A stretch of 36,558 nucleotides of DNA. Source: Candidatus Thalassarchaeum sp. GTDB lineage: Archaea > Thermoplasmatota > Poseidoniia > Poseidoniales > Thalassarchaeaceae. The DNA lies in contig CBFHQW010000003.1 in NCBI GenBank assembly GCA_965658085.1, forward strand, positions 1 through 36,558, read 5' to 3'. This document shows, piece by piece, positions 1 to 36,558 of this stretch. Numbering within the stretch: the stretch's first letter is position 1; the number at the start of each line of letters is the position of its first letter. The notes under the pieces were generated by a model. The model was given only the letters and a program-made list of their open reading frames with translations. It searched no databases and was not told the origin of the DNA. Made by a program: the position numbers and the translations under genes.

Positions 1-1451
1 CACGCCACCAACTGCTCGGATGCGGCTACGATTGAAAATGCCCCCTCAGATACTACTGTGGTGACAAGTTCCTGATTGTCATCCACGACCTCCAGATAAT
101 CTTCGTGGACCATTATCAGCAGAGGCTGACCTGTCGCCGACTCGGCTATGGTTACATCGAGCAACACGTCACTCTCGTTGCGACTGAACTTCGGAGTGAA
201 CTCGGCGCTGATTGACTCAAGATTGTAGTAATCCAACCTATGTGAGTCGTGAAGCACCAGTGAGGAGCCCGAGATGACGACGGCTGGTGAAAACCCCCAT
301 GGCTCGCCCGAGATTATACTACCTTGCTCGGCACTCACATTCCAGACACTTATCGAGACACTCAGGGATTCAGGGTCCTCCTCGACCGAAACCAGCCACC
401 CGTCAGAGCCGGCAGCTGACGTCGGCCACTCCACTCCCTCGACAGGAAAGTCCTGATGCGTGGCATCCCATAGCAACACTAAGCCAGTGGAGAGGAGTAG
501 TGCTGCGATTATCGCACTGGTCTGCTTCCTGCTCGGCTCCCTAAATGGTCTGAACACAGAGACAATGCTGCTGACTGTACCTTGGATTGACTTACTCGGA
601 TCTGCGATAGCGCGCGCCAGCCTACGGCTGAATAAACGCTCATCTGCAACATTCCACAATGGCTGATTGGTCCTAGAAGTCATCTGGACTGCTATGATGC
701 CTACCGCCATGCCGCCGATGATGTCTACTATCCAGTGGATGCCAAGATAGATGATGGTGAAAGCAGTCAACATTGTGAACGCCATCAGGAAGTTGCGGTA
801 CTTCTCCCACCTACCGTCATCGTCCCATCTTTGCATGGTCAGCCAGATTGCGAATGGCAGCCCAATGTGCAGGCTAGGCATTCCGTTTGAGAACGGGTCT
901 ATGCGGGTGAACCAGTTATTGATCTCGGGAGTCAGGTCGTAAGCGATGGTCTGCATAGCTGGAATGTGGGCCCCGGTCACTCCTACGTTGAAGAACAGGT
1001 AGAATGGGATGGCTATGACGTAGACCCAGAACATCGACAGCGACACCCTGTCAGCCATGTGCCTGTCATCGAAGTATATCGGATACAGGAAGGAGGCGAA
1101 GGTGGCGGTCATGAAGCCCATGACGTAGAAGTGAGTGAGAGCTTCGTCGAGGAACGCGTTACGGAGCCCCTGCTGTACCCACAGCACGATATCACCCTCT
1201 ATGGCATACACATAGGGAGTCATATCGATCTGGGTGTTGGCCATCAGGGTCCTGTCCATGCCATCCAGCAAATCCTTCCAGAGATAGACCGAGAAGACCA
1301 CAATCATATGCGCCCAGTAGCGCCTGAACATGTCGATGAAACCGTCAAGACTGAGTTTCGCATACTTCGGCTTGAACAACGGCATCATCGCTATGCTGAG
1401 TATGATTGCACCTGTGACCCAGGTGATGTAGATGCCAGTGCCCGCTGCCAT
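1..1451 (-). CDS. PAP2-type (PAP2_3 / Aur1-Ipt1-like) integral membrane phosphatase/phosphotransferase with a C-terminal non-membrane extension; the 3' end runs off the left edge
   Basis: Not in the supplied ORF track, probably because it has no stop inside the window. My own translation from the ATG at 1451..1449 reads MAAGTGIYITWVTGAIILSIAMMPLFKPKY... and stays open to position 1 (about 483 codons). The frame was re-checked at 302..300. It has several hydrophobic helices. Motifs NGMPSLHIGLPF and GIHWIVDIIGGMAVG fit the PSLH ... HxxxD signature of PAP2 enzymes. After about residue 300 there is a Ser/Val/Glu-rich soluble-looking region. Confidence 0.6.
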   Translation of the reverse strand, partial: MAAGTGIYITWVTGAIILSIAMMPLFKPKYAKLSLDGFIDMFRRYWAHMIVVFSVYLWKDLLDGMDRTLMANTQIDMTPYVYAIEGDIVLWVQQGLRNAFLDEALTHFYVMGFMTATFASFLYPIYFDDRHMADRVSLSMFWVYVIAIPFYLFFNVGVTGAHIPAMQTIAYDLTPEINNWFTRIDPFSNGMPSLHIGLPFAIWLTMQRWDDDGRWEKYRNFLMAFTMLTAFTIIYLGIHWIVDIIGGMAVGIIAVQMTSRTNQPLWNVADERLFSRRLARAIADPSKSIQGTVSSIVSVFRPFREPSRKQTSAIIAALLLSTGLVLLWDATHQDFPVEGVEWPTSAAGSDGWLVSVEEDPESLSVSISVWNVSAEQGSIISGEPWGFSPAVVISGSSLVLHDSHRLDYYNLESISAEFTPKFSRNESDVLLDVTIAESATGQPLLIMVHEDYLEVVDDNQELVTTVVSEGAFSIVAASEQLVA

Positions 1452-1511
1452 GCCCTATCCTTTTCGGGTCGTGAGCGCGCCATCAAATCGACCCCTCTGC
1501 GAGAGGCTCCG

Positions 1512-2525
1512 TCAAGTAATGCGACCCTGAGGTCCGGAGCCCTCTTCGAGGGTGGTCAGAATGTTGTCCACTATTGAGTCGAACGAGATCGCTGTATCGC
1601 CGTCAGGCTCAGCAATAATTCGATGCACCCCGTCATCCCCTCCTCTGACTACTCCTGGATCAAAAGGCAGGGAGCCGAGGAATGGCACATCCAGTTCTGT
1701 GGCAGCGGAGGCACCACCTCCGGACTTGAAGACATCCAGAGTCAGCGACCAGTCACCTGCTTCATCGGCCAACGCCTGCACAGGTACACCTGCTGGGCCC
1801 ATTACTGAGACCTCGGTGCTAGGCTCGGCTGTGCCTCGGATAGTGTAACCACTCATGTTCTCGACCACGCCCAGCACAGGGACAGATAGCGTCTTGGCGA
1901 AGTTGATTGACTTGCGACTATCAAGCAGCGCCACCTCCTGGGGCGTAGTGACGATTACCACGCCATCAATTCCTGGTAGATTCTGGCTGACTGTAAGGGG
2001 CTCGTCACTGGTTCCGGGAGGGAAGTCGATGATGAGGGCGTCGAGCTCACCCCAAGCCACGTCACCAATGAACTGCTGAATAGCCCCGAGCTTGATTGGC
2101 CCCCTCCATATGACCGGCTTGTCAGGATCCTCGAGCAGGAAAGCCATCGAGATTACCTTCAGCCCGTGAGGTCCAGGTGCGGGATGTATCTGACCGTCTT
2201 CGACATTCAGCTCGGCTGCCTCTATGCCAAGCATCTTTGGCACATTAGGGCCGGTGATGTCGATGTCCATCAAACCGACTCTCATGCCTCTACGAGCGAG
2301 GCACAATGCGAGCCCCGTTGCGACGGTGGACTTGCCCACACCTCCCTTGCCGGATAGCACCATGACCTTGTGCTTGATGTCCTCGTCTAGTTTGGTTATT
2401 CTCAACTTACGTTGCATCTGTTGGTAGGCCTGCTCCATCTGCGCTTTCTGTTCAAGAGAGCCATCATCTTCGGCAGCCTTCTCGTCCGAACCTCCCGTAT
2501 GATGGCTGATTGGTGAATCTGTCAT
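1512..2525 (-). CDS. Mrp/NBP35/ApbC-family Fe-S cluster carrier ATPase
   Basis: 337-aa ORF with the deviant Walker A motif VLSGKGGVGKSTVA. Further matches are DIDITGPN, LIIDFPPGTSDE and VVENMS, typical of the Mrp/ApbC family. Confidence 0.9.
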   Translation of the reverse strand: MTDSPISHHTGGSDEKAAEDDGSLEQKAQMEQAYQQMQRKLRITKLDEDIKHKVMVLSGKGGVGKSTVATGLALCLARRGMRVGLMDIDITGPNVPKMLGIEAAELNVEDGQIHPAPGPHGLKVISMAFLLEDPDKPVIWRGPIKLGAIQQFIGDVAWGELDALIIDFPPGTSDEPLTVSQNLPGIDGVVIVTTPQEVALLDSRKSINFAKTLSVPVLGVVENMSGYTIRGTAEPSTEVSVMGPAGVPVQALADEAGDWSLTLDVFKSGGGASAATELDVPFLGSLPFDPGVVRGGDDGVHRIIAEPDGDTAISFDSIVDNILTTLEEGSGPQGRIT

Positions 2526-2633
2526 GTCATGCTCGCGGCATGAGGTATACTTGAATTCTGTTCAGGCCTTCTCAGACTCCGTATTGCGAATATTGCGGTT
2601 TAGTTCATTAAATCTGGACCGCACAGGGTCACC

Positions 2634-2993
2634 ATGCGACTGCTGTTTGTCTGCGTCGGCAACACCTGCCGCAGTCAGATGGCCGAGGCTGTAGCCAAGC
2701 ACATGGGACACGAGGCTCAATCCGCTGGAACGAGACCCGGTTCTGCAGTGGCCCAGGACGCAATCAAGGTGACCGGAGAGGTTGGCATAGAAATGAGCGG
2801 GCAGTACCCCAAATCAATCGATGATATCCTCATCACAGGTTTCGATCGGATAATCAGTATGGGCTGTGGTGTCGAATGTCCGGCCCTATCGATGGACGAC
2901 GATTGGGAGCTTGAGGACCCAGTTGGTCGGGGTGAGGCTTTCTACAGAAAAACTCTCGAAGAAATCAAGCAGCGGCTCCTAACGCTGGATTGA
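2634..2993 (+). CDS. arsC: Low-molecular-weight phosphatase family protein, ArsC-type arsenate reductase-like
   Basis: 119 aa with an N-terminal CVGNTCRSQMAE P-loop (CX5R-S). The downstream MGCGVECP cysteine pair resembles thioredoxin-coupled ArsC. An AT-rich TATA-like box (cattaaat) lies about 25 nt upstream. Confidence 0.7.
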   Translation: MRLLFVCVGNTCRSQMAEAVAKHMGHEAQSAGTRPGSAVAQDAIKVTGEVGIEMSGQYPKSIDDILITGFDRIISMGCGVECPALSMDDDWELEDPVGRGEAFYRKTLEEIKQRLLTLD

Positions 2994-3039
2994 GACAAAC
3001 CGACGCTTAGAAAAGCGATTCTAGTTTCCCAGATTCCAC

Positions 3040-3114
3040 ACGAGTGTAGTGTAGTGGTTATCACCGGGCGTTGCCAACGCCTGAACCCGGGTTCAAATCC
3101 CGGCACTCGTACCA
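3040..3114 (+). tRNA. tRNA-Gly (anticodon GCC), CCA encoded
   Basis: Hand-folded cloverleaf. Acceptor is ACGAGTG/CACTCGT. Anticodon stem is GGGCG/CGCCT with loop TTGCCAA. T arm is CCGGG-TTCAAAT-CCCGG. Discriminator A is followed by CCA. Confidence 0.9.
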
Positions 3115-3195
3115 TTCGATTGTTCCAGATACCCCCAAATCACCCACAGAAACGTCTTCGACAGATTCAATATGTGATGCCCATGACTCCATTTC

Positions 3196-3540
3196 ATGAA
3201 AGAATTCAGAATCAACATGAGTGATGAACCCGGGTCTCTAGCTGAGCTCTGCGAGACCATCGCTTCGAAAGATGTCAACATACTGGCTATCGTTGCAATA
3301 TCCGGGGAATCCGCATCTGCTGCGATTCTGACCGACAATGCAGATGCTACCTCTGCGGCGCTTGATGGCATGGGTGCAGATTACTCAGTAGCAGATCTGA
3401 AGTCAGCCAAGTTGAATCACAAGCCCGGTTCTCTGGCCGCTTTCACAAGGGGTATGGGCAACTCTGGAGTCAACCTCACATCGCTGTATGTCATGTCGAT
3501 AGATGGCGACAGTGCCACCATTGGCTACACTACAGAATGA
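3196..3540 (+). CDS. Small ACT-domain protein (two short ACT-like units)
   Basis: 114 aa. The segments INMSDEPGSLAELCETIASKDVNILAI and KLNHKPGSLAAFTRGMGNSGVNLTSLYV are two copies of the ACT beta-alpha-beta ligand-binding signature (xxDxPGxLaxv...NI). Confidence 0.6.
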   Translation: MKEFRINMSDEPGSLAELCETIASKDVNILAIVAISGESASAAILTDNADATSAALDGMGADYSVADLKSAKLNHKPGSLAAFTRGMGNSGVNLTSLYVMSIDGDSATIGYTTE

Positions 3541-3545
3541 TGCAA

Positions 3546-3620
3546 GCGGACATGGTCTAGTGGTTATGACAGTAGGTTCCCAACCTGCTAACCCGGGTTC
3601 AACTCCCGGTGTCCGCACCA
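3546..3620 (+). tRNA. tRNA-Gly (anticodon CCC), CCA encoded
   Basis: Hand-folded cloverleaf. Acceptor is GCGGACA/TGTCCGC. Anticodon stem is GTAGG/CCTGC with loop TTCCCAA. T arm is CCGGG-TTCAACT-CCCGG. Discriminator A plus CCA. Confidence 0.9.
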
Positions 3621-3639
3621 ATCGCACGTACGAGATTCT

Positions 3640-4515
3640 TCATCGCTCAACCTTCTCTCCGCTGGTCCAGTCGTAGATTCCCTTCCCCGTCTTCTTTCCA
3701 AGGTCACCAGCCTCCACCAGTTGGTCAAGCAAAGGGTGCGGCCTGTAACTCTCGTCATTGAAGGCATCGGCGAGGTTGTTGAGTATGTCACGTCGTACAT
3801 CCAAGCCCACGAAGTCGCTAAGCTCCAATGGCCCCATCGGATGCCGATAGCCTAGGCGCATCGCGTTGTCGATATCGTTTGCAGAGGCAACTCCTTCGGC
3901 CAGCATGCGAATGGCCTCATTGCCAAGCACGACACCGAGTCGACTAGTCGCAAAACCAGGTACATCGCGCACTAGGATAGTTGTTTTTCCCATCGCAGAA
4001 CCGATTGATTGCGCGGCTGTGATAGTCTCCTCGGAGACAGCGTCGTGGCGAACCAGCTCGAGCAGACTCATCAGTGGAACCGGATTGAAGAAGTGCATCC
4101 CGATGATCCTATCAGGGCATCCCGTCGATTGCGCTATCTCTGAGATTGGTAGTCCTGAGGTGTTGGTAGCGAGGATCGCGTGACTCGGTGCTAGGCGCTC
4201 CAACTCGGCGAAGATATCCTGCTTCAACTGCATACTTTCCGGAACCGCCTCAATGATGAGGTCGGCGCCTTCGACCGCTTCAGTCAAGTCATTGACAACT
4301 CTCAGGTTTCCCAACCACTCGGCCTTCTGATCAGATGTATTCTTGCCTCGCTCGATGCCTACCTCCCAGAAAGCCTCGATTACAGTCATCGCCAAGTAAA
4401 GACTCTCTGGAAACGCGTCGTACAAACGGGTCTTCCAACCGGTCTGGGCGCAAACTTGAGCTATTCCAGCACCCATGGTCCCAGCGCCGATGACGGCGAC
4501 GCTCTGGACTTCCAT
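3640..4515 (-). CDS. 3-hydroxyacyl-CoA (3-hydroxybutyryl-CoA) dehydrogenase
   Basis: Rossmann motif VAVIGAGTMGAGIAQ, plus NTSGLPISEIA, GMHFFNPVP and the C-terminal PMGPLELSDFVGLD. I trimmed the ORF-track start (4575) to the internal ATG at 4515 (MEVQSVAVIGAG). That start sits 5 nt after the stop of the upstream gene. Confidence 0.9.
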   Translation of the reverse strand: MEVQSVAVIGAGTMGAGIAQVCAQTGWKTRLYDAFPESLYLAMTVIEAFWEVGIERGKNTSDQKAEWLGNLRVVNDLTEAVEGADLIIEAVPESMQLKQDIFAELERLAPSHAILATNTSGLPISEIAQSTGCPDRIIGMHFFNPVPLMSLLELVRHDAVSEETITAAQSIGSAMGKTTILVRDVPGFATSRLGVVLGNEAIRMLAEGVASANDIDNAMRLGYRHPMGPLELSDFVGLDVRRDILNNLADAFNDESYRPHPLLDQLVEAGDLGKKTGKGIYDWTSGEKVER

Positions 4516-4519
4516 CCTA

Positions 4520-5080
4520 TTACTCCCTACCATAGGCCGCAAGCGCGGCTTGGAATAGCCGCTGGCGTGGCACATCGTGCTCTATGAAGCAAGTGAATGG
4601 AGCGACGTCCTTCAGTAACTCGATGGCACTCACATAGGCGCCGTAGATGAATGGATTAGCTGATTCAGTCGCAGGGATTTCAATTCCGAGCTTGGCCAGT
4701 CCCTTACGGGTGTCTTCGTCCCAGATTGCGTAGGTATGGTTGGTGAAGTGGAGGTATGCGGACAGTCTGCGCAGATCTGACCTCGCCGTCTCGGTAAAGC
4801 TCTCTATCAGGAGCGTGTCAGGATACCTAATGGCATACAACGCCAACATAACCTCTCTCTGAGTCTCCTCGCGCCAGTCACGTTCTGTTAGACCCATCCA
4901 TGAATCAATCATGTCGAGCATTTCGGGAGTGTACGGTCTGCGGACCATGTACAGCAGTTCCTCGTAACCCTCTGCATCGCCCTCTACGGAGTGGTGGTGT
5001 TGGTGGAAGTATTCAGTCAGTCTTTCGAAGAACGGTCCGCACCGCTCCTTGTCAAATGATATCAGCGCGACATGCTGCAC
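4520..5080 (-). CDS. Hypothetical helical protein co-transcribed with the diiron oxygenase (His-rich patch HQHHHS)
   Basis: 186-aa ORF packed between the oxygenase (20-nt gap) and Hbd (5-nt gap). Acidic composition like its neighbours. I recognised no family motif. Confidence 0.5.
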   Translation of the reverse strand: MQHVALISFDKERCGPFFERLTEYFHQHHHSVEGDAEGYEELLYMVRRPYTPEMLDMIDSWMGLTERDWREETQREVMLALYAIRYPDTLLIESFTETARSDLRRLSAYLHFTNHTYAIWDEDTRKGLAKLGIEIPATESANPFIYGAYVSAIELLKDVAPFTCFIEHDVPRQRLFQAALAAYGRE

Positions 5081-5099
5081 ATCAAGGCCCCCAGCCGAG

Positions 5100-6242
5100 T
5101 CAGTCTCCCTTCCATTCTCGGTATTGAATCCATTCTTGTTGCATGTACTCGTTTACCAACTGATCCTCGTCCTTGTCTGACGGGAGGACTGACGAGAGGT
5201 AATCCTCCCAAGATTCATCATCTCCTTCAAATTCATCGCCGTGTACGGTGTAACGCTTGCCGGCGAACCTACCTATGCCCCGCTCAAACTTGTCAGAGGG
5301 GATGTAGAGTTCCGGCTCTCCATCCTTGCGAACTTTGCTGATTCTTCGCATCTCATCTCGAAGTTCTTGGAAGTATAACTCTCTACTGGCTTCGTTCAGG
5401 TGCTCCCTGTCCGCATCCTCCTGTGCCTCACGCTCATCGTAGCGACCCTTGACTCCGTAGACATATGCCCATTGGGCGCTCGCCGAGTCATCGGTCCCGA
5501 ACAAATCGAGTCCAGTGCTCACCCACTTGTTGACATATTTCTGAATGAGGTCGCATGGGATGACACCCTGCTTCACTATCCGACGCAGGCCATTGGCTCC
5601 GGTTCCGAGATGAAAAGACTCCTCCTTCAGCATTGGCCCCATACTCGCAGCCAGTGGTTTGAACGATGAGGTACTGAGCATCTTGAGTTGGTACTTGCCG
5701 TCGCGATCAATGAAGTGGGTGAACATGAAGAAGTCGAGCCAGTGGTCAATCGGCTCGTTGAAAGAGCCCAGTATTCTCGTTCCTTCCTGAGCGTTTCTCT
5801 CGAGCAACTTGGAAGCTTCGCGTATCCCCTGCTCGCCGAAGAATGTGCATAATAGATAGGCCATCTGCCAGCCGTGGCGCTGCTCCTCGCACATGATTCT
5901 TAGAGCGGACTTACGGTCGTATTCAGTCGGAGCTGAGGCAAGCAGGTGGTTTTGCTGCTCAACTGAGGCGAATTCAGTATCGCCCTGAACACTGACCATA
6001 TTGATAATCGCATCGCGAATGGTTTGCTGGGGAATCTGCATCCTGCGATCCCACTTTGGTTTACCTACAAAGTCACCGAACTCAATTTGGCTGCCAGCTG
6101 TATCCCAATCGAACTTGATGTCGAAGCGGTAGTCGCCGAGCCAGGAGGGGTCGAAGCCTATTCTGGTCTGCCACTCGCTGAAGTCGTGAATCCACGCCTC
6201 GAAGTTCTGAGTATAGTCCTTGACAATCTCTGCGTCTGCCAT
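5100..6242 (-). CDS. Ferritin-like diiron acyl-CoA oxygenase, PaaA/BoxB family (closest by eye to benzoyl-CoA 2,3-epoxidase subunit B)
   Basis: 380 aa with two ExxH diiron motifs (MCEEQRHGWQMAYLL and MLKEESFHLGTG). Blocks VQGDTEFASVEQQNHL and DFFMFTHFIDRDGKYQL match BoxB-type oxygenases as I remember them. No search was run. Confidence 0.6.
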   Translation of the reverse strand: MADAEIVKDYTQNFEAWIHDFSEWQTRIGFDPSWLGDYRFDIKFDWDTAGSQIEFGDFVGKPKWDRRMQIPQQTIRDAIINMVSVQGDTEFASVEQQNHLLASAPTEYDRKSALRIMCEEQRHGWQMAYLLCTFFGEQGIREASKLLERNAQEGTRILGSFNEPIDHWLDFFMFTHFIDRDGKYQLKMLSTSSFKPLAASMGPMLKEESFHLGTGANGLRRIVKQGVIPCDLIQKYVNKWVSTGLDLFGTDDSASAQWAYVYGVKGRYDEREAQEDADREHLNEASRELYFQELRDEMRRISKVRKDGEPELYIPSDKFERGIGRFAGKRYTVHGDEFEGDDESWEDYLSSVLPSDKDEDQLVNEYMQQEWIQYREWKGD

Positions 6243-6289
6243 GCAATATCGGCAGCGAGAACTGGTATATCAAACGCTGTATCAAAATT

Positions 6290-6307
6290 CGCACTCTTTA
6301 GAGTGCG
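6290..6307 (-). terminator. Perfect 8-bp inverted repeat (CGCACTCT-TT-AGAGTGCG) followed on the minus strand by AATTTTGAT; terminator-like or operator-like element between crotonase and oxygenase
   Basis: Read directly. It starts 6 nt downstream of the crotonase stop. A T-run follows on the coding (minus) strand. A TATA-like TTTGATATA (minus strand, about 6263-6273) lies about 20-30 nt upstream of the oxygenase ATG. Confidence 0.4.
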
Positions 6308-6312
6308 TTCAT

Positions 6313-7170
6313 CTAATTCCCATCGAATTCAGGTACTTCCCTGTTGACATAGGCTGCAATCCCCTTCTTGGCATCGTCACTCTGGAACAAGTCTGATTGC
6401 AATTCTCTCTCTAGGGCGAGATGATACTCAAGAGGTATCTCCATCCCACTTTGGACGCTGCGCTTGATGTTCCCGATGGCTTTGCTGGCTGCATAGGGTA
6501 AAGTGAATTGTCCGGCGTAGTCAAGAGTGTCTTGACGGAACTCATCGAGACTGCCGGCCCAGACGTCATGAACTAGGGCCATTTCCTTGGCTTCTTCGTA
6601 CGAGAACTTGCGTCCTGTAACCATAATCTCCATCGCTTTCGCCTTGCCGACTAGGCGAGATAGTCTGGCAGTCCCGCCGGTGCCGGCGAGAACACCTAGG
6701 GAGACTTCGGGCAAACCCACCTGGCCTGAGTCCTTGCGACTAATTCGGATGTCGGCTGCCATAGCGATCTCAAGGCCACCCCCTACGGCGTGGCCATTGA
6801 GGGCGGCGATTACGAGCTTGGGTGTCTGCTCAAGCCTGCTTAGAGTCTCATTGGCATGGAGGCAGAAGAAGTACTTGAAGCCGGGACTGACTGAGTCCAG
6901 CATGCTGATACTGGCTCCAGCCGAGAAGAACTTCTCACCGTGCCCAGTCAGCATAATCACGGTGACGTCATCGTCGAAGCGCGCCTTAAGCACGGCTTCA
7001 TCGATGTCACACATCATCGAGTGGGTGTAGGTGTTCACGGGAGTCTTTCCCTTTGTGAGGGGTTCTCCAGCTGAATCCGAGCACAGCTCAATGACGGCTA
7101 TCCCGTTGTCCGTCACTCCGTAGTTCACCAGATTGTTCGTCATCGGCTCAATTTCGGGCCAAGAGGTCAT
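6313..7170 (-). CDS. Enoyl-CoA hydratase/isomerase (crotonase superfamily)
   Basis: Motifs VIMLTGHGEKFFSAGASI and ALNGHAVGGGLEIAMAADIRI (oxyanion hole). I trimmed the start from 7281 to the ATG at 7170 to remove overlap with the upstream gene's stop at 7224. ATGs at 7194 and 7143 are also possible. Confidence 0.85.
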   Translation of the reverse strand: MTSWPEIEPMTNNLVNYGVTDNGIAVIELCSDSAGEPLTKGKTPVNTYTHSMMCDIDEAVLKARFDDDVTVIMLTGHGEKFFSAGASISMLDSVSPGFKYFFCLHANETLSRLEQTPKLVIAALNGHAVGGGLEIAMAADIRISRKDSGQVGLPEVSLGVLAGTGGTARLSRLVGKAKAMEIMVTGRKFSYEEAKEMALVHDVWAGSLDEFRQDTLDYAGQFTLPYAASKAIGNIKRSVQSGMEIPLEYHLALERELQSDLFQSDDAKKGIAAYVNREVPEFDGN

Positions 7171-7223
7171 GCTAGCGCCACAGAGGGACGCCATATCAAT
7201 CAAACGGAGTTGGAGGGACGCCT

Positions 7224-8450
7224 TTAGGCGTCGTTCTCGACAAAAGACGTCTTCCCTCCGCCCTTGCGAACGAGGTCCCAATGTTCTGCAATTTCCTCGC
7301 CTCTGGTGCTTGGTTCCCAGACATCTCTAGAAAGCGCCTTCCTAAATGGCATACGACTAACCATCCTGCCGTCTGCGAGCCGTTTACGCCTCAACATGCC
7401 GAGCCTGACTGCTGGCCACAGCATTCTCCGAATTAGTCCAGGCTTGTACACCCAGCGCATGAACACGAGACCATCTCCCTTCTTGCGCTGGTCACGCATC
7501 CAGTGGTTGGCCACCATCTTGAAACCTCGATTGCCAACTCTGTTCATTAGGAAACGGTTGACGGCGCTAGCCCTGACAAGGGGAACGAGACGCCCCCTCA
7601 CTTCACTCTCGTAGTCACACTCGCCTAGGACAGCCTTGGCGGCCATAACGCCGCTAGTAACCGCGTAACGCATCCCGAAGCCCCACATGAAGTCCTGTAG
7701 GCCACCTGCCTCGCCGACATAGTAGCGACCCTCGTGTACGTACTTGTCAGGCAGCGAGAAGTCGCCCTTGCCACCGACCCTCTTAATCGGTCTTCGATTC
7801 AGGTTGTAGTGCTGTTCGTACCATGCGATGGTCTCGTTGAGGTAGCGCGAAGTCTTCTTTTGTTGGCGCCACAGACAGGTGCAAATCAGACCTATGCCAT
7901 CGATGATGATGAGATAGGAATAGGCTCCTGGGGCCAGTTTGTCATTCAGCTGGAAGGTGACGTGATTGGGATGGTCGGTGTGAAAAATCTCCCCGAATGC
8001 CACTGCACTGGACTCCTTCGGACCGGCGGCGATGATATGACAGTCATTGGGATCCCTACGGGTATCGTAGTGGATTTCTGCACCCGCATTGAGTGCCATC
8101 CGCTTGAAGCCTTGGTCGATGCAATGTTCAGCAGTCCCACGCTCTACTACACGGAAAGCGAGTCCTGATGTTCGAGGTTGAGTTATTTCGTCGTCAGGAT
8201 GGACGAGATCAATCACATCAAACGCATCGGACTTGAATTCCTCTGGGTCGAAGCCCCATTCTCGTATCTCATCGAAGAAGTCGGAGCCACTGGTCCAGTT
8301 CTCTATACCTTGGAAATCACCGTCGAAGCGAGCCCCACTATCTGAACGAATCTCGTGTACATGCACCTCAAGTCCCGCATTCGCGAGATAGGTAGCCGCA
8401 GCGAGGCCCGAGAGACCTGCACCTAGTATGTGGACTGGCTCACTGCTCAT
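7224..8450 (-). CDS. FAD-dependent oxidoreductase (geranylgeranyl-reductase / FixC-like family) with a basic C-terminal extension
   Basis: N-terminal dinucleotide fold ILGAGLSGLAAATYLANAGLEVHVHE, plus YYVGEAGGLQD near the C-terminal FAD-contact motif. 408 aa. Confidence 0.7.
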   Translation of the reverse strand: MSSEPVHILGAGLSGLAAATYLANAGLEVHVHEIRSDSGARFDGDFQGIENWTSGSDFFDEIREWGFDPEEFKSDAFDVIDLVHPDDEITQPRTSGLAFRVVERGTAEHCIDQGFKRMALNAGAEIHYDTRRDPNDCHIIAAGPKESSAVAFGEIFHTDHPNHVTFQLNDKLAPGAYSYLIIIDGIGLICTCLWRQQKKTSRYLNETIAWYEQHYNLNRRPIKRVGGKGDFSLPDKYVHEGRYYVGEAGGLQDFMWGFGMRYAVTSGVMAAKAVLGECDYESEVRGRLVPLVRASAVNRFLMNRVGNRGFKMVANHWMRDQRKKGDGLVFMRWVYKPGLIRRMLWPAVRLGMLRRKRLADGRMVSRMPFRKALSRDVWEPSTRGEEIAEHWDLVRKGGGKTSFVENDA

Positions 8451-8530
8451 GTTACTTCGACTTCAGGCCCTCCGCTTGAACGGTTGGGTCGTGTCCGTCG
8501 CGTTCAAGCGCAGCACCCTGATGGCTCTGC

Positions 8531-8953
8531 ATGACCCGCGTACGAGTACTCATCGAGTCCGAGCGACTCGACCCCGAGGAACTGCGGGAGATGCTCGCTA
8601 CGGATGGCTGCGGCAGCGTAGTCTCCTTCGTAGGACTCACCCGAGGAGAGGATCATGGAGTGGCTGTCGAGAGGCTAGAGTTCGACGCTTGGGAGGAAAG
8701 ACTCCCCGGAGTACTGAACGAGATCGCCGAGCAGGCTCTGGGCCAGTTCGGTGTGAGTTCGGTGGTGCTGGGCCACCGCACAGGCTCGGTCGAACCGGGT
8801 GAACCCATAGTATGCATCCACATTGGCTCGCCTCATAGGGCTGAAGGTTTCGAGGCCTGCAGTTGGTTGATAGATGAGCTGAAGCGGCAGGCCCCGTTAT
8901 GGAAGAAGGAGATTCGGGCCGACGGTGAAATCTGGAAGACCGGTCTTGGATGA
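8531..8953 (+). CDS. moaE: Molybdopterin synthase catalytic subunit MoaE
   Basis: 140 aa. Blocks GCGSVVSFVGLTRGE, IVCIHIGSPHRAEGFEACSWLIDELKRQAPLWKKE are characteristic of MoaE. Confidence 0.85.
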   Translation: MTRVRVLIESERLDPEELREMLATDGCGSVVSFVGLTRGEDHGVAVERLEFDAWEERLPGVLNEIAEQALGQFGVSSVVLGHRTGSVEPGEPIVCIHIGSPHRAEGFEACSWLIDELKRQAPLWKKEIRADGEIWKTGLG

Positions 8954-10300
8954 TTATTTCGTGTCCATCACACCACTGACGCTGGCCACTGCCCCAGGTA
9001 CATTCGATGCTATTCCTTCGACCATCATCCAGCCATGTCCCTTGACCCCATCGCCAACGAGGCGAACCCCCTCTATGCCTACATCCGATGGAAGCTCAGC
9101 GCCCTGTGGGGCGCGATTACAAGGCCAGTTTCTGTGGTAGGTGTGGACACACAACTCCTCTCCGTGGTCAGAGAGCCACGGGATGGCGTCGTAGAGATCC
9201 TCACGCCCCTTCTCTATCTCTGATTTCACGCTCGGATCCGGTACATACTGGTGTGTGATCATCATGTGCTTGCCCTCAGGTGCGAGGCTCGGATCGGAGA
9301 AGGTCGGAATTACGTACCCACCAACTCTTTCCAAGCCCGGCAACATCGTTACGCCACTACCGCGGTGAGGAATATCGTCGTCTAGTGCGAACACGAAGCC
9401 TATGCCTCCGACCGCCTGAGTGTCACGGACTTGCTCTCTGATTCCCGTAGCCACCTCGAAGTCGTCCGAGAGCGCCTTGAGTAGATTCGGGTGACCGCCA
9501 TTGTGGATGATAGCATCAGCCCCTATCCACACTCCCTCATCACGACCGCGCCGCCTGATGCCGATACAGAATCGGTTGTCCTTGGTCGCCTCTTCTGCAT
9601 CGCCGGGCAGTATTTCAGTGACCTCGTGGGACAGTTTGACGCGGGCTCCGTTCTCCCGCAGGTCGCTTCGCAATCCGTCGATGACTCCCTTGCAACCCCC
9701 CTTGGGGACATGGGGACGGTCGCTCCAGAATGAGTTCTGGAGCATCCTCACGACGGTTGATGCAGGCATCTGCTCGAACCTCAGACTGATGGCGAAATTG
9801 GCGAATGCATCGACAAAATCGATGAAGTCACTAGAGAAGTACCTTGACATCCAAGTCCTGCCGTCCTCTGTTTCGTTACCCCACGGTTGTTTGGCTGGCT
9901 TCATTAACAGCCGAGGCAGGTTCAACGCGTCCTTGACTGAGAACCACGGTAGGACTCCGTAAATCGAGTTGGCCCGCCGCAACCTACCATCCTTGATCTG
10001 ACAGGCGAACTTGGTTGTCGGCAGAAATTCGACCCCATGCCGCCCAAGATTGAGCCCACCACTACTCCGCTTGCCAAGTATCAGTTTTGCGAAGGGCCCT
10101 TTCTTACCGTGCGGAATCATATGGACCGCGCCGGTTGGAATTTGAAAACCATCGTGGTCGTGCTGGGTGAACCTGCCGCCGGCGAAAGACATCCTCTCGT
10201 AGACTGAGACATCGTACTTTTGTGTCTGTGCGAGACTTGCGGCTGATGCTAGCCCTCCTACGCCGGCGCCGATGACCACTGCCTTTGCGCGCTCGCTCAT
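8954..10300 (-). CDS. NAD(P)/FAD-dependent oxidoreductase, phytoene-desaturase (CrtI)/amine-oxidase-like
   Basis: 448 aa with N-terminal AVVIGAGVGGLASAASLA...YDVSVYERMSFAGGR (GxGxxG plus the E...GGR motif of the CrtI family). It starts 10 nt after the ferredoxin gene. Confidence 0.75.
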   Translation of the reverse strand: MSERAKAVVIGAGVGGLASAASLAQTQKYDVSVYERMSFAGGRFTQHDHDGFQIPTGAVHMIPHGKKGPFAKLILGKRSSGGLNLGRHGVEFLPTTKFACQIKDGRLRRANSIYGVLPWFSVKDALNLPRLLMKPAKQPWGNETEDGRTWMSRYFSSDFIDFVDAFANFAISLRFEQMPASTVVRMLQNSFWSDRPHVPKGGCKGVIDGLRSDLRENGARVKLSHEVTEILPGDAEEATKDNRFCIGIRRRGRDEGVWIGADAIIHNGGHPNLLKALSDDFEVATGIREQVRDTQAVGGIGFVFALDDDIPHRGSGVTMLPGLERVGGYVIPTFSDPSLAPEGKHMMITHQYVPDPSVKSEIEKGREDLYDAIPWLSDHGEELCVHTYHRNWPCNRAPQGAELPSDVGIEGVRLVGDGVKGHGWMMVEGIASNVPGAVASVSGVMDTK

Positions 10301-10309
10301 CCTGCCACC

Positions 10310-10570
10310 TCAGGAGTACACTAGGGCTCCTGTCGGGCACCAAAGGAGGCACCTCAGGCAGTCGGTGCAGTTATCCTCGATGACCTCACAAAGACCCTCG
10401 ACGATTAGTGCATCGTCATTACAGGCCATGAGGCAGTAAGAGCAGCCGACACAGAGTTCGTCGATGACCTGTAGTTTGACACCGTCAGTGATAGGTCTGT
10501 CATGGGTAATGCCTGATTCTAAATCGGGGACAGCGCCCGGAGTCGCCTTGTTTCGAAACGCCTCGGCCAC
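10310..10570 (-). CDS. 2x[4Fe-4S] ferredoxin-domain protein
   Basis: 86 aa with two cysteine clusters, CVGCSYCLMAC and CTDCLRCLLWCP. Confidence 0.8.
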   Translation of the reverse strand: MAEAFRNKATPGAVPDLESGITHDRPITDGVKLQVIDELCVGCSYCLMACNDDALIVEGLCEVIEDNCTDCLRCLLWCPTGALVYS

Positions 10571-10699
10571 GCCACCCCATTGCCGCCAACTATTTCAGAT
10601 GTTATCTACAAACTCGCCACAACTACGACTCCGTCAATAGGCCGGTTTGCTGAATAGTGATGATGAACTCGCGAGCATATAGGCGAGAGAGGCGATTAT

Positions 10700-11161
10700 T
10701 TGGACGAGGAGTCGTGGACTGGGATAATTGACGTGGGTTCTAAGCCCGTTGTCGCCCGTGAGGCGGTAGCCACTGGTCTGCTTATCCTCTCCGAGAGAGG
10801 TATCGATGTAGTGTCCAATGGCCGCTCCCCCAAGGGCGATGTCAGAGAAGCCTCGACGGTAGCCGCTATCCAAGCTGTGAAGGAGACACCCCGGACCCTA
10901 CCTCACTGCCATCCAATTCCAATCGAGGGTTGCACAGTGGATTGGAAGGTAGAGAAGAACGGTCTACGCTGCACGGTCTCCGTTCGCACCCACTGGGTCA
11001 CTGGTGTGGAGATGGAGGCACTGTGTGGAGTAAACGCAGGGCTGTTATGTGCATGGGACATGCTCAAGTCAATTGAGAAGGACTCCGAAGGCCAGTATCC
11101 GACATCCAAGATAGAAGGAGTTCAGGTCCTGCGTAAGAGTAAGGGCGACCCGCATGATTGA
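10700..11161 (+). CDS. moaC: Cyclic pyranopterin monophosphate synthase MoaC
   Basis: 153 aa, TTG start in the track. Blocks VDVGSKPVVAREAVA and GVEMEALCGVNAGLLCAWDMLK are MoaC signatures. Its stop directly abuts the glpX ATG. Confidence 0.85.
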   Translation: MDEESWTGIIDVGSKPVVAREAVATGLLILSERGIDVVSNGRSPKGDVREASTVAAIQAVKETPRTLPHCHPIPIEGCTVDWKVEKNGLRCTVSVRTHWVTGVEMEALCGVNAGLLCAWDMLKSIEKDSEGQYPTSKIEGVQVLRKSKGDPHD

Positions 11162-12133
11162 ATGCTAAGGCTCATTCGGAGCGGCATGGCGACCACTGAC
11201 CTCATTGAGCACTTTCTTCAGGCCACCGAGGCCGCTGCGGTAGCAGCTTCGGCTTGGAGGGGGCTAGGGGACGGCAAGGCTGCAGACGGAGCAGCCGTTG
11301 AAGCCATGCGTACCATCTTCGACAGCGTACCTTTTGACGGACGCGTGGCGATAGGTGAGGGCGAGCGCGACGACGCACCAATGCTTTGGATCGGTGAACC
11401 CCTAGGTTCGATGCAAGGTGTCACCGGGGCACCGGCAATCGACATAGCTGTCGATCCTCTAGAGTGTACCAATCACGTCGCCCTCGACCTGCCCAATGCG
11501 ATGGCCGTTCTCGCCGCAGCTCCTCGTGGTAATTTGCTACACGCGCCTGACTGCTATATGGACAAAATAGCCGGTCCAGCCGCCCTCGCAGGCGAGGTCA
11601 GCCTCGAGGCTGACACTTCTTACAACGTCGAGGCCGCCTGTGCCGCTCTTGGAAAAACCACTTCACAGCTCCGTGTGGTAGTCATGGACAGGCCGCGACA
11701 CGAACTACTGATCCGCGAGCTGAAGCAGCACGATGTCAACATCATCCTCATTGGTGACGGCGACATTGCTGCGGCTCTGAACGCCGCAGATCCCGATTCA
11801 GACATTGACATGCTGATGGGGATAGGGGCAGCACCCGAGGGAGTAATCACAGCAACTGCTCTCAGGGGGCTAAATGCTCCCTTTGAGGGACGACTCGTGT
11901 TCAAGAATGAGGGCCATCGAGAGCGTGCTGAGGGTATGATCGAGGGCGATGTGGATAGGATATGGAGTCGCGACGAGTTGTGCTCATCAGATGATTCAGT
12001 ATTCATTGGCTCTGGAGTTTGTCCAGGACGGACTCGTGGTGTCAAGGAAACCGATGACGGAAAACACTCAGTTCACTCAGAAGTGATTGACGTTAAATCC
12101 GGCGAGCATTACTTCGTATCCTCGGTGCGATGA
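11162..12133 (+). CDS. glpX: Class II fructose-1,6-bisphosphatase (GlpX type)
   Basis: 323 aa. Blocks GDGKAADGAAVEAMR, VAIGEGERDDAPML, AIDIAVDPLECTN and GIGAAPEGVITA are typical GlpX motifs. Confidence 0.9.
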   Translation: MLRLIRSGMATTDLIEHFLQATEAAAVAASAWRGLGDGKAADGAAVEAMRTIFDSVPFDGRVAIGEGERDDAPMLWIGEPLGSMQGVTGAPAIDIAVDPLECTNHVALDLPNAMAVLAAAPRGNLLHAPDCYMDKIAGPAALAGEVSLEADTSYNVEAACAALGKTTSQLRVVVMDRPRHELLIRELKQHDVNIILIGDGDIAAALNAADPDSDIDMLMGIGAAPEGVITATALRGLNAPFEGRLVFKNEGHRERAEGMIEGDVDRIWSRDELCSSDDSVFIGSGVCPGRTRGVKETDDGKHSVHSEVIDVKSGEHYFVSSVR

Positions 12134-13194
12134 GTTCTTCTCCTACCGCCCGCACGTGCTCACGAGGTCATCGGATGGATACTGAACTCCTCGAGAAGAC
12201 CGCAAGTGAACTGGTGGCTCCAGGTAAGGGAATTCTCGCCGCCGATGAGAGCAACGGGACGATGTCGAAGCGCTTGGCTGCTGCTGGAGTCGAACCATCG
12301 TCGGAGTCTCGGCGCTCGTACCGAGCGAACCTGCTTGATACAGCAGGATACGAATCCGCCGTCGGAGGTGTCATATTATTCGATGAGACAATCAGACAGA
12401 ACATGGATGACGGTTCTCTCATAGCCGAGGCACTTAGCTCCAGAGGAATCCACCCAGGAATCAAGGTCGACACAGGGGCAAAGGACCTCGCCAATTACTC
12501 CGGTGAGAAAATTACAGAGGGTCTTGACGGACTCAGGGAGCGCTGCATCGAGTATTTCGAGATGGGCGCGCGTTTCGCTAAGTGGAGAGCTGTTATCCGT
12601 ATCTCCGAGGGGATGCCTAGTCCTGCATGCGTATCGACCAATGCACACGCCCTGGCCCGATACGCTGCAATCTGCCAAGAACAGGGGCTGGTCCCCATCA
12701 TCGAGCCAGAGGTTCTGATGGATGGATCTCATGATGCGCAGCGCTGCTACGACGTCACAGCTGAGATTCTCGATGCGACTTTCGCCGCCTGCGCTGAGCA
12801 AGGTATCCACATCCCAGGAGCACTGCTCAAACCCAACATGATCATCGCTGGGAACGACTGCCCCAATCAGATCTCAAGAGAAGAAGTGGCTAGGATGACG
12901 ATTGACTGTCTAACCAACCACGTCCCGAAAGATCTGCCGGGGATAGTTTTCTTGTCAGGAGGTCAGTCTGACGAGGATGCGACAGCCCATCTCAATCTGA
13001 TGAATCAGATGGATGTTGAGCACCCTTGGCAACTTTCCTACTCCTACGGCCGGGCACTACAGGCACATGCACTCACGACTTGGGCCAAAGGAGGTTCCGG
13101 GTCTGCAGCCGCCAGCCAGCAAATGTTCGCTCATCGAGCTAGCATGAATAGCCTAGCCCGAAGTGGCGACTGGGGTCCCGACCTAGAGGCTTGA
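12130..13194 (+). CDS. fba: Class I fructose-bisphosphate aldolase (PF00274 'glycolytic' type)
   Basis: Blocks GKGILAADESNGTMSKRL, LLKPNM and FLSGGQS. The ATGA overlap with the glpX stop at 12130-12133 suggests coupling. An alternative ATG at 12175 (MDTELLEK) is possible. Confidence 0.9.
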   Translation: MSSSPTARTCSRGHRMDTELLEKTASELVAPGKGILAADESNGTMSKRLAAAGVEPSSESRRSYRANLLDTAGYESAVGGVILFDETIRQNMDDGSLIAEALSSRGIHPGIKVDTGAKDLANYSGEKITEGLDGLRERCIEYFEMGARFAKWRAVIRISEGMPSPACVSTNAHALARYAAICQEQGLVPIIEPEVLMDGSHDAQRCYDVTAEILDATFAACAEQGIHIPGALLKPNMIIAGNDCPNQISREEVARMTIDCLTNHVPKDLPGIVFLSGGQSDEDATAHLNLMNQMDVEHPWQLSYSYGRALQAHALTTWAKGGSGSAAASQQMFAHRASMNSLARSGDWGPDLEA

Positions 13195-13446
13195 TTAGAT
13201 TTCGTCCAAGGCTCCAGGCCTCAGTTGCCAGACGCAGATTTCGTAGCGACCAGAGAGGGCACCGCCACGCTTTGTCGTTGCGACCTTCATGATATCCTTG
13301 TCTTTGGACAGGACATTCCCCAGTTGCTGAGGAGTAGTACCGTGACGCATGGTAGAATTCACGTGTTCAAGAATCTCCGTTGTGTTGGCTTCTCCTCTGT
13401 CATCCAAGAATTTTTTTATCTTCTGTCGTAGTCTTGTTGTTCTCAT
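13195..13446 (-). CDS. Small hypothetical protein, putative winged-helix (paralog A)
   Basis: 83 aa with a GGAGG 6-7 nt upstream of the ATG. It aligns with the neighbouring 88-aa ORF on the pattern R..I(K/R)K(F/Y)L....N(S/T).EI......G......L...D..I(M/V)(K/R)(V/I).T.(K/R)(R/K).G. Confidence 0.55.
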   Translation of the reverse strand: MRTTRLRQKIKKFLDDRGEANTTEILEHVNSTMRHGTTPQQLGNVLSKDKDIMKVATTKRGGALSGRYEICVWQLRPGALDEI

Positions 13447-13456
13447 CTAATTCCTC

Positions 13457-13723
13457 CTATTTGTTTTCGGGCTTAGCACGCTCATGGTGCTGCACCCACT
13501 CCTTGGTCGCCCATTCCGAGAGTGGGGGGGTACTGCCGGTCATTCCGCTCTTGCGAATCGTTCCGATACGGACGATACTCGCGTCTGTCTCCATCAGTGA
13601 TGCTAGATCCAAGCTTCCAGAGTAGCCTTCCTGACTACTCAGCCAGGTTGCAATCTCAGCACTGTTCCTAGGCTGCTCAGAGAGGTATTTACGAATGATA
13701 AGTCGGATTTTTCCCGCTTCCAT
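13457..13723 (-). CDS. Small hypothetical protein, putative winged-helix (paralog B)
   Basis: 88 aa with a GGGAG just upstream of the ATG. It is a paralog of the 83-aa ORF, 10 nt upstream of it on the same strand. Confidence 0.55.
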   Translation of the reverse strand: MEAGKIRLIIRKYLSEQPRNSAEIATWLSSQEGYSGSLDLASLMETDASIVRIGTIRKSGMTGSTPPLSEWATKEWVQHHERAKPENK

Positions 13724-13977
13724 CTGTCTCCCTCAAGCATACTCTCGGACCCGGCAGTTGGCCCGATGCGCATAGGATGGCGGGCGCTGATATAACCGTT
13801 CTGCACGAAATCATACTTTTTCGTTACAGATAGTTGCTAGAAATGGGGGCGTTTTCAGGTTTGAACCAAGTGTGGAAATGAAACTGATATATTCTCCATA
13901 AGAAATGTGTAATCAATTGTAACTAAACAACATAATTTAATACATCAACTTTAGTAAGATGTATTGGGAGGTGGCGA
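13724..13977. promoter_or_regulatory. AT-rich divergent intergenic region (bidirectional promoter candidate)
   Basis: By eye, one of the two most AT-rich stretches in the window, with the origin-like spacer. It sits between divergent genes. A TATA-like ataatttaata lies at about 13932-13942. GAAATG occurs three times (13840-13845, 13875-13880, 13902-13907). A GGAGGTG Shine-Dalgarno-like element at 13967-13973 precedes the GTG at 13978. Confidence 0.4.
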
Positions 13978-16599
13978 GTGGTGTCAAATGAACCCCCTGA
14001 GCCTCTGAAACCCGATTATTCGGACAGTGCTTACAAAATCAGGAGCAAGCATCGCAGGAGACTCCTTGATCGGCTAACTGAGGGCGGTGCTACCGTCAGT
14101 GTGCTGGCTAGGGATGTTGAACTCAGGGTTCCGCATGCTTCGGCAGAGATAAAACGACTAAGAAACGATGGACTGGTCTCTAGTGACCTATCTGTTGGGA
14201 GTCGTGGAGCTAAGATCCACCTGACCGAGTTGGGCTGGAAGTCAGTGAGTGCTGACGAGTGGGCTAGGGCTTCCGAGGCCTCTCCCTTGCCTGAAGACTC
14301 CAGCATGTGCTGTCTGCTTTCTCGTGATGGTCCAAACCTCCTGCTTGGAGTTATGGAGCCTTGCGACTCTCCGTTGCTACTGATTCCGAATCGCCCCCCC
14401 GTCGCGATTCCAGGCAATCCCGGTTCCACCGGAAGCGAGGGGGTTGCTTGGAGTTGGGCAGTACTCAGGGAGAGGGAACCTCGATGGTTTGACCTCTCGT
14501 CAATGGAACCCAAGTCGAGCCCCCCGCCGCCCTCCAACCCCGAGAACATAGCGGCTTACTTGGGACAGCGCACTGTAGTCGGAATAATCCGCGCTAGGTT
14601 GCTCGATGCCGAGAGACCGATTGCTATAGCGCCGGGCCAGTGGTTCGGACCTCCAGACTTCCGGCCCGCGCCCCCGTTGCCTGAGAGCGACTATCATCGG
14701 GGGCCGTGGGTACTCGGTGAATGCCATGAGATGTCACCGGAGATTAGGCCGAAGGGACCAGTGGTTGCTGTGATGGAAGACAGACTCCCTCGCTCTATGC
14801 TGCTCAGAACAGCGAGGAATAACTCCCTGGTTATCGCGGATCTCGGGGGGCTGGATACCGAGGGTGACCCATACCCTTTGGCAGCGCTTGATCCGTGGAT
14901 CGAGAGGGCCCACCCGCGTCTGAGTGATGCCGAGAGAAGACGGAGACTAGGCGCCCTGAAGGACAGGGTTAGCAAGACAAGAAAAGTGAGGACTGAGGAT
15001 TCCACCTGGAGAAGATTCAGACAGGATTGGGGTGAGTCGGTATTCACCGAGGAAGGGGATTCAATCAGGATTCTTGACCTAAGGGGACTGGGTGGCACGG
15101 CGGCCGAGGCATTAGTGAGATGGGCAGTCAATGACGACGGCAAACGCCCGCTGACTGTTGAAGTCGGGTCAGATATGCCTGAGGAACTGGTCTCTTCGAT
15201 TGCTTCTCTCTCCAATCTCCGAATGGCTCTTCTCGGGGATGAAGCAGCCGCGTTCTCCAACTTCGATATACTGGATGCCGATCCTCTGAGGCCACTACCT
15301 TGGCTGCGCTTGACAACTAGGGGAGGGAGGATATTGCCAATGCGACTGATCGATCCAGCCCAGGTCCCTGAGTTTTCAGACTCCGATGAACCGACTGTAC
15401 TAGAGTGGGAATCCCTAGGTATCGATATTGAGTTGGCCGAGAATATCGAAGAGGGCCATCTCTCAGTCATCAATTCAGCTGTAGTTCAATATCCCACAGG
15501 CAATGAGGAGTGGGCTAATCAAATGGAAGCCAGATACCCAATTGCGGCTTGGATAGCATCTCCTGCTAGGACAAGATGGCCACGCTGGCAGAGACTCAGG
15601 ACCCGACTCAGTCCAGAGTGGCTAGTACTCATGAATCTAGACGACCTTCCGCTGGAGAGACTGTCAGAGGTCGCAGACGAGGCACCCAACTCGGTTTTGG
15701 AAGAATTCTCCAAGAAGATTACCAACAGACTCAGACAGGATTCCGACGCAGCACTCAGAACGAGACCAGCGACAGATCCGAAGCAAGCAACCCGTGGAGC
15801 CGCTTGGGTAGCAGCCCAACTGCTGTCAAACGCCCCCTGGCTGCCGGAACACATGCATTCGGACTTGCTCCATTGGGCACTTGAGGCATGGCTCTCCGAG
15901 CCCCCAAGTGATTCGATGCCTGCACTACAAGGAGTCGCATGGCTATATTCTCAGGGCCGCAGCGATGAATCCAGTTTCAGACCAATACTCGAGGGGATTC
16001 GGAGCAAGGGAAGAAACTCTCCCTCTGACCATGACCTACATACTTGGGCTAGCCTAGCAGACATGATGCTTGATGACTCAAAGACTAATCTCGATGAATT
16101 GGAGAGGATACTGAACCTACCTCCTGGTTGGTGGGCACCTGTTTCCGTCAAGATACTCTCAGGGTTATTGGATGAGGAGGAATCTACAGATTGGGCTATT
16201 GCCAACACTGTCCCATGGTGCGCGGCAGTGCTGCGCCCGATTGGTGATCTCTGCCAAGCACCCGGACTCCGTTCCTACGAGCATCCTGGATGCGACTCAG
16301 AACTATACTCCCGCCTCTCTCGGAGGTTGAGGGGCAGACGCGAGCGACAGGGTATGCCCGATACTGCTGAACCGTTACTCGATTTACTCGATGCCCTAGA
16401 CGCGGTGAATGATGACAAATCCCCTTCGCCGGGAAAGACCCATCCCCTATCGGGGTGGCTCGCCCAGCCTCTGGAGAAATGGCCGGATTTCTCCTCTGCC
16501 GAGATCATGGATGGCGATTCTCACATCGCTGAGAGGTTACTCTTGAAGAGTTCAGGATATCATCCAAAAATCGTCCCTTTGACCTCGATTTCGGGTTGA
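13978..16599 (+). CDS. Large (873 aa) hypothetical protein with an N-terminal ArsR/TrmB-like winged HTH; remainder unassignable
   Basis: Uninterrupted 2.6-kb ORF with an SD-like GGAGGTG upstream. Residues about 25-90 (RRLLDRLTEGGATVSVLARDVELRVPHASAEIKRLRNDGLVSS...KIHLTELG) fit a wHTH. The rest is acidic and rich in Trp, Leu and Pro. I saw no P-loop, nuclease, HEPN or metal-binding motif. Confidence 0.7.
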   Translation: MVSNEPPEPLKPDYSDSAYKIRSKHRRRLLDRLTEGGATVSVLARDVELRVPHASAEIKRLRNDGLVSSDLSVGSRGAKIHLTELGWKSVSADEWARASEASPLPEDSSMCCLLSRDGPNLLLGVMEPCDSPLLLIPNRPPVAIPGNPGSTGSEGVAWSWAVLREREPRWFDLSSMEPKSSPPPPSNPENIAAYLGQRTVVGIIRARLLDAERPIAIAPGQWFGPPDFRPAPPLPESDYHRGPWVLGECHEMSPEIRPKGPVVAVMEDRLPRSMLLRTARNNSLVIADLGGLDTEGDPYPLAALDPWIERAHPRLSDAERRRRLGALKDRVSKTRKVRTEDSTWRRFRQDWGESVFTEEGDSIRILDLRGLGGTAAEALVRWAVNDDGKRPLTVEVGSDMPEELVSSIASLSNLRMALLGDEAAAFSNFDILDADPLRPLPWLRLTTRGGRILPMRLIDPAQVPEFSDSDEPTVLEWESLGIDIELAENIEEGHLSVINSAVVQYPTGNEEWANQMEARYPIAAWIASPARTRWPRWQRLRTRLSPEWLVLMNLDDLPLERLSEVADEAPNSVLEEFSKKITNRLRQDSDAALRTRPATDPKQATRGAAWVAAQLLSNAPWLPEHMHSDLLHWALEAWLSEPPSDSMPALQGVAWLYSQGRSDESSFRPILEGIRSKGRNSPSDHDLHTWASLADMMLDDSKTNLDELERILNLPPGWWAPVSVKILSGLLDEEESTDWAIANTVPWCAAVLRPIGDLCQAPGLRSYEHPGCDSELYSRLSRRLRGRRERQGMPDTAEPLLDLLDALDAVNDDKSPSPGKTHPLSGWLAQPLEKWPDFSSAEIMDGDSHIAERLLLKSSGYHPKIVPLTSISG

Positions 16600-16618
16600 A
16601 AGCCAGTAAATTTCTGAC

Positions 16619-16922
16619 CGAGGGGTTCTTGACCACCCTCAATGGCCGATGTTTGCCCGAGCTGCAACACCGTGGCGACGAAGCCCCCCGCTGGAGGAAT
16701 AGGATGAATCACGGTACCAAGTTCGGGTCACCACTTGCCGAAGACCAGTGTGACCAGCTGCAACGGAATGATCACTGGAGCAAATCAAGTGGCCGGATTG
16801 TGTTAGGTCCCCCGATGACCGGAAGGAATGACTCAAGGGACTACCCCACAGTTCGACAGACGTCCCGGGGTGGGTCAGGCGCCTGAGCCTTGCTGTGAAG
16901 GCCGCCGTTACGCCCCGGGGCA
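16619..16922 (+). ncRNA. Candidate structured non-coding RNA (possibly SRP/7S-like); strand and identity uncertain
   Basis: 356-nt gap between genes. A long-range helix joins 16628-16664 to 16849-16879, about 27 bp including G.U pairs: CUUGACCACCCU with GGGGUGGGUCAGG, and GAUGUUUGCCCGAGCUG with CAGUUCGACAGACGUC. It encloses three hairpins: 16669-16674/16710-16715; 16731-16737/16786-16792 plus 16745-16750/16773-16778; and 16806-16811/16837-16842. The last is capped by CC-GGAA-GG at 16819-16826. The string AGGUCC...CCGGAAGGAA...CAAGG resembles the SRP helix 8 core, but the conserved AGCA is not in the canonical place. Confidence 0.4.
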
Positions 16923-16955
16923 CACACTCCATTTATCCAAAAAGGTGGGAATCTG

Positions 16956-17972
16956 ATGCACGAAGTCGGCCTAATCGGCGGCACCTTCGACCGCTTCCAT
17001 GCCGGACACTTATCGCTGATGGAAGCCGGACTGTCTGAATGCTCCTCTATCGAGGCCTGGCTCACCGCAGATCGTATTGCTCTCTCGAAGGACCCGCGGG
17101 TGAATCCATGGGATACAAGGACTCTAGAAATGAAGGAGGCGTTGGGGGACGATGCTGGCAGAGTTAGGTTCCATGTTCTCGAAGATAACCATGGACCCGC
17201 ACCGGTGCATACTGATGCCACAGCGATTATCTGCACCGAAGAGACTCGCGCCGAGTGCGAGGAGATTAACCGATTGAGAGAAGGCAACGACCTGTCACCA
17301 CTACACATCATCAGCGTAGGACACGTACTCGCATGGGACGGTGAACCGATATCTAGCTCTAGGATTAGAGCAGGGGAAATCGACCGTAACGGAAAATCAT
17401 GGATTCCAAACTCGATTAGGACAGGCAGAGTTGTCCTGACATCTCAGGTCGAAGCAGAACTCAAAGAGCCCTTCGGTCAGTTAGTTCCTGGTCCTGAGGA
17501 CAATCTATCTGTTGCGATGACAGAAGTCCTCGCCCATGTCGAAGGTGAGCCAGGTCCAATCATCGCTGTCGGTGATGTGACAGTCCGCACTATGCAGGAC
17601 CTCAACCGACCAGCTGACATTGCTCTCATAGATGGACTCACTAGGAGGGAGCCATGGGAGGGTGCAGACGGAATTGACTCATCGTTGTATGATGGGACCC
17701 TGCAGTGTTCCAGTCCTGCTGGTTCCCTGACGCCTTCGCTACTGGAGGCCTGTGAGCGGGCAATGAAATCCTGGAAGGAAGGGCGATTGACCCACCTAAT
17801 TCAGGTTGAAGGTGAGGAAGATCTAGCCCCACTTATCTTACATCCACTGGCTCCCTTGGGTGCTGTTGTGCTATATGGCCAGCCGGGGAAAGGAGTCGTA
17901 GTCAGATGGTGTGGAGAGGACGCCAAACAGCGTTGTCGCAGACTGCTCAGAGAATTCATTCCCGCCGAATGA
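16956..17972 (+). CDS. Bifunctional CoA biosynthesis protein: archaeal phosphopantetheine adenylyltransferase (PPAT) fused to a DUF359-type GTP-dependent dephospho-CoA kinase (DPCK)
   Basis: The N-terminal half has GGTFDRFHAGHLSLMEAG and ISSSRIRAGEIDRNG (cytidylyltransferase fold, archaeal PPAT type). The C-terminal half has LKEPFGQL, IIAVGDVTVRTM, IALIDGLTRRE, VEGEEDLAPL and VVLYGQPGKGVVV. Those are the DUF359 signature as I recall it from the Thermococcus TK1697 family. Confidence 0.75.
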   Translation: MHEVGLIGGTFDRFHAGHLSLMEAGLSECSSIEAWLTADRIALSKDPRVNPWDTRTLEMKEALGDDAGRVRFHVLEDNHGPAPVHTDATAIICTEETRAECEEINRLREGNDLSPLHIISVGHVLAWDGEPISSSRIRAGEIDRNGKSWIPNSIRTGRVVLTSQVEAELKEPFGQLVPGPEDNLSVAMTEVLAHVEGEPGPIIAVGDVTVRTMQDLNRPADIALIDGLTRREPWEGADGIDSSLYDGTLQCSSPAGSLTPSLLEACERAMKSWKEGRLTHLIQVEGEEDLAPLILHPLAPLGAVVLYGQPGKGVVVRWCGEDAKQRCRRLLREFIPAE

Positions 17973-18503
17973 TTATGACTCGGAATCAGCCATTGTGTGG
18001 ATAGCTAAGCCGAAGCTCACCATCACGATCATTACAGCGTAAACTCCAGGATCCACCCAAGTTGTGTTCATCAAACTCCAATAGAGGTAGAATCCAACAC
18101 CGAGAGCGATGAGCCAACTTGCGATGGTGCGAGAGCCTACGTCAGGAGAGAATAGACTGGATACAATTACACCTTGGGGGATGCCACTGACCCAAGCAGG
18201 GAAGCCACCTTCAACAGCCTTGCCCATTCCCCTGGCACCTAGGACTAGGAGGACTATGCCTATCAGTCCGAAGACGATGTCATCTGTGACCACTTCAAAT
18301 CCGTCGTGGGCAATGTTCGAAGCAGCACTGTCACCAGCGATAAATCCAATCCACAAAACCTTGAATCCTGAGGAGTAGGCCCCCGAGAAGAGGTTGACTA
18401 CAGTCAGTAACATTACCCAGGCACCGAGCAAGACGGCGGCGCTGGACGCAGTGCTACTAGGTCTGGTCAGGGCACTGCCCCACTCGGATTCCTGCATGGA
18501 CAT
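17973..18503 (-). CDS. Hypothetical multi-pass membrane protein
   Basis: Four to five hydrophobic segments. I trimmed the track start (18605) to the ATG at 18503 (MSMQESEW) to remove overlap with the cdc6 3' end (stop at 18559). Confidence 0.5.
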   Translation of the reverse strand: MSMQESEWGSALTRPSSTASSAAVLLGAWVMLLTVVNLFSGAYSSGFKVLWIGFIAGDSAASNIAHDGFEVVTDDIVFGLIGIVLLVLGARGMGKAVEGGFPAWVSGIPQGVIVSSLFSPDVGSRTIASWLIALGVGFYLYWSLMNTTWVDPGVYAVMIVMVSFGLAIHTMADSES

Positions 18504-18558
18504 CGAGCCGGCGACCTTGCCCTTTGGTTTAACGATTGTCTGAGGGAAGAACAGCCTC

Positions 18559-19797
18559 TCAGAGTTGACTCTGTAGGTTGTATCTGCCGAGTGCGGCCTC
18601 GGCAATCATGGGTTCACTCTCACTCATTGTGGTGATGGCGTCCACCGCCTTGGGTATGGCCGAGTTGACCTGTTTGCTCCTTCCACCGCGGCCCTTGCTG
18701 ACGTTCCTAGCCATAATCAACCCGAGCGTATCGAGTTCGTTGAGCAGCGAAGATATTCTCCTAGGAGTGAGTGGCTCGACACTGATTTTCATGCATGCTT
18801 CGGTATAAGTCCGGTAAGTCTCTCCAGTGGAGATATTCCTCAGGCCATTATCTTCGTTCAGCCTGATTGAGAATAGTAACAACTTCTGGTGCAGGGGCAG
18901 AGTCTTCAGTACAGGAGTCACTTGGTCATACTCCAACTGACTCTGTGCCAGTCTGACGTGTCTTGGGTCCACAACCTTCTGAGCCCGCTGCTCCGCCTTC
19001 TGCACTGAGATGCGCAACAGGTCGAGCGCCCTGCGCGCGTCCCCGTGCTCCTGTGCGGCCAGTGCCGAACAGAGTTCAAGCACGCCAGAATCGAGGACTC
19101 CCTCGCGAAGACCGGTGCTAACGCGCTCGGTTAGGATGTCCTGAATCTCCGGAGCTCCGTAGGGGTGAAAGACGACATCCTCTTGACTGAGCCTCGAGCT
19201 GACTCGAGGGTCGAGTTGCTGAGTGAAGTGCAAATCGTTGCTGATTCCGACGAGACAGCAGCGGGCGTTTTTCAGAGAAGTGTTCAAGCTGGTCAGGTTG
19301 TACAGCAAACCATCTCCAGCTCTGGCCACGAGATTGTCGATTTCGTCCAATACTAGGATGTGCACCCCCCCCGCTCGATCCATCCTTTCAATCAGGACAT
19401 CGAGGACCCTGTCAGTGGGCCAGCCAGTGAATGGAATTGGAGTGTCTCCTCGTCGAGCGAGTTGGGAGGCGATGCTCTGGACGACGCGGTACTTGGTATC
19501 CACGACACGGCAGTTGATTTCGTAGGTCTCAACGCTTTGCCCCATCTCCTTGCCCTTGTCGAGAAGCTGCCCTAAGACGAATCTCGTGACCACAGTTTTG
19601 CCTGATCCTGGTACCCCATAGAGAAGCATGTTCGAAGGGATATGGCCATTCAAAGCATCAACCATATTGCGTACCAAGGCATCCACTTCGTGGTCTCTGT
19701 GGGGCAGGGTAGATGGCTCGAAGGCGTGATCGAACGCTCGCCTGTCAACGAAGAGACTATCTTGGCCGAGAATCTTTTCGAAAATGTTTCCTTCCAT
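18559..19797 (-). CDS. cdc6: Orc1/Cdc6 replication initiator
   Basis: 412 aa. Walker A is LLYGVPGSGKT and Walker B is ILVLDEID. Sensor regions are GDARRALDLLR. The C-terminal winged helix is LLNELDTLGLI...SKGRGGRSK. Confidence 0.95.
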   Translation of the reverse strand: MEGNIFEKILGQDSLFVDRRAFDHAFEPSTLPHRDHEVDALVRNMVDALNGHIPSNMLLYGVPGSGKTVVTRFVLGQLLDKGKEMGQSVETYEINCRVVDTKYRVVQSIASQLARRGDTPIPFTGWPTDRVLDVLIERMDRAGGVHILVLDEIDNLVARAGDGLLYNLTSLNTSLKNARCCLVGISNDLHFTQQLDPRVSSRLSQEDVVFHPYGAPEIQDILTERVSTGLREGVLDSGVLELCSALAAQEHGDARRALDLLRISVQKAEQRAQKVVDPRHVRLAQSQLEYDQVTPVLKTLPLHQKLLLFSIRLNEDNGLRNISTGETYRTYTEACMKISVEPLTPRRISSLLNELDTLGLIMARNVSKGRGGRSKQVNSAIPKAVDAITTMSESEPMIAEAALGRYNLQSQL

Positions 19798-20194
19798 TTT
19801 CTTTCACCCGGGGTCCAGTCGCGTATCCAGTCCCTCTCTTACTCTGGTTGAGTAGGTGTCGGCGAACGCGGATTCTTAGCGAGGGTGCAGGAGGTAATAA
19901 GACTGTCCGAGAAGAATGAAATTTTGGTTGATTATCATGCCCTCTAATGCCTCAGTATCATGCCCCTCTAACATTCACCTGAGATCTCGCTTAGTTGTAC
20001 TCAGTCAGGCTTTTTATCAATATAATTTCAGTGTATTTATTGCATCAAATTCACTCATTCATATATTTCCCCCACCCCTGCCAATATGGCAGGTAATCGA
20101 GCCTTCCGAGGACTCTCCAACAGCGACATCTGCCGCTATTTCTGGGAACTACCCTGAGGCTCAATGAAAGCTAATATAAAACAAGATAAATTAT
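19798..20194. other. Putative replication origin region adjacent to orc1/cdc6 (AT-rich unwinding element plus repeats)
   Basis: 397-nt non-coding spacer immediately upstream of cdc6. The AT-rich core is at about 20009-20070. A direct repeat TATCATGCC(C)CTCTAA occurs at 19933-19947 and 19956-19971. TCCAGTC occurs twice (19814-19820, 19826-19832). A hairpin CCTGCCA-ATA-TGGCAGG lies at 20077-20093, next to a C-run (G-run on the other strand). Confidence 0.45.
19933..19971 (+). repeat. Tandem direct repeat TATCATGCC(C)CTCTAA x2 (23-nt period)
   Basis: Read directly from the sequence. The two copies differ by one inserted C. Confidence 0.8.
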
Positions 20195-21010
20195 TCACGA
20201 ATTTCTTTGCAGAGATAACTCCCCGTCATCGCCTATATTCAGGTAGTCACCATCTTCGAGTTGGATAATCGAATCGGGCATATCAGGCATTCTAAAACCT
20301 ACTTCCACTCCAGTGGCGCTTGCAAAGTTATGAGTTACCAAGACCAGCGCGTGAGGATGCCTCTGGGCGAATGTAATTGCATCTGACGGAGTGTGGTGGT
20401 TGGGGCTGTCCACAAAGTCGGGGATACCCATCTCAAGTAGCACGACATCGGCATTCGGGGCCCGCTGCTCGATCCCTTCGCAAGGGCCCGAGTCTCCGCA
20501 GTGGAGGAGTCTGAATCCACTCGAGTGGACGAACTCGTAGCCATGGGGATCGGTCTCCGGAGTGTGACTCACAGGAAACCTTTCGAAACTCCAGTCAGTT
20601 CCCGCCAGTTCACCCGTCTCCGACTCTGACCAGTCGACTCCATCTCCTAGGGCGTCATCGAGACTCCCCGGGAATCCCGTTCTGCACAAGTCACTGAGTA
20701 GTTCTCTACCACCAGGTCTGAGGTGAACTCCCAATGCGTTCTCAGATTTGGGATCCGAGATGTACTTCCTCTCAAGCAATATGAATGGGAAGCCGAAGAT
20801 GTGATCGGCGTGCCAGTGGGTAATCATGAGGTGCTTGAGATTAGCGGGCGAGATATCGGCCCTCCGCAGCTGGACCAGCGCCGTCGGTGGAGCGTCTACT
20901 AGCACGCTGCCGTCCAGCAGTGCCATCGCGTGCATCCTACCTGGAGGTGAGAAGGCATTCCCTGTGCCGAGGAAGTCGATGCGCGCCACGAGCCGCGATG
21001 AGGGCACCAT
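20195..21010 (-). CDS. MBL-fold metallo-hydrolase
   Basis: 271 aa. It has the HxHxDH motif as ITHWHADHIFG, an N-terminal FLGTGNAF, and later HCGDSG and TH blocks. Confidence 0.8.
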   Translation of the reverse strand: MVPSSRLVARIDFLGTGNAFSPPGRMHAMALLDGSVLVDAPPTALVQLRRADISPANLKHLMITHWHADHIFGFPFILLERKYISDPKSENALGVHLRPGGRELLSDLCRTGFPGSLDDALGDGVDWSESETGELAGTDWSFERFPVSHTPETDPHGYEFVHSSGFRLLHCGDSGPCEGIEQRAPNADVVLLEMGIPDFVDSPNHHTPSDAITFAQRHPHALVLVTHNFASATGVEVGFRMPDMPDSIIQLEDGDYLNIGDDGELSLQRNS

Positions 21011-21116
21011 GACTTGACCTCATCGCCTTCCCTCTCTCTACGCTCACAGTACCCGTTCAGCATTTCTTCATAAACAGGTCGTGTCTCGCGGGGAACGAGC
21101 ATTCAGGAGGCTTGAC

Positions 21117-22397
21117 ATGTCGGATTGGAGCGCAAAGAATCCATACTCTTCTAATCTGAATGAGAACTACGTTCTCAATGGTAAGGGTTCGCTCAAGGAG
21201 ACTCGACACATTGTCTTTGATCTCGGTGACTCCGGTCTAGAGTACAAAGCCGGCGATGCACTGGGGGTGATTCCACGCTGCCCTCCTGAACTGGTAGGGG
21301 AGATTCTTACCACCTGTGGCTTCTCAGGTGAGGAAGAGGTCGAAACACATCTAGGGGCTTGCAGTTTGCGCGAGGCGCTCACTGACCGATACGAGATTCA
21401 TAGAATTTCAAAGAAGTGGATTGGGGGACTCGGTTCGAGACTGTCATCCAAATCGGGCAGCATCGAGATTCGAATCGTCCATCGGCAGCGAACTTCGTCA
21501 CAAGATGGCTCAGTAGTGATGGACTGGAGAGGGAGCGGAGTCGAAGATGACATTCCGGATGGATATGTCGAAATCGGTTCAGTCAGTGATCCTGCCGAGA
21601 CACTCTGGGCCGAACTAACAGAGGACCCCAAGGCAATGGAGGACTACATTTGGTCGCGTGACTACCTCGACGGCCTAGCAGACTTCGGGCACATCGGCTT
21701 TACTCCCCAGCAGCTCGTCGAGGACATGGACAGGCTCAAACCAAGACTCTATTCTATCGCCAGCAGCCCCGACTTTGAGCCGGGAACCGTTCACCTCACA
21801 GTCGCTATCGTCCGTTACAATCACCACGAGCGTGATCGGGCCGGGCTTTGCACTGGATTCATGGCCGACTACTGCGAGGTCGAGGAAACCGAGATTGGCG
21901 TATTCATGTCTCCGACTAGGTCATTCGTCCTGCCCGAGGACGGCTCGACAGACGTCATAATGGTAGGTCCGGGAACGGGAATCGCTCCATTCAGGGCCTT
22001 CCTGCAGCAACGTGAGATAGATGGCGCAAGCGGGCGCAACTGGCTGTTCTTCGGTGACTGGACTGAAGAGGGAGAGTACCTATATCGCGAGGAGATGGAG
22101 GCATGGAAGGATAGCGGACTTATCGATCGTCACGATCTAGCATGGTCCCGTGCAGGCTCGGAGAAGGTCTACGTCCAGCACCTGATGAAGCAGAACGGTG
22201 AGCAAATCTGGAATTGGATTGACGGCGGCGGATACTTCTATGTCTGTGGCGACAAGAACTACATGGCCAAAGACGTTCACACCACCCTCATAGAAATCTG
22301 CTCAGAGTTCGGTGGCATGTCAGAAGAACAGGCCAAGGAGTTCGTCGAGACTGGCCTGATGAAGACCGAGAAGCGATATCTCAGAGATGTCTACTGA
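21117..22397 (+). CDS. FNR-type FAD/NADPH oxidoreductase, CysJ / cytochrome-P450-reductase C-terminal-like (no flavodoxin domain)
   Basis: Motifs RLYSIASSP (FAD), GPGTGIAPFRAF (NADPH), YFYVCGD and a C-terminal RYLRDVY. I set the start at the ATG at 21117, preceded by AGGAGG at 21105-21110 (the track starts at the GTG at 21081). Confidence 0.8.
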   Translation: MSDWSAKNPYSSNLNENYVLNGKGSLKETRHIVFDLGDSGLEYKAGDALGVIPRCPPELVGEILTTCGFSGEEEVETHLGACSLREALTDRYEIHRISKKWIGGLGSRLSSKSGSIEIRIVHRQRTSSQDGSVVMDWRGSGVEDDIPDGYVEIGSVSDPAETLWAELTEDPKAMEDYIWSRDYLDGLADFGHIGFTPQQLVEDMDRLKPRLYSIASSPDFEPGTVHLTVAIVRYNHHERDRAGLCTGFMADYCEVEETEIGVFMSPTRSFVLPEDGSTDVIMVGPGTGIAPFRAFLQQREIDGASGRNWLFFGDWTEEGEYLYREEMEAWKDSGLIDRHDLAWSRAGSEKVYVQHLMKQNGEQIWNWIDGGGYFYVCGDKNYMAKDVHTTLIEICSEFGGMSEEQAKEFVETGLMKTEKRYLRDVY

Positions 22398-22447
22398 CCT
22401 CTACTGCTCCGCATTCCTCATACGGCGCACGCTAGGAGCGGTTCACC

Positions 22448-23791
22448 ATGTTCCGCCGAGTGCTCATCGCTAATCGCGGCGAAATCGCACTTCGCATACT
22501 CCGCTCTCTACGTTCATTGGGTGTCGAAGCCGTAGTCACCCACGGGCGAGATGACAGACTGACTCTCCCGGTCCGACTGGCTGATGAGGGTGTGTTCATC
22601 GCGCGCGATGATCCTCTGGCCTCCTACCTCGACATCGAAGCAGTTGTCTCCGCTGCCAAGGAGGTCGGTGCAGATGCAGTGCATCCAGGATACGGATTCC
22701 TAGCCGAGAATCCGACTCTAGCCGAGAGACTGGCTGAGGAAGACATAGCCTTCATCGGACCAAGTCCCAAGGTTCTCAGACTGCTTGGGGACAAGTTATC
22801 CGCTAGAGATGCGATGGTGAGAGCGGGCCTACCCGTTGCACAAGGTTCTGACAAGCCGATATCGGACGAGGAGGAAGCCCGGGTCATGGCTGAGGGCATC
22901 GGCTATCCAGTGATGATCAAGGCGGCGGCTGGTGGCGGAGGGATAGGCATGCAGATTGTAGAGTCTGCCGATGACTTCGAAACTGCACTGAGGCTCTGCC
23001 AAGGTCGCGCATTGTCGGCTTTCGGGGACGATAGGGTGTTCGTGGAGAAATACATCGAAGGGGCTCAACACATCGAATTTCAAGTGCTTGGCGACGGTTC
23101 CAAGGCTATTCATTTCGGCGAGAGGTTCTGCTCCATCCAAAGGAGGCATCAGAAAATCATCGAGGAGGGCCCTTGGCTATCTGAAGAAGTACGTGATGAG
23201 CTTGGTGCCAAGGTGGTAGCTGGTGCTGAGGCGGTGGGCTACAAGGGGTTAGCCACCTTCGAGTTCCTTCGAGATGCCAACGGTGAATTCTACTTTCTCG
23301 AGGTGAATCCAAGGGTGCAGGTAGAGCACACGGTCACAGAGATGATTGCTGGTGTCGATTTGGTTTCTCTTGGCATCAGAGTAGCGGCAGGAGAGGCACT
23401 CCCTCTCACACAGTCTGAGGTCAGCATCTCTGGACATGCCATCCAGACTAGGATAAACGCGGAGAATCCGTTCACTCTCGAACCTTCACCCGGACGCATT
23501 TGGGAGTGTCACTGGCCAGGCGGTCCTGGCGTGCGCGTAGATACGCATGCGCATACGGGGTATGACATGCCACCCTCCTTCGATTCCTTGTTAGCCAAGG
23601 TGATTGTATGGGCCCCTACTCGCAGCGAAGCCATAGCCAAGATGGATTCGGCCCTGAAGGAGACACTAATCATTGGTGTTGACACTCTAATACCACTTCA
23701 TCGTGCAATCCTCAATGAAACCGACTTCCGAAATAGAGAAGTCACAATCAGTTACCTCGACGAGCACCCGGGACTACTGGAAGGAGCGTGA
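22448..23791 (+). CDS. accC: Biotin carboxylase (acetyl/propionyl-CoA carboxylase subunit)
   Basis: 447 aa. Blocks VLIANRGEIALRILRS, HPGYGFLAEN, MIKAAAGGGGIGM and FLEVNPRVQVEHTVTE. Confidence 0.9.
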   Translation: MFRRVLIANRGEIALRILRSLRSLGVEAVVTHGRDDRLTLPVRLADEGVFIARDDPLASYLDIEAVVSAAKEVGADAVHPGYGFLAENPTLAERLAEEDIAFIGPSPKVLRLLGDKLSARDAMVRAGLPVAQGSDKPISDEEEARVMAEGIGYPVMIKAAAGGGGIGMQIVESADDFETALRLCQGRALSAFGDDRVFVEKYIEGAQHIEFQVLGDGSKAIHFGERFCSIQRRHQKIIEEGPWLSEEVRDELGAKVVAGAEAVGYKGLATFEFLRDANGEFYFLEVNPRVQVEHTVTEMIAGVDLVSLGIRVAAGEALPLTQSEVSISGHAIQTRINAENPFTLEPSPGRIWECHWPGGPGVRVDTHAHTGYDMPPSFDSLLAKVIVWAPTRSEAIAKMDSALKETLIIGVDTLIPLHRAILNETDFRNREVTISYLDEHPGLLEGA

Positions 23792-23795
23792 TTGC

Positions 23796-24758
23796 GTGGA
23801 GATGGTGATTGTTGGAAGCATCGGTTTCGATGACATCGACACACCTGAGGCGAGTGGCTCTGATCTTCTCGGAGGTGCCGCCACCCACGCCGGTATGGCT
23901 TCAGGATTTCACCTGCCTCCGACACCCCGAAAGCCACCGAGAATCGGACTGGTCAGCGCTGTCGGCACTGACTTCCCAGAGGAAGCTCAAGAGATACTCG
24001 AGGACACAGGACTAAACCTCGCAGGGGTGGTCCGAAGAGAAGGACGCACGTTCCGTTGGGCGGGACGTTACGAGGGTTCTATGGAAGAAGTGCAGACCAT
24101 ATCGACAGAGGTCAACGTGCTTGAGGATTTCAGGCCCGAGGTCCCCCCGTCTTGGCGCACTCCAGGTATCCTGTTCTGCGCCAACACGCACCCACGCACT
24201 CAGGTTTCGGTACTCGATCAGTGCCCGGGTGCGGCGGTAACCGCCCTAGATACGTTCATGCTTTGGATAGACACAGAGTTTGAATTGCTGTCGGAAGCCC
24301 TACGTAAGGTGGACATGGCCATCCTCAACGAAGAGGAGGTGTGCGCTCTAGCTGGAGAGGAGGTGCTTCACCGTGCAGTCGAAGCGATTCGCTCGGGCGC
24401 AGCGTTGTACGGGGGGCAAGCGGCCGGCCCCGGACCTCGGAGCATGGTCATCAAGCGCGGTGGTAGTGGCTCAGTAGCCTACCTGCCCTGCGGCACCATC
24501 ACGCTGCCTGCCTTCCCAACTGACGACCTAGTCGATCCGACAGGTGCCGGCGACTCGTTTGCCGGGGCCCTGCTGGCCAACATAATCGGCAGGAAGGGCG
24601 CCTTGAACCAGACAGAGACCATGCGTAACGCGCTAGTACATGCGACAGTGACTGCGTCTTTCACTATAGAGGGACTCGGGGCTTCCGCCCTCTATGGTCT
24701 CGAGAGAGGAAGGTACCACGCGAGGGCAGACAAGTACCGCAGAATGGTCGGGCTGTAA
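23796..24758 (+). CDS. PfkB-family carbohydrate/nucleoside kinase
   Basis: C-terminal DPTGAGDSFAGALL signature and N-terminal VGSIGFDD. I trimmed the start to the GTG at 23796 (the ATG at 23802 is also possible). That avoids the 89-nt overlap with accC implied by the track. Confidence 0.8.
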   Translation: MEMVIVGSIGFDDIDTPEASGSDLLGGAATHAGMASGFHLPPTPRKPPRIGLVSAVGTDFPEEAQEILEDTGLNLAGVVRREGRTFRWAGRYEGSMEEVQTISTEVNVLEDFRPEVPPSWRTPGILFCANTHPRTQVSVLDQCPGAAVTALDTFMLWIDTEFELLSEALRKVDMAILNEEEVCALAGEEVLHRAVEAIRSGAALYGGQAAGPGPRSMVIKRGGSGSVAYLPCGTITLPAFPTDDLVDPTGAGDSFAGALLANIIGRKGALNQTETMRNALVHATVTASFTIEGLGASALYGLERGRYHARADKYRRMVGL

Positions 24759-26450
24759 TCACTCGAGCCGCTTGATTCCAGGAAGCGGGTGCGGGTCGCC
24801 CTTGGATGATGTTCTTCTGAGTTGCGAGAACCTGAGTCCATCTTCCTGTTCAGGCAGTTGAGTGGGCCCACTCTCTCCTCCACCCGATACCCTGTTCACG
24901 AGATGGTCTAATGCGTCCTGTGCTGAATGGGGGTGAGGTGCCCGCGACTCTCTCGCTCTGCCAGCCACATCCGCCTGGTGATCTTGGTCACTGCGAAGAC
25001 GGTTGTGCTGAAAGGTCTGAAACCTAGCCCCTGACTGTACTTCCTCTCCGTCTCCATCTCCATATTCAGAAGCGTAAGAGTCGGTGGTTCTGCCAGTCGC
25101 CCGAGCCGCCGAACCTAGTAGGGCACTAATCCAACTGGCCCTTCTACGTGGAACCTTCCTACTACTGGTTTTGACTCTGCCCGAACTCATCGACTTGGCG
25201 ATTCTAGATAGTCCCGGCAATCCCTCAAGACTCGAGACATCGAGCGCAGACGGGGATATCTCACCGCTAGTCAGCAGCGCCTGCTTGGCGCGTGCCTGCT
25301 TGACGACGCCGGGTCGACATTCCTCTCGTATCGCTGCCTCAGTGGGGGCTGGCAGGCCGGGTCCGGAGTAGGGGCCTGAGGTCCCAAACCTATTTTGAGC
25401 CCGCCTAATCAACTGCGAGCTGGTCGGTTCACGTTCGGAAGCAGGAGGCCCTACAGCGTTGATGTAGGTCTCAGAAGAAGCATAGCTTGTTGCAGGTGTG
25501 ACGGAACCTGAGGGAGGAGGGGTTGTGGGTGGTGAGTAATTAGTCGCAGGTTCAGCATCGAATATGCCGCCCTCGCCGAACATACTGCCCATACCATCAG
25601 CAGCCTCACCTAGTGCCGAATCTATCCTGCTGCCAACCGGCTTTTCTTCGTACCATGAGGGAGCCTCATCTTTCCCCCATGCTCTCTCGTAAGCCGAGCG
25701 AGCATCCTCCTGAGGAGATGGAGACGGCTCGTAACTTGGGAATGATTCTGTAGGAATTTTGTCTTCCCACGGGAAAAGCGACGCAGTCTCAACTACCACA
25801 GGTGCTGAAGGAGTAGGTGGCGGGGGGGCAGCGAAACCGTCGAACAACAAATCTTCTACTGGCTCTGACTCAACACTGAGCGGCAAATCTTCCTCAGGTG
25901 CAGCCAGCAGGCCCTTTGGTTCTGGCAGCCCACCCCCTGCGTCTCTGAAAGCGGGGTAGCTCGACAGTTCCGCATCGATGTGCTCAAGCCCTCTGCGAGC
26001 TTCATCTATCGAATTGCCGTGGCGGACTCTATCGACCATCAGGCACAGCCTGAGCAGTATTCCTTCGCTGCCAGATACGATATGTCGGTCCCCTGCCTCT
26101 GTCTCGATGGCAAGGCCCGAGGTCCTGGATAACACGTATCCTAGGAGCGTCAGAGATCCTCCCGCTGTTGCCACTATGGCGTAAGGCGGCATCAGGACAT
26201 TCATGCCGAGATAGATTGCCAACAACCCAATGGGAACGGTGCCCGATGGAAACATCGGGAACTTCATGTGTCGCATTCTTGAAATCGAACCTAGGGATAG
26301 TCGGATTCCATGTCCGTCGAACCTCTCCAGCGTTAGCTGACGCTTAGTGAGGACCGCTACGAACCTACCTCCAGACCCAACCAGACTCAGATTGCCGAAC
26401 AGTTCCGACTTCTCCTCATCTCGGTCGGGCGTTAACCCGACTGAATACAT
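24759..26450 (-). CDS. Hypothetical membrane protein with a long Pro/Ser/Glu-rich, probably disordered, C-terminal region
   Basis: 563 aa. The N-terminal ~170 aa are structured, with two adjacent hydrophobic helices (PIGLLAIYLGMNVLMPPYAIVATAGGSLTLLGYVL). The remaining ~380 aa are low-complexity (PPPPTPSAP, PPTTPPPSGS). No family motif recognised. Confidence 0.55.
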   Translation of the reverse strand: MYSVGLTPDRDEEKSELFGNLSLVGSGGRFVAVLTKRQLTLERFDGHGIRLSLGSISRMRHMKFPMFPSGTVPIGLLAIYLGMNVLMPPYAIVATAGGSLTLLGYVLSRTSGLAIETEAGDRHIVSGSEGILLRLCLMVDRVRHGNSIDEARRGLEHIDAELSSYPAFRDAGGGLPEPKGLLAAPEEDLPLSVESEPVEDLLFDGFAAPPPPTPSAPVVVETASLFPWEDKIPTESFPSYEPSPSPQEDARSAYERAWGKDEAPSWYEEKPVGSRIDSALGEAADGMGSMFGEGGIFDAEPATNYSPPTTPPPSGSVTPATSYASSETYINAVGPPASEREPTSSQLIRRAQNRFGTSGPYSGPGLPAPTEAAIREECRPGVVKQARAKQALLTSGEISPSALDVSSLEGLPGLSRIAKSMSSGRVKTSSRKVPRRRASWISALLGSAARATGRTTDSYASEYGDGDGEEVQSGARFQTFQHNRLRSDQDHQADVAGRARESRAPHPHSAQDALDHLVNRVSGGGESGPTQLPEQEDGLRFSQLRRTSSKGDPHPLPGIKRLE

Positions 26451-26501
26451 CCCAATGCGTCAGCAACTCCGATTGGCTATAACTGCTCGGGGTGCTGAGC
26501 G

Positions 26502-26528
26502 CTCGCGCGCGCCCCTTACGCGCACGAG
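26502..26528 (-). other. GC-rich imperfect inverted repeat (CTCGCGCGCG-N7-CGCGCACGAG) just downstream of the EF-Tu-like gene
   Basis: 9 of 10 positions pair. It starts 5 nt after the stop at 26533 on the minus strand. No T-tract follows, so a terminator role is uncertain. Confidence 0.3.
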
Positions 26529-26532
26529 AGAC

Positions 26533-27621
26533 TCATACCGAGGCCATTTCTGAGGCAATACCCATGATGCGCATCGGCACAGCATCGAGATGAACTATCA
26601 AAATGGGTCCAGTACCTCGTTTTCTCAGTAAAAGAGGAGACTCCCAGTCAATTAATACAGAGTCTTCCTCGACTTCTCTGACTCTTCCGACATTGAACTG
26701 TAGGTCTACGGCGGCGTGGACTACATCGTCCAGTGATAATTCACGCTTCTGAAACGGGGCCCCGATTAACCTGAAACGTGACGATTCATGACTTTCTATG
26801 GTATCTGAATCTTGGTGCACTATCATACAGCCCTTGTGTAAAGACTCTTCCTTGAGATTCCGCAATGCTAGGCCGACCCTGTCGCCAGTAACCGCAGTGT
26901 CCACATCATCGTCCATCACTTGTAGACTTCTGACTATGCCGAAATCTCCTGCAGGATGAGATTCGATAGCATCGTGCTTACTGACTGAACCTGACTGTAC
27001 ATATCCAATGCCCACCAGTCCTATTCCTTGAACGACGAAATGCTGATCGATAGGAATCACAAGTGCCTCTGAAACTGAGTTTCTCTCCACGCTCAAGAAT
27101 TTGAGTAGAGTCTCTCTGATATCGTGAGAATCAGGATTCCCTTCCAAGACGGTCCAGGGCAAACCTGCTTGAGATAAAATCACCCTGACCTGATCGGGAT
27201 CTACCCAACCACCGTCTTCTGGATTGATGACTACTATTCCATCTGTGATTCCCGCGCATCCGAAGGATACCAAGATCTCTCCAAGAGCAGCATCCACTTT
27301 AGTAATCTCGACTAATCCTGCCTTGGCGACATTCAACACAGATAACAACGGGCGAATACTATCGGGGAACTTGAGGGGACGGAGCAATGAGATGATGCGA
27401 GTTTCACTATCGATTATCTCCTTGTACACATATGACTCGATATCACGAACGTCTCCAAGCTTAGCGATACTTCGAGCTAATTCTTCCGAACCTACGTATC
27501 CAACGTTTAGGACAGGCACGCGCCCGCGAACGGACTGAACTTGTTGAACCGAACGGTCGCTAACATCATCCCATGGCGTCGCGGGCAGCTTGAGCTCTAG
27601 TCCAGAGATCTTTCTCCTCAT
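26533..27621 (-). CDS. EF-Tu/SelB-like translational-GTPase homolog with degenerate G motifs
   Basis: Domain II is recognisable: PIDQHFVVQGIGLVGIGYVQSGSVSKHD...IVRSLQVMDDDVDTAVTGDRVGLALRNL. In the G domain, G1 reads VGYVGSEELA instead of GHVDHGKS/T. There is no DxPGH (RPLKFPD in its place). G4 reads TKVD. An alternative GTG start at 27519 would remove the 56-nt overlap with the upstream gene. Confidence 0.55.
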   Translation of the reverse strand: MRRKISGLELKLPATPWDDVSDRSVQQVQSVRGRVPVLNVGYVGSEELARSIAKLGDVRDIESYVYKEIIDSETRIISLLRPLKFPDSIRPLLSVLNVAKAGLVEITKVDAALGEILVSFGCAGITDGIVVINPEDGGWVDPDQVRVILSQAGLPWTVLEGNPDSHDIRETLLKFLSVERNSVSEALVIPIDQHFVVQGIGLVGIGYVQSGSVSKHDAIESHPAGDFGIVRSLQVMDDDVDTAVTGDRVGLALRNLKEESLHKGCMIVHQDSDTIESHESSRFRLIGAPFQKRELSLDDVVHAAVDLQFNVGRVREVEEDSVLIDWESPLLLRKRGTGPILIVHLDAVPMRIMGIASEMASV

Positions 27622-28042
27622 TGGTCACAGGCGAGAACTGGGGAACACTTGTCGGCTGCATATCTGAGTCGACCGCCACCATGAAAAAGAAACCCGAGCA
27701 AATCTCCTCTCCTTCCCACGCCGAGCGTGATAGCCTGCACGATACCACGTGAACTCCAGTGGTATGGGGCGAGGTCCAGACCACTTTGGAGGTGGTGCGA
27801 ATGATGTCCCCCTGGTAAGCCGGTCTACGGAATTTGAGGGAGTCGACAGAGACGGTTACGAACTCACTGTGTGCGAACTTGCTTGAGACCATCCCGGCTG
27901 CGGTGTCCATGATTGACATCAGACGTCCCCCATACAGCGTATCCATCGAGTTGGTGTGCCCTGGAAAGACCTCATTCAGCAGTACGACGGGCTCGAGAGA
28001 GTGGGGTTCAGACATCTTTCTCATTCGCTCTTGAGAGCCCAC
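27566..28042 (-). CDS. Acyl-CoA thioesterase (hotdog fold, YciA/BFIT type)
   Basis: 158 aa. VFPGHTNSMDTLYGGRLMSIMDTAAGM is the typical acyl-CoA hydrolase N-terminal motif. Confidence 0.8.
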   Translation of the reverse strand: MGSQERMRKMSEPHSLEPVVLLNEVFPGHTNSMDTLYGGRLMSIMDTAAGMVSSKFAHSEFVTVSVDSLKFRRPAYQGDIIRTTSKVVWTSPHTTGVHVVSCRLSRSAWEGEEICSGFFFMVAVDSDMQPTSVPQFSPVTNEEKDLWTRAQAARDAMG

Positions 28043-28128
28043 CCCCCTTCAATCCTACATTTCAGCAATCTTCTCCGAATCGGTTCTTTGACCGTTGTCT
28101 TCAATCGAGAGAGGCCGCTCGCAGAGCT

Positions 28129-28929
28129 GTGGAAGTGCCCCAGCTACGTTGGAATCCAACTGCCTTAGACGACCCAGACGGCGGACGCATAGTATTGTGG
28201 CCGCACCTGCCATGCGTCCGCACGCCGTCGTCATTGAGGTATAGGGAAACGTGGGACGGACTCGCACTTCTGTTCAGTCTGAGTGATCTCAGTGGATGGC
28301 GACAGGACGAGGAGCAGGACATAGAGAGTCCGGGCGTACACATCGAGGCGGCCATCGCTTCTGGCACTGTGCTTGGTCGGCTGATGAAAGACCTGCAAGA
28401 GTACGAGGTCGACGGACCGAAGATTCCCGATCCGGAGCAGGTCCGACTGCTGCTGCATGCCGACAACGCGAGGGGAGGGATGCCGATCTACGCGATTGAG
28501 CCGGAGCTAGATGATGCCGATTGGGCTAATTGGTTTGAAAGGAGCGCTGACGAACAGTCGCGCGTGACTAACCTTCTCTCAACTCTGACCACCTCGCGAC
28601 GCTGGCGCAAGACCCGCTCTGCGGCTGCAAGAATGGTCGAGATGTCGAAGGGTGTGAACCCGGACATGGGCGCAGCAGCAGCATCTTGTGCGACTTGGTG
28701 GATTGAAGAGCAAGGAGCACTGACCGCAGGGCTACTTTCCGAGCGCAACAGCCGCTTTGCGGCCCGTTTACGCGGCGCCCTCGCAGATTTGAGGAACAGT
28801 AGGGTTGATGATGCGAAGGCATCTGACTGCACCCTACTGGTACCAGTCCACCAAGCCTGGCTGCCCTCCTTGGAGGCAGCAGTCAGGGCCTGGCCGGACG
28901 CAGAACCGGTTAGTAAGGAGGAGCGATGA
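28129..28929 (+). CDS. Hypothetical protein (weak TraB/GumN-like C-terminal motif)
   Basis: The track ORF 27913..28929 overlaps the divergent thioesterase 5' end. I placed the start at the in-frame GTG at 28129 (the GTG at 28135 and TTG at 28195 are also possible). LSERNSRFAARLRGAL resembles the ERN/ERD motif of the TraB/GumN family. ATGA couples it to the next gene. Confidence 0.4.
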   Translation: MEVPQLRWNPTALDDPDGGRIVLWPHLPCVRTPSSLRYRETWDGLALLFSLSDLSGWRQDEEQDIESPGVHIEAAIASGTVLGRLMKDLQEYEVDGPKIPDPEQVRLLLHADNARGGMPIYAIEPELDDADWANWFERSADEQSRVTNLLSTLTTSRRWRKTRSAAARMVEMSKGVNPDMGAAAASCATWWIEEQGALTAGLLSERNSRFAARLRGALADLRNSRVDDAKASDCTLLVPVHQAWLPSLEAAVRAWPDAEPVSKEER

Positions 28930-29456
28930 TGGAGGAAGGGAGGATAGTGGTCGGAATCGAGACTCAGACCTTCAGATTCACACCTTCTTCGCCGATTAAT
29001 CATCACGATGCAGTGTCTCTAGCTGGTGGGACGGTGAGCGGCCCCTATGTCGTAGTCAGTCATGAGCAGCCTCGTGCCACTTTCATCATCGAGCCAGATG
29101 GTTCTGTACTTGTGCATGGCATCGCAAGGACCGAAGTCGCAAGGATTGCAATGCAGGAGCTATTGCTGACTCTTGGAATGTCAGAGGAGAACCTGACAAT
29201 GGAGATGGGAGGGATGTTAATCAGATTCTCAATCGGCAGGGCGGTGATGTTGAATCTCGCCGTAGATAGATTCGCTGATATCGAGATCGACGACAGACTG
29301 GGTGCCCTGAGAATCAATGCCACTCTGCACAACGCACAGATCCTGATGTTCAACAACGGCCACGGCATCGTACTGGGCCAGTCCTCGAAGAAAATTGCCG
29401 AGATGGCTGTGCGCCATTGGGTCAGTCTTCTCGACGAAGAAGGAGCCCTAGCGTGA
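28926..29456 (+). CDS. Hypothetical two-repeat protein, possibly TBP-like fold
   Basis: 176 aa with an internal duplication. Each half ends with a hydrophobic strand, G, a hydrophobic strand, G, then a helix: FIIEPDGSVLVHGIARTEVARIAMQELLLTLG and ILMFNNGHGIVLGQSSKKIAEMAVRHWVSLLDEEG. This is reminiscent of the lIFsSGKiVcTGAks...l..lG ends of TBP repeats. Confidence 0.35.
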   Translation: MMEEGRIVVGIETQTFRFTPSSPINHHDAVSLAGGTVSGPYVVVSHEQPRATFIIEPDGSVLVHGIARTEVARIAMQELLLTLGMSEENLTMEMGGMLIRFSIGRAVMLNLAVDRFADIEIDDRLGALRINATLHNAQILMFNNGHGIVLGQSSKKIAEMAVRHWVSLLDEEGALA

Positions 29457-29460
29457 GACC

Positions 29461-30351
29461 ATGTTGTTGGATGGGCGCTGGACAGGCCCCATCCTCGATC
29501 AGCACATGCACCTCGATCGCTCCAATAGGTTCCTCGAAGCAGTCTCAGAATTCACCCTTGCCGGTGGCACCGGGATTATGCTAGTCCACAAACCCAATTT
29601 CTCCTCGGACTTACCTACAGATTTAGACGGCTATCGGGCAGCCTATTCGGGCACTCTTAGTATGGCTGAGGAAGTGAGGGCTGCATACGGGATCGAAGTG
29701 GGAGTCGTACTTGGCCCACACCCTGTTGTCTGGGAGCATCAGATTGTGCCGCTTGGCCTCAAGAGGGCGACAGAACTTCACCTTGAAGCAGTAAGCCTCG
29801 CGCTTGACCACATAGAAGCAGGAGACGCGTTTTGTCTCGGCGAGGTAGGGAGGCCGCACTATCAGGTCTCGGATGAGATTTGGAGCTCTGCCAACGAGAT
29901 GCTCAGAGAGGTCATGGCCATGGCCGCCGGAGTTGGAACTTCGATACAACTGCATGTTGAGGACAACGGTGAGACTACTTGTCGAGAACTCGCAACTCTG
30001 TGTGACGAGGCAGGACTTGCTCGCAACAGGGCGATTCGACACTACGCTCCCGCTAACGTCGGCGCCAACTTCACACACGGTCTCGCCGCGACCGTGAGCG
30101 TTGGCAGAGGGAGTGTGGAGGCCATCACCGCTACCGCTGCCAGTGCCAACGCCCCATGGGGGATGGAGACCGACTTCCTCGATGATCCGCGAAGACCTGG
30201 CGCGGTTCTTGGCCCCAAGACCGTGCCTAAGCGTACGCAGCAACTGTGCACCGCTTTACAGGCAGCCGATTGGGATGATGATAAGGTGAGTGAGTTGATG
30301 AATAGCATCCACAATGAGTGGCCATCACAGCTTTACTCAGTAGGCAACTGA
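29461..30351 (+). CDS. TatD-related metal-dependent hydrolase
   Basis: 296 aa. It has an N-terminal LDQHMHLD (HxH), a mid-protein IQLHVED, and a C-terminal METDFLDDP matching the TatD ETDaPyl motif. It starts 5 nt after the previous gene. Confidence 0.65.
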   Translation: MLLDGRWTGPILDQHMHLDRSNRFLEAVSEFTLAGGTGIMLVHKPNFSSDLPTDLDGYRAAYSGTLSMAEEVRAAYGIEVGVVLGPHPVVWEHQIVPLGLKRATELHLEAVSLALDHIEAGDAFCLGEVGRPHYQVSDEIWSSANEMLREVMAMAAGVGTSIQLHVEDNGETTCRELATLCDEAGLARNRAIRHYAPANVGANFTHGLAATVSVGRGSVEAITATAASANAPWGMETDFLDDPRRPGAVLGPKTVPKRTQQLCTALQAADWDDDKVSELMNSIHNEWPSQLYSVGN

Positions 30352-30533
30352 AGTCTAGGGGAAATCACCATTGCTGCCCCTATCCCGAACAGCAGAAGAG
30401 TCAGCACAAAACCTTGGAATTCTCCCAACGGAATTTTGTATCCTAGTTCCGAAAGTCCCATTCTCCACAAGGGCCCATTAATCGGCATGAAGAGGAGCAT
30501 CAGCACGATTCCAAACTTCTGTCGAGTCTGCAT
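30333..30533 (-). CDS. Possible small two-helix membrane protein
   Basis: The track ORF 30333..30686 overlaps tRNA-Gly. Only the part from the ATG at 30533 (MQTRQKFGIVLMLLFMPING...FVLTLLLFGIGAAMVI) is plausible. No SD was checked. It has a 19-nt convergent overlap with the TatD-like gene. Confidence 0.3.
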   Translation of the reverse strand: MQTRQKFGIVLMLLFMPINGPLWRMGLSELGYKIPLGEFQGFVLTLLLFGIGAAMVISPRLQLPTE

Positions 30534-30582
30534 GTGTGTTTGACAGAGGTCCAGTAAATGAACTGAACGCAGGAGGTTATGA

Positions 30583-30659
30583 TGGTGCGCCCGCCGGGAT
30601 TTGAACCCAGGATATGAGGTTGGAAACCTCAGGTGATAACCAGACTTCACTACAGGCGC
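30583..30659 (-). tRNA. tRNA-Gly (anticodon UCC), CCA encoded
   Basis: The reverse complement folds as acceptor GCGCCTG/CGGGCGC (one G.U), D stem GTGA/TCAC, anticodon stem TGAGG/CCTCA with loop TTTCCAA, and T arm CTGGG-TTCAAAT-CCCGG, then A-CCA. Confidence 0.85.
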
Positions 30660-30752
30660 GCTGAGCCTCCGTACCGAGGTACCCACTAAACCGATTCGGT
30701 GGGAAAATTACCAGAGTGAAGCATTCAAACGCGTCCCTCCTACCGGAGGGAC

Positions 30753-32645
30753 GTGTCACAGGACGACGATACCACCGCTCCTGGTATAGCAATCAGCAAG
30801 GATGCCTCTGACACCGTCGACGAGAAGCAGGTCGTCGGTCGTAAGATATGGCGAATAGTGCCCTATATCAAGCGCTATTGGAGGCGCGCTGTCGGGGGTT
30901 TTGTTGCTAACGCAGCGGCCCGAGCATTCGATTTGATTCCATTCGTGATGATTGGAGCAGCAGCGGATTGGTATCAGAGTAAGACGTTCACAAATTCCAC
31001 ACTCAAGTCCATGGTAAATTCGGAGCATTTACCTTCGTTAGGCCCTATTGGATCCATAGAGCTTGGATTCGGTCTGCTAATCCTAGTATCATTCGCATTC
31101 CTTGCTGTCTTTCAAGGAATCAGCGAGTACCTCTGGCAGTCCACTGCATACAAGGTCCAGCACGATATCCGGATGGAGGCGACGACTAGTCTCATGGCAA
31201 TGGAGGCATCTTACTTCGAGACTAGGCAGACGGGGAATCTGATGGCTGTTCTATCTGCAGATGTGGCCCAGTTAGAGGACATAGTATCCGACTCATCGAC
31301 CTCGATAATTCGAATTTTAATTACTTTCACCACGGCTTTCGCCATCATGTACTGGATGTCCCCTACTTTGGCCCTCATTCTCTTCATCCCACTGACCCTA
31401 GTGATTCCCATGGTAATTTGGTTCAGTACGCGTGTGCAACGGCGCTATCGGAAACAGCGTGAGAGCACAGGAGGAATAGTCGCAATCCTCGAAAACGTGC
31501 TGGCAGGAATCGTTACCGTTCAGGCCTACAATGCAGGTGATTTCGAGCGTTCTCGCGTTGAGGGAGAGAGTGCTGAATACCGTGATCAGGCCATCCACGC
31601 TGCCAACCTGCGCAACCGATTCATTCCGGGAATCTACGTTGTTGCAGGCCTGTCATTCGGCCTACTGGTCTCTGCAGGAGGTTGGCTTATGGAGTCTGGA
31701 GAGATATCTGTTGGTCAATTTGTCACGTTCCTTTTGATCAGCACCAGGATGACGATGCCCATGTTCATTTTGGGGATGCTTCTGAATCAACTCCAGAGGG
31801 GAGAGGCAGCCTCCAAGCGAGTGTTCGCATTGATAGACCTCGAGCCCTCGATATTTGATAGACCAGATGCTATCCCTCTCGACGGCCCGATTCGCTCGAT
31901 TTCGTTCGACGACGTCACCTTCGCCTATCCATCATCGGAGGCCAACGTGCTCAATGGCATCTCGTTCTCCGCATCATCAGGAGAGTTCCTCGGAGTTATG
32001 GGACACACCGGTGCTGGAAAAAGTACAATTCTAAAGTTAGTTGAAAGATTCTACGAACCTCAAAACGGCACGGTGAAAATCAACGGCATAGACATCAACG
32101 ACTACGCCATTGAGTCAGTTCGAGATAGAATCGGCTTCGTATCCCAAGACCCTTTCATGTTCTATGGAGATGTGAAATCCAATGTCTCCTATGCCCGCGA
32201 GGCCTCGGACGAGGAAATAAGGAAGGCGCTTGAGACCGCAGGTGCATGGGACTTCGTCTCCCGACTCTCTGACGGCATCGACACGTTGGTAGGCGACCGT
32301 GGTGTTATGTTGTCCGGAGGGCAGAGGGCCCGTATCGCACTAGCTCGAGCCTTACTCAAGAGCCCAGACCTACTCATTCTTGACGAGGCCTCAGCAGCTC
32401 TCGACGCCGAGACTGAGAAGCGCATACAGATGTCACTCTTTGATGGCTCAAACGGAGATTCGAATAGAATCACCATCGCTGTCGCCCACCGACTTGCGAC
32501 CATACGCAAGGCCGATGAGATAGTGGCTATGGTAGATGGTGTGATTGTTGAACGCGGTACTCACCGAGAACTCCTAGACAATGACAACGTGTACGCATCG
32601 CAGTGGCTGATTCAGACTGGTGAACTAGGTGTGACAGAGGCCTAG
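30753..32645 (+). CDS. ABC exporter, fused permease and ATPase (MsbA/MdlB-like)
   Basis: 630 aa. The N-terminal region has six hydrophobic segments. The C-terminal NBD has Walker A GHTGAGKST, signature LSGGQRARIALARAL and Walker B LLILDEA. Confidence 0.9.
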   Translation: MSQDDDTTAPGIAISKDASDTVDEKQVVGRKIWRIVPYIKRYWRRAVGGFVANAAARAFDLIPFVMIGAAADWYQSKTFTNSTLKSMVNSEHLPSLGPIGSIELGFGLLILVSFAFLAVFQGISEYLWQSTAYKVQHDIRMEATTSLMAMEASYFETRQTGNLMAVLSADVAQLEDIVSDSSTSIIRILITFTTAFAIMYWMSPTLALILFIPLTLVIPMVIWFSTRVQRRYRKQRESTGGIVAILENVLAGIVTVQAYNAGDFERSRVEGESAEYRDQAIHAANLRNRFIPGIYVVAGLSFGLLVSAGGWLMESGEISVGQFVTFLLISTRMTMPMFILGMLLNQLQRGEAASKRVFALIDLEPSIFDRPDAIPLDGPIRSISFDDVTFAYPSSEANVLNGISFSASSGEFLGVMGHTGAGKSTILKLVERFYEPQNGTVKINGIDINDYAIESVRDRIGFVSQDPFMFYGDVKSNVSYAREASDEEIRKALETAGAWDFVSRLSDGIDTLVGDRGVMLSGGQRARIALARALLKSPDLLILDEASAALDAETEKRIQMSLFDGSNGDSNRITIAVAHRLATIRKADEIVAMVDGVIVERGTHRELLDNDNVYASQWLIQTGELGVTEA

Positions 32646-33727
32646 CCTCTAGTCCGATCATCTATTTGGAGGCCTGAGTTTCCAGTGAATATCCTCCCCC
32701 AACCTCGAAGCACACCCATTCCATAATTCCAATGTAGAACAAAAGTGGTGATTGAGGATAGGAACACTGTCTTGGGAGTCCGGCAAGGTGAGCTGCCCTT
32801 GGCAGCGCCGTACCAAGCAATCACATTGTACAGTAAGATCAGGGAGGGCAGGGTGTGAACTCCAAATCTTGGCCAACCCATTGGAACGGCATCAAGGGAG
32901 ATGTCCCACCAAGGCGAGCCTATTCCCCCATTGAACAGTCCCCAGAAGAAGAATGCAAATGCCGCTATCACAATTGGAGGGAACATAGCTACTGCTCCAT
33001 GACTCCAAGCCCTCAACTCGTGATGCTCATGGCTGGCTAGGCTTCTGACCAGTCCGTAGTTTCGAATCTGCTTCTTGACTCTCGACAGGTCGCGCCTACG
33101 GTGCCACATCACTGCTTCCGGATCTGTCCAAAGTCGATGTCCGGCCTGTTTTATCCTGTGGTCTAGAATCACATCTTCAGCACCGATGCACCCCGTTGGG
33201 AATCCACCAATATCCGCAAGGACAGAACGGCGATAGGCTGAGTTCACCCCCGGTAATTGCTCGACCTCTTCGAGCCCACCTTCTCCTCTCCTGCCGTAGT
33301 TGGTTCCAGCAGTGAATATCTTGCTGCAGAAGCTGACGTCGATAATCTGCTGCTGTAGCGTCGAGCTCTCTGGGGGTGCGAAGTTCGGACCACCTACACC
33401 TGCGACTTCGGTACGCTTGAACCAGCGGGCCAGCTTTTCTACCCATTCCTTGGGTACGATGACATCGTCATCGGTGAACATCACCAAATCGGATTCAGTC
33501 GAATCAAGTGCGATGTTGCAGGCATCAGCGCGAGTGCGTGAGCCTGCATCGTCGATGAATCGAAGACCTCTGGATTCAGCCTGCTGTCTGCCCAAATCTC
33601 CACTCGGTCCGACCACTACGACCTCAAGTGGGCCATAGTATGTCTGGGTCATCAGGCCGTCAAGTGCAATGCCAAGTTCGTCCGCATTGCCGACGCTCGG
33701 GATTACAACGCAGACAGAGCGGCCCAT
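32642..33727 (-). CDS. Family 2 glycosyltransferase with C-terminal transmembrane helices
   Basis: Blocks VVIPSVGNADEL, FTDDDVIVPKEW (DxD) and GAEDV. The C-terminal part has hydrophobic segments. Confidence 0.8.
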   Translation of the reverse strand: MGRSVCVVIPSVGNADELGIALDGLMTQTYYGPLEVVVVGPSGDLGRQQAESRGLRFIDDAGSRTRADACNIALDSTESDLVMFTDDDVIVPKEWVEKLARWFKRTEVAGVGGPNFAPPESSTLQQQIIDVSFCSKIFTAGTNYGRRGEGGLEEVEQLPGVNSAYRRSVLADIGGFPTGCIGAEDVILDHRIKQAGHRLWTDPEAVMWHRRRDLSRVKKQIRNYGLVRSLASHEHHELRAWSHGAVAMFPPIVIAAFAFFFWGLFNGGIGSPWWDISLDAVPMGWPRFGVHTLPSLILLYNVIAWYGAAKGSSPCRTPKTVFLSSITTFVLHWNYGMGVLRGWGRIFTGNSGLQIDDRTRG

Positions 33728-33764
33728 GGCCCACCGTCCTAGTTCGACCTCAAGAGTTCACGGG

Positions 33765-34511
33765 TCAGTCGTTAGTCACTCGGGGCGCTAGGAAGTAAGT
33801 CCAACTCGCCCCACCGTCATTAGAATTCCAGTCTAACCTAAGGGGATATTTATCCTGAAATTGAACTCGGATGTCTTGAGTCAATCCAGCGGCGAGTTTT
33901 CTCGTCAGAGGATCTAGGAATTGTAGGCTATATGTTCCCTGGGTGGGTGAGGGGCAGACCAACTCGCTGAGTTCACCGGACTCAAAGCGTACATTGACTC
34001 CTTCGCCCGCCTCAACAGTCACGCTTACCCTCATCTCCTTACTGTCAAGGCTCAAATCTACTAACTCGCCCACGAACTTGGCCGCTCTGAGCGCCCTAGA
34101 GAGCTTCTCTGCGCCGATAGCGGCACTGCAGTCGAAATCCAAAACTGGAAGTTTAGGGTCTTGCATGGAACCGGTGTCGAGGCCACGCAGTATTCTGTGG
34201 ACCTCCCCGACTCTTACATTGACTGCTCCGACCGCATCATCGTAGTCAATCTCGACTAGGTCGCCCGGGCCAGCGAGAGTTAGGAGGTCACGCAGTTTAC
34301 CTAGCTCTAGTCCAATTTCGACTGGCTCGACTTCGTAGGTCTCGAAGCAGGCATCTGAGATGGTAGCGCTAAGTAGGGCAACGTGAGAACCGTCGACAAC
34401 GTTCACTGTCAGTCCCTTCTCGCCCCAGCTCATCTTCGCTTCTTCGGTCAGGACTGAAAGCAAATCGACAATCTCTCTCATAAGTTGAGTATTTGCCGTT
34501 ACTCTCAGCAT
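33765..34511 (-). CDS. pcn: DNA polymerase sliding clamp PCNA
   Basis: 248 aa. The length and the N-terminal pattern (...LMREIVDLLSVLTEEAKMSWGEKGLTVNVVDGSHVALLS) fit PCNA, as does the C-terminal YPLRLDW...ASWTYFLAPRV. Confidence 0.9.
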   Translation of the reverse strand: MLRVTANTQLMREIVDLLSVLTEEAKMSWGEKGLTVNVVDGSHVALLSATISDACFETYEVEPVEIGLELGKLRDLLTLAGPGDLVEIDYDDAVGAVNVRVGEVHRILRGLDTGSMQDPKLPVLDFDCSAAIGAEKLSRALRAAKFVGELVDLSLDSKEMRVSVTVEAGEGVNVRFESGELSELVCPSPTQGTYSLQFLDPLTRKLAAGLTQDIRVQFQDKYPLRLDWNSNDGGASWTYFLAPRVTND

Positions 34512-34569
34512 GGAATCACCTCGTTACACATCTCCTATAAATCGAGGGTCTTTCATTCATTCGGGAGGC

Positions 34570-34959
34570 TTATTGGTATTCTCGGAAACGCTTGTCACAA
34601 TTTTTGCATTGGCAAATTTTAGTTTCTGGCTCATCACTTGACCTAGTCTGCTTGAGTTCGACGAATATCTCGTTGCAATCGCACTCAGGGCAGCGAATGT
34701 CCCCTACTCTAAGGGTACCCCGAGCAATTTCCGGCTCCACTACTTCGGTGAGATGTTTCAACGACTTCTCTGAACCCGACGCAGTGGCGCTGGTCAAATC
34801 CACAGTATCTCCGGTCATTGGATCGACGAACTTACCGCCGGAACCGTCTCTGCCAGTCAGAGGCCCCTCGTATTTGCACTGGTAGTTGTCACATCTGATA
34901 TTTCCGGAAGAATCAGGGTACGACAGTGCACCGCACTCAGGACAAAACATCGCTATCAA
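34570..34959 (-). CDS. tfs: Transcription factor S (TFS) / RNA polymerase subunit M-like
   Basis: N-terminal zinc ribbon FCPECG...CDNYQC. C-terminal TFIIS-type ribbon CPECDCNEIFVELKQTRSSDEPETKICQCKNCDKRF, including the acidic SDE hairpin. Confidence 0.85.
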   Translation of the reverse strand: MIAMFCPECGALSYPDSSGNIRCDNYQCKYEGPLTGRDGSGGKFVDPMTGDTVDLTSATASGSEKSLKHLTEVVEPEIARGTLRVGDIRCPECDCNEIFVELKQTRSSDEPETKICQCKNCDKRFREYQ

Positions 34960-35114
34960 ACACCTATCCGGTTAAACGCCAACCGAACAGCGACATCCAA
35001 ACCGTCTATTGAAGTATCGCTTATGCGCACTAGTGGAAAAGCTCGGACTCAGCCCTTGTTGGGCGAATGGAATGGGACCGCACCGTTGAAGCGAAGCGGC
35101 GCTATGGGGTGTTC

Positions 35115-36116
35115 ATGCGTATTCACTATGATTGGAGACTTGCTAGGGTCGTCGATTCCGACGGTGAAGTCTTCGACGAGTTGGGTTGGTCACCAAAGAG
35201 GTCCGTCCGCGCTTTGGCAGACCGACTTTCAGACCTACAATCGGGAAGGATGAGTCCAGAGGCGAGAGCCCTCAGTAAGAGATTCCCGGATGCCGAGACG
35301 GATGGAATGGCGGCGATGTCAGATCCTGACTGGCCCGCACTTGAGGTTGAGGAGCAGGAGATGCTCTCCGAGGCAGCGGCCATACTGGCCAAGCGAGGAG
35401 TGGCCGATGCCGCTGCCGACCTCGACCGACGACTCGACATGCTGTCTTCAGCAGCGATTGAACTGAGGTCCTCATGGACCACCAGTGAGGCGAGATGTAT
35501 CGAATGGGCAGGGCTGTTTTTGGCCGAGGCGGATTTAGATGAACAGAGGCAAGAAATTCCCGTAGCTGTAGCTAAGGCAGAATCGATTGATGCAGCCGCT
35601 GCCACACTTGATGTTGCGACCCCTGCGCACCAGCCCGAGCAGGTCGAGTGGGTGGCTTTGAACGGTCATGCAGCTGGTGTTGTTGCTCTAGCAGAGAGAC
35701 TGGGGGTGGCTGAGACGGCCACACGTGAACTCGCGCGTCAGTACGTACCCACTCTGAGTATGCTAGTCGGTCCGTTGGGAGCAGCTAGATTGGTGGTGCT
35801 AGCAGGAGGTCGCGAGAGACTGGCCAGAATGCCGAGCGGCAGTCTGCAAGTCCTCGGGGCTAGAGGTGCTATGGCCGCTCATCGCAGAGGCGCTCCCTCA
35901 CCCAAGCATTCTCCCGTTTTGTTCTCCCTGCCACAGGTCTCAAGATCTCCTCGATGGGTCAGGGGAAAGATTGCTCGCTACATGGCAGGCAAGTGTTCGA
36001 TTGCGGTTCGCGTTGATCACTTCGATGGCGAGCCGTGGGGCGAGGAAAGGATAGCAGAAATCAACCAAGAGTGCAAGAATATCCGTGAGAGGTTTCCGAA
36101 GCCACCGAGGAGGTGA
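35115..36116 (+). CDS. C/D box sRNP core protein Nop5 (Nop56/58)
   Basis: Nop domain blocks LVGPLGAARLVVLAGGRERLARMPSGSLQVLGA, HRRGAPSPKHSPVLF and RGKIARYMAGKCSIAVRVDHF. I set the start at the ATG at 35115 (MRIHYDWRLARVVDSDGEVF). The track start at 35067 is possible. Confidence 0.85.
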   Translation: MRIHYDWRLARVVDSDGEVFDELGWSPKRSVRALADRLSDLQSGRMSPEARALSKRFPDAETDGMAAMSDPDWPALEVEEQEMLSEAAAILAKRGVADAAADLDRRLDMLSSAAIELRSSWTTSEARCIEWAGLFLAEADLDEQRQEIPVAVAKAESIDAAAATLDVATPAHQPEQVEWVALNGHAAGVVALAERLGVAETATRELARQYVPTLSMLVGPLGAARLVVLAGGRERLARMPSGSLQVLGARGAMAAHRRGAPSPKHSPVLFSLPQVSRSPRWVRGKIARYMAGKCSIAVRVDHFDGEPWGEERIAEINQECKNIRERFPKPPRR

Positions 36117-36120
36117 TGGG

Positions 36121-36558
36121 TTGGCGCGAAAGCCAGTAAAACTCGTCTGGGGAGTAAGACGCGAGGGGCGTTCTCTGTGGACTAGGAACGCCGTCCGTGG
36201 AGTCTCAGTCAGAGGTGAGCGCAGAAAGACGGATTCCCGAATAGAATGGAGGTCATGGGACCCTACACGTTCCAAGGTCGCAGCAGCCCTGCTGCGAACT
36301 GACGGTGACCCCTCGAGGCTGCTTCCGGAGACAGGCTCTACGTGCCTCTATCTGGGTGCGTCGTTCGGCTCTACAGTATCACACATACACGACCAAGTTT
36401 GTGGCTCCCTCAATCACCATGGAGGGCAGGTCGTGGCGGTGGAGATAGCTCCTCGGGCGATGCGCGACCTGTCAGAATTATCTTGCCGAAGGCCCGGACT
36501 CATCCCTGTTCTTGGCGATGCTAGGAAGCCGCAGACAGTAGCCCCCTACATACGCAAT
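36121..36558 (+). CDS. flpA: Fibrillarin (rRNA/tRNA 2'-O-methyltransferase), 3' end runs off the right edge
   Basis: Not in the ORF track (no stop in the window). My translation of the frame starting at the TTG at 36121 gives ...RSLWTRNAVRGVSVRGERR...EWRSWDPTRSKVAAALL...TCLYLGASFGSTVSHIHD...VVAVEIAPRAMRDL...PVLGDARKPQ. These are fibrillarin SAM-binding motifs. The exact start is uncertain (the frame is open upstream to at least 36061, and a GTG at 36085 is also in frame). It lies immediately downstream of Nop5, as is usual in archaea. Confidence 0.85.
   Translation, partial: MARKPVKLVWGVRREGRSLWTRNAVRGVSVRGERRKTDSRIEWRSWDPTRSKVAAALLRTDGDPSRLLPETGSTCLYLGASFGSTVSHIHDQVCGSLNHHGGQVVAVEIAPRAMRDLSELSCRRPGLIPVLGDARKPQTVAPYIRN

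Follow-up and report, generated by a model that had tools for sequence, protein, structure and literature searches.

A short BoxB-type diiron protein and its 186-residue neighbour in Marine Group II archaea

In the window (the whole 36,558-nucleotide stretch of archaeal DNA analysed), a minus-strand cluster encodes a short BoxB-type diiron protein, followed directly by a gene for a 186-aa protein. On balance, we favour reading these two genes as a core module, in which a minimal BoxB-type diiron oxygenase with a docked 186-aa subunit would act on an aromatic-type acyl-CoA. What we demonstrate here is homology, fold, conservation of iron ligands and pocket, co-occurrence, adjacency and a predicted contact.

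The locus and its BoxB-type protein

The first-pass annotation of this DNA described five co-directional minus-strand genes 5-70 nt apart, and all five are present at those coordinates, with gaps of 53, 70, 19 and 4 nt. The cluster and its borders are as follows:

3546-3620, plus strand: tRNA-Gly(CCC), bordering the cluster
3640-4515, minus strand: NAD-dependent 3-hydroxyacyl-CoA dehydrogenase (Hbd type), 291 aa (PF02737, E = 3.2e-60; PF00725, E = 1.6e-33)
4520-5080, minus strand: putative 186-aa partner of the oxygenase (P0002), GTG start, no match in Pfam or NCBIfam
5100-6242, minus strand: short BoxB-type diiron acyl-CoA oxygenase, putative catalytic subunit (P0001), 380 aa (PF05138, TIGR03225)
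6243-6312, minus strand: intergenic region between crotonase and oxygenase; hairpin and U-run, then a TATA-like box, as read from the sequence
6313-7170, minus strand: canonical enoyl-CoA hydratase (crotonase) by sequence, 285 aa (PF00378, E = 2.6e-46, 158.5 bits)
7224-8450, minus strand: FAD-type oxidoreductase (FAD2, P0394), 408 aa, Rossmann N-terminus, TIGR02032 at only 32.6 bits
8531-8953, plus strand: MoaE, bordering the cluster

Orthologues favour the ATG at 7170 as crotonase start over a TTG further upstream, at 7281, and likewise the Hbd ATG at 4515 over that at 4575. Within 6243-6312, a hairpin (CGCACUCU-AA-AGAGUGCG) with a U-run lies 3' of the crotonase stop, and the TATA-like TTTGATATA is found about 25 nt upstream of the oxygenase ATG; a similar box, TTTGATTGATAT, precedes the crotonase ATG. 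The predicted fold of this region is weak (-19 kcal/mol, z -1.9). Judging from these elements, it is likely a unit boundary and promoter. The five genes probably form two units rather than one, since the hairpin, U-run and TATA-like box separate the crotonase from the oxygenase, and since Marine Group IIa has other genes between the FAD2-crotonase pair and the oxygenase-186aa-Hbd string. The core gene order is conserved in relatives, as a proposed check of synteny confirmed.

The 380-aa protein had been thought closer to BoxB than to PaaA, and this is borne out by profiles, PDB searches and fold. Its gene is the only PF05138 (PaaA_PaaC superfamily) gene in the genome, scoring 50.7 bits against a gathering cut-off of 28.5. 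Against the equivalog models, it scores 220 bits in three stretches to BoxB (TIGR03225), below the equivalog cut-off of 499.1, vs 42.5 bits to PaaA (TIGR02156), below the cut-off of 280. In the PDB, BoxB (3PER) is matched at E = 1.1e-46, the SSO1313-type protein 4MUD at 6e-21 and PaaA at about 1e-5. The AF2 model (pLDDT 94.9) superimposes on BoxB 3Q1G/3PM5 over its whole length with a TM of 0.87 by query and 0.70 by target, vs about 0.5 for PaaA. These sequence and model comparisons place the 380-aa protein with BoxB as a diiron protein and set it apart from PaaA.

BoxB of Azoarcus/Aromatoleum evansii (3PER, 3PF7, 3PM5, 3Q1G), the oxygenase component of the O2- and NADPH-dependent benzoyl-CoA 2,3-epoxidase, thus has its fold in common with the archaeal protein, including a homologous C-terminal region, but is longer (471-481 aa). 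The shortfall of about 90 aa noticed in the first-pass annotation reflects four BoxB-specific segments, together about 90-100 aa, that are absent here. The two ExxH motifs noted earlier are present (E120-x2-H123 and E208-x2-H211), as are the sequence blocks quoted with them. The BoxB iron ligands Glu120, Glu150, His153, Asp211, Glu240 and His243 (PMC5489048) align to E90, E120, H123, D179, E208 and H211, so that all six are kept. They are also conserved in 31/32 aligned homologues; one distant homologue (P0295) has lost them, and archaeal forms sharing 45-93% identity retain all six together with the second-shell residues. Of the seven residues that position the benzoyl group, six are kept (Q116, T119, S123, F193, F203 and F206 in BoxB numbering). 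The seventh, T210, is Ile in the 380-aa protein and Ile or Val among these forms; the peptide containing it governs regioselectivity in BoxB (PMC5489048). The pocket residues also occur in distant homologues and short forms, and therefore do not define the substrate.

Two other groups of the superfamily are useful for comparison. The SSO1313-type short proteins (4MUD, Sulfolobus solfataricus) belong to this family as one of its archaeal branches, and their Thermoplasmatota members likewise adjoin the same hydratase or Hbd (the hydratase in L041), but at 235-275 aa they lack the N- and C-terminal regions. PaaA and PaaC of the phenylacetyl-CoA epoxidase PaaABCE (3PW1, 3PVR, 4IIT) resemble our system in belonging to PF05138, in having a CoA thioester substrate and in an oxygenase requiring accessory subunits, although PaaA itself is far more distant.

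The 186-residue protein

To establish how closely the 186-aa gene follows the oxygenase, we used a sample of 301 Thermoplasmatota genomes, 87 with the long BoxB-like form and 214 without. It is present in 85/87 of the former and 0/214 of the latter, nearly always directly next to the oxygenase gene; in both exceptions the oxygenase gene is cut by a contig end. It was also found in 0/6 sampled genomes of two families with the short SSO1313-type form.

The AF2 model is all-helical (pLDDT 88.9), and its best structural match by VIA is the HhH-GPD glycosylase 3N0U (Z 6.9, 158 residues aligned). Comparison with the Atlas gave a TM of 0.63-0.73 to OGG-like and nuclease-attached domains, PF21790 was matched by 1/26 family members (E = 0.02), and Foldseek against the PDB returned no match at E = 0.001 or better. 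On these models the protein appears weakly OGG/HhH-GPD-like. The suggestion that it might be a ferritin-like analogue of PaaC found no support, as neither PaaC nor ferritins are among the best 50 VIA matches. Its HQHHHS patch does exist (residues 26-31), but it is not conserved, being deleted in Marine Group IIa, and we rejected it as a metal site. The protein has neither conserved Cys nor cofactor motif, which argues against the earlier idea that it supplies electrons. It is better regarded as an accessory subunit bound to the oxygenase than as a carrier of electrons.

Modelling the oxygenase and the 186-aa protein together gave scores of 0.75, 0.35 and 0.77 (median 0.75), while the best of three controls reached 0.16. 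The mark for this score was reached by 58/80 solved complexes and 2/110 mismatched pairs, counts that apply here roughly, since we used alignments of our own. Contact agreement between runs was at least 0%, and partner pLDDT at least 85. The weak point is the single run at only 0.35. The predicted contact lies on the outer face of the oxygenase helix bearing E208/H211, on a patch (SMGPxLKEExFHLG) that is conserved in partner-bearing forms but different in bacterial BoxB. The complex model supports binding of the 186-aa protein to the oxygenase. BoxB, in contrast to this archaeal oxygenase with its obligate predicted partner, has been described as a monomer without a structural subunit (PMC4498308).

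A purely functional analogy may be drawn with MMOB and similar effector (coupling) proteins, known from multicomponent monooxygenases in bacteria, which are small, cofactor-less and bind the hydroxylase. The 186-aa protein is likewise small and cofactor-less and is predicted to sit on hydroxylase helices carrying diiron ligands, although we saw neither fold nor sequence likeness to MMOB.

Neighbouring genes, donors and distribution

The crotonase had been cast as a possible BoxC-type ring opener, a role its sequence does not bear out. It scores 75 bits to BoxC (TIGR03222, cut-off 712.3) vs 165 to ordinary hydratases, and has 285 aa vs about 550. Its best PDB match is 2PPY (E = 8e-59), with which the GGGLE and PEV glutamate motifs align; by the rat hydratase, we take these glutamates to be the catalytic residues. 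By sequence, this is a canonical two-glutamate enoyl-CoA hydratase. Such a hydratase has no known ring-opening role. Orthologues (at least 47% identity) occur in every family with a long or short BoxB-like gene, and throughout the order the Hbd gene comes after that for the 186-aa protein, while several other families have it close to the oxygenase.

BoxB works with BoxA and BoxC, but the genome, which is 83% complete, yielded neither (best 70.9 bits vs a cut-off of 459.2 for BoxA, TIGR03224, and the crotonase's 75 bits for BoxC). The first-pass annotation had noted that no BoxA-type reductase is adjacent, and indeed there is none at the locus or elsewhere in the genome. It had proposed the neighbouring flavoprotein, a CysJ-like reductase or a ferredoxin as electron source; none of these shows a distribution link to the oxygenase. 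FAD2 is in 60/63 Poseidoniales, two of which (G040, G296) lack the oxygenase, and was not found in oxygenase-bearing families outside Poseidoniales, so we rejected it as a dedicated reductase. By sequence, it is a divergent, weakly geranylgeranyl-reductase-like protein and a lineage-specific neighbour, not an obligate partner. The CysJ-like reductase (21081-22397) was likewise set aside, being found class-wide, with 8/8 genomes of one oxygenase-less family included, and in no other family, as was the ferredoxin (10310-10570), which with a CrtI-like gene (8954-10300) adjoins the cluster only in this genus. Since FAD2, the CysJ-like reductase and the ferredoxin track taxonomy and not the oxygenase, we assign no donor, and the earlier description of the pathway as reductase-swapped is a guess.

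The oxygenase gene was found in 40/41 relatives and, among the Poseidoniales sampled, in 61/63; at least nine more families of Thermoplasmatota also have it. Its tree agrees with taxonomy, without separating the branching of archaeal forms and bacterial BoxB. The oxygenase is near-universal in Marine Group II and vertically inherited. The closest bacterial short homologues are stand-alone genes without partner or hydratase, and the distant short homologues P0243, P0246, P0248, P0275 and P0295 are in unrelated stand-alone contexts. One very divergent homologue (P0364) has a double crotonase on one side and, on the other, a halogenase-like flavoprotein.

RNA contigs from two metatranscriptome studies contain pieces of the four genes, and contigs of two studies span the junction of Hbd and the 186-aa gene. 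In runs X1 and X2 both strands are covered throughout, so that these may contain DNA; in runs X5 and X6 most of FAD2 has no cover, from which nothing follows. Marine Group II boxB was listed among highly expressed genes in a Red Sea study (PMC5069720), and that automatic 'boxB' annotation is the sole mention in the literature we searched, which yielded no biochemical study of the gene. Near-universality and high expression reported by one study fit a housekeeping step and aromatic catabolism equally well.

Possible reactions and their meaning

From the above we infer an oxygenase activity and its substrate, donor, partner role and order of steps. The diiron centre would be reduced by a donor not dedicated to it, for which a ferredoxin is the most plausible candidate, and would activate O2 and epoxidise (or hydroxylate) the ring or a double bond of an aromatic-type acyl-CoA, perhaps benzoyl-CoA or a close analogue. 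The 186-aa partner may act as a structural or effector-like subunit, replacing the BoxB-specific segments absent from the short form. The product would then pass to ordinary CoA-ester enzymes, the co-inherited enoyl-CoA hydratase and NAD-dependent 3-hydroxyacyl-CoA dehydrogenase.

The substrate may instead be a different, internally made CoA thioester, such as an aryl-acetyl- or aryl-propionyl-CoA derived from the breakdown of amino acids, or else a cyclic or unsaturated acyl-CoA, in a core step and not a pollutant or lignin route. We consider this a serious, if minority, possibility. The gene is near-universal and vertically inherited, and one study counts it with the highly expressed genes of Marine Group II; a ligase acting on free aromatic acids was not found, T210 with its role in regioselectivity is replaced, and no such partner is known from BoxB. 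However, the pocket is otherwise BoxB-like, and no result indicates a candidate substrate. One obvious aryl-CoA source also seems to be missing, as five near-complete relatives gave no genuine indolepyruvate oxidoreductase above cut-off, and we rejected this enzyme as the source.

That the protein is a genuine benzoyl-CoA 2,3-epoxidase, and that benzoate is degraded by a full Box pathway with exchanged parts, the hydratase standing in for BoxC and a general reductase for BoxA, is in our view doubtful. BoxB is the closest characterised relative, with 6/7 benzoyl-positioning residues kept, a crotonase-family enzyme is co-inherited, and aldehyde dehydrogenases and thiolases are encoded elsewhere in the genome. 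Yet the cluster has no aldehyde dehydrogenase, and the hydratase keeps both glutamates and scores far below the BoxC cut-off. Benzoate-CoA ligase was not found in the genome (best 34 bits), and therefore a free-benzoate route would lack its first enzyme; five near-complete relatives have only one or two AMP-binding genes each.

Ferritin-like diiron enzymes include desaturases, and the oxygenase is constantly accompanied by a canonical hydratase and by a 3-hydroxyacyl-CoA dehydrogenase, which would suit an O2-dependent acyl-CoA desaturase or hydroxylase feeding ordinary beta-oxidation. This seems improbable, since the genome already has six genes for acyl-CoA dehydrogenases as well as a beta-oxidation cluster separate from this one, and therefore no gap for a desaturase to fill; we also know of no desaturase in the PaaA/BoxB family. 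A role as acyl-CoA dehydrogenase stand-in was rejected on the same six genes. Least probable of all is a ferritin-like iron-binding or regulatory protein merely retaining the fold, since, although the ligand loss in P0295 indicates a family capable of decay, the constancy of six ligands and second-shell residues across archaeal forms suits catalysis.

More speculatively, and with the balance against it, the pair may be a new two-subunit diiron CoA-ester oxygenase of Marine Group II and related Thermoplasmatota, in which an OGG/HhH-GPD-type nucleobase-binding domain serves as effector or CoA-adenine clamp, and whose strongly expressed O2-dependent reaction would be a core step with an internal CoA thioester, not benzoate, as substrate.

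Marine Group II archaea rank with the most abundant surface-ocean microbes and, to our knowledge, have no cultured member. To express and assay the oxygenase/partner pair, the organism need not be grown. If our preferred reading of a BoxB-type oxygenase with its own partner is true, it would give Marine Group II carbon metabolism a defined, testable O2-dependent reaction. Were the substrate aromatic, these archaea would share in the turnover of aromatic dissolved organic matter; were it not, the enzyme would widen the range of reactions in the PaaA/BoxB family.

The proposed oxygenase and its gene cluster

All five minus-strand genes proposed in the first-pass annotation lie in the window exactly where it had placed them, with intergenic gaps of 53, 70, 19 and 4 nt. 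The window is contig C3 of its genome, which the source names of its nearest protein relatives assign to Marine Group II (order Poseidoniales, family Thalassarchaeaceae). A gene on the opposite strand closes the cluster at either end.

Genes of the cluster and its borders
8531-8953, plus: MoaE, closing one end
7224-8450, minus: FAD-type oxidoreductase (FAD2)
6313-7170, minus: crotonase
5100-6242, minus: PaaA/BoxB-family protein, 380 aa (the oxygenase)
4520-5080, minus: 186-aa protein that matches neither Pfam nor NCBIfam (the partner)
3640-4515, minus: 3-hydroxyacyl-CoA dehydrogenase (Hbd)
3546-3620, plus: tRNA-Gly(CCC), closing the other end

The 380-aa protein scores above the Pfam PaaA_PaaC cut-off (50.7 vs 28.5 bits), and the initial judgement that it resembles BoxB rather than PaaA stands. 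It reaches 220 bits on the BoxB model TIGR03225, well short of the equivalog cut-off of 499, and 42.5 bits on PaaA. The closest solved structure is BoxB of Azoarcus evansii (E 1.1e-46), followed by the uncharacterised SSO1313 (6e-21) and then PaaA (about 1e-5). An AlphaFold model built from 32 homologues (pLDDT 94.9) matches BoxB (3Q1G, 3PM5) over its whole length at TM 0.87, against about 0.5 for SSO1313 and PaaA. Four stretches of BoxB have no counterpart in the oxygenase: about 30 aa at the N-terminus, about 20 aa following the E208/H211 helix, a third, internal stretch that is also about 20 aa long, and the C-terminal tail. Judged by sequence and predicted fold, it appears BoxB-like in all testable respects, yet it falls outside the BoxB equivalog.

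The iron ligands of BoxB (Glu120, Glu150, His153, Asp211, Glu240 and His243; PMC5489048) align with E90, E120, H123, D179, E208 and H211, and all six are retained in 31 of 32 aligned homologues, bearing out the diiron motifs read at first pass. Among the BoxB residues that hold the benzoyl group in place, Q116, T119, S123, F193, F203 and F206 are retained and T210 is replaced by Ile. Retention of these pocket residues speaks for a functional BoxB-like active site; it does not fix the substrate, since distant and short homologues retain them too. A 367-aa homologue surrounded by unrelated genes (P0295, L025:8001-9104) has lost five of the six iron ligands, with HNSNHH replacing EEHDEH, and is probably a non-catalytic offshoot. 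Another contig, from a hydrothermal vent (L026:1190-5428), encodes, all in one direction, a double crotonase (492 aa), a divergent BoxB-like protein (394 aa) and a flavin-dependent halogenase-like protein (505 aa).

The oxygenase gene is single-copy in the window's genome, and 40 of the 41 close relatives carry it. Across the phylum, sampled with 301 genomes, it occurs in 61 of 63 Poseidoniales and, at 45-60% identity, in nine or more further Thermoplasmatota families. Its tree matches taxonomy within the archaea that carry it; three bacterial BoxB representatives form a single long branch, which the tree does not place relative to the archaeal forms. Two genomes of the same genus (family f23) have one in-frame TGA in their BoxB-like match (G115:C3:52905-53993 and G109:C10:18270-19358), which may reflect recoding, a broken gene or a fault in the assembly.

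The crotonase carries GGGLE and PEV, the two motifs that hold the catalytic glutamates in ordinary enoyl-CoA hydratases, and its closest solved relative is the hydratase 2PPY (E 8e-59); on the BoxC model it reaches only 75 bits against a cut-off of 712. Orthologues (at least 47% identity) occur in every family with a long or short BoxB-like gene, and adjoin the short form at one locus (L041). One family and two genomes that lack the oxygenase have them as well.

Between crotonase and oxygenase lies a hairpin with a U-run (z only -1.9), followed by a TATA-like TTTGATATA. Taken with the split arrangement seen in Marine Group IIa, these features suggest two units, FAD2-crotonase and oxygenase-partner-Hbd. 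Across the order, Hbd lies 3' of the partner gene, separated from it in Marine Group IIa by a DMT/EamA-type transporter (L018:11058-11981, plus strand; likewise in L017, L022 and L023), and it lies near the oxygenase in several families outside the order. The same four loci encode a 208-aa protein without an NCBIfam match directly upstream of the oxygenase (L018:8658-9284, plus strand).

Elsewhere in the window, all three tRNAs found are tRNA-Gly: GCC at 3040-3114 (plus), CCC at 3546-3620 (plus) and UCC at 30583-30659 (minus). Upstream of an Orc1/Cdc6 gene (18559-19797, minus), the 10-nt direct repeat TATCATGCCC occurs twice in the gap (19933-19965), and this region may be an origin of replication. 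Two large ORFs, of 873 aa (13978-16599, plus) and 563 aa (24759-26450, minus), match no Pfam family significantly and have only a weak HTH match.

The 186-aa partner

The partner is the most informative result of this analysis. Its profile matches 85 of the 301 genomes, all among the 87 with the long oxygenase, and none of the 214 without it. The co-occurrence spans at least eleven families, within which related genomes are not independent. Almost always the partner gene is the next gene to the long oxygenase; in the two long-oxygenase genomes without it (G272 and G134), a contig end cuts the oxygenase gene.

Structure prediction of the oxygenase-partner complex supports binding, with scores of 0.75, 0.35 and 0.77 (median 0.75) against 0.16 for the best of three controls. 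The mark for such scores was reached by 58 out of 80 complexes of known structure and by 2 out of 110 mismatched pairs; both counts are only rough here, as the predictions used our own alignments. Contact agreement between runs was at least 0%, and partner pLDDT at least 85. On the oxygenase, the predicted interface is made up of residues 45-48, 190, 201-217 and 373-380, and would thus cover the outer face of the E208/H211 helix and the C-terminus. A patch of the oxygenase, SMGPxLKEExFHLG, is conserved among partner-bearing forms and different in bacterial BoxB. Since three of the four contact segments border sites of extra sequence in BoxB, we infer that the partner may take the place of BoxB segments absent from the oxygenase.

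The partner does not appear to be the ferritin-like PaaC analogue considered at first pass. Its model is all-helical (pLDDT 88.9), and Foldseek gave no clear match in the PDB. An HhH-GPD 8-oxoguanine glycosylase heads the VIA matches (Z 6.9, 158 residues), and in the ESM Atlas the model resembles OGG-like and nuclease-attached domains (TM 0.63-0.73); Pfam OGG is touched by one of 26 members (E 0.02). All three resemblances are weak. Nor does the sequence favour the suggestion that it supplies electrons: an electron-carrier role seems unlikely because no cysteine is conserved in the family and the HQHHHS patch is missing from Marine Group IIa as well as from other families.

Candidate electron donors and the surrounding pathway

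No BoxA, BoxC or benzoate-CoA ligase scores above cut-off in the window's 1.34-Mb, 83%-complete genome, and the BoxA-type reductase first reported as missing beside the oxygenase was thus not found elsewhere in this genome either. The other suppliers proposed in the first-pass annotation fare poorly, as none of their distributions matches that of the oxygenase. FAD2 is restricted to Poseidoniales, is kept in two oxygenase-less genomes and was not found in other oxygenase-bearing families. The CysJ-like reductase (21081-22397) occurs class-wide, including in an oxygenase-less family, and no family beyond the class yielded it. A ferredoxin and CrtI-like pair stands beside the cluster in this genus only. 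None of the three behaves as a dedicated reductase. The pair, a 2x[4Fe-4S] ferredoxin (10310-10570, minus) and a CrtI/CrtD-like FAD enzyme (8954-10300, minus), is inserted between MoaE and MoaC, a position where it was not found in eight other Poseidoniales loci; in Thalassarchaeaceae, high transcription of crtI/crtD has been reported and linked to retinal synthesis (PMC9723583).

Five near-complete relatives have only one or two AMP-binding genes each and no bona fide indolepyruvate oxidoreductase. Together with the missing BoxA, BoxC and ligase, this leaves the classical benzoate route incomplete. Ordinary beta-oxidation has no need of the oxygenase, as the genome has matches to six acyl-CoA dehydrogenases, four 3-hydroxyacyl-CoA dehydrogenases, five thiolases and five aldehyde dehydrogenases.

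Two separate metatranscriptome studies of marine samples yielded RNA contigs with near-identical pieces of Hbd, partner, oxygenase and crotonase. Such contigs bridge the partner-Hbd junction, and cannot rank expression. Marine Group II boxB was among the highly expressed genes in a Red Sea study (PMC5069720). In another study, a 3-hydroxyacyl-CoA dehydrogenase, which may be any of four paralogues and not specifically the cluster's Hbd, was one of six non-ribosomal genes with high transcription in each of the three Marine Group II genomes examined (PMC9723583).

The gene cluster noted at first pass is upheld as an observation, and its interpretation there is upheld in part. We somewhat favour a BoxB-type diiron oxygenase of two subunits, which would act on an aromatic-type acyl-CoA and be reduced by a non-dedicated donor, its product then passing to ordinary hydratase and dehydrogenase steps. 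Benzoyl-CoA would be one candidate substrate of several.

What the first reader, a model, noticed from the sequence alone, without database searches (positions are those of the whole stretch)
13195..16599. Orphan winged-helix trio: two tandem small paralogs facing an 873-aa HTH-headed giant protein across an AT-rich spacer
Seen in the sequence. Two adjacent minus-strand ORFs (83 and 88 aa) each have an SD-like GGAGG or GGGAG. They align with each other over their whole length in a pattern compatible with a small winged helix. A 254-nt spacer separates them from a divergent 2.6-kb ORF. By eye it is one of the two most AT-rich stretches in the window, and it contains three GAAATG copies and TATA-like boxes. 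Only the first ~90 residues of the large ORF are interpretable (ArsR/TrmB-like wHTH). The remaining ~780 residues are acidic and rich in Trp, Leu and Pro. I saw no P-loop, nuclease, HEPN, methyltransferase or metal-binding signature.

Inference. Three DNA-binding-type proteins around one shared control region, embedded between housekeeping operons (gluconeogenesis on one side, the structured non-coding region (candidate RNA gene) and CoA synthesis on the other), look like a self-contained lineage-specific module. Possible roles are autoregulated chromatin or segregation factors, a defence sensor, or a remnant of an integrated element. This is my best candidate for an undescribed system in the window. 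I cannot assign a function.
Basis: partly seen in the sequence, partly recalled or inferred. Interest (0 to 1): 0.7.

Follow-up and report, generated by a model that had tools for sequence, protein, structure and literature searches.

The report
Origin-linked DNA-binding trio in Poseidoniales
Three DNA-binding-type genes of marine group II archaea, one nearly invariant across the lineage, flank a short ultra-conserved DNA stretch carrying recognition boxes for the replication initiator, so this is probably part of the replication-start or initiator-controlled region, not a defence or mobile element.

Summary
Both small ORFs are Pfam DUF3860 (crystal structure 2OD5). The 873-aa protein belongs to a family found only in Marine Group II (Poseidoniales) MAGs. 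The 12-kb block, MoaC through Orc1/Cdc6, is syntenic in all 88 related loci with native composition, so it is core genome, not a defence or integrated element.

New findings:
- DUF3860-A is the most conserved gene here: 91-100% identical where Orc1/Cdc6 is about 80% and the large protein 43-55%. Its synonymous sites are saturated. DUF3860-B is a fast-evolving, lineage-specific duplicate.
- The 254-bp spacer is ultra-conserved at fixed spacing and has no RNA structure.
- It carries a mini origin-recognition box (ORB). A full ORB with G-string lies 445 nt inside the large gene and freezes synonymous codons there. These are the only consensus ORBs within about 8 kb of the Orc1-1-type initiator gene.

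Best reading, partly inferred: this is an Orc1/Cdc6-bound origin or origin-proximal control region, flanked by lineage-specific DNA-binding proteins. Only the winged helix of the large protein has any detectable relative (confident model, pLDDT 87).

The parts
13195..13446 (-). DUF3860-A: 83-aa basic (pI 9.8) small DNA-binding-type protein, residues 1-76 almost invariant in the lineage
   Evidence: PF12976 E 3.9e-39, 133 bits against a cut-off of 27. PDB 2OD5 E 2.9e-30. It is 91-100% identical across 85 loci where Cdc6 is 79-99% and the large protein 43-97%. Synonymous sites are saturated. pI.
13457..13723 (-). DUF3860-B: 88-aa paralogue, first gene of a B-A operon (10-nt gap). It evolves fast and is missing in many lineages. 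It keeps the ancestral C-terminal 'SEWATxEWVxHHER' helix that A has lost.
   Evidence: PF12976 E 9.1e-21. It is 43-60% identical in loci where A is over 90%, and absent in about 25 loci. Family alignment.
13724..13977 (.). Divergent control region. It is the most AT-rich stretch of the window and is ultra-conserved at the DNA level with rigid spacing.
   Evidence: GC 0.42. 28% of columns (36% in the core, 13777-13945) are at least 90% conserved over 80 distinct sequences, with a gap fraction of 0.1-0.4%. The cdc6 upstream region has 5% such columns and 7.6% gaps (alignments). No consensus RNA structure: -0.9 kcal/mol and no covariation.
13777..13806 (-). Conserved block with the candidate TATA box (GATATAAC, 13789-13796, read on the - strand as GTTATATC) of the DUF3860 operon. 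The inferred transcription start is near 13766.
   Evidence: The motif sits at a fixed 189 nt upstream of the large gene's start in most loci. The consensus is AGGa.gGCgG..G.T.ATATAAc..TTCTGcA. Its role as a promoter is inferred.
13823..13837 (+). GTTACA-n4-GTTGC: a direct repeat of a 5-mer at 10-bp phasing, inverted relative to the TGTAA pair at 13908-13923
   Evidence: GTTAC is invariant in a 40-sequence alignment. It is also present in L088, where the large protein is 25% identical. The binding protein is unknown.
13872..13885 (+). Half-ORB GTGGAAATGAAACT (contains the second GAAATG)
   Evidence: It is identical to the 3' half of the sequence TTTCCAGTGGAAATGAAACTCC in a T. barophilus primer (PMC11005403). 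It is conserved at 70% or more in the sublineages nearest the window and scores at least 7 bits in 11-17 of 83 loci.
13893..13908 (+). Mini-ORB 'ORB-a' (contains the third GAAATG). It is degenerate in this window (TCTCCATAAGAAATGT, 6.5 bits) but canonical in relatives (TTTCCAGTGGAAAT, up to 23.7 of 25.5 bits).
   Evidence: Scored with a matrix built only from published ORBs of other orders. It is the best hit of the whole locus in 49 of 88 loci, always at -85 or -73 from the start codon. It is retained in L086 and L088.
13908..13923 (+). TGTAAT-n4-TGTAAC direct repeat at 10-bp phasing, between ORB-a and the TATA box of the large gene
   Evidence: At least 90% conserved as 'TgTAA..AAaTGTAAc'. 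Retained in L088 and L086.
13932..13943 (+). Candidate TATA box ATAATTTAATAC of the large gene, followed by SD GGGAGG (13966-13971) and the GTG start at 13978
   Evidence: Conserved as 'atAaTTTA.tac'. Sequence read. Its role as a promoter is inferred from position.
13978..16599 (+). 873-aa acidic protein. Domains: ArsR/MarR-like wHTH (about residues 20-100), beta-rich domain (about 110-300), alpha/beta domain (about 300-460), linker (462-475), large all-alpha domain (about 477-855).
   Evidence: AlphaFold2 model from 42 sequences: mean pLDDT 87.2, pTM 0.60. Only the wHTH has PDB, BFVD, Pfam or PDB-sequence relatives. The family has 190 representatives, about 55 of them full length, all from marine euryarchaeal MAGs.
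14424..14444 (+). Full ORB 'ORB-b' with G-string, TTCCACCGGAAGCGAGGGGGT, embedded in codons 149-156 (G-S-T-G-S-E-G-V)
   Evidence: A match to the 21-nt ORB consensus with 5 or fewer mismatches occurs almost only here: 81 hits over 88 loci, against 0.15 expected per 36 kb. Ser150 is TCC in 74/77 (background 17%). Residue 152 is GGA in 57/57 Gly and AGA in 22 Arg. Gly155 is GGG in 77/78 (background 19%). It is the strongest synonymous-constraint peak of the whole gene, 0.51 against a mean of 0.054 and SD 0.09. It lies in a pLDDT<50 loop (147-154). It is present in L086-L088.
14161..14178 (+). Second, weaker synonymous-constraint peak, AGAAACGATGGACTGGTC (codons 62-67). It may be another embedded DNA element, since it contains the GAAACGA of the archaeal ORB consensus.
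Evidence: Excess codon homozygosity 0.26. Arg62 is AGA/AGG in 76/80 and Ser69 is AGT/AGC in 77/80.
18559..19797 (-). Context: Orc1/Cdc6 initiator gene of the ORB-reading Orc1-1 type, 4.1-4.7 kb from the two ORBs
   Evidence: Pfam Cdc6_C, Cdc6_lid and AAA. Best PDB matches are A. pernix ORC1 2V1U (7e-88) and S. solfataricus Orc1-1 2QBY_A (2e-83). Its own upstream region (19798-20194) has no ORB and is poorly conserved.

Best explanation
This is a vertically inherited, origin-proximal core-genome module of Marine Group II archaea (order Poseidoniales).

Shown:
- The two small genes are DUF3860 paralogues. A is under extreme protein-level purifying selection. B is a lineage-specific, fast-evolving duplicate.
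- The 873-aa protein belongs to a family found only in Marine Group II (Poseidoniales) MAGs. It has an ArsR/MarR-type winged helix followed by three domains with no detectable relatives.
- The genes are transcribed divergently from a 254-bp AT-rich spacer. The spacer is conserved as DNA, not as RNA, with rigid spacing.
- The spacer contains a mini origin-recognition box, a half-ORB and phased GTTAC/TGTAAC repeats. A complete ORB with G-string is embedded 445 nt inside the large gene, where it freezes synonymous codon positions.
- An Orc1-1-type initiator gene lies 2 kb past the end of the large gene. Its own upstream region has no ORB.

Inferred:
- Orc1/Cdc6 binds the two ORBs. The region is therefore either the chromosomal replication origin or an Orc1-controlled, cell-cycle-coupled promoter.
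- DUF3860-A is an abundant architectural or sequence-specific DNA-binding protein, NAP-like.
- DUF3860-A and/or the winged helix of the large protein occupy the phased GTTAC repeats, regulating the divergent promoters and possibly organising the ORB region.
For: Membership and distribution.

Synteny of MoaC, FBPase, aldolase, DUF3860, the large gene, PPAT/DUF359, a membrane protein, Orc1/Cdc6 and MBL holds in 88 loci. The DUF3860/large-gene pair is kept in the three most divergent loci despite upstream rearrangement.

Native composition.

Selection on A: 91-100% amino-acid identity against 79-99% for Cdc6, with third-position identity of only 0.32-0.40, as in neighbouring genes.

Spacer constraint. 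No RNA structure.

ORBs:
- Published consensus sequences are in PMC4153887 Table 2, PMC1904270 and PMC11005403.
- An independent scoring matrix puts the best hit of each ~16-kb locus at -85 or +445 in 78 of 88 loci.
- The full 21-nt ORB is found almost only at +445.
- Codon freezing.
- Retention at 25% protein identity.

Orc1-1 type of the neighbouring initiator.

Precedent for ORB clusters inside a coding gene within 5 kb of cdc6 in Thermococcales: PMC1904270.

Diaforarchaea lost histones and Alba and turn over NAPs rapidly: PMC7613761.
Against: - There are only two strong ORBs, 530 bp apart and scoring best in the same orientation. The textbook arrangement is closely spaced inverted ORBs flanking an unwinding element next to cdc6.
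- ORB-a is degenerate in this very window (6.5 bits).
- The coding-strand-corrected GC3-skew switch at the spacer has the right sign but is not significant (p = 0.17).
- Two promoters alone could explain the AT-richness.
- Solitary ORBs away from origins exist in Methanomassiliicoccales.
- No expression, abundance or binding data exist for any of the three proteins.
- The DUF3860 fold was not examined here, because both structure-prediction jobs went to the large protein.
- Because the whole block is syntenic, adjacency alone is weak evidence for a functional link.
- A second origin or a second orc1 paralogue elsewhere in the genome cannot be excluded.
Confidence: 0.55

Rival explanations
1. 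This is an ordinary divergent regulator/target cassette. DUF3860 and/or the winged helix of the large protein autoregulate the two promoters through the GTTAC/TGTAAC repeats. The ORBs are used by Orc1/Cdc6 only as a transcription factor, coupling expression to the cell cycle or to DNA damage. The replication origin lies elsewhere.
For: The conserved motifs sit at classic operator and activator positions relative to the two candidate TATA boxes. The two ORBs are in the same orientation and 530 bp apart. Orc1 paralogues act as global transcription regulators in Sulfolobales (abstract of PMC9738581). Solitary ORBs outside origins are reported. The skew test is not significant.
Against: The neighbouring initiator is of the Orc1-1 type. 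No other ORB exists within about 8 kb of it, not even in its own upstream region. The spacer is the most AT-rich DNA of the window. The extreme conservation of DUF3860-A is unusual for a local autoregulator.
Confidence: 0.3
2. DUF3860-A is a general nucleoid-associated protein of histone-less Marine Group II archaea. It has no specific functional tie to the large protein or to the ORBs, and adjacency reflects only the frozen gene order of this region.
For: The protein is small and basic, has a strong SD, is a single gene in many lineages, and is the most conserved protein of the block. The entire 12-kb block is syntenic, so co-localisation is not specific. Diaforarchaea lack histones and Alba and have lineage-specific NAPs.
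Against: The DUF3860/large-gene divergent pair survives where upstream genes were inverted or replaced (L088). The shared spacer has rigid, symmetric motif architecture. MG-II already carries MC1 in most members. There are no abundance data.
Confidence: 0.2
3. The ORB matches are incidental. The peptide S-x-G-N-x-G-V is what is selected, and the spacer motif is just a palindromic operator.
For: The ORB core is short and palindromic. This window's ORB-a scores only 6.5 bits.
Against: Synonymous positions are frozen: TCC 74/77, GGA 57/57, GGG 77/78. The Gly-to-Arg change keeps xGA. This is the top synonymous-constraint peak of the gene. The peptide lies in a low-confidence loop. The match extends over 20-21 nt including the G-string. 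A matrix built only from other orders finds these two positions in 78 of 88 loci.
Confidence: 0.06
4. One reading: a self-contained defence sensor or a remnant of an integrated element.
For: The large protein is multidomain, has an HTH head and has no annotation. There are weak PADLOC hits to CasR/Csa3.
Against: The PADLOC hits cover only the generic wHTH. PHROGs and BFVD give nothing. GC, GC3 and codon use are native. The module is present at the same chromosomal position in every Poseidoniales locus examined. No integrase, repeats or tRNA flank it.
Confidence: 0.02

Closest known systems
Archaeal oriC / ORB-Orc1/Cdc6 systems (Sulfolobus oriC1, Pyrococcus oriC with its second ORB cluster inside dp1, Methanomassiliicoccales ORB pairs)
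   Same: The ORB sequence is the same, with dyad TTCCAnnGGAA plus a G-string: TTCCACCGGAAGCGAGGGGGT here against the consensus GTTCCAGTGGAAATGG-AGGGGT. The context is AT-rich. An Orc1-1-type initiator is encoded nearby. One ORB lies inside a coding sequence within about 5 kb of cdc6, as in Thermococcales.
   Different: There is only one full ORB and one mini-ORB, 530 bp apart and in the same best-scoring orientation. They are 4.1-4.7 kb from orc1 rather than adjacent. There is no experimental or skew confirmation that initiation occurs here.
Pfam PF12976 (DUF3860) / PDB 2OD5 (JCSG structure of a Global Ocean Sampling protein of unknown function)
   Same: Both small proteins are members. 2OD5 resembles the single-copy, roughly 100-aa form seen in the most divergent loci.
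   Different: No function has been published for the family. The A/B duplication, the extreme conservation of A and the genomic link to the ORBs and the large protein appear not to have been described.
UBP of Sulfolobus (ucm-binding protein; PMC12141716)
   Same: A small (111 aa against 83 aa), basic (pI 9.3 against 9.8), lineage-restricted DNA-binding protein tied to a replication origin. It is a functional analogy for what DUF3860-A might be.
   Different: There is no sequence relationship. UBP binds DNA through beta-hairpins of a saddle-shaped fold. UBP's origin binding and essentiality are experimentally shown, whereas nothing is shown for DUF3860.
WhiP (Cdt1-like winged-helix initiator protein encoded beside Sulfolobus oriC3)
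   Same: A winged-helix protein encoded directly beside an initiator-bound AT-rich region.
   Different: No homology was detected. The large protein here is 873 aa, with three further domains that have no relatives.
ArsR/SmtB and MarR winged-helix repressors
   Same: The fold of residues about 20-100 matches (Foldseek prob 1.0, TM to target up to 0.67-0.77). The divergent-promoter arrangement is typical of autoregulators.
   Different: HMM scores are below the family cut-offs. There are no metal-site motifs. The protein is about 8 times longer.
HerA/FtsK-type ASCE ATPases
   Same: The best non-HTH PDB hit of the confident model is T. kodakarensis HerA (E 2.9e-3, 589 aligned columns). ABC ATPases FtsE and OppD follow.
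   Different: TM-scores are only 0.22-0.30 and rmsd is 15 A. There are no Walker A or B motifs. This is a lead only.

Membership tests
Pfam PF12976 (DUF3860) | Score above the curated gathering threshold (27 bits) over most of the model | tested here: met
   The 83-aa protein scores 133 bits over model positions 1-74 of 93. The 88-aa protein scores 74.1 bits over 1-86 of 93.
Pfam PF12976 (DUF3860) | Sequence similarity to the family's solved structure, 2OD5 | tested here: met
   phmmer E 2.9e-30 for A. The family profile gives E 2e-39.
   Both structure-prediction jobs went to the large protein, and 2OD5 coordinates could not be compared with these tools. Profile comparison with the large protein's wHTH is negative (1.5% probability). 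There is only a weak PADLOC hit to a C-terminal wHTH region (E 0.017).
ArsR/SmtB metalloregulators | HMM score above the curated cut-off | tested here: not met
   HTH_20 scores 20.3 bits (cut-off 27). HTH_5 scores 17 (cut-off 22). NF033788 scores 26.7 (cut-off 55).
ArsR/SmtB metalloregulators | Winged-helix fold of the DNA-binding domain | tested here: met
   Foldseek hits to CzrA, BigR, NolR, SmtB and many MarR proteins, with prob 1.0 and TM to target of 0.41-0.77.
ArsR/SmtB metalloregulators | Small dimeric protein with alpha3N or alpha5 metal-binding residues | tested here: not met
   The protein is 873 aa and has no CxxC or Cys/His cluster.
Archaeal replication origin (oriC) | ORB elements matching the archaeal consensus | tested here: met
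   ORB-b has at most 5 mismatches in 21 nt in nearly all loci and as few as 2 in L087. ORB-a scores up to 23.7 of 25.5 bits.
Archaeal replication origin (oriC) | Several ORBs, typically inverted, flanking an AT-rich unwinding element | tested here: inconclusive
   There are two ORBs plus one half-site, with the same best orientation and 530 bp apart. A stretch of about 70 bp that is visibly AT-rich by eye (GC not computed) lies directly beside ORB-a, and the 254-nt window with the lowest GC in the window (0.374) starts at 13788.
Archaeal replication origin (oriC) | Location beside the orc1/cdc6 initiator gene | tested here: inconclusive
   An Orc1-1-type gene lies 4.1-4.7 kb away, so it is not adjacent. 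Its own upstream region lacks ORBs.
Archaeal replication origin (oriC) | Strand-composition switch | tested here: inconclusive
   The coding-strand-corrected GC3-skew contrast is +0.037 at the spacer, permutation p = 0.17. It is -0.039 at the cdc6 upstream region. The window is too short.
Archaeal replication origin (oriC) | Initiation in vivo (marker frequency, 2D gels, ARS activity) | not testable with these tools
   The lineage is uncultured. This needs read-coverage analysis of metagenomes or heterologous assays.
Nucleoid-associated protein (criteria of Hocher et al. 2022) | Small, DNA-binding, basic | tested here: inconclusive
   The protein is 83 aa with pI 9.8. DNA binding is assumed from its helix-turn-helix-like pattern and was not tested.
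Nucleoid-associated protein (criteria of Hocher et al. 2022) | Abundance far above transcription factors; single-gene operon | not testable with these tools
   No proteome data are available. It is a single gene in lineages without B, and a B-A operon here.
Anti-phage defence systems (PADLOC) / phage proteins (PHROGs) | Match to a defence or phage family beyond a generic HTH | tested here: not met
   Only the wHTH of CasR/Csa3/CARF models matches (E 8e-5 to 0.07). There are no PHROGs hits.
FtsK/HerA P-loop ATPases | Walker A and Walker B motifs | tested here: not met
   No G....GK[ST] or hhhhD[DE] motif. No Pfam hit for residues 101-873 at E<=10.
FtsK/HerA P-loop ATPases | Fold similarity of the core | tested here: inconclusive
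   9x1l_A: E 2.9e-3, TM 0.22/0.30, rmsd 15 A.

The most novel reading that the evidence does not exclude
The DUF3860/large-gene spacer together with the 5' end of the large gene is the chromosomal replication origin of Poseidoniales, with one ORB living inside a protein-coding sequence. The ultra-conserved DUF3860-A and the 873-aa winged-helix protein are lineage-specific origin-binding accessory factors. They would be functional analogues of UBP or WhiP, and the large protein is possibly a degenerate HerA-like ring. That would make this an undescribed initiator-accessory system in the most abundant planktonic Euryarchaeota.
Probability: 0.28. Interest if true: 0.8.

Novelty: new variant of a known kind. 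Interest (0 to 1): 0.55.

Why it matters
Marine Group II archaea are among the most abundant archaea in surface oceans. They are uncultured, and no replication origin or lineage-specific chromatin protein was found described for them in the papers searched.

- A mapped ORB pair gives a concrete anchor for growth-rate (peak-to-trough) estimates from metagenomes.
- It also gives a testable Orc1 binding site.
- DUF3860-A is more conserved than the initiator itself, in a clade that lost histones and Alba. That makes it a strong candidate for an undescribed architectural or origin-associated DNA-binding protein, and a crystal structure already exists.
- The coding-embedded ORB is a clean example of a DNA element constraining a protein sequence.
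- The 780-residue remainder of the large protein is a confidently modelled set of folds with no known relatives.

Tried and rejected
- Structured RNA in the spacer: RNAalifold on 40 sequences of the minus strand gave -0.9 kcal/mol and no covariation. Rfam found nothing in the region. The plus strand was not folded separately.
- Origin in the cdc6-MBL intergenic region: it is AT-rich but poorly conserved and has no ORB.
- Simple ORB-pattern enrichment in the window alone: not significant, 40 matches against 31 expected. Only the comparative, position-resolved analysis was informative.
- First AlphaFold run with 16 close sequences: poor (pLDDT 61.6). It was replaced by the 42-sequence run.
- Homology between DUF3860 and the large protein's wHTH: rejected (hhalign probability 1.5%).
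- Profile search of the large family against PDB sequences and Pfam: only HTH families. Domain-wise Pfam at E<=10 found nothing.
- Viral fold library: only wHTH hits.
- Defence and phage libraries: negative.
- Foreign-DNA signature: rejected.
- GC3-skew switch: inconclusive.
- Literature on DUF3860, PF12976, 2OD5 function or a Marine Group II origin: nothing found.
- DNA-level conservation as the cause of DUF3860-A's identity: rejected, because synonymous sites are saturated.

Full report
**1. Observation.**
All three ORFs exist at the stated coordinates. SD-like sequences lie at proper spacing, and the large gene starts with GTG. The 254-nt spacer (13724-13977) has GC 0.42 against 0.545 for the window. 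The two GC minima of the whole window are this spacer (13788) and the region upstream of cdc6 (19967). Three GAAATG copies lie on the + strand at 13840, 13875 and 13902, where 0.1 is expected. The large protein is acidic (pI 5.1) and rich in Trp (30) and Pro (80). It has no Walker, GxGxxG or CxxC motifs. Its residues 23-69 give sub-threshold ArsR-type HTH hits. The description is therefore accurate. One qualification applies: the two small proteins do not align by BLASTP. They are related only at profile level, with 19-27% identity in a family alignment.

**2. What the genes are.**
Both small proteins are members of Pfam PF12976 (DUF3860), scoring 133 and 74 bits against a cut-off of 27. The 83-aa protein matches PDB 2OD5 at E 2.9e-30. 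2OD5 is one of five JCSG structures of novel Global Ocean Sampling families (PMC2557142). No paper in the library discusses the family's function.

The 873-aa protein has 288 or more close relatives, all of 868-876 aa. An exhaustive profile search of 1.84 billion representatives returned only 190 proteins. About 55 are full-length proteins of 800-910 aa and the rest are fragments. None belongs to another family. All named members are Marine Group II, Thalassarchaeaceae or 'Euryarchaeota archaeon' MAGs. The window is 97% identical to MED-G34 and UBA623, which belong to the order Poseidoniales.

**3. Context and inheritance.**
In 88 related loci the gene order is constant: MoaC, FBPase(glpX), aldolase, DUF3860(-), large gene(+), PPAT/DUF359, small membrane protein(-), Orc1/Cdc6(-), MBL(-), FNR-like(+). 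In the three most divergent loci the large protein is 25-29% identical. There a glycosyltransferase is inserted, and in one locus the upstream genes are inverted. The divergent DUF3860/large-gene pair and its linkage to PPAT and Orc1/Cdc6 remain. GC, GC3 and codon usage of the three genes are typical of the window. PADLOC, PHROGs and the viral fold library give nothing beyond a generic winged helix. This is core chromosome, not a defence island or an integrated element.

**4. The small proteins.**
Across the 85 closer loci DUF3860-A is 91-100% identical to the window's copy. Over the same loci Orc1/Cdc6 is 79-99%, aldolase 71-99% and the large protein 43-97%. In the three distant loci A is 70-72% identical, against 52-54% for Cdc6 and 25-29% for the large protein. 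Third-codon positions of A are as diverged as in neighbouring genes (0.32-0.40 identity). The conservation is therefore protein-level purifying selection of unusual strength. Residues 1-76 are essentially invariant and only the last ~7 residues vary. A is basic (pI 9.8).

DUF3860-B evolves as fast as the large protein (43-60% identity) and is absent from about 25 loci. The single-copy protein of the distant loci is 97-107 aa and resembles 2OD5. It combines A's 'NSTMRHGTTxQQLGNVLSKDKDI' segment with B's C-terminal 'EWATxxWV' helix. I infer a duplication followed by subfunctionalisation, so the ancestral unit is a pair rather than a trio.

**5. The large protein.**
With 42 diverse sequences AlphaFold2 gives a confident model: mean pLDDT 87.2 and pTM 0.60. 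The domains are:
- a winged helix, residues about 20-100
- a beta-rich domain, about 110-300
- an alpha/beta domain, about 300-460
- a disordered linker, 462-475
- an all-alpha domain, about 477-855

Foldseek against the PDB finds MarR/ArsR proteins for the winged helix. Apart from those, there is only a weak hit to T. kodakarensis HerA (E 2.9e-3, TM 0.22/0.30, rmsd 15 A) and weaker ABC-ATPase hits. Walker motifs are absent, so this is a lead and not an assignment. Profile searches against PDB sequences and Pfam, including domain-wise searches at E<=10, find only HTH families.

**6. The spacer.**
Over 80 distinct sequences, 28% of spacer columns are at least 90% conserved (36% in the core, 13777-13945), with almost no indels (gap fraction 0.1-0.4%). 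The cdc6-MBL intergenic region has 5% such columns, 7.6% gaps and neutral-like identity (alignments). RNAalifold finds no structure or covariation. The constraint is therefore on double-stranded DNA.

The conserved blocks are:
- a GATATAAC block (13789-13796) at a fixed 189 nt from the large gene's start. It is the candidate TATA box of the DUF3860 operon.
- GTTACA-n4-GTTGC (13823-13837)
- GTGGAAATGAAACT (13872-13885)
- TCTCCATAAGAAATGT (13893-13908)
- TGTAAT-n4-TGTAAC (13908-13923)
- ATAATTTAATAC (13932-13943), the candidate TATA box of the large gene

The two GTTAC-type pairs have 10-bp phasing and are inverted relative to each other.

**7. Origin recognition boxes.**
Published ORB sequences are:
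- the archaeal consensus CTTCCAGTGGAAACGAAAGGGGT
- the Methanomassiliicoccales consensus GTTCCAGTGGAAATGG-AGGGGT (PMC4153887 Table 2)
- the Pyrococcus mini-ORB TTCCAGTGGAACT, with invariant 'TTCC' and 'GAA' (PMC1904270)
- TTTCCAGTGGAAATGAAACTCC, in a T. barophilus primer (PMC11005403)

A 16-nt scoring matrix built only from those sequences places the best hit of each ~16-kb locus at one of two fixed positions in 78 of 88 loci. The positions are -85/-73 from the start codon (ORB-a, up to 23.7 of 25.5 bits, for example TTTCCAGTGGAAATAA) and +445 inside the large gene (ORB-b). The 21-nt full consensus with 5 or fewer mismatches occurs almost only at +445 (81 hits, 0.15 expected per 36 kb). In the window it reads TTCCACCGGAAGCGAGGGGGT (14424-14444).

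ORB-b spans codons 149-156:
- Ser150 is TCC in 74 of 77 sequences, against a background of 17%.
- Residue 152 is GGA in all 57 Gly cases and AGA in the 22 Arg cases.
- Gly155 is GGG in 77 of 78, against a background of 19%.

An unbiased scan of the whole gene puts the strongest synonymous-constraint peak exactly here. The encoded peptide sits in a low-confidence loop. ORB-a and ORB-b persist in the most divergent loci. In this particular window ORB-a is degenerate (6.5 bits). The neighbouring initiator is of the ORB-reading Orc1-1 type (2V1U 7e-88, 2QBY_A 2e-83). Its own upstream region has no ORB.

**8. Mechanism.**

*Shown:*
- a conserved pair or trio of DNA-binding-type genes
- a DNA-level ultra-conserved divergent control region
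- two selected ORBs, the only ones within about 8 kb of orc1-1

*Inferred:*
- Orc1/Cdc6 binds the ORBs. The region is then either the chromosomal origin or an Orc1-controlled promoter.
- Points in favour of an origin: this is the most AT-rich DNA in the window, an AT-rich stretch of about 70 bp lies beside ORB-a, and Thermococcales offer a precedent of ORB clusters inside dp1 near cdc6.
- DUF3860-A acts as an architectural, NAP-like or origin-associated DNA-binding protein. This fits a clade that lost histones and Alba and shows rapid NAP turnover (PMC7613761).
- The phased GTTAC repeats are operators for DUF3860 and/or the large protein's winged helix.

*Against a simple origin model:*
- There are only two ORBs, in the same orientation and 530 bp apart.
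- They are 4 kb from orc1.
- The skew test is non-significant (p = 0.17).

**9. Comparison and novelty.**
Membership in PF12976 is met. Membership in ArsR/SmtB is met at fold level only. The oriC criteria are partly met. The defence and ATPase family criteria are not met.

The closest functional analogues are the Sulfolobus origin-binding NAP UBP (PMC12141716) and the winged-helix initiator WhiP. Neither is homologous.

Three things appear undescribed:
- the ORB pair with a coding-embedded ORB in Poseidoniales
- the extreme conservation and A/B history of DUF3860
- the 873-aa family

I rate this a new variant of a known kind: an archaeal initiator-bound region with lineage-specific flanking DNA-binding proteins. 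Interest is 0.55.

Noticed in passing
window 19798-20194: The intergenic region upstream of orc1/cdc6 is the second most AT-rich stretch of the window. It is poorly conserved and lacks ORBs. Only a block around GGTAATAAGACTGTCCGAG (19892-19911) is conserved across loci, probably the cdc6 promoter or leader. A 70%-identical second copy lies at 20091-20110 in this window.
   Followed up: partly
window 14161-14178: This is the second synonymous-constraint peak inside the large gene (AGAAACGATGGACTGGTC). Arg62 is almost always AGA/AGG and Ser69 always AGT/AGC. It contains the GAAACGA of the archaeal ORB consensus and may be a further embedded DNA element.
   Followed up: partly
It has no Rfam match at gathering threshold. 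In relatives, gene callers place either a 63-69-aa ORF or a longer PPAT N-terminus here. In near-identical loci (e.g. L006) the PPAT reading frame, read stop to stop, is open from about 220 nt after the large gene's stop.
   Followed up: partly
window 16956-17972: The gene is a fusion of a cytidylyltransferase-like domain (PPAT) with DUF359. From general knowledge, DUF359 is the archaeal GTP-dependent dephospho-CoA kinase, so this would be a bifunctional enzyme for the last two CoA steps. It is conserved next to the large gene in all loci.
   Followed up: no
window 13763-13776 (minus strand, candidate 5' leader of the DUF3860 operon): By eye, a small hairpin at the same position seems to vary in sequence between lineages. 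Examples are GGGCCC-AGATT-GGGCCC in L019 and ACCGG-CGA-CCGGT in L013. RNAalifold did not recover it, possibly because of alignment register.
   Followed up: partly
window 3040-3114, 3546-3620, 30583-30659: There are three tRNA-Gly genes with three different anticodons (GCC, CCC, UCC) within 36 kb.
   Followed up: no
L080:6561-6896: In REDSEA-S43_B8 the DUF3860-A reading frame carries an internal deletion, giving 52 aa and removing the predicted recognition helix. This is either an assembly artefact or a rare loss in an otherwise invariant gene.
   Followed up: no
L086-L088 (most divergent loci): A family-2 glycosyltransferase is inserted between PPAT and the small membrane protein. In L087 and L088 the class-I aldolase is replaced by a DeoC-type aldolase. 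In L088 the FBPase-MoaC-MoaE genes are inverted. The DUF3860/large-gene pair is untouched.
   Followed up: partly
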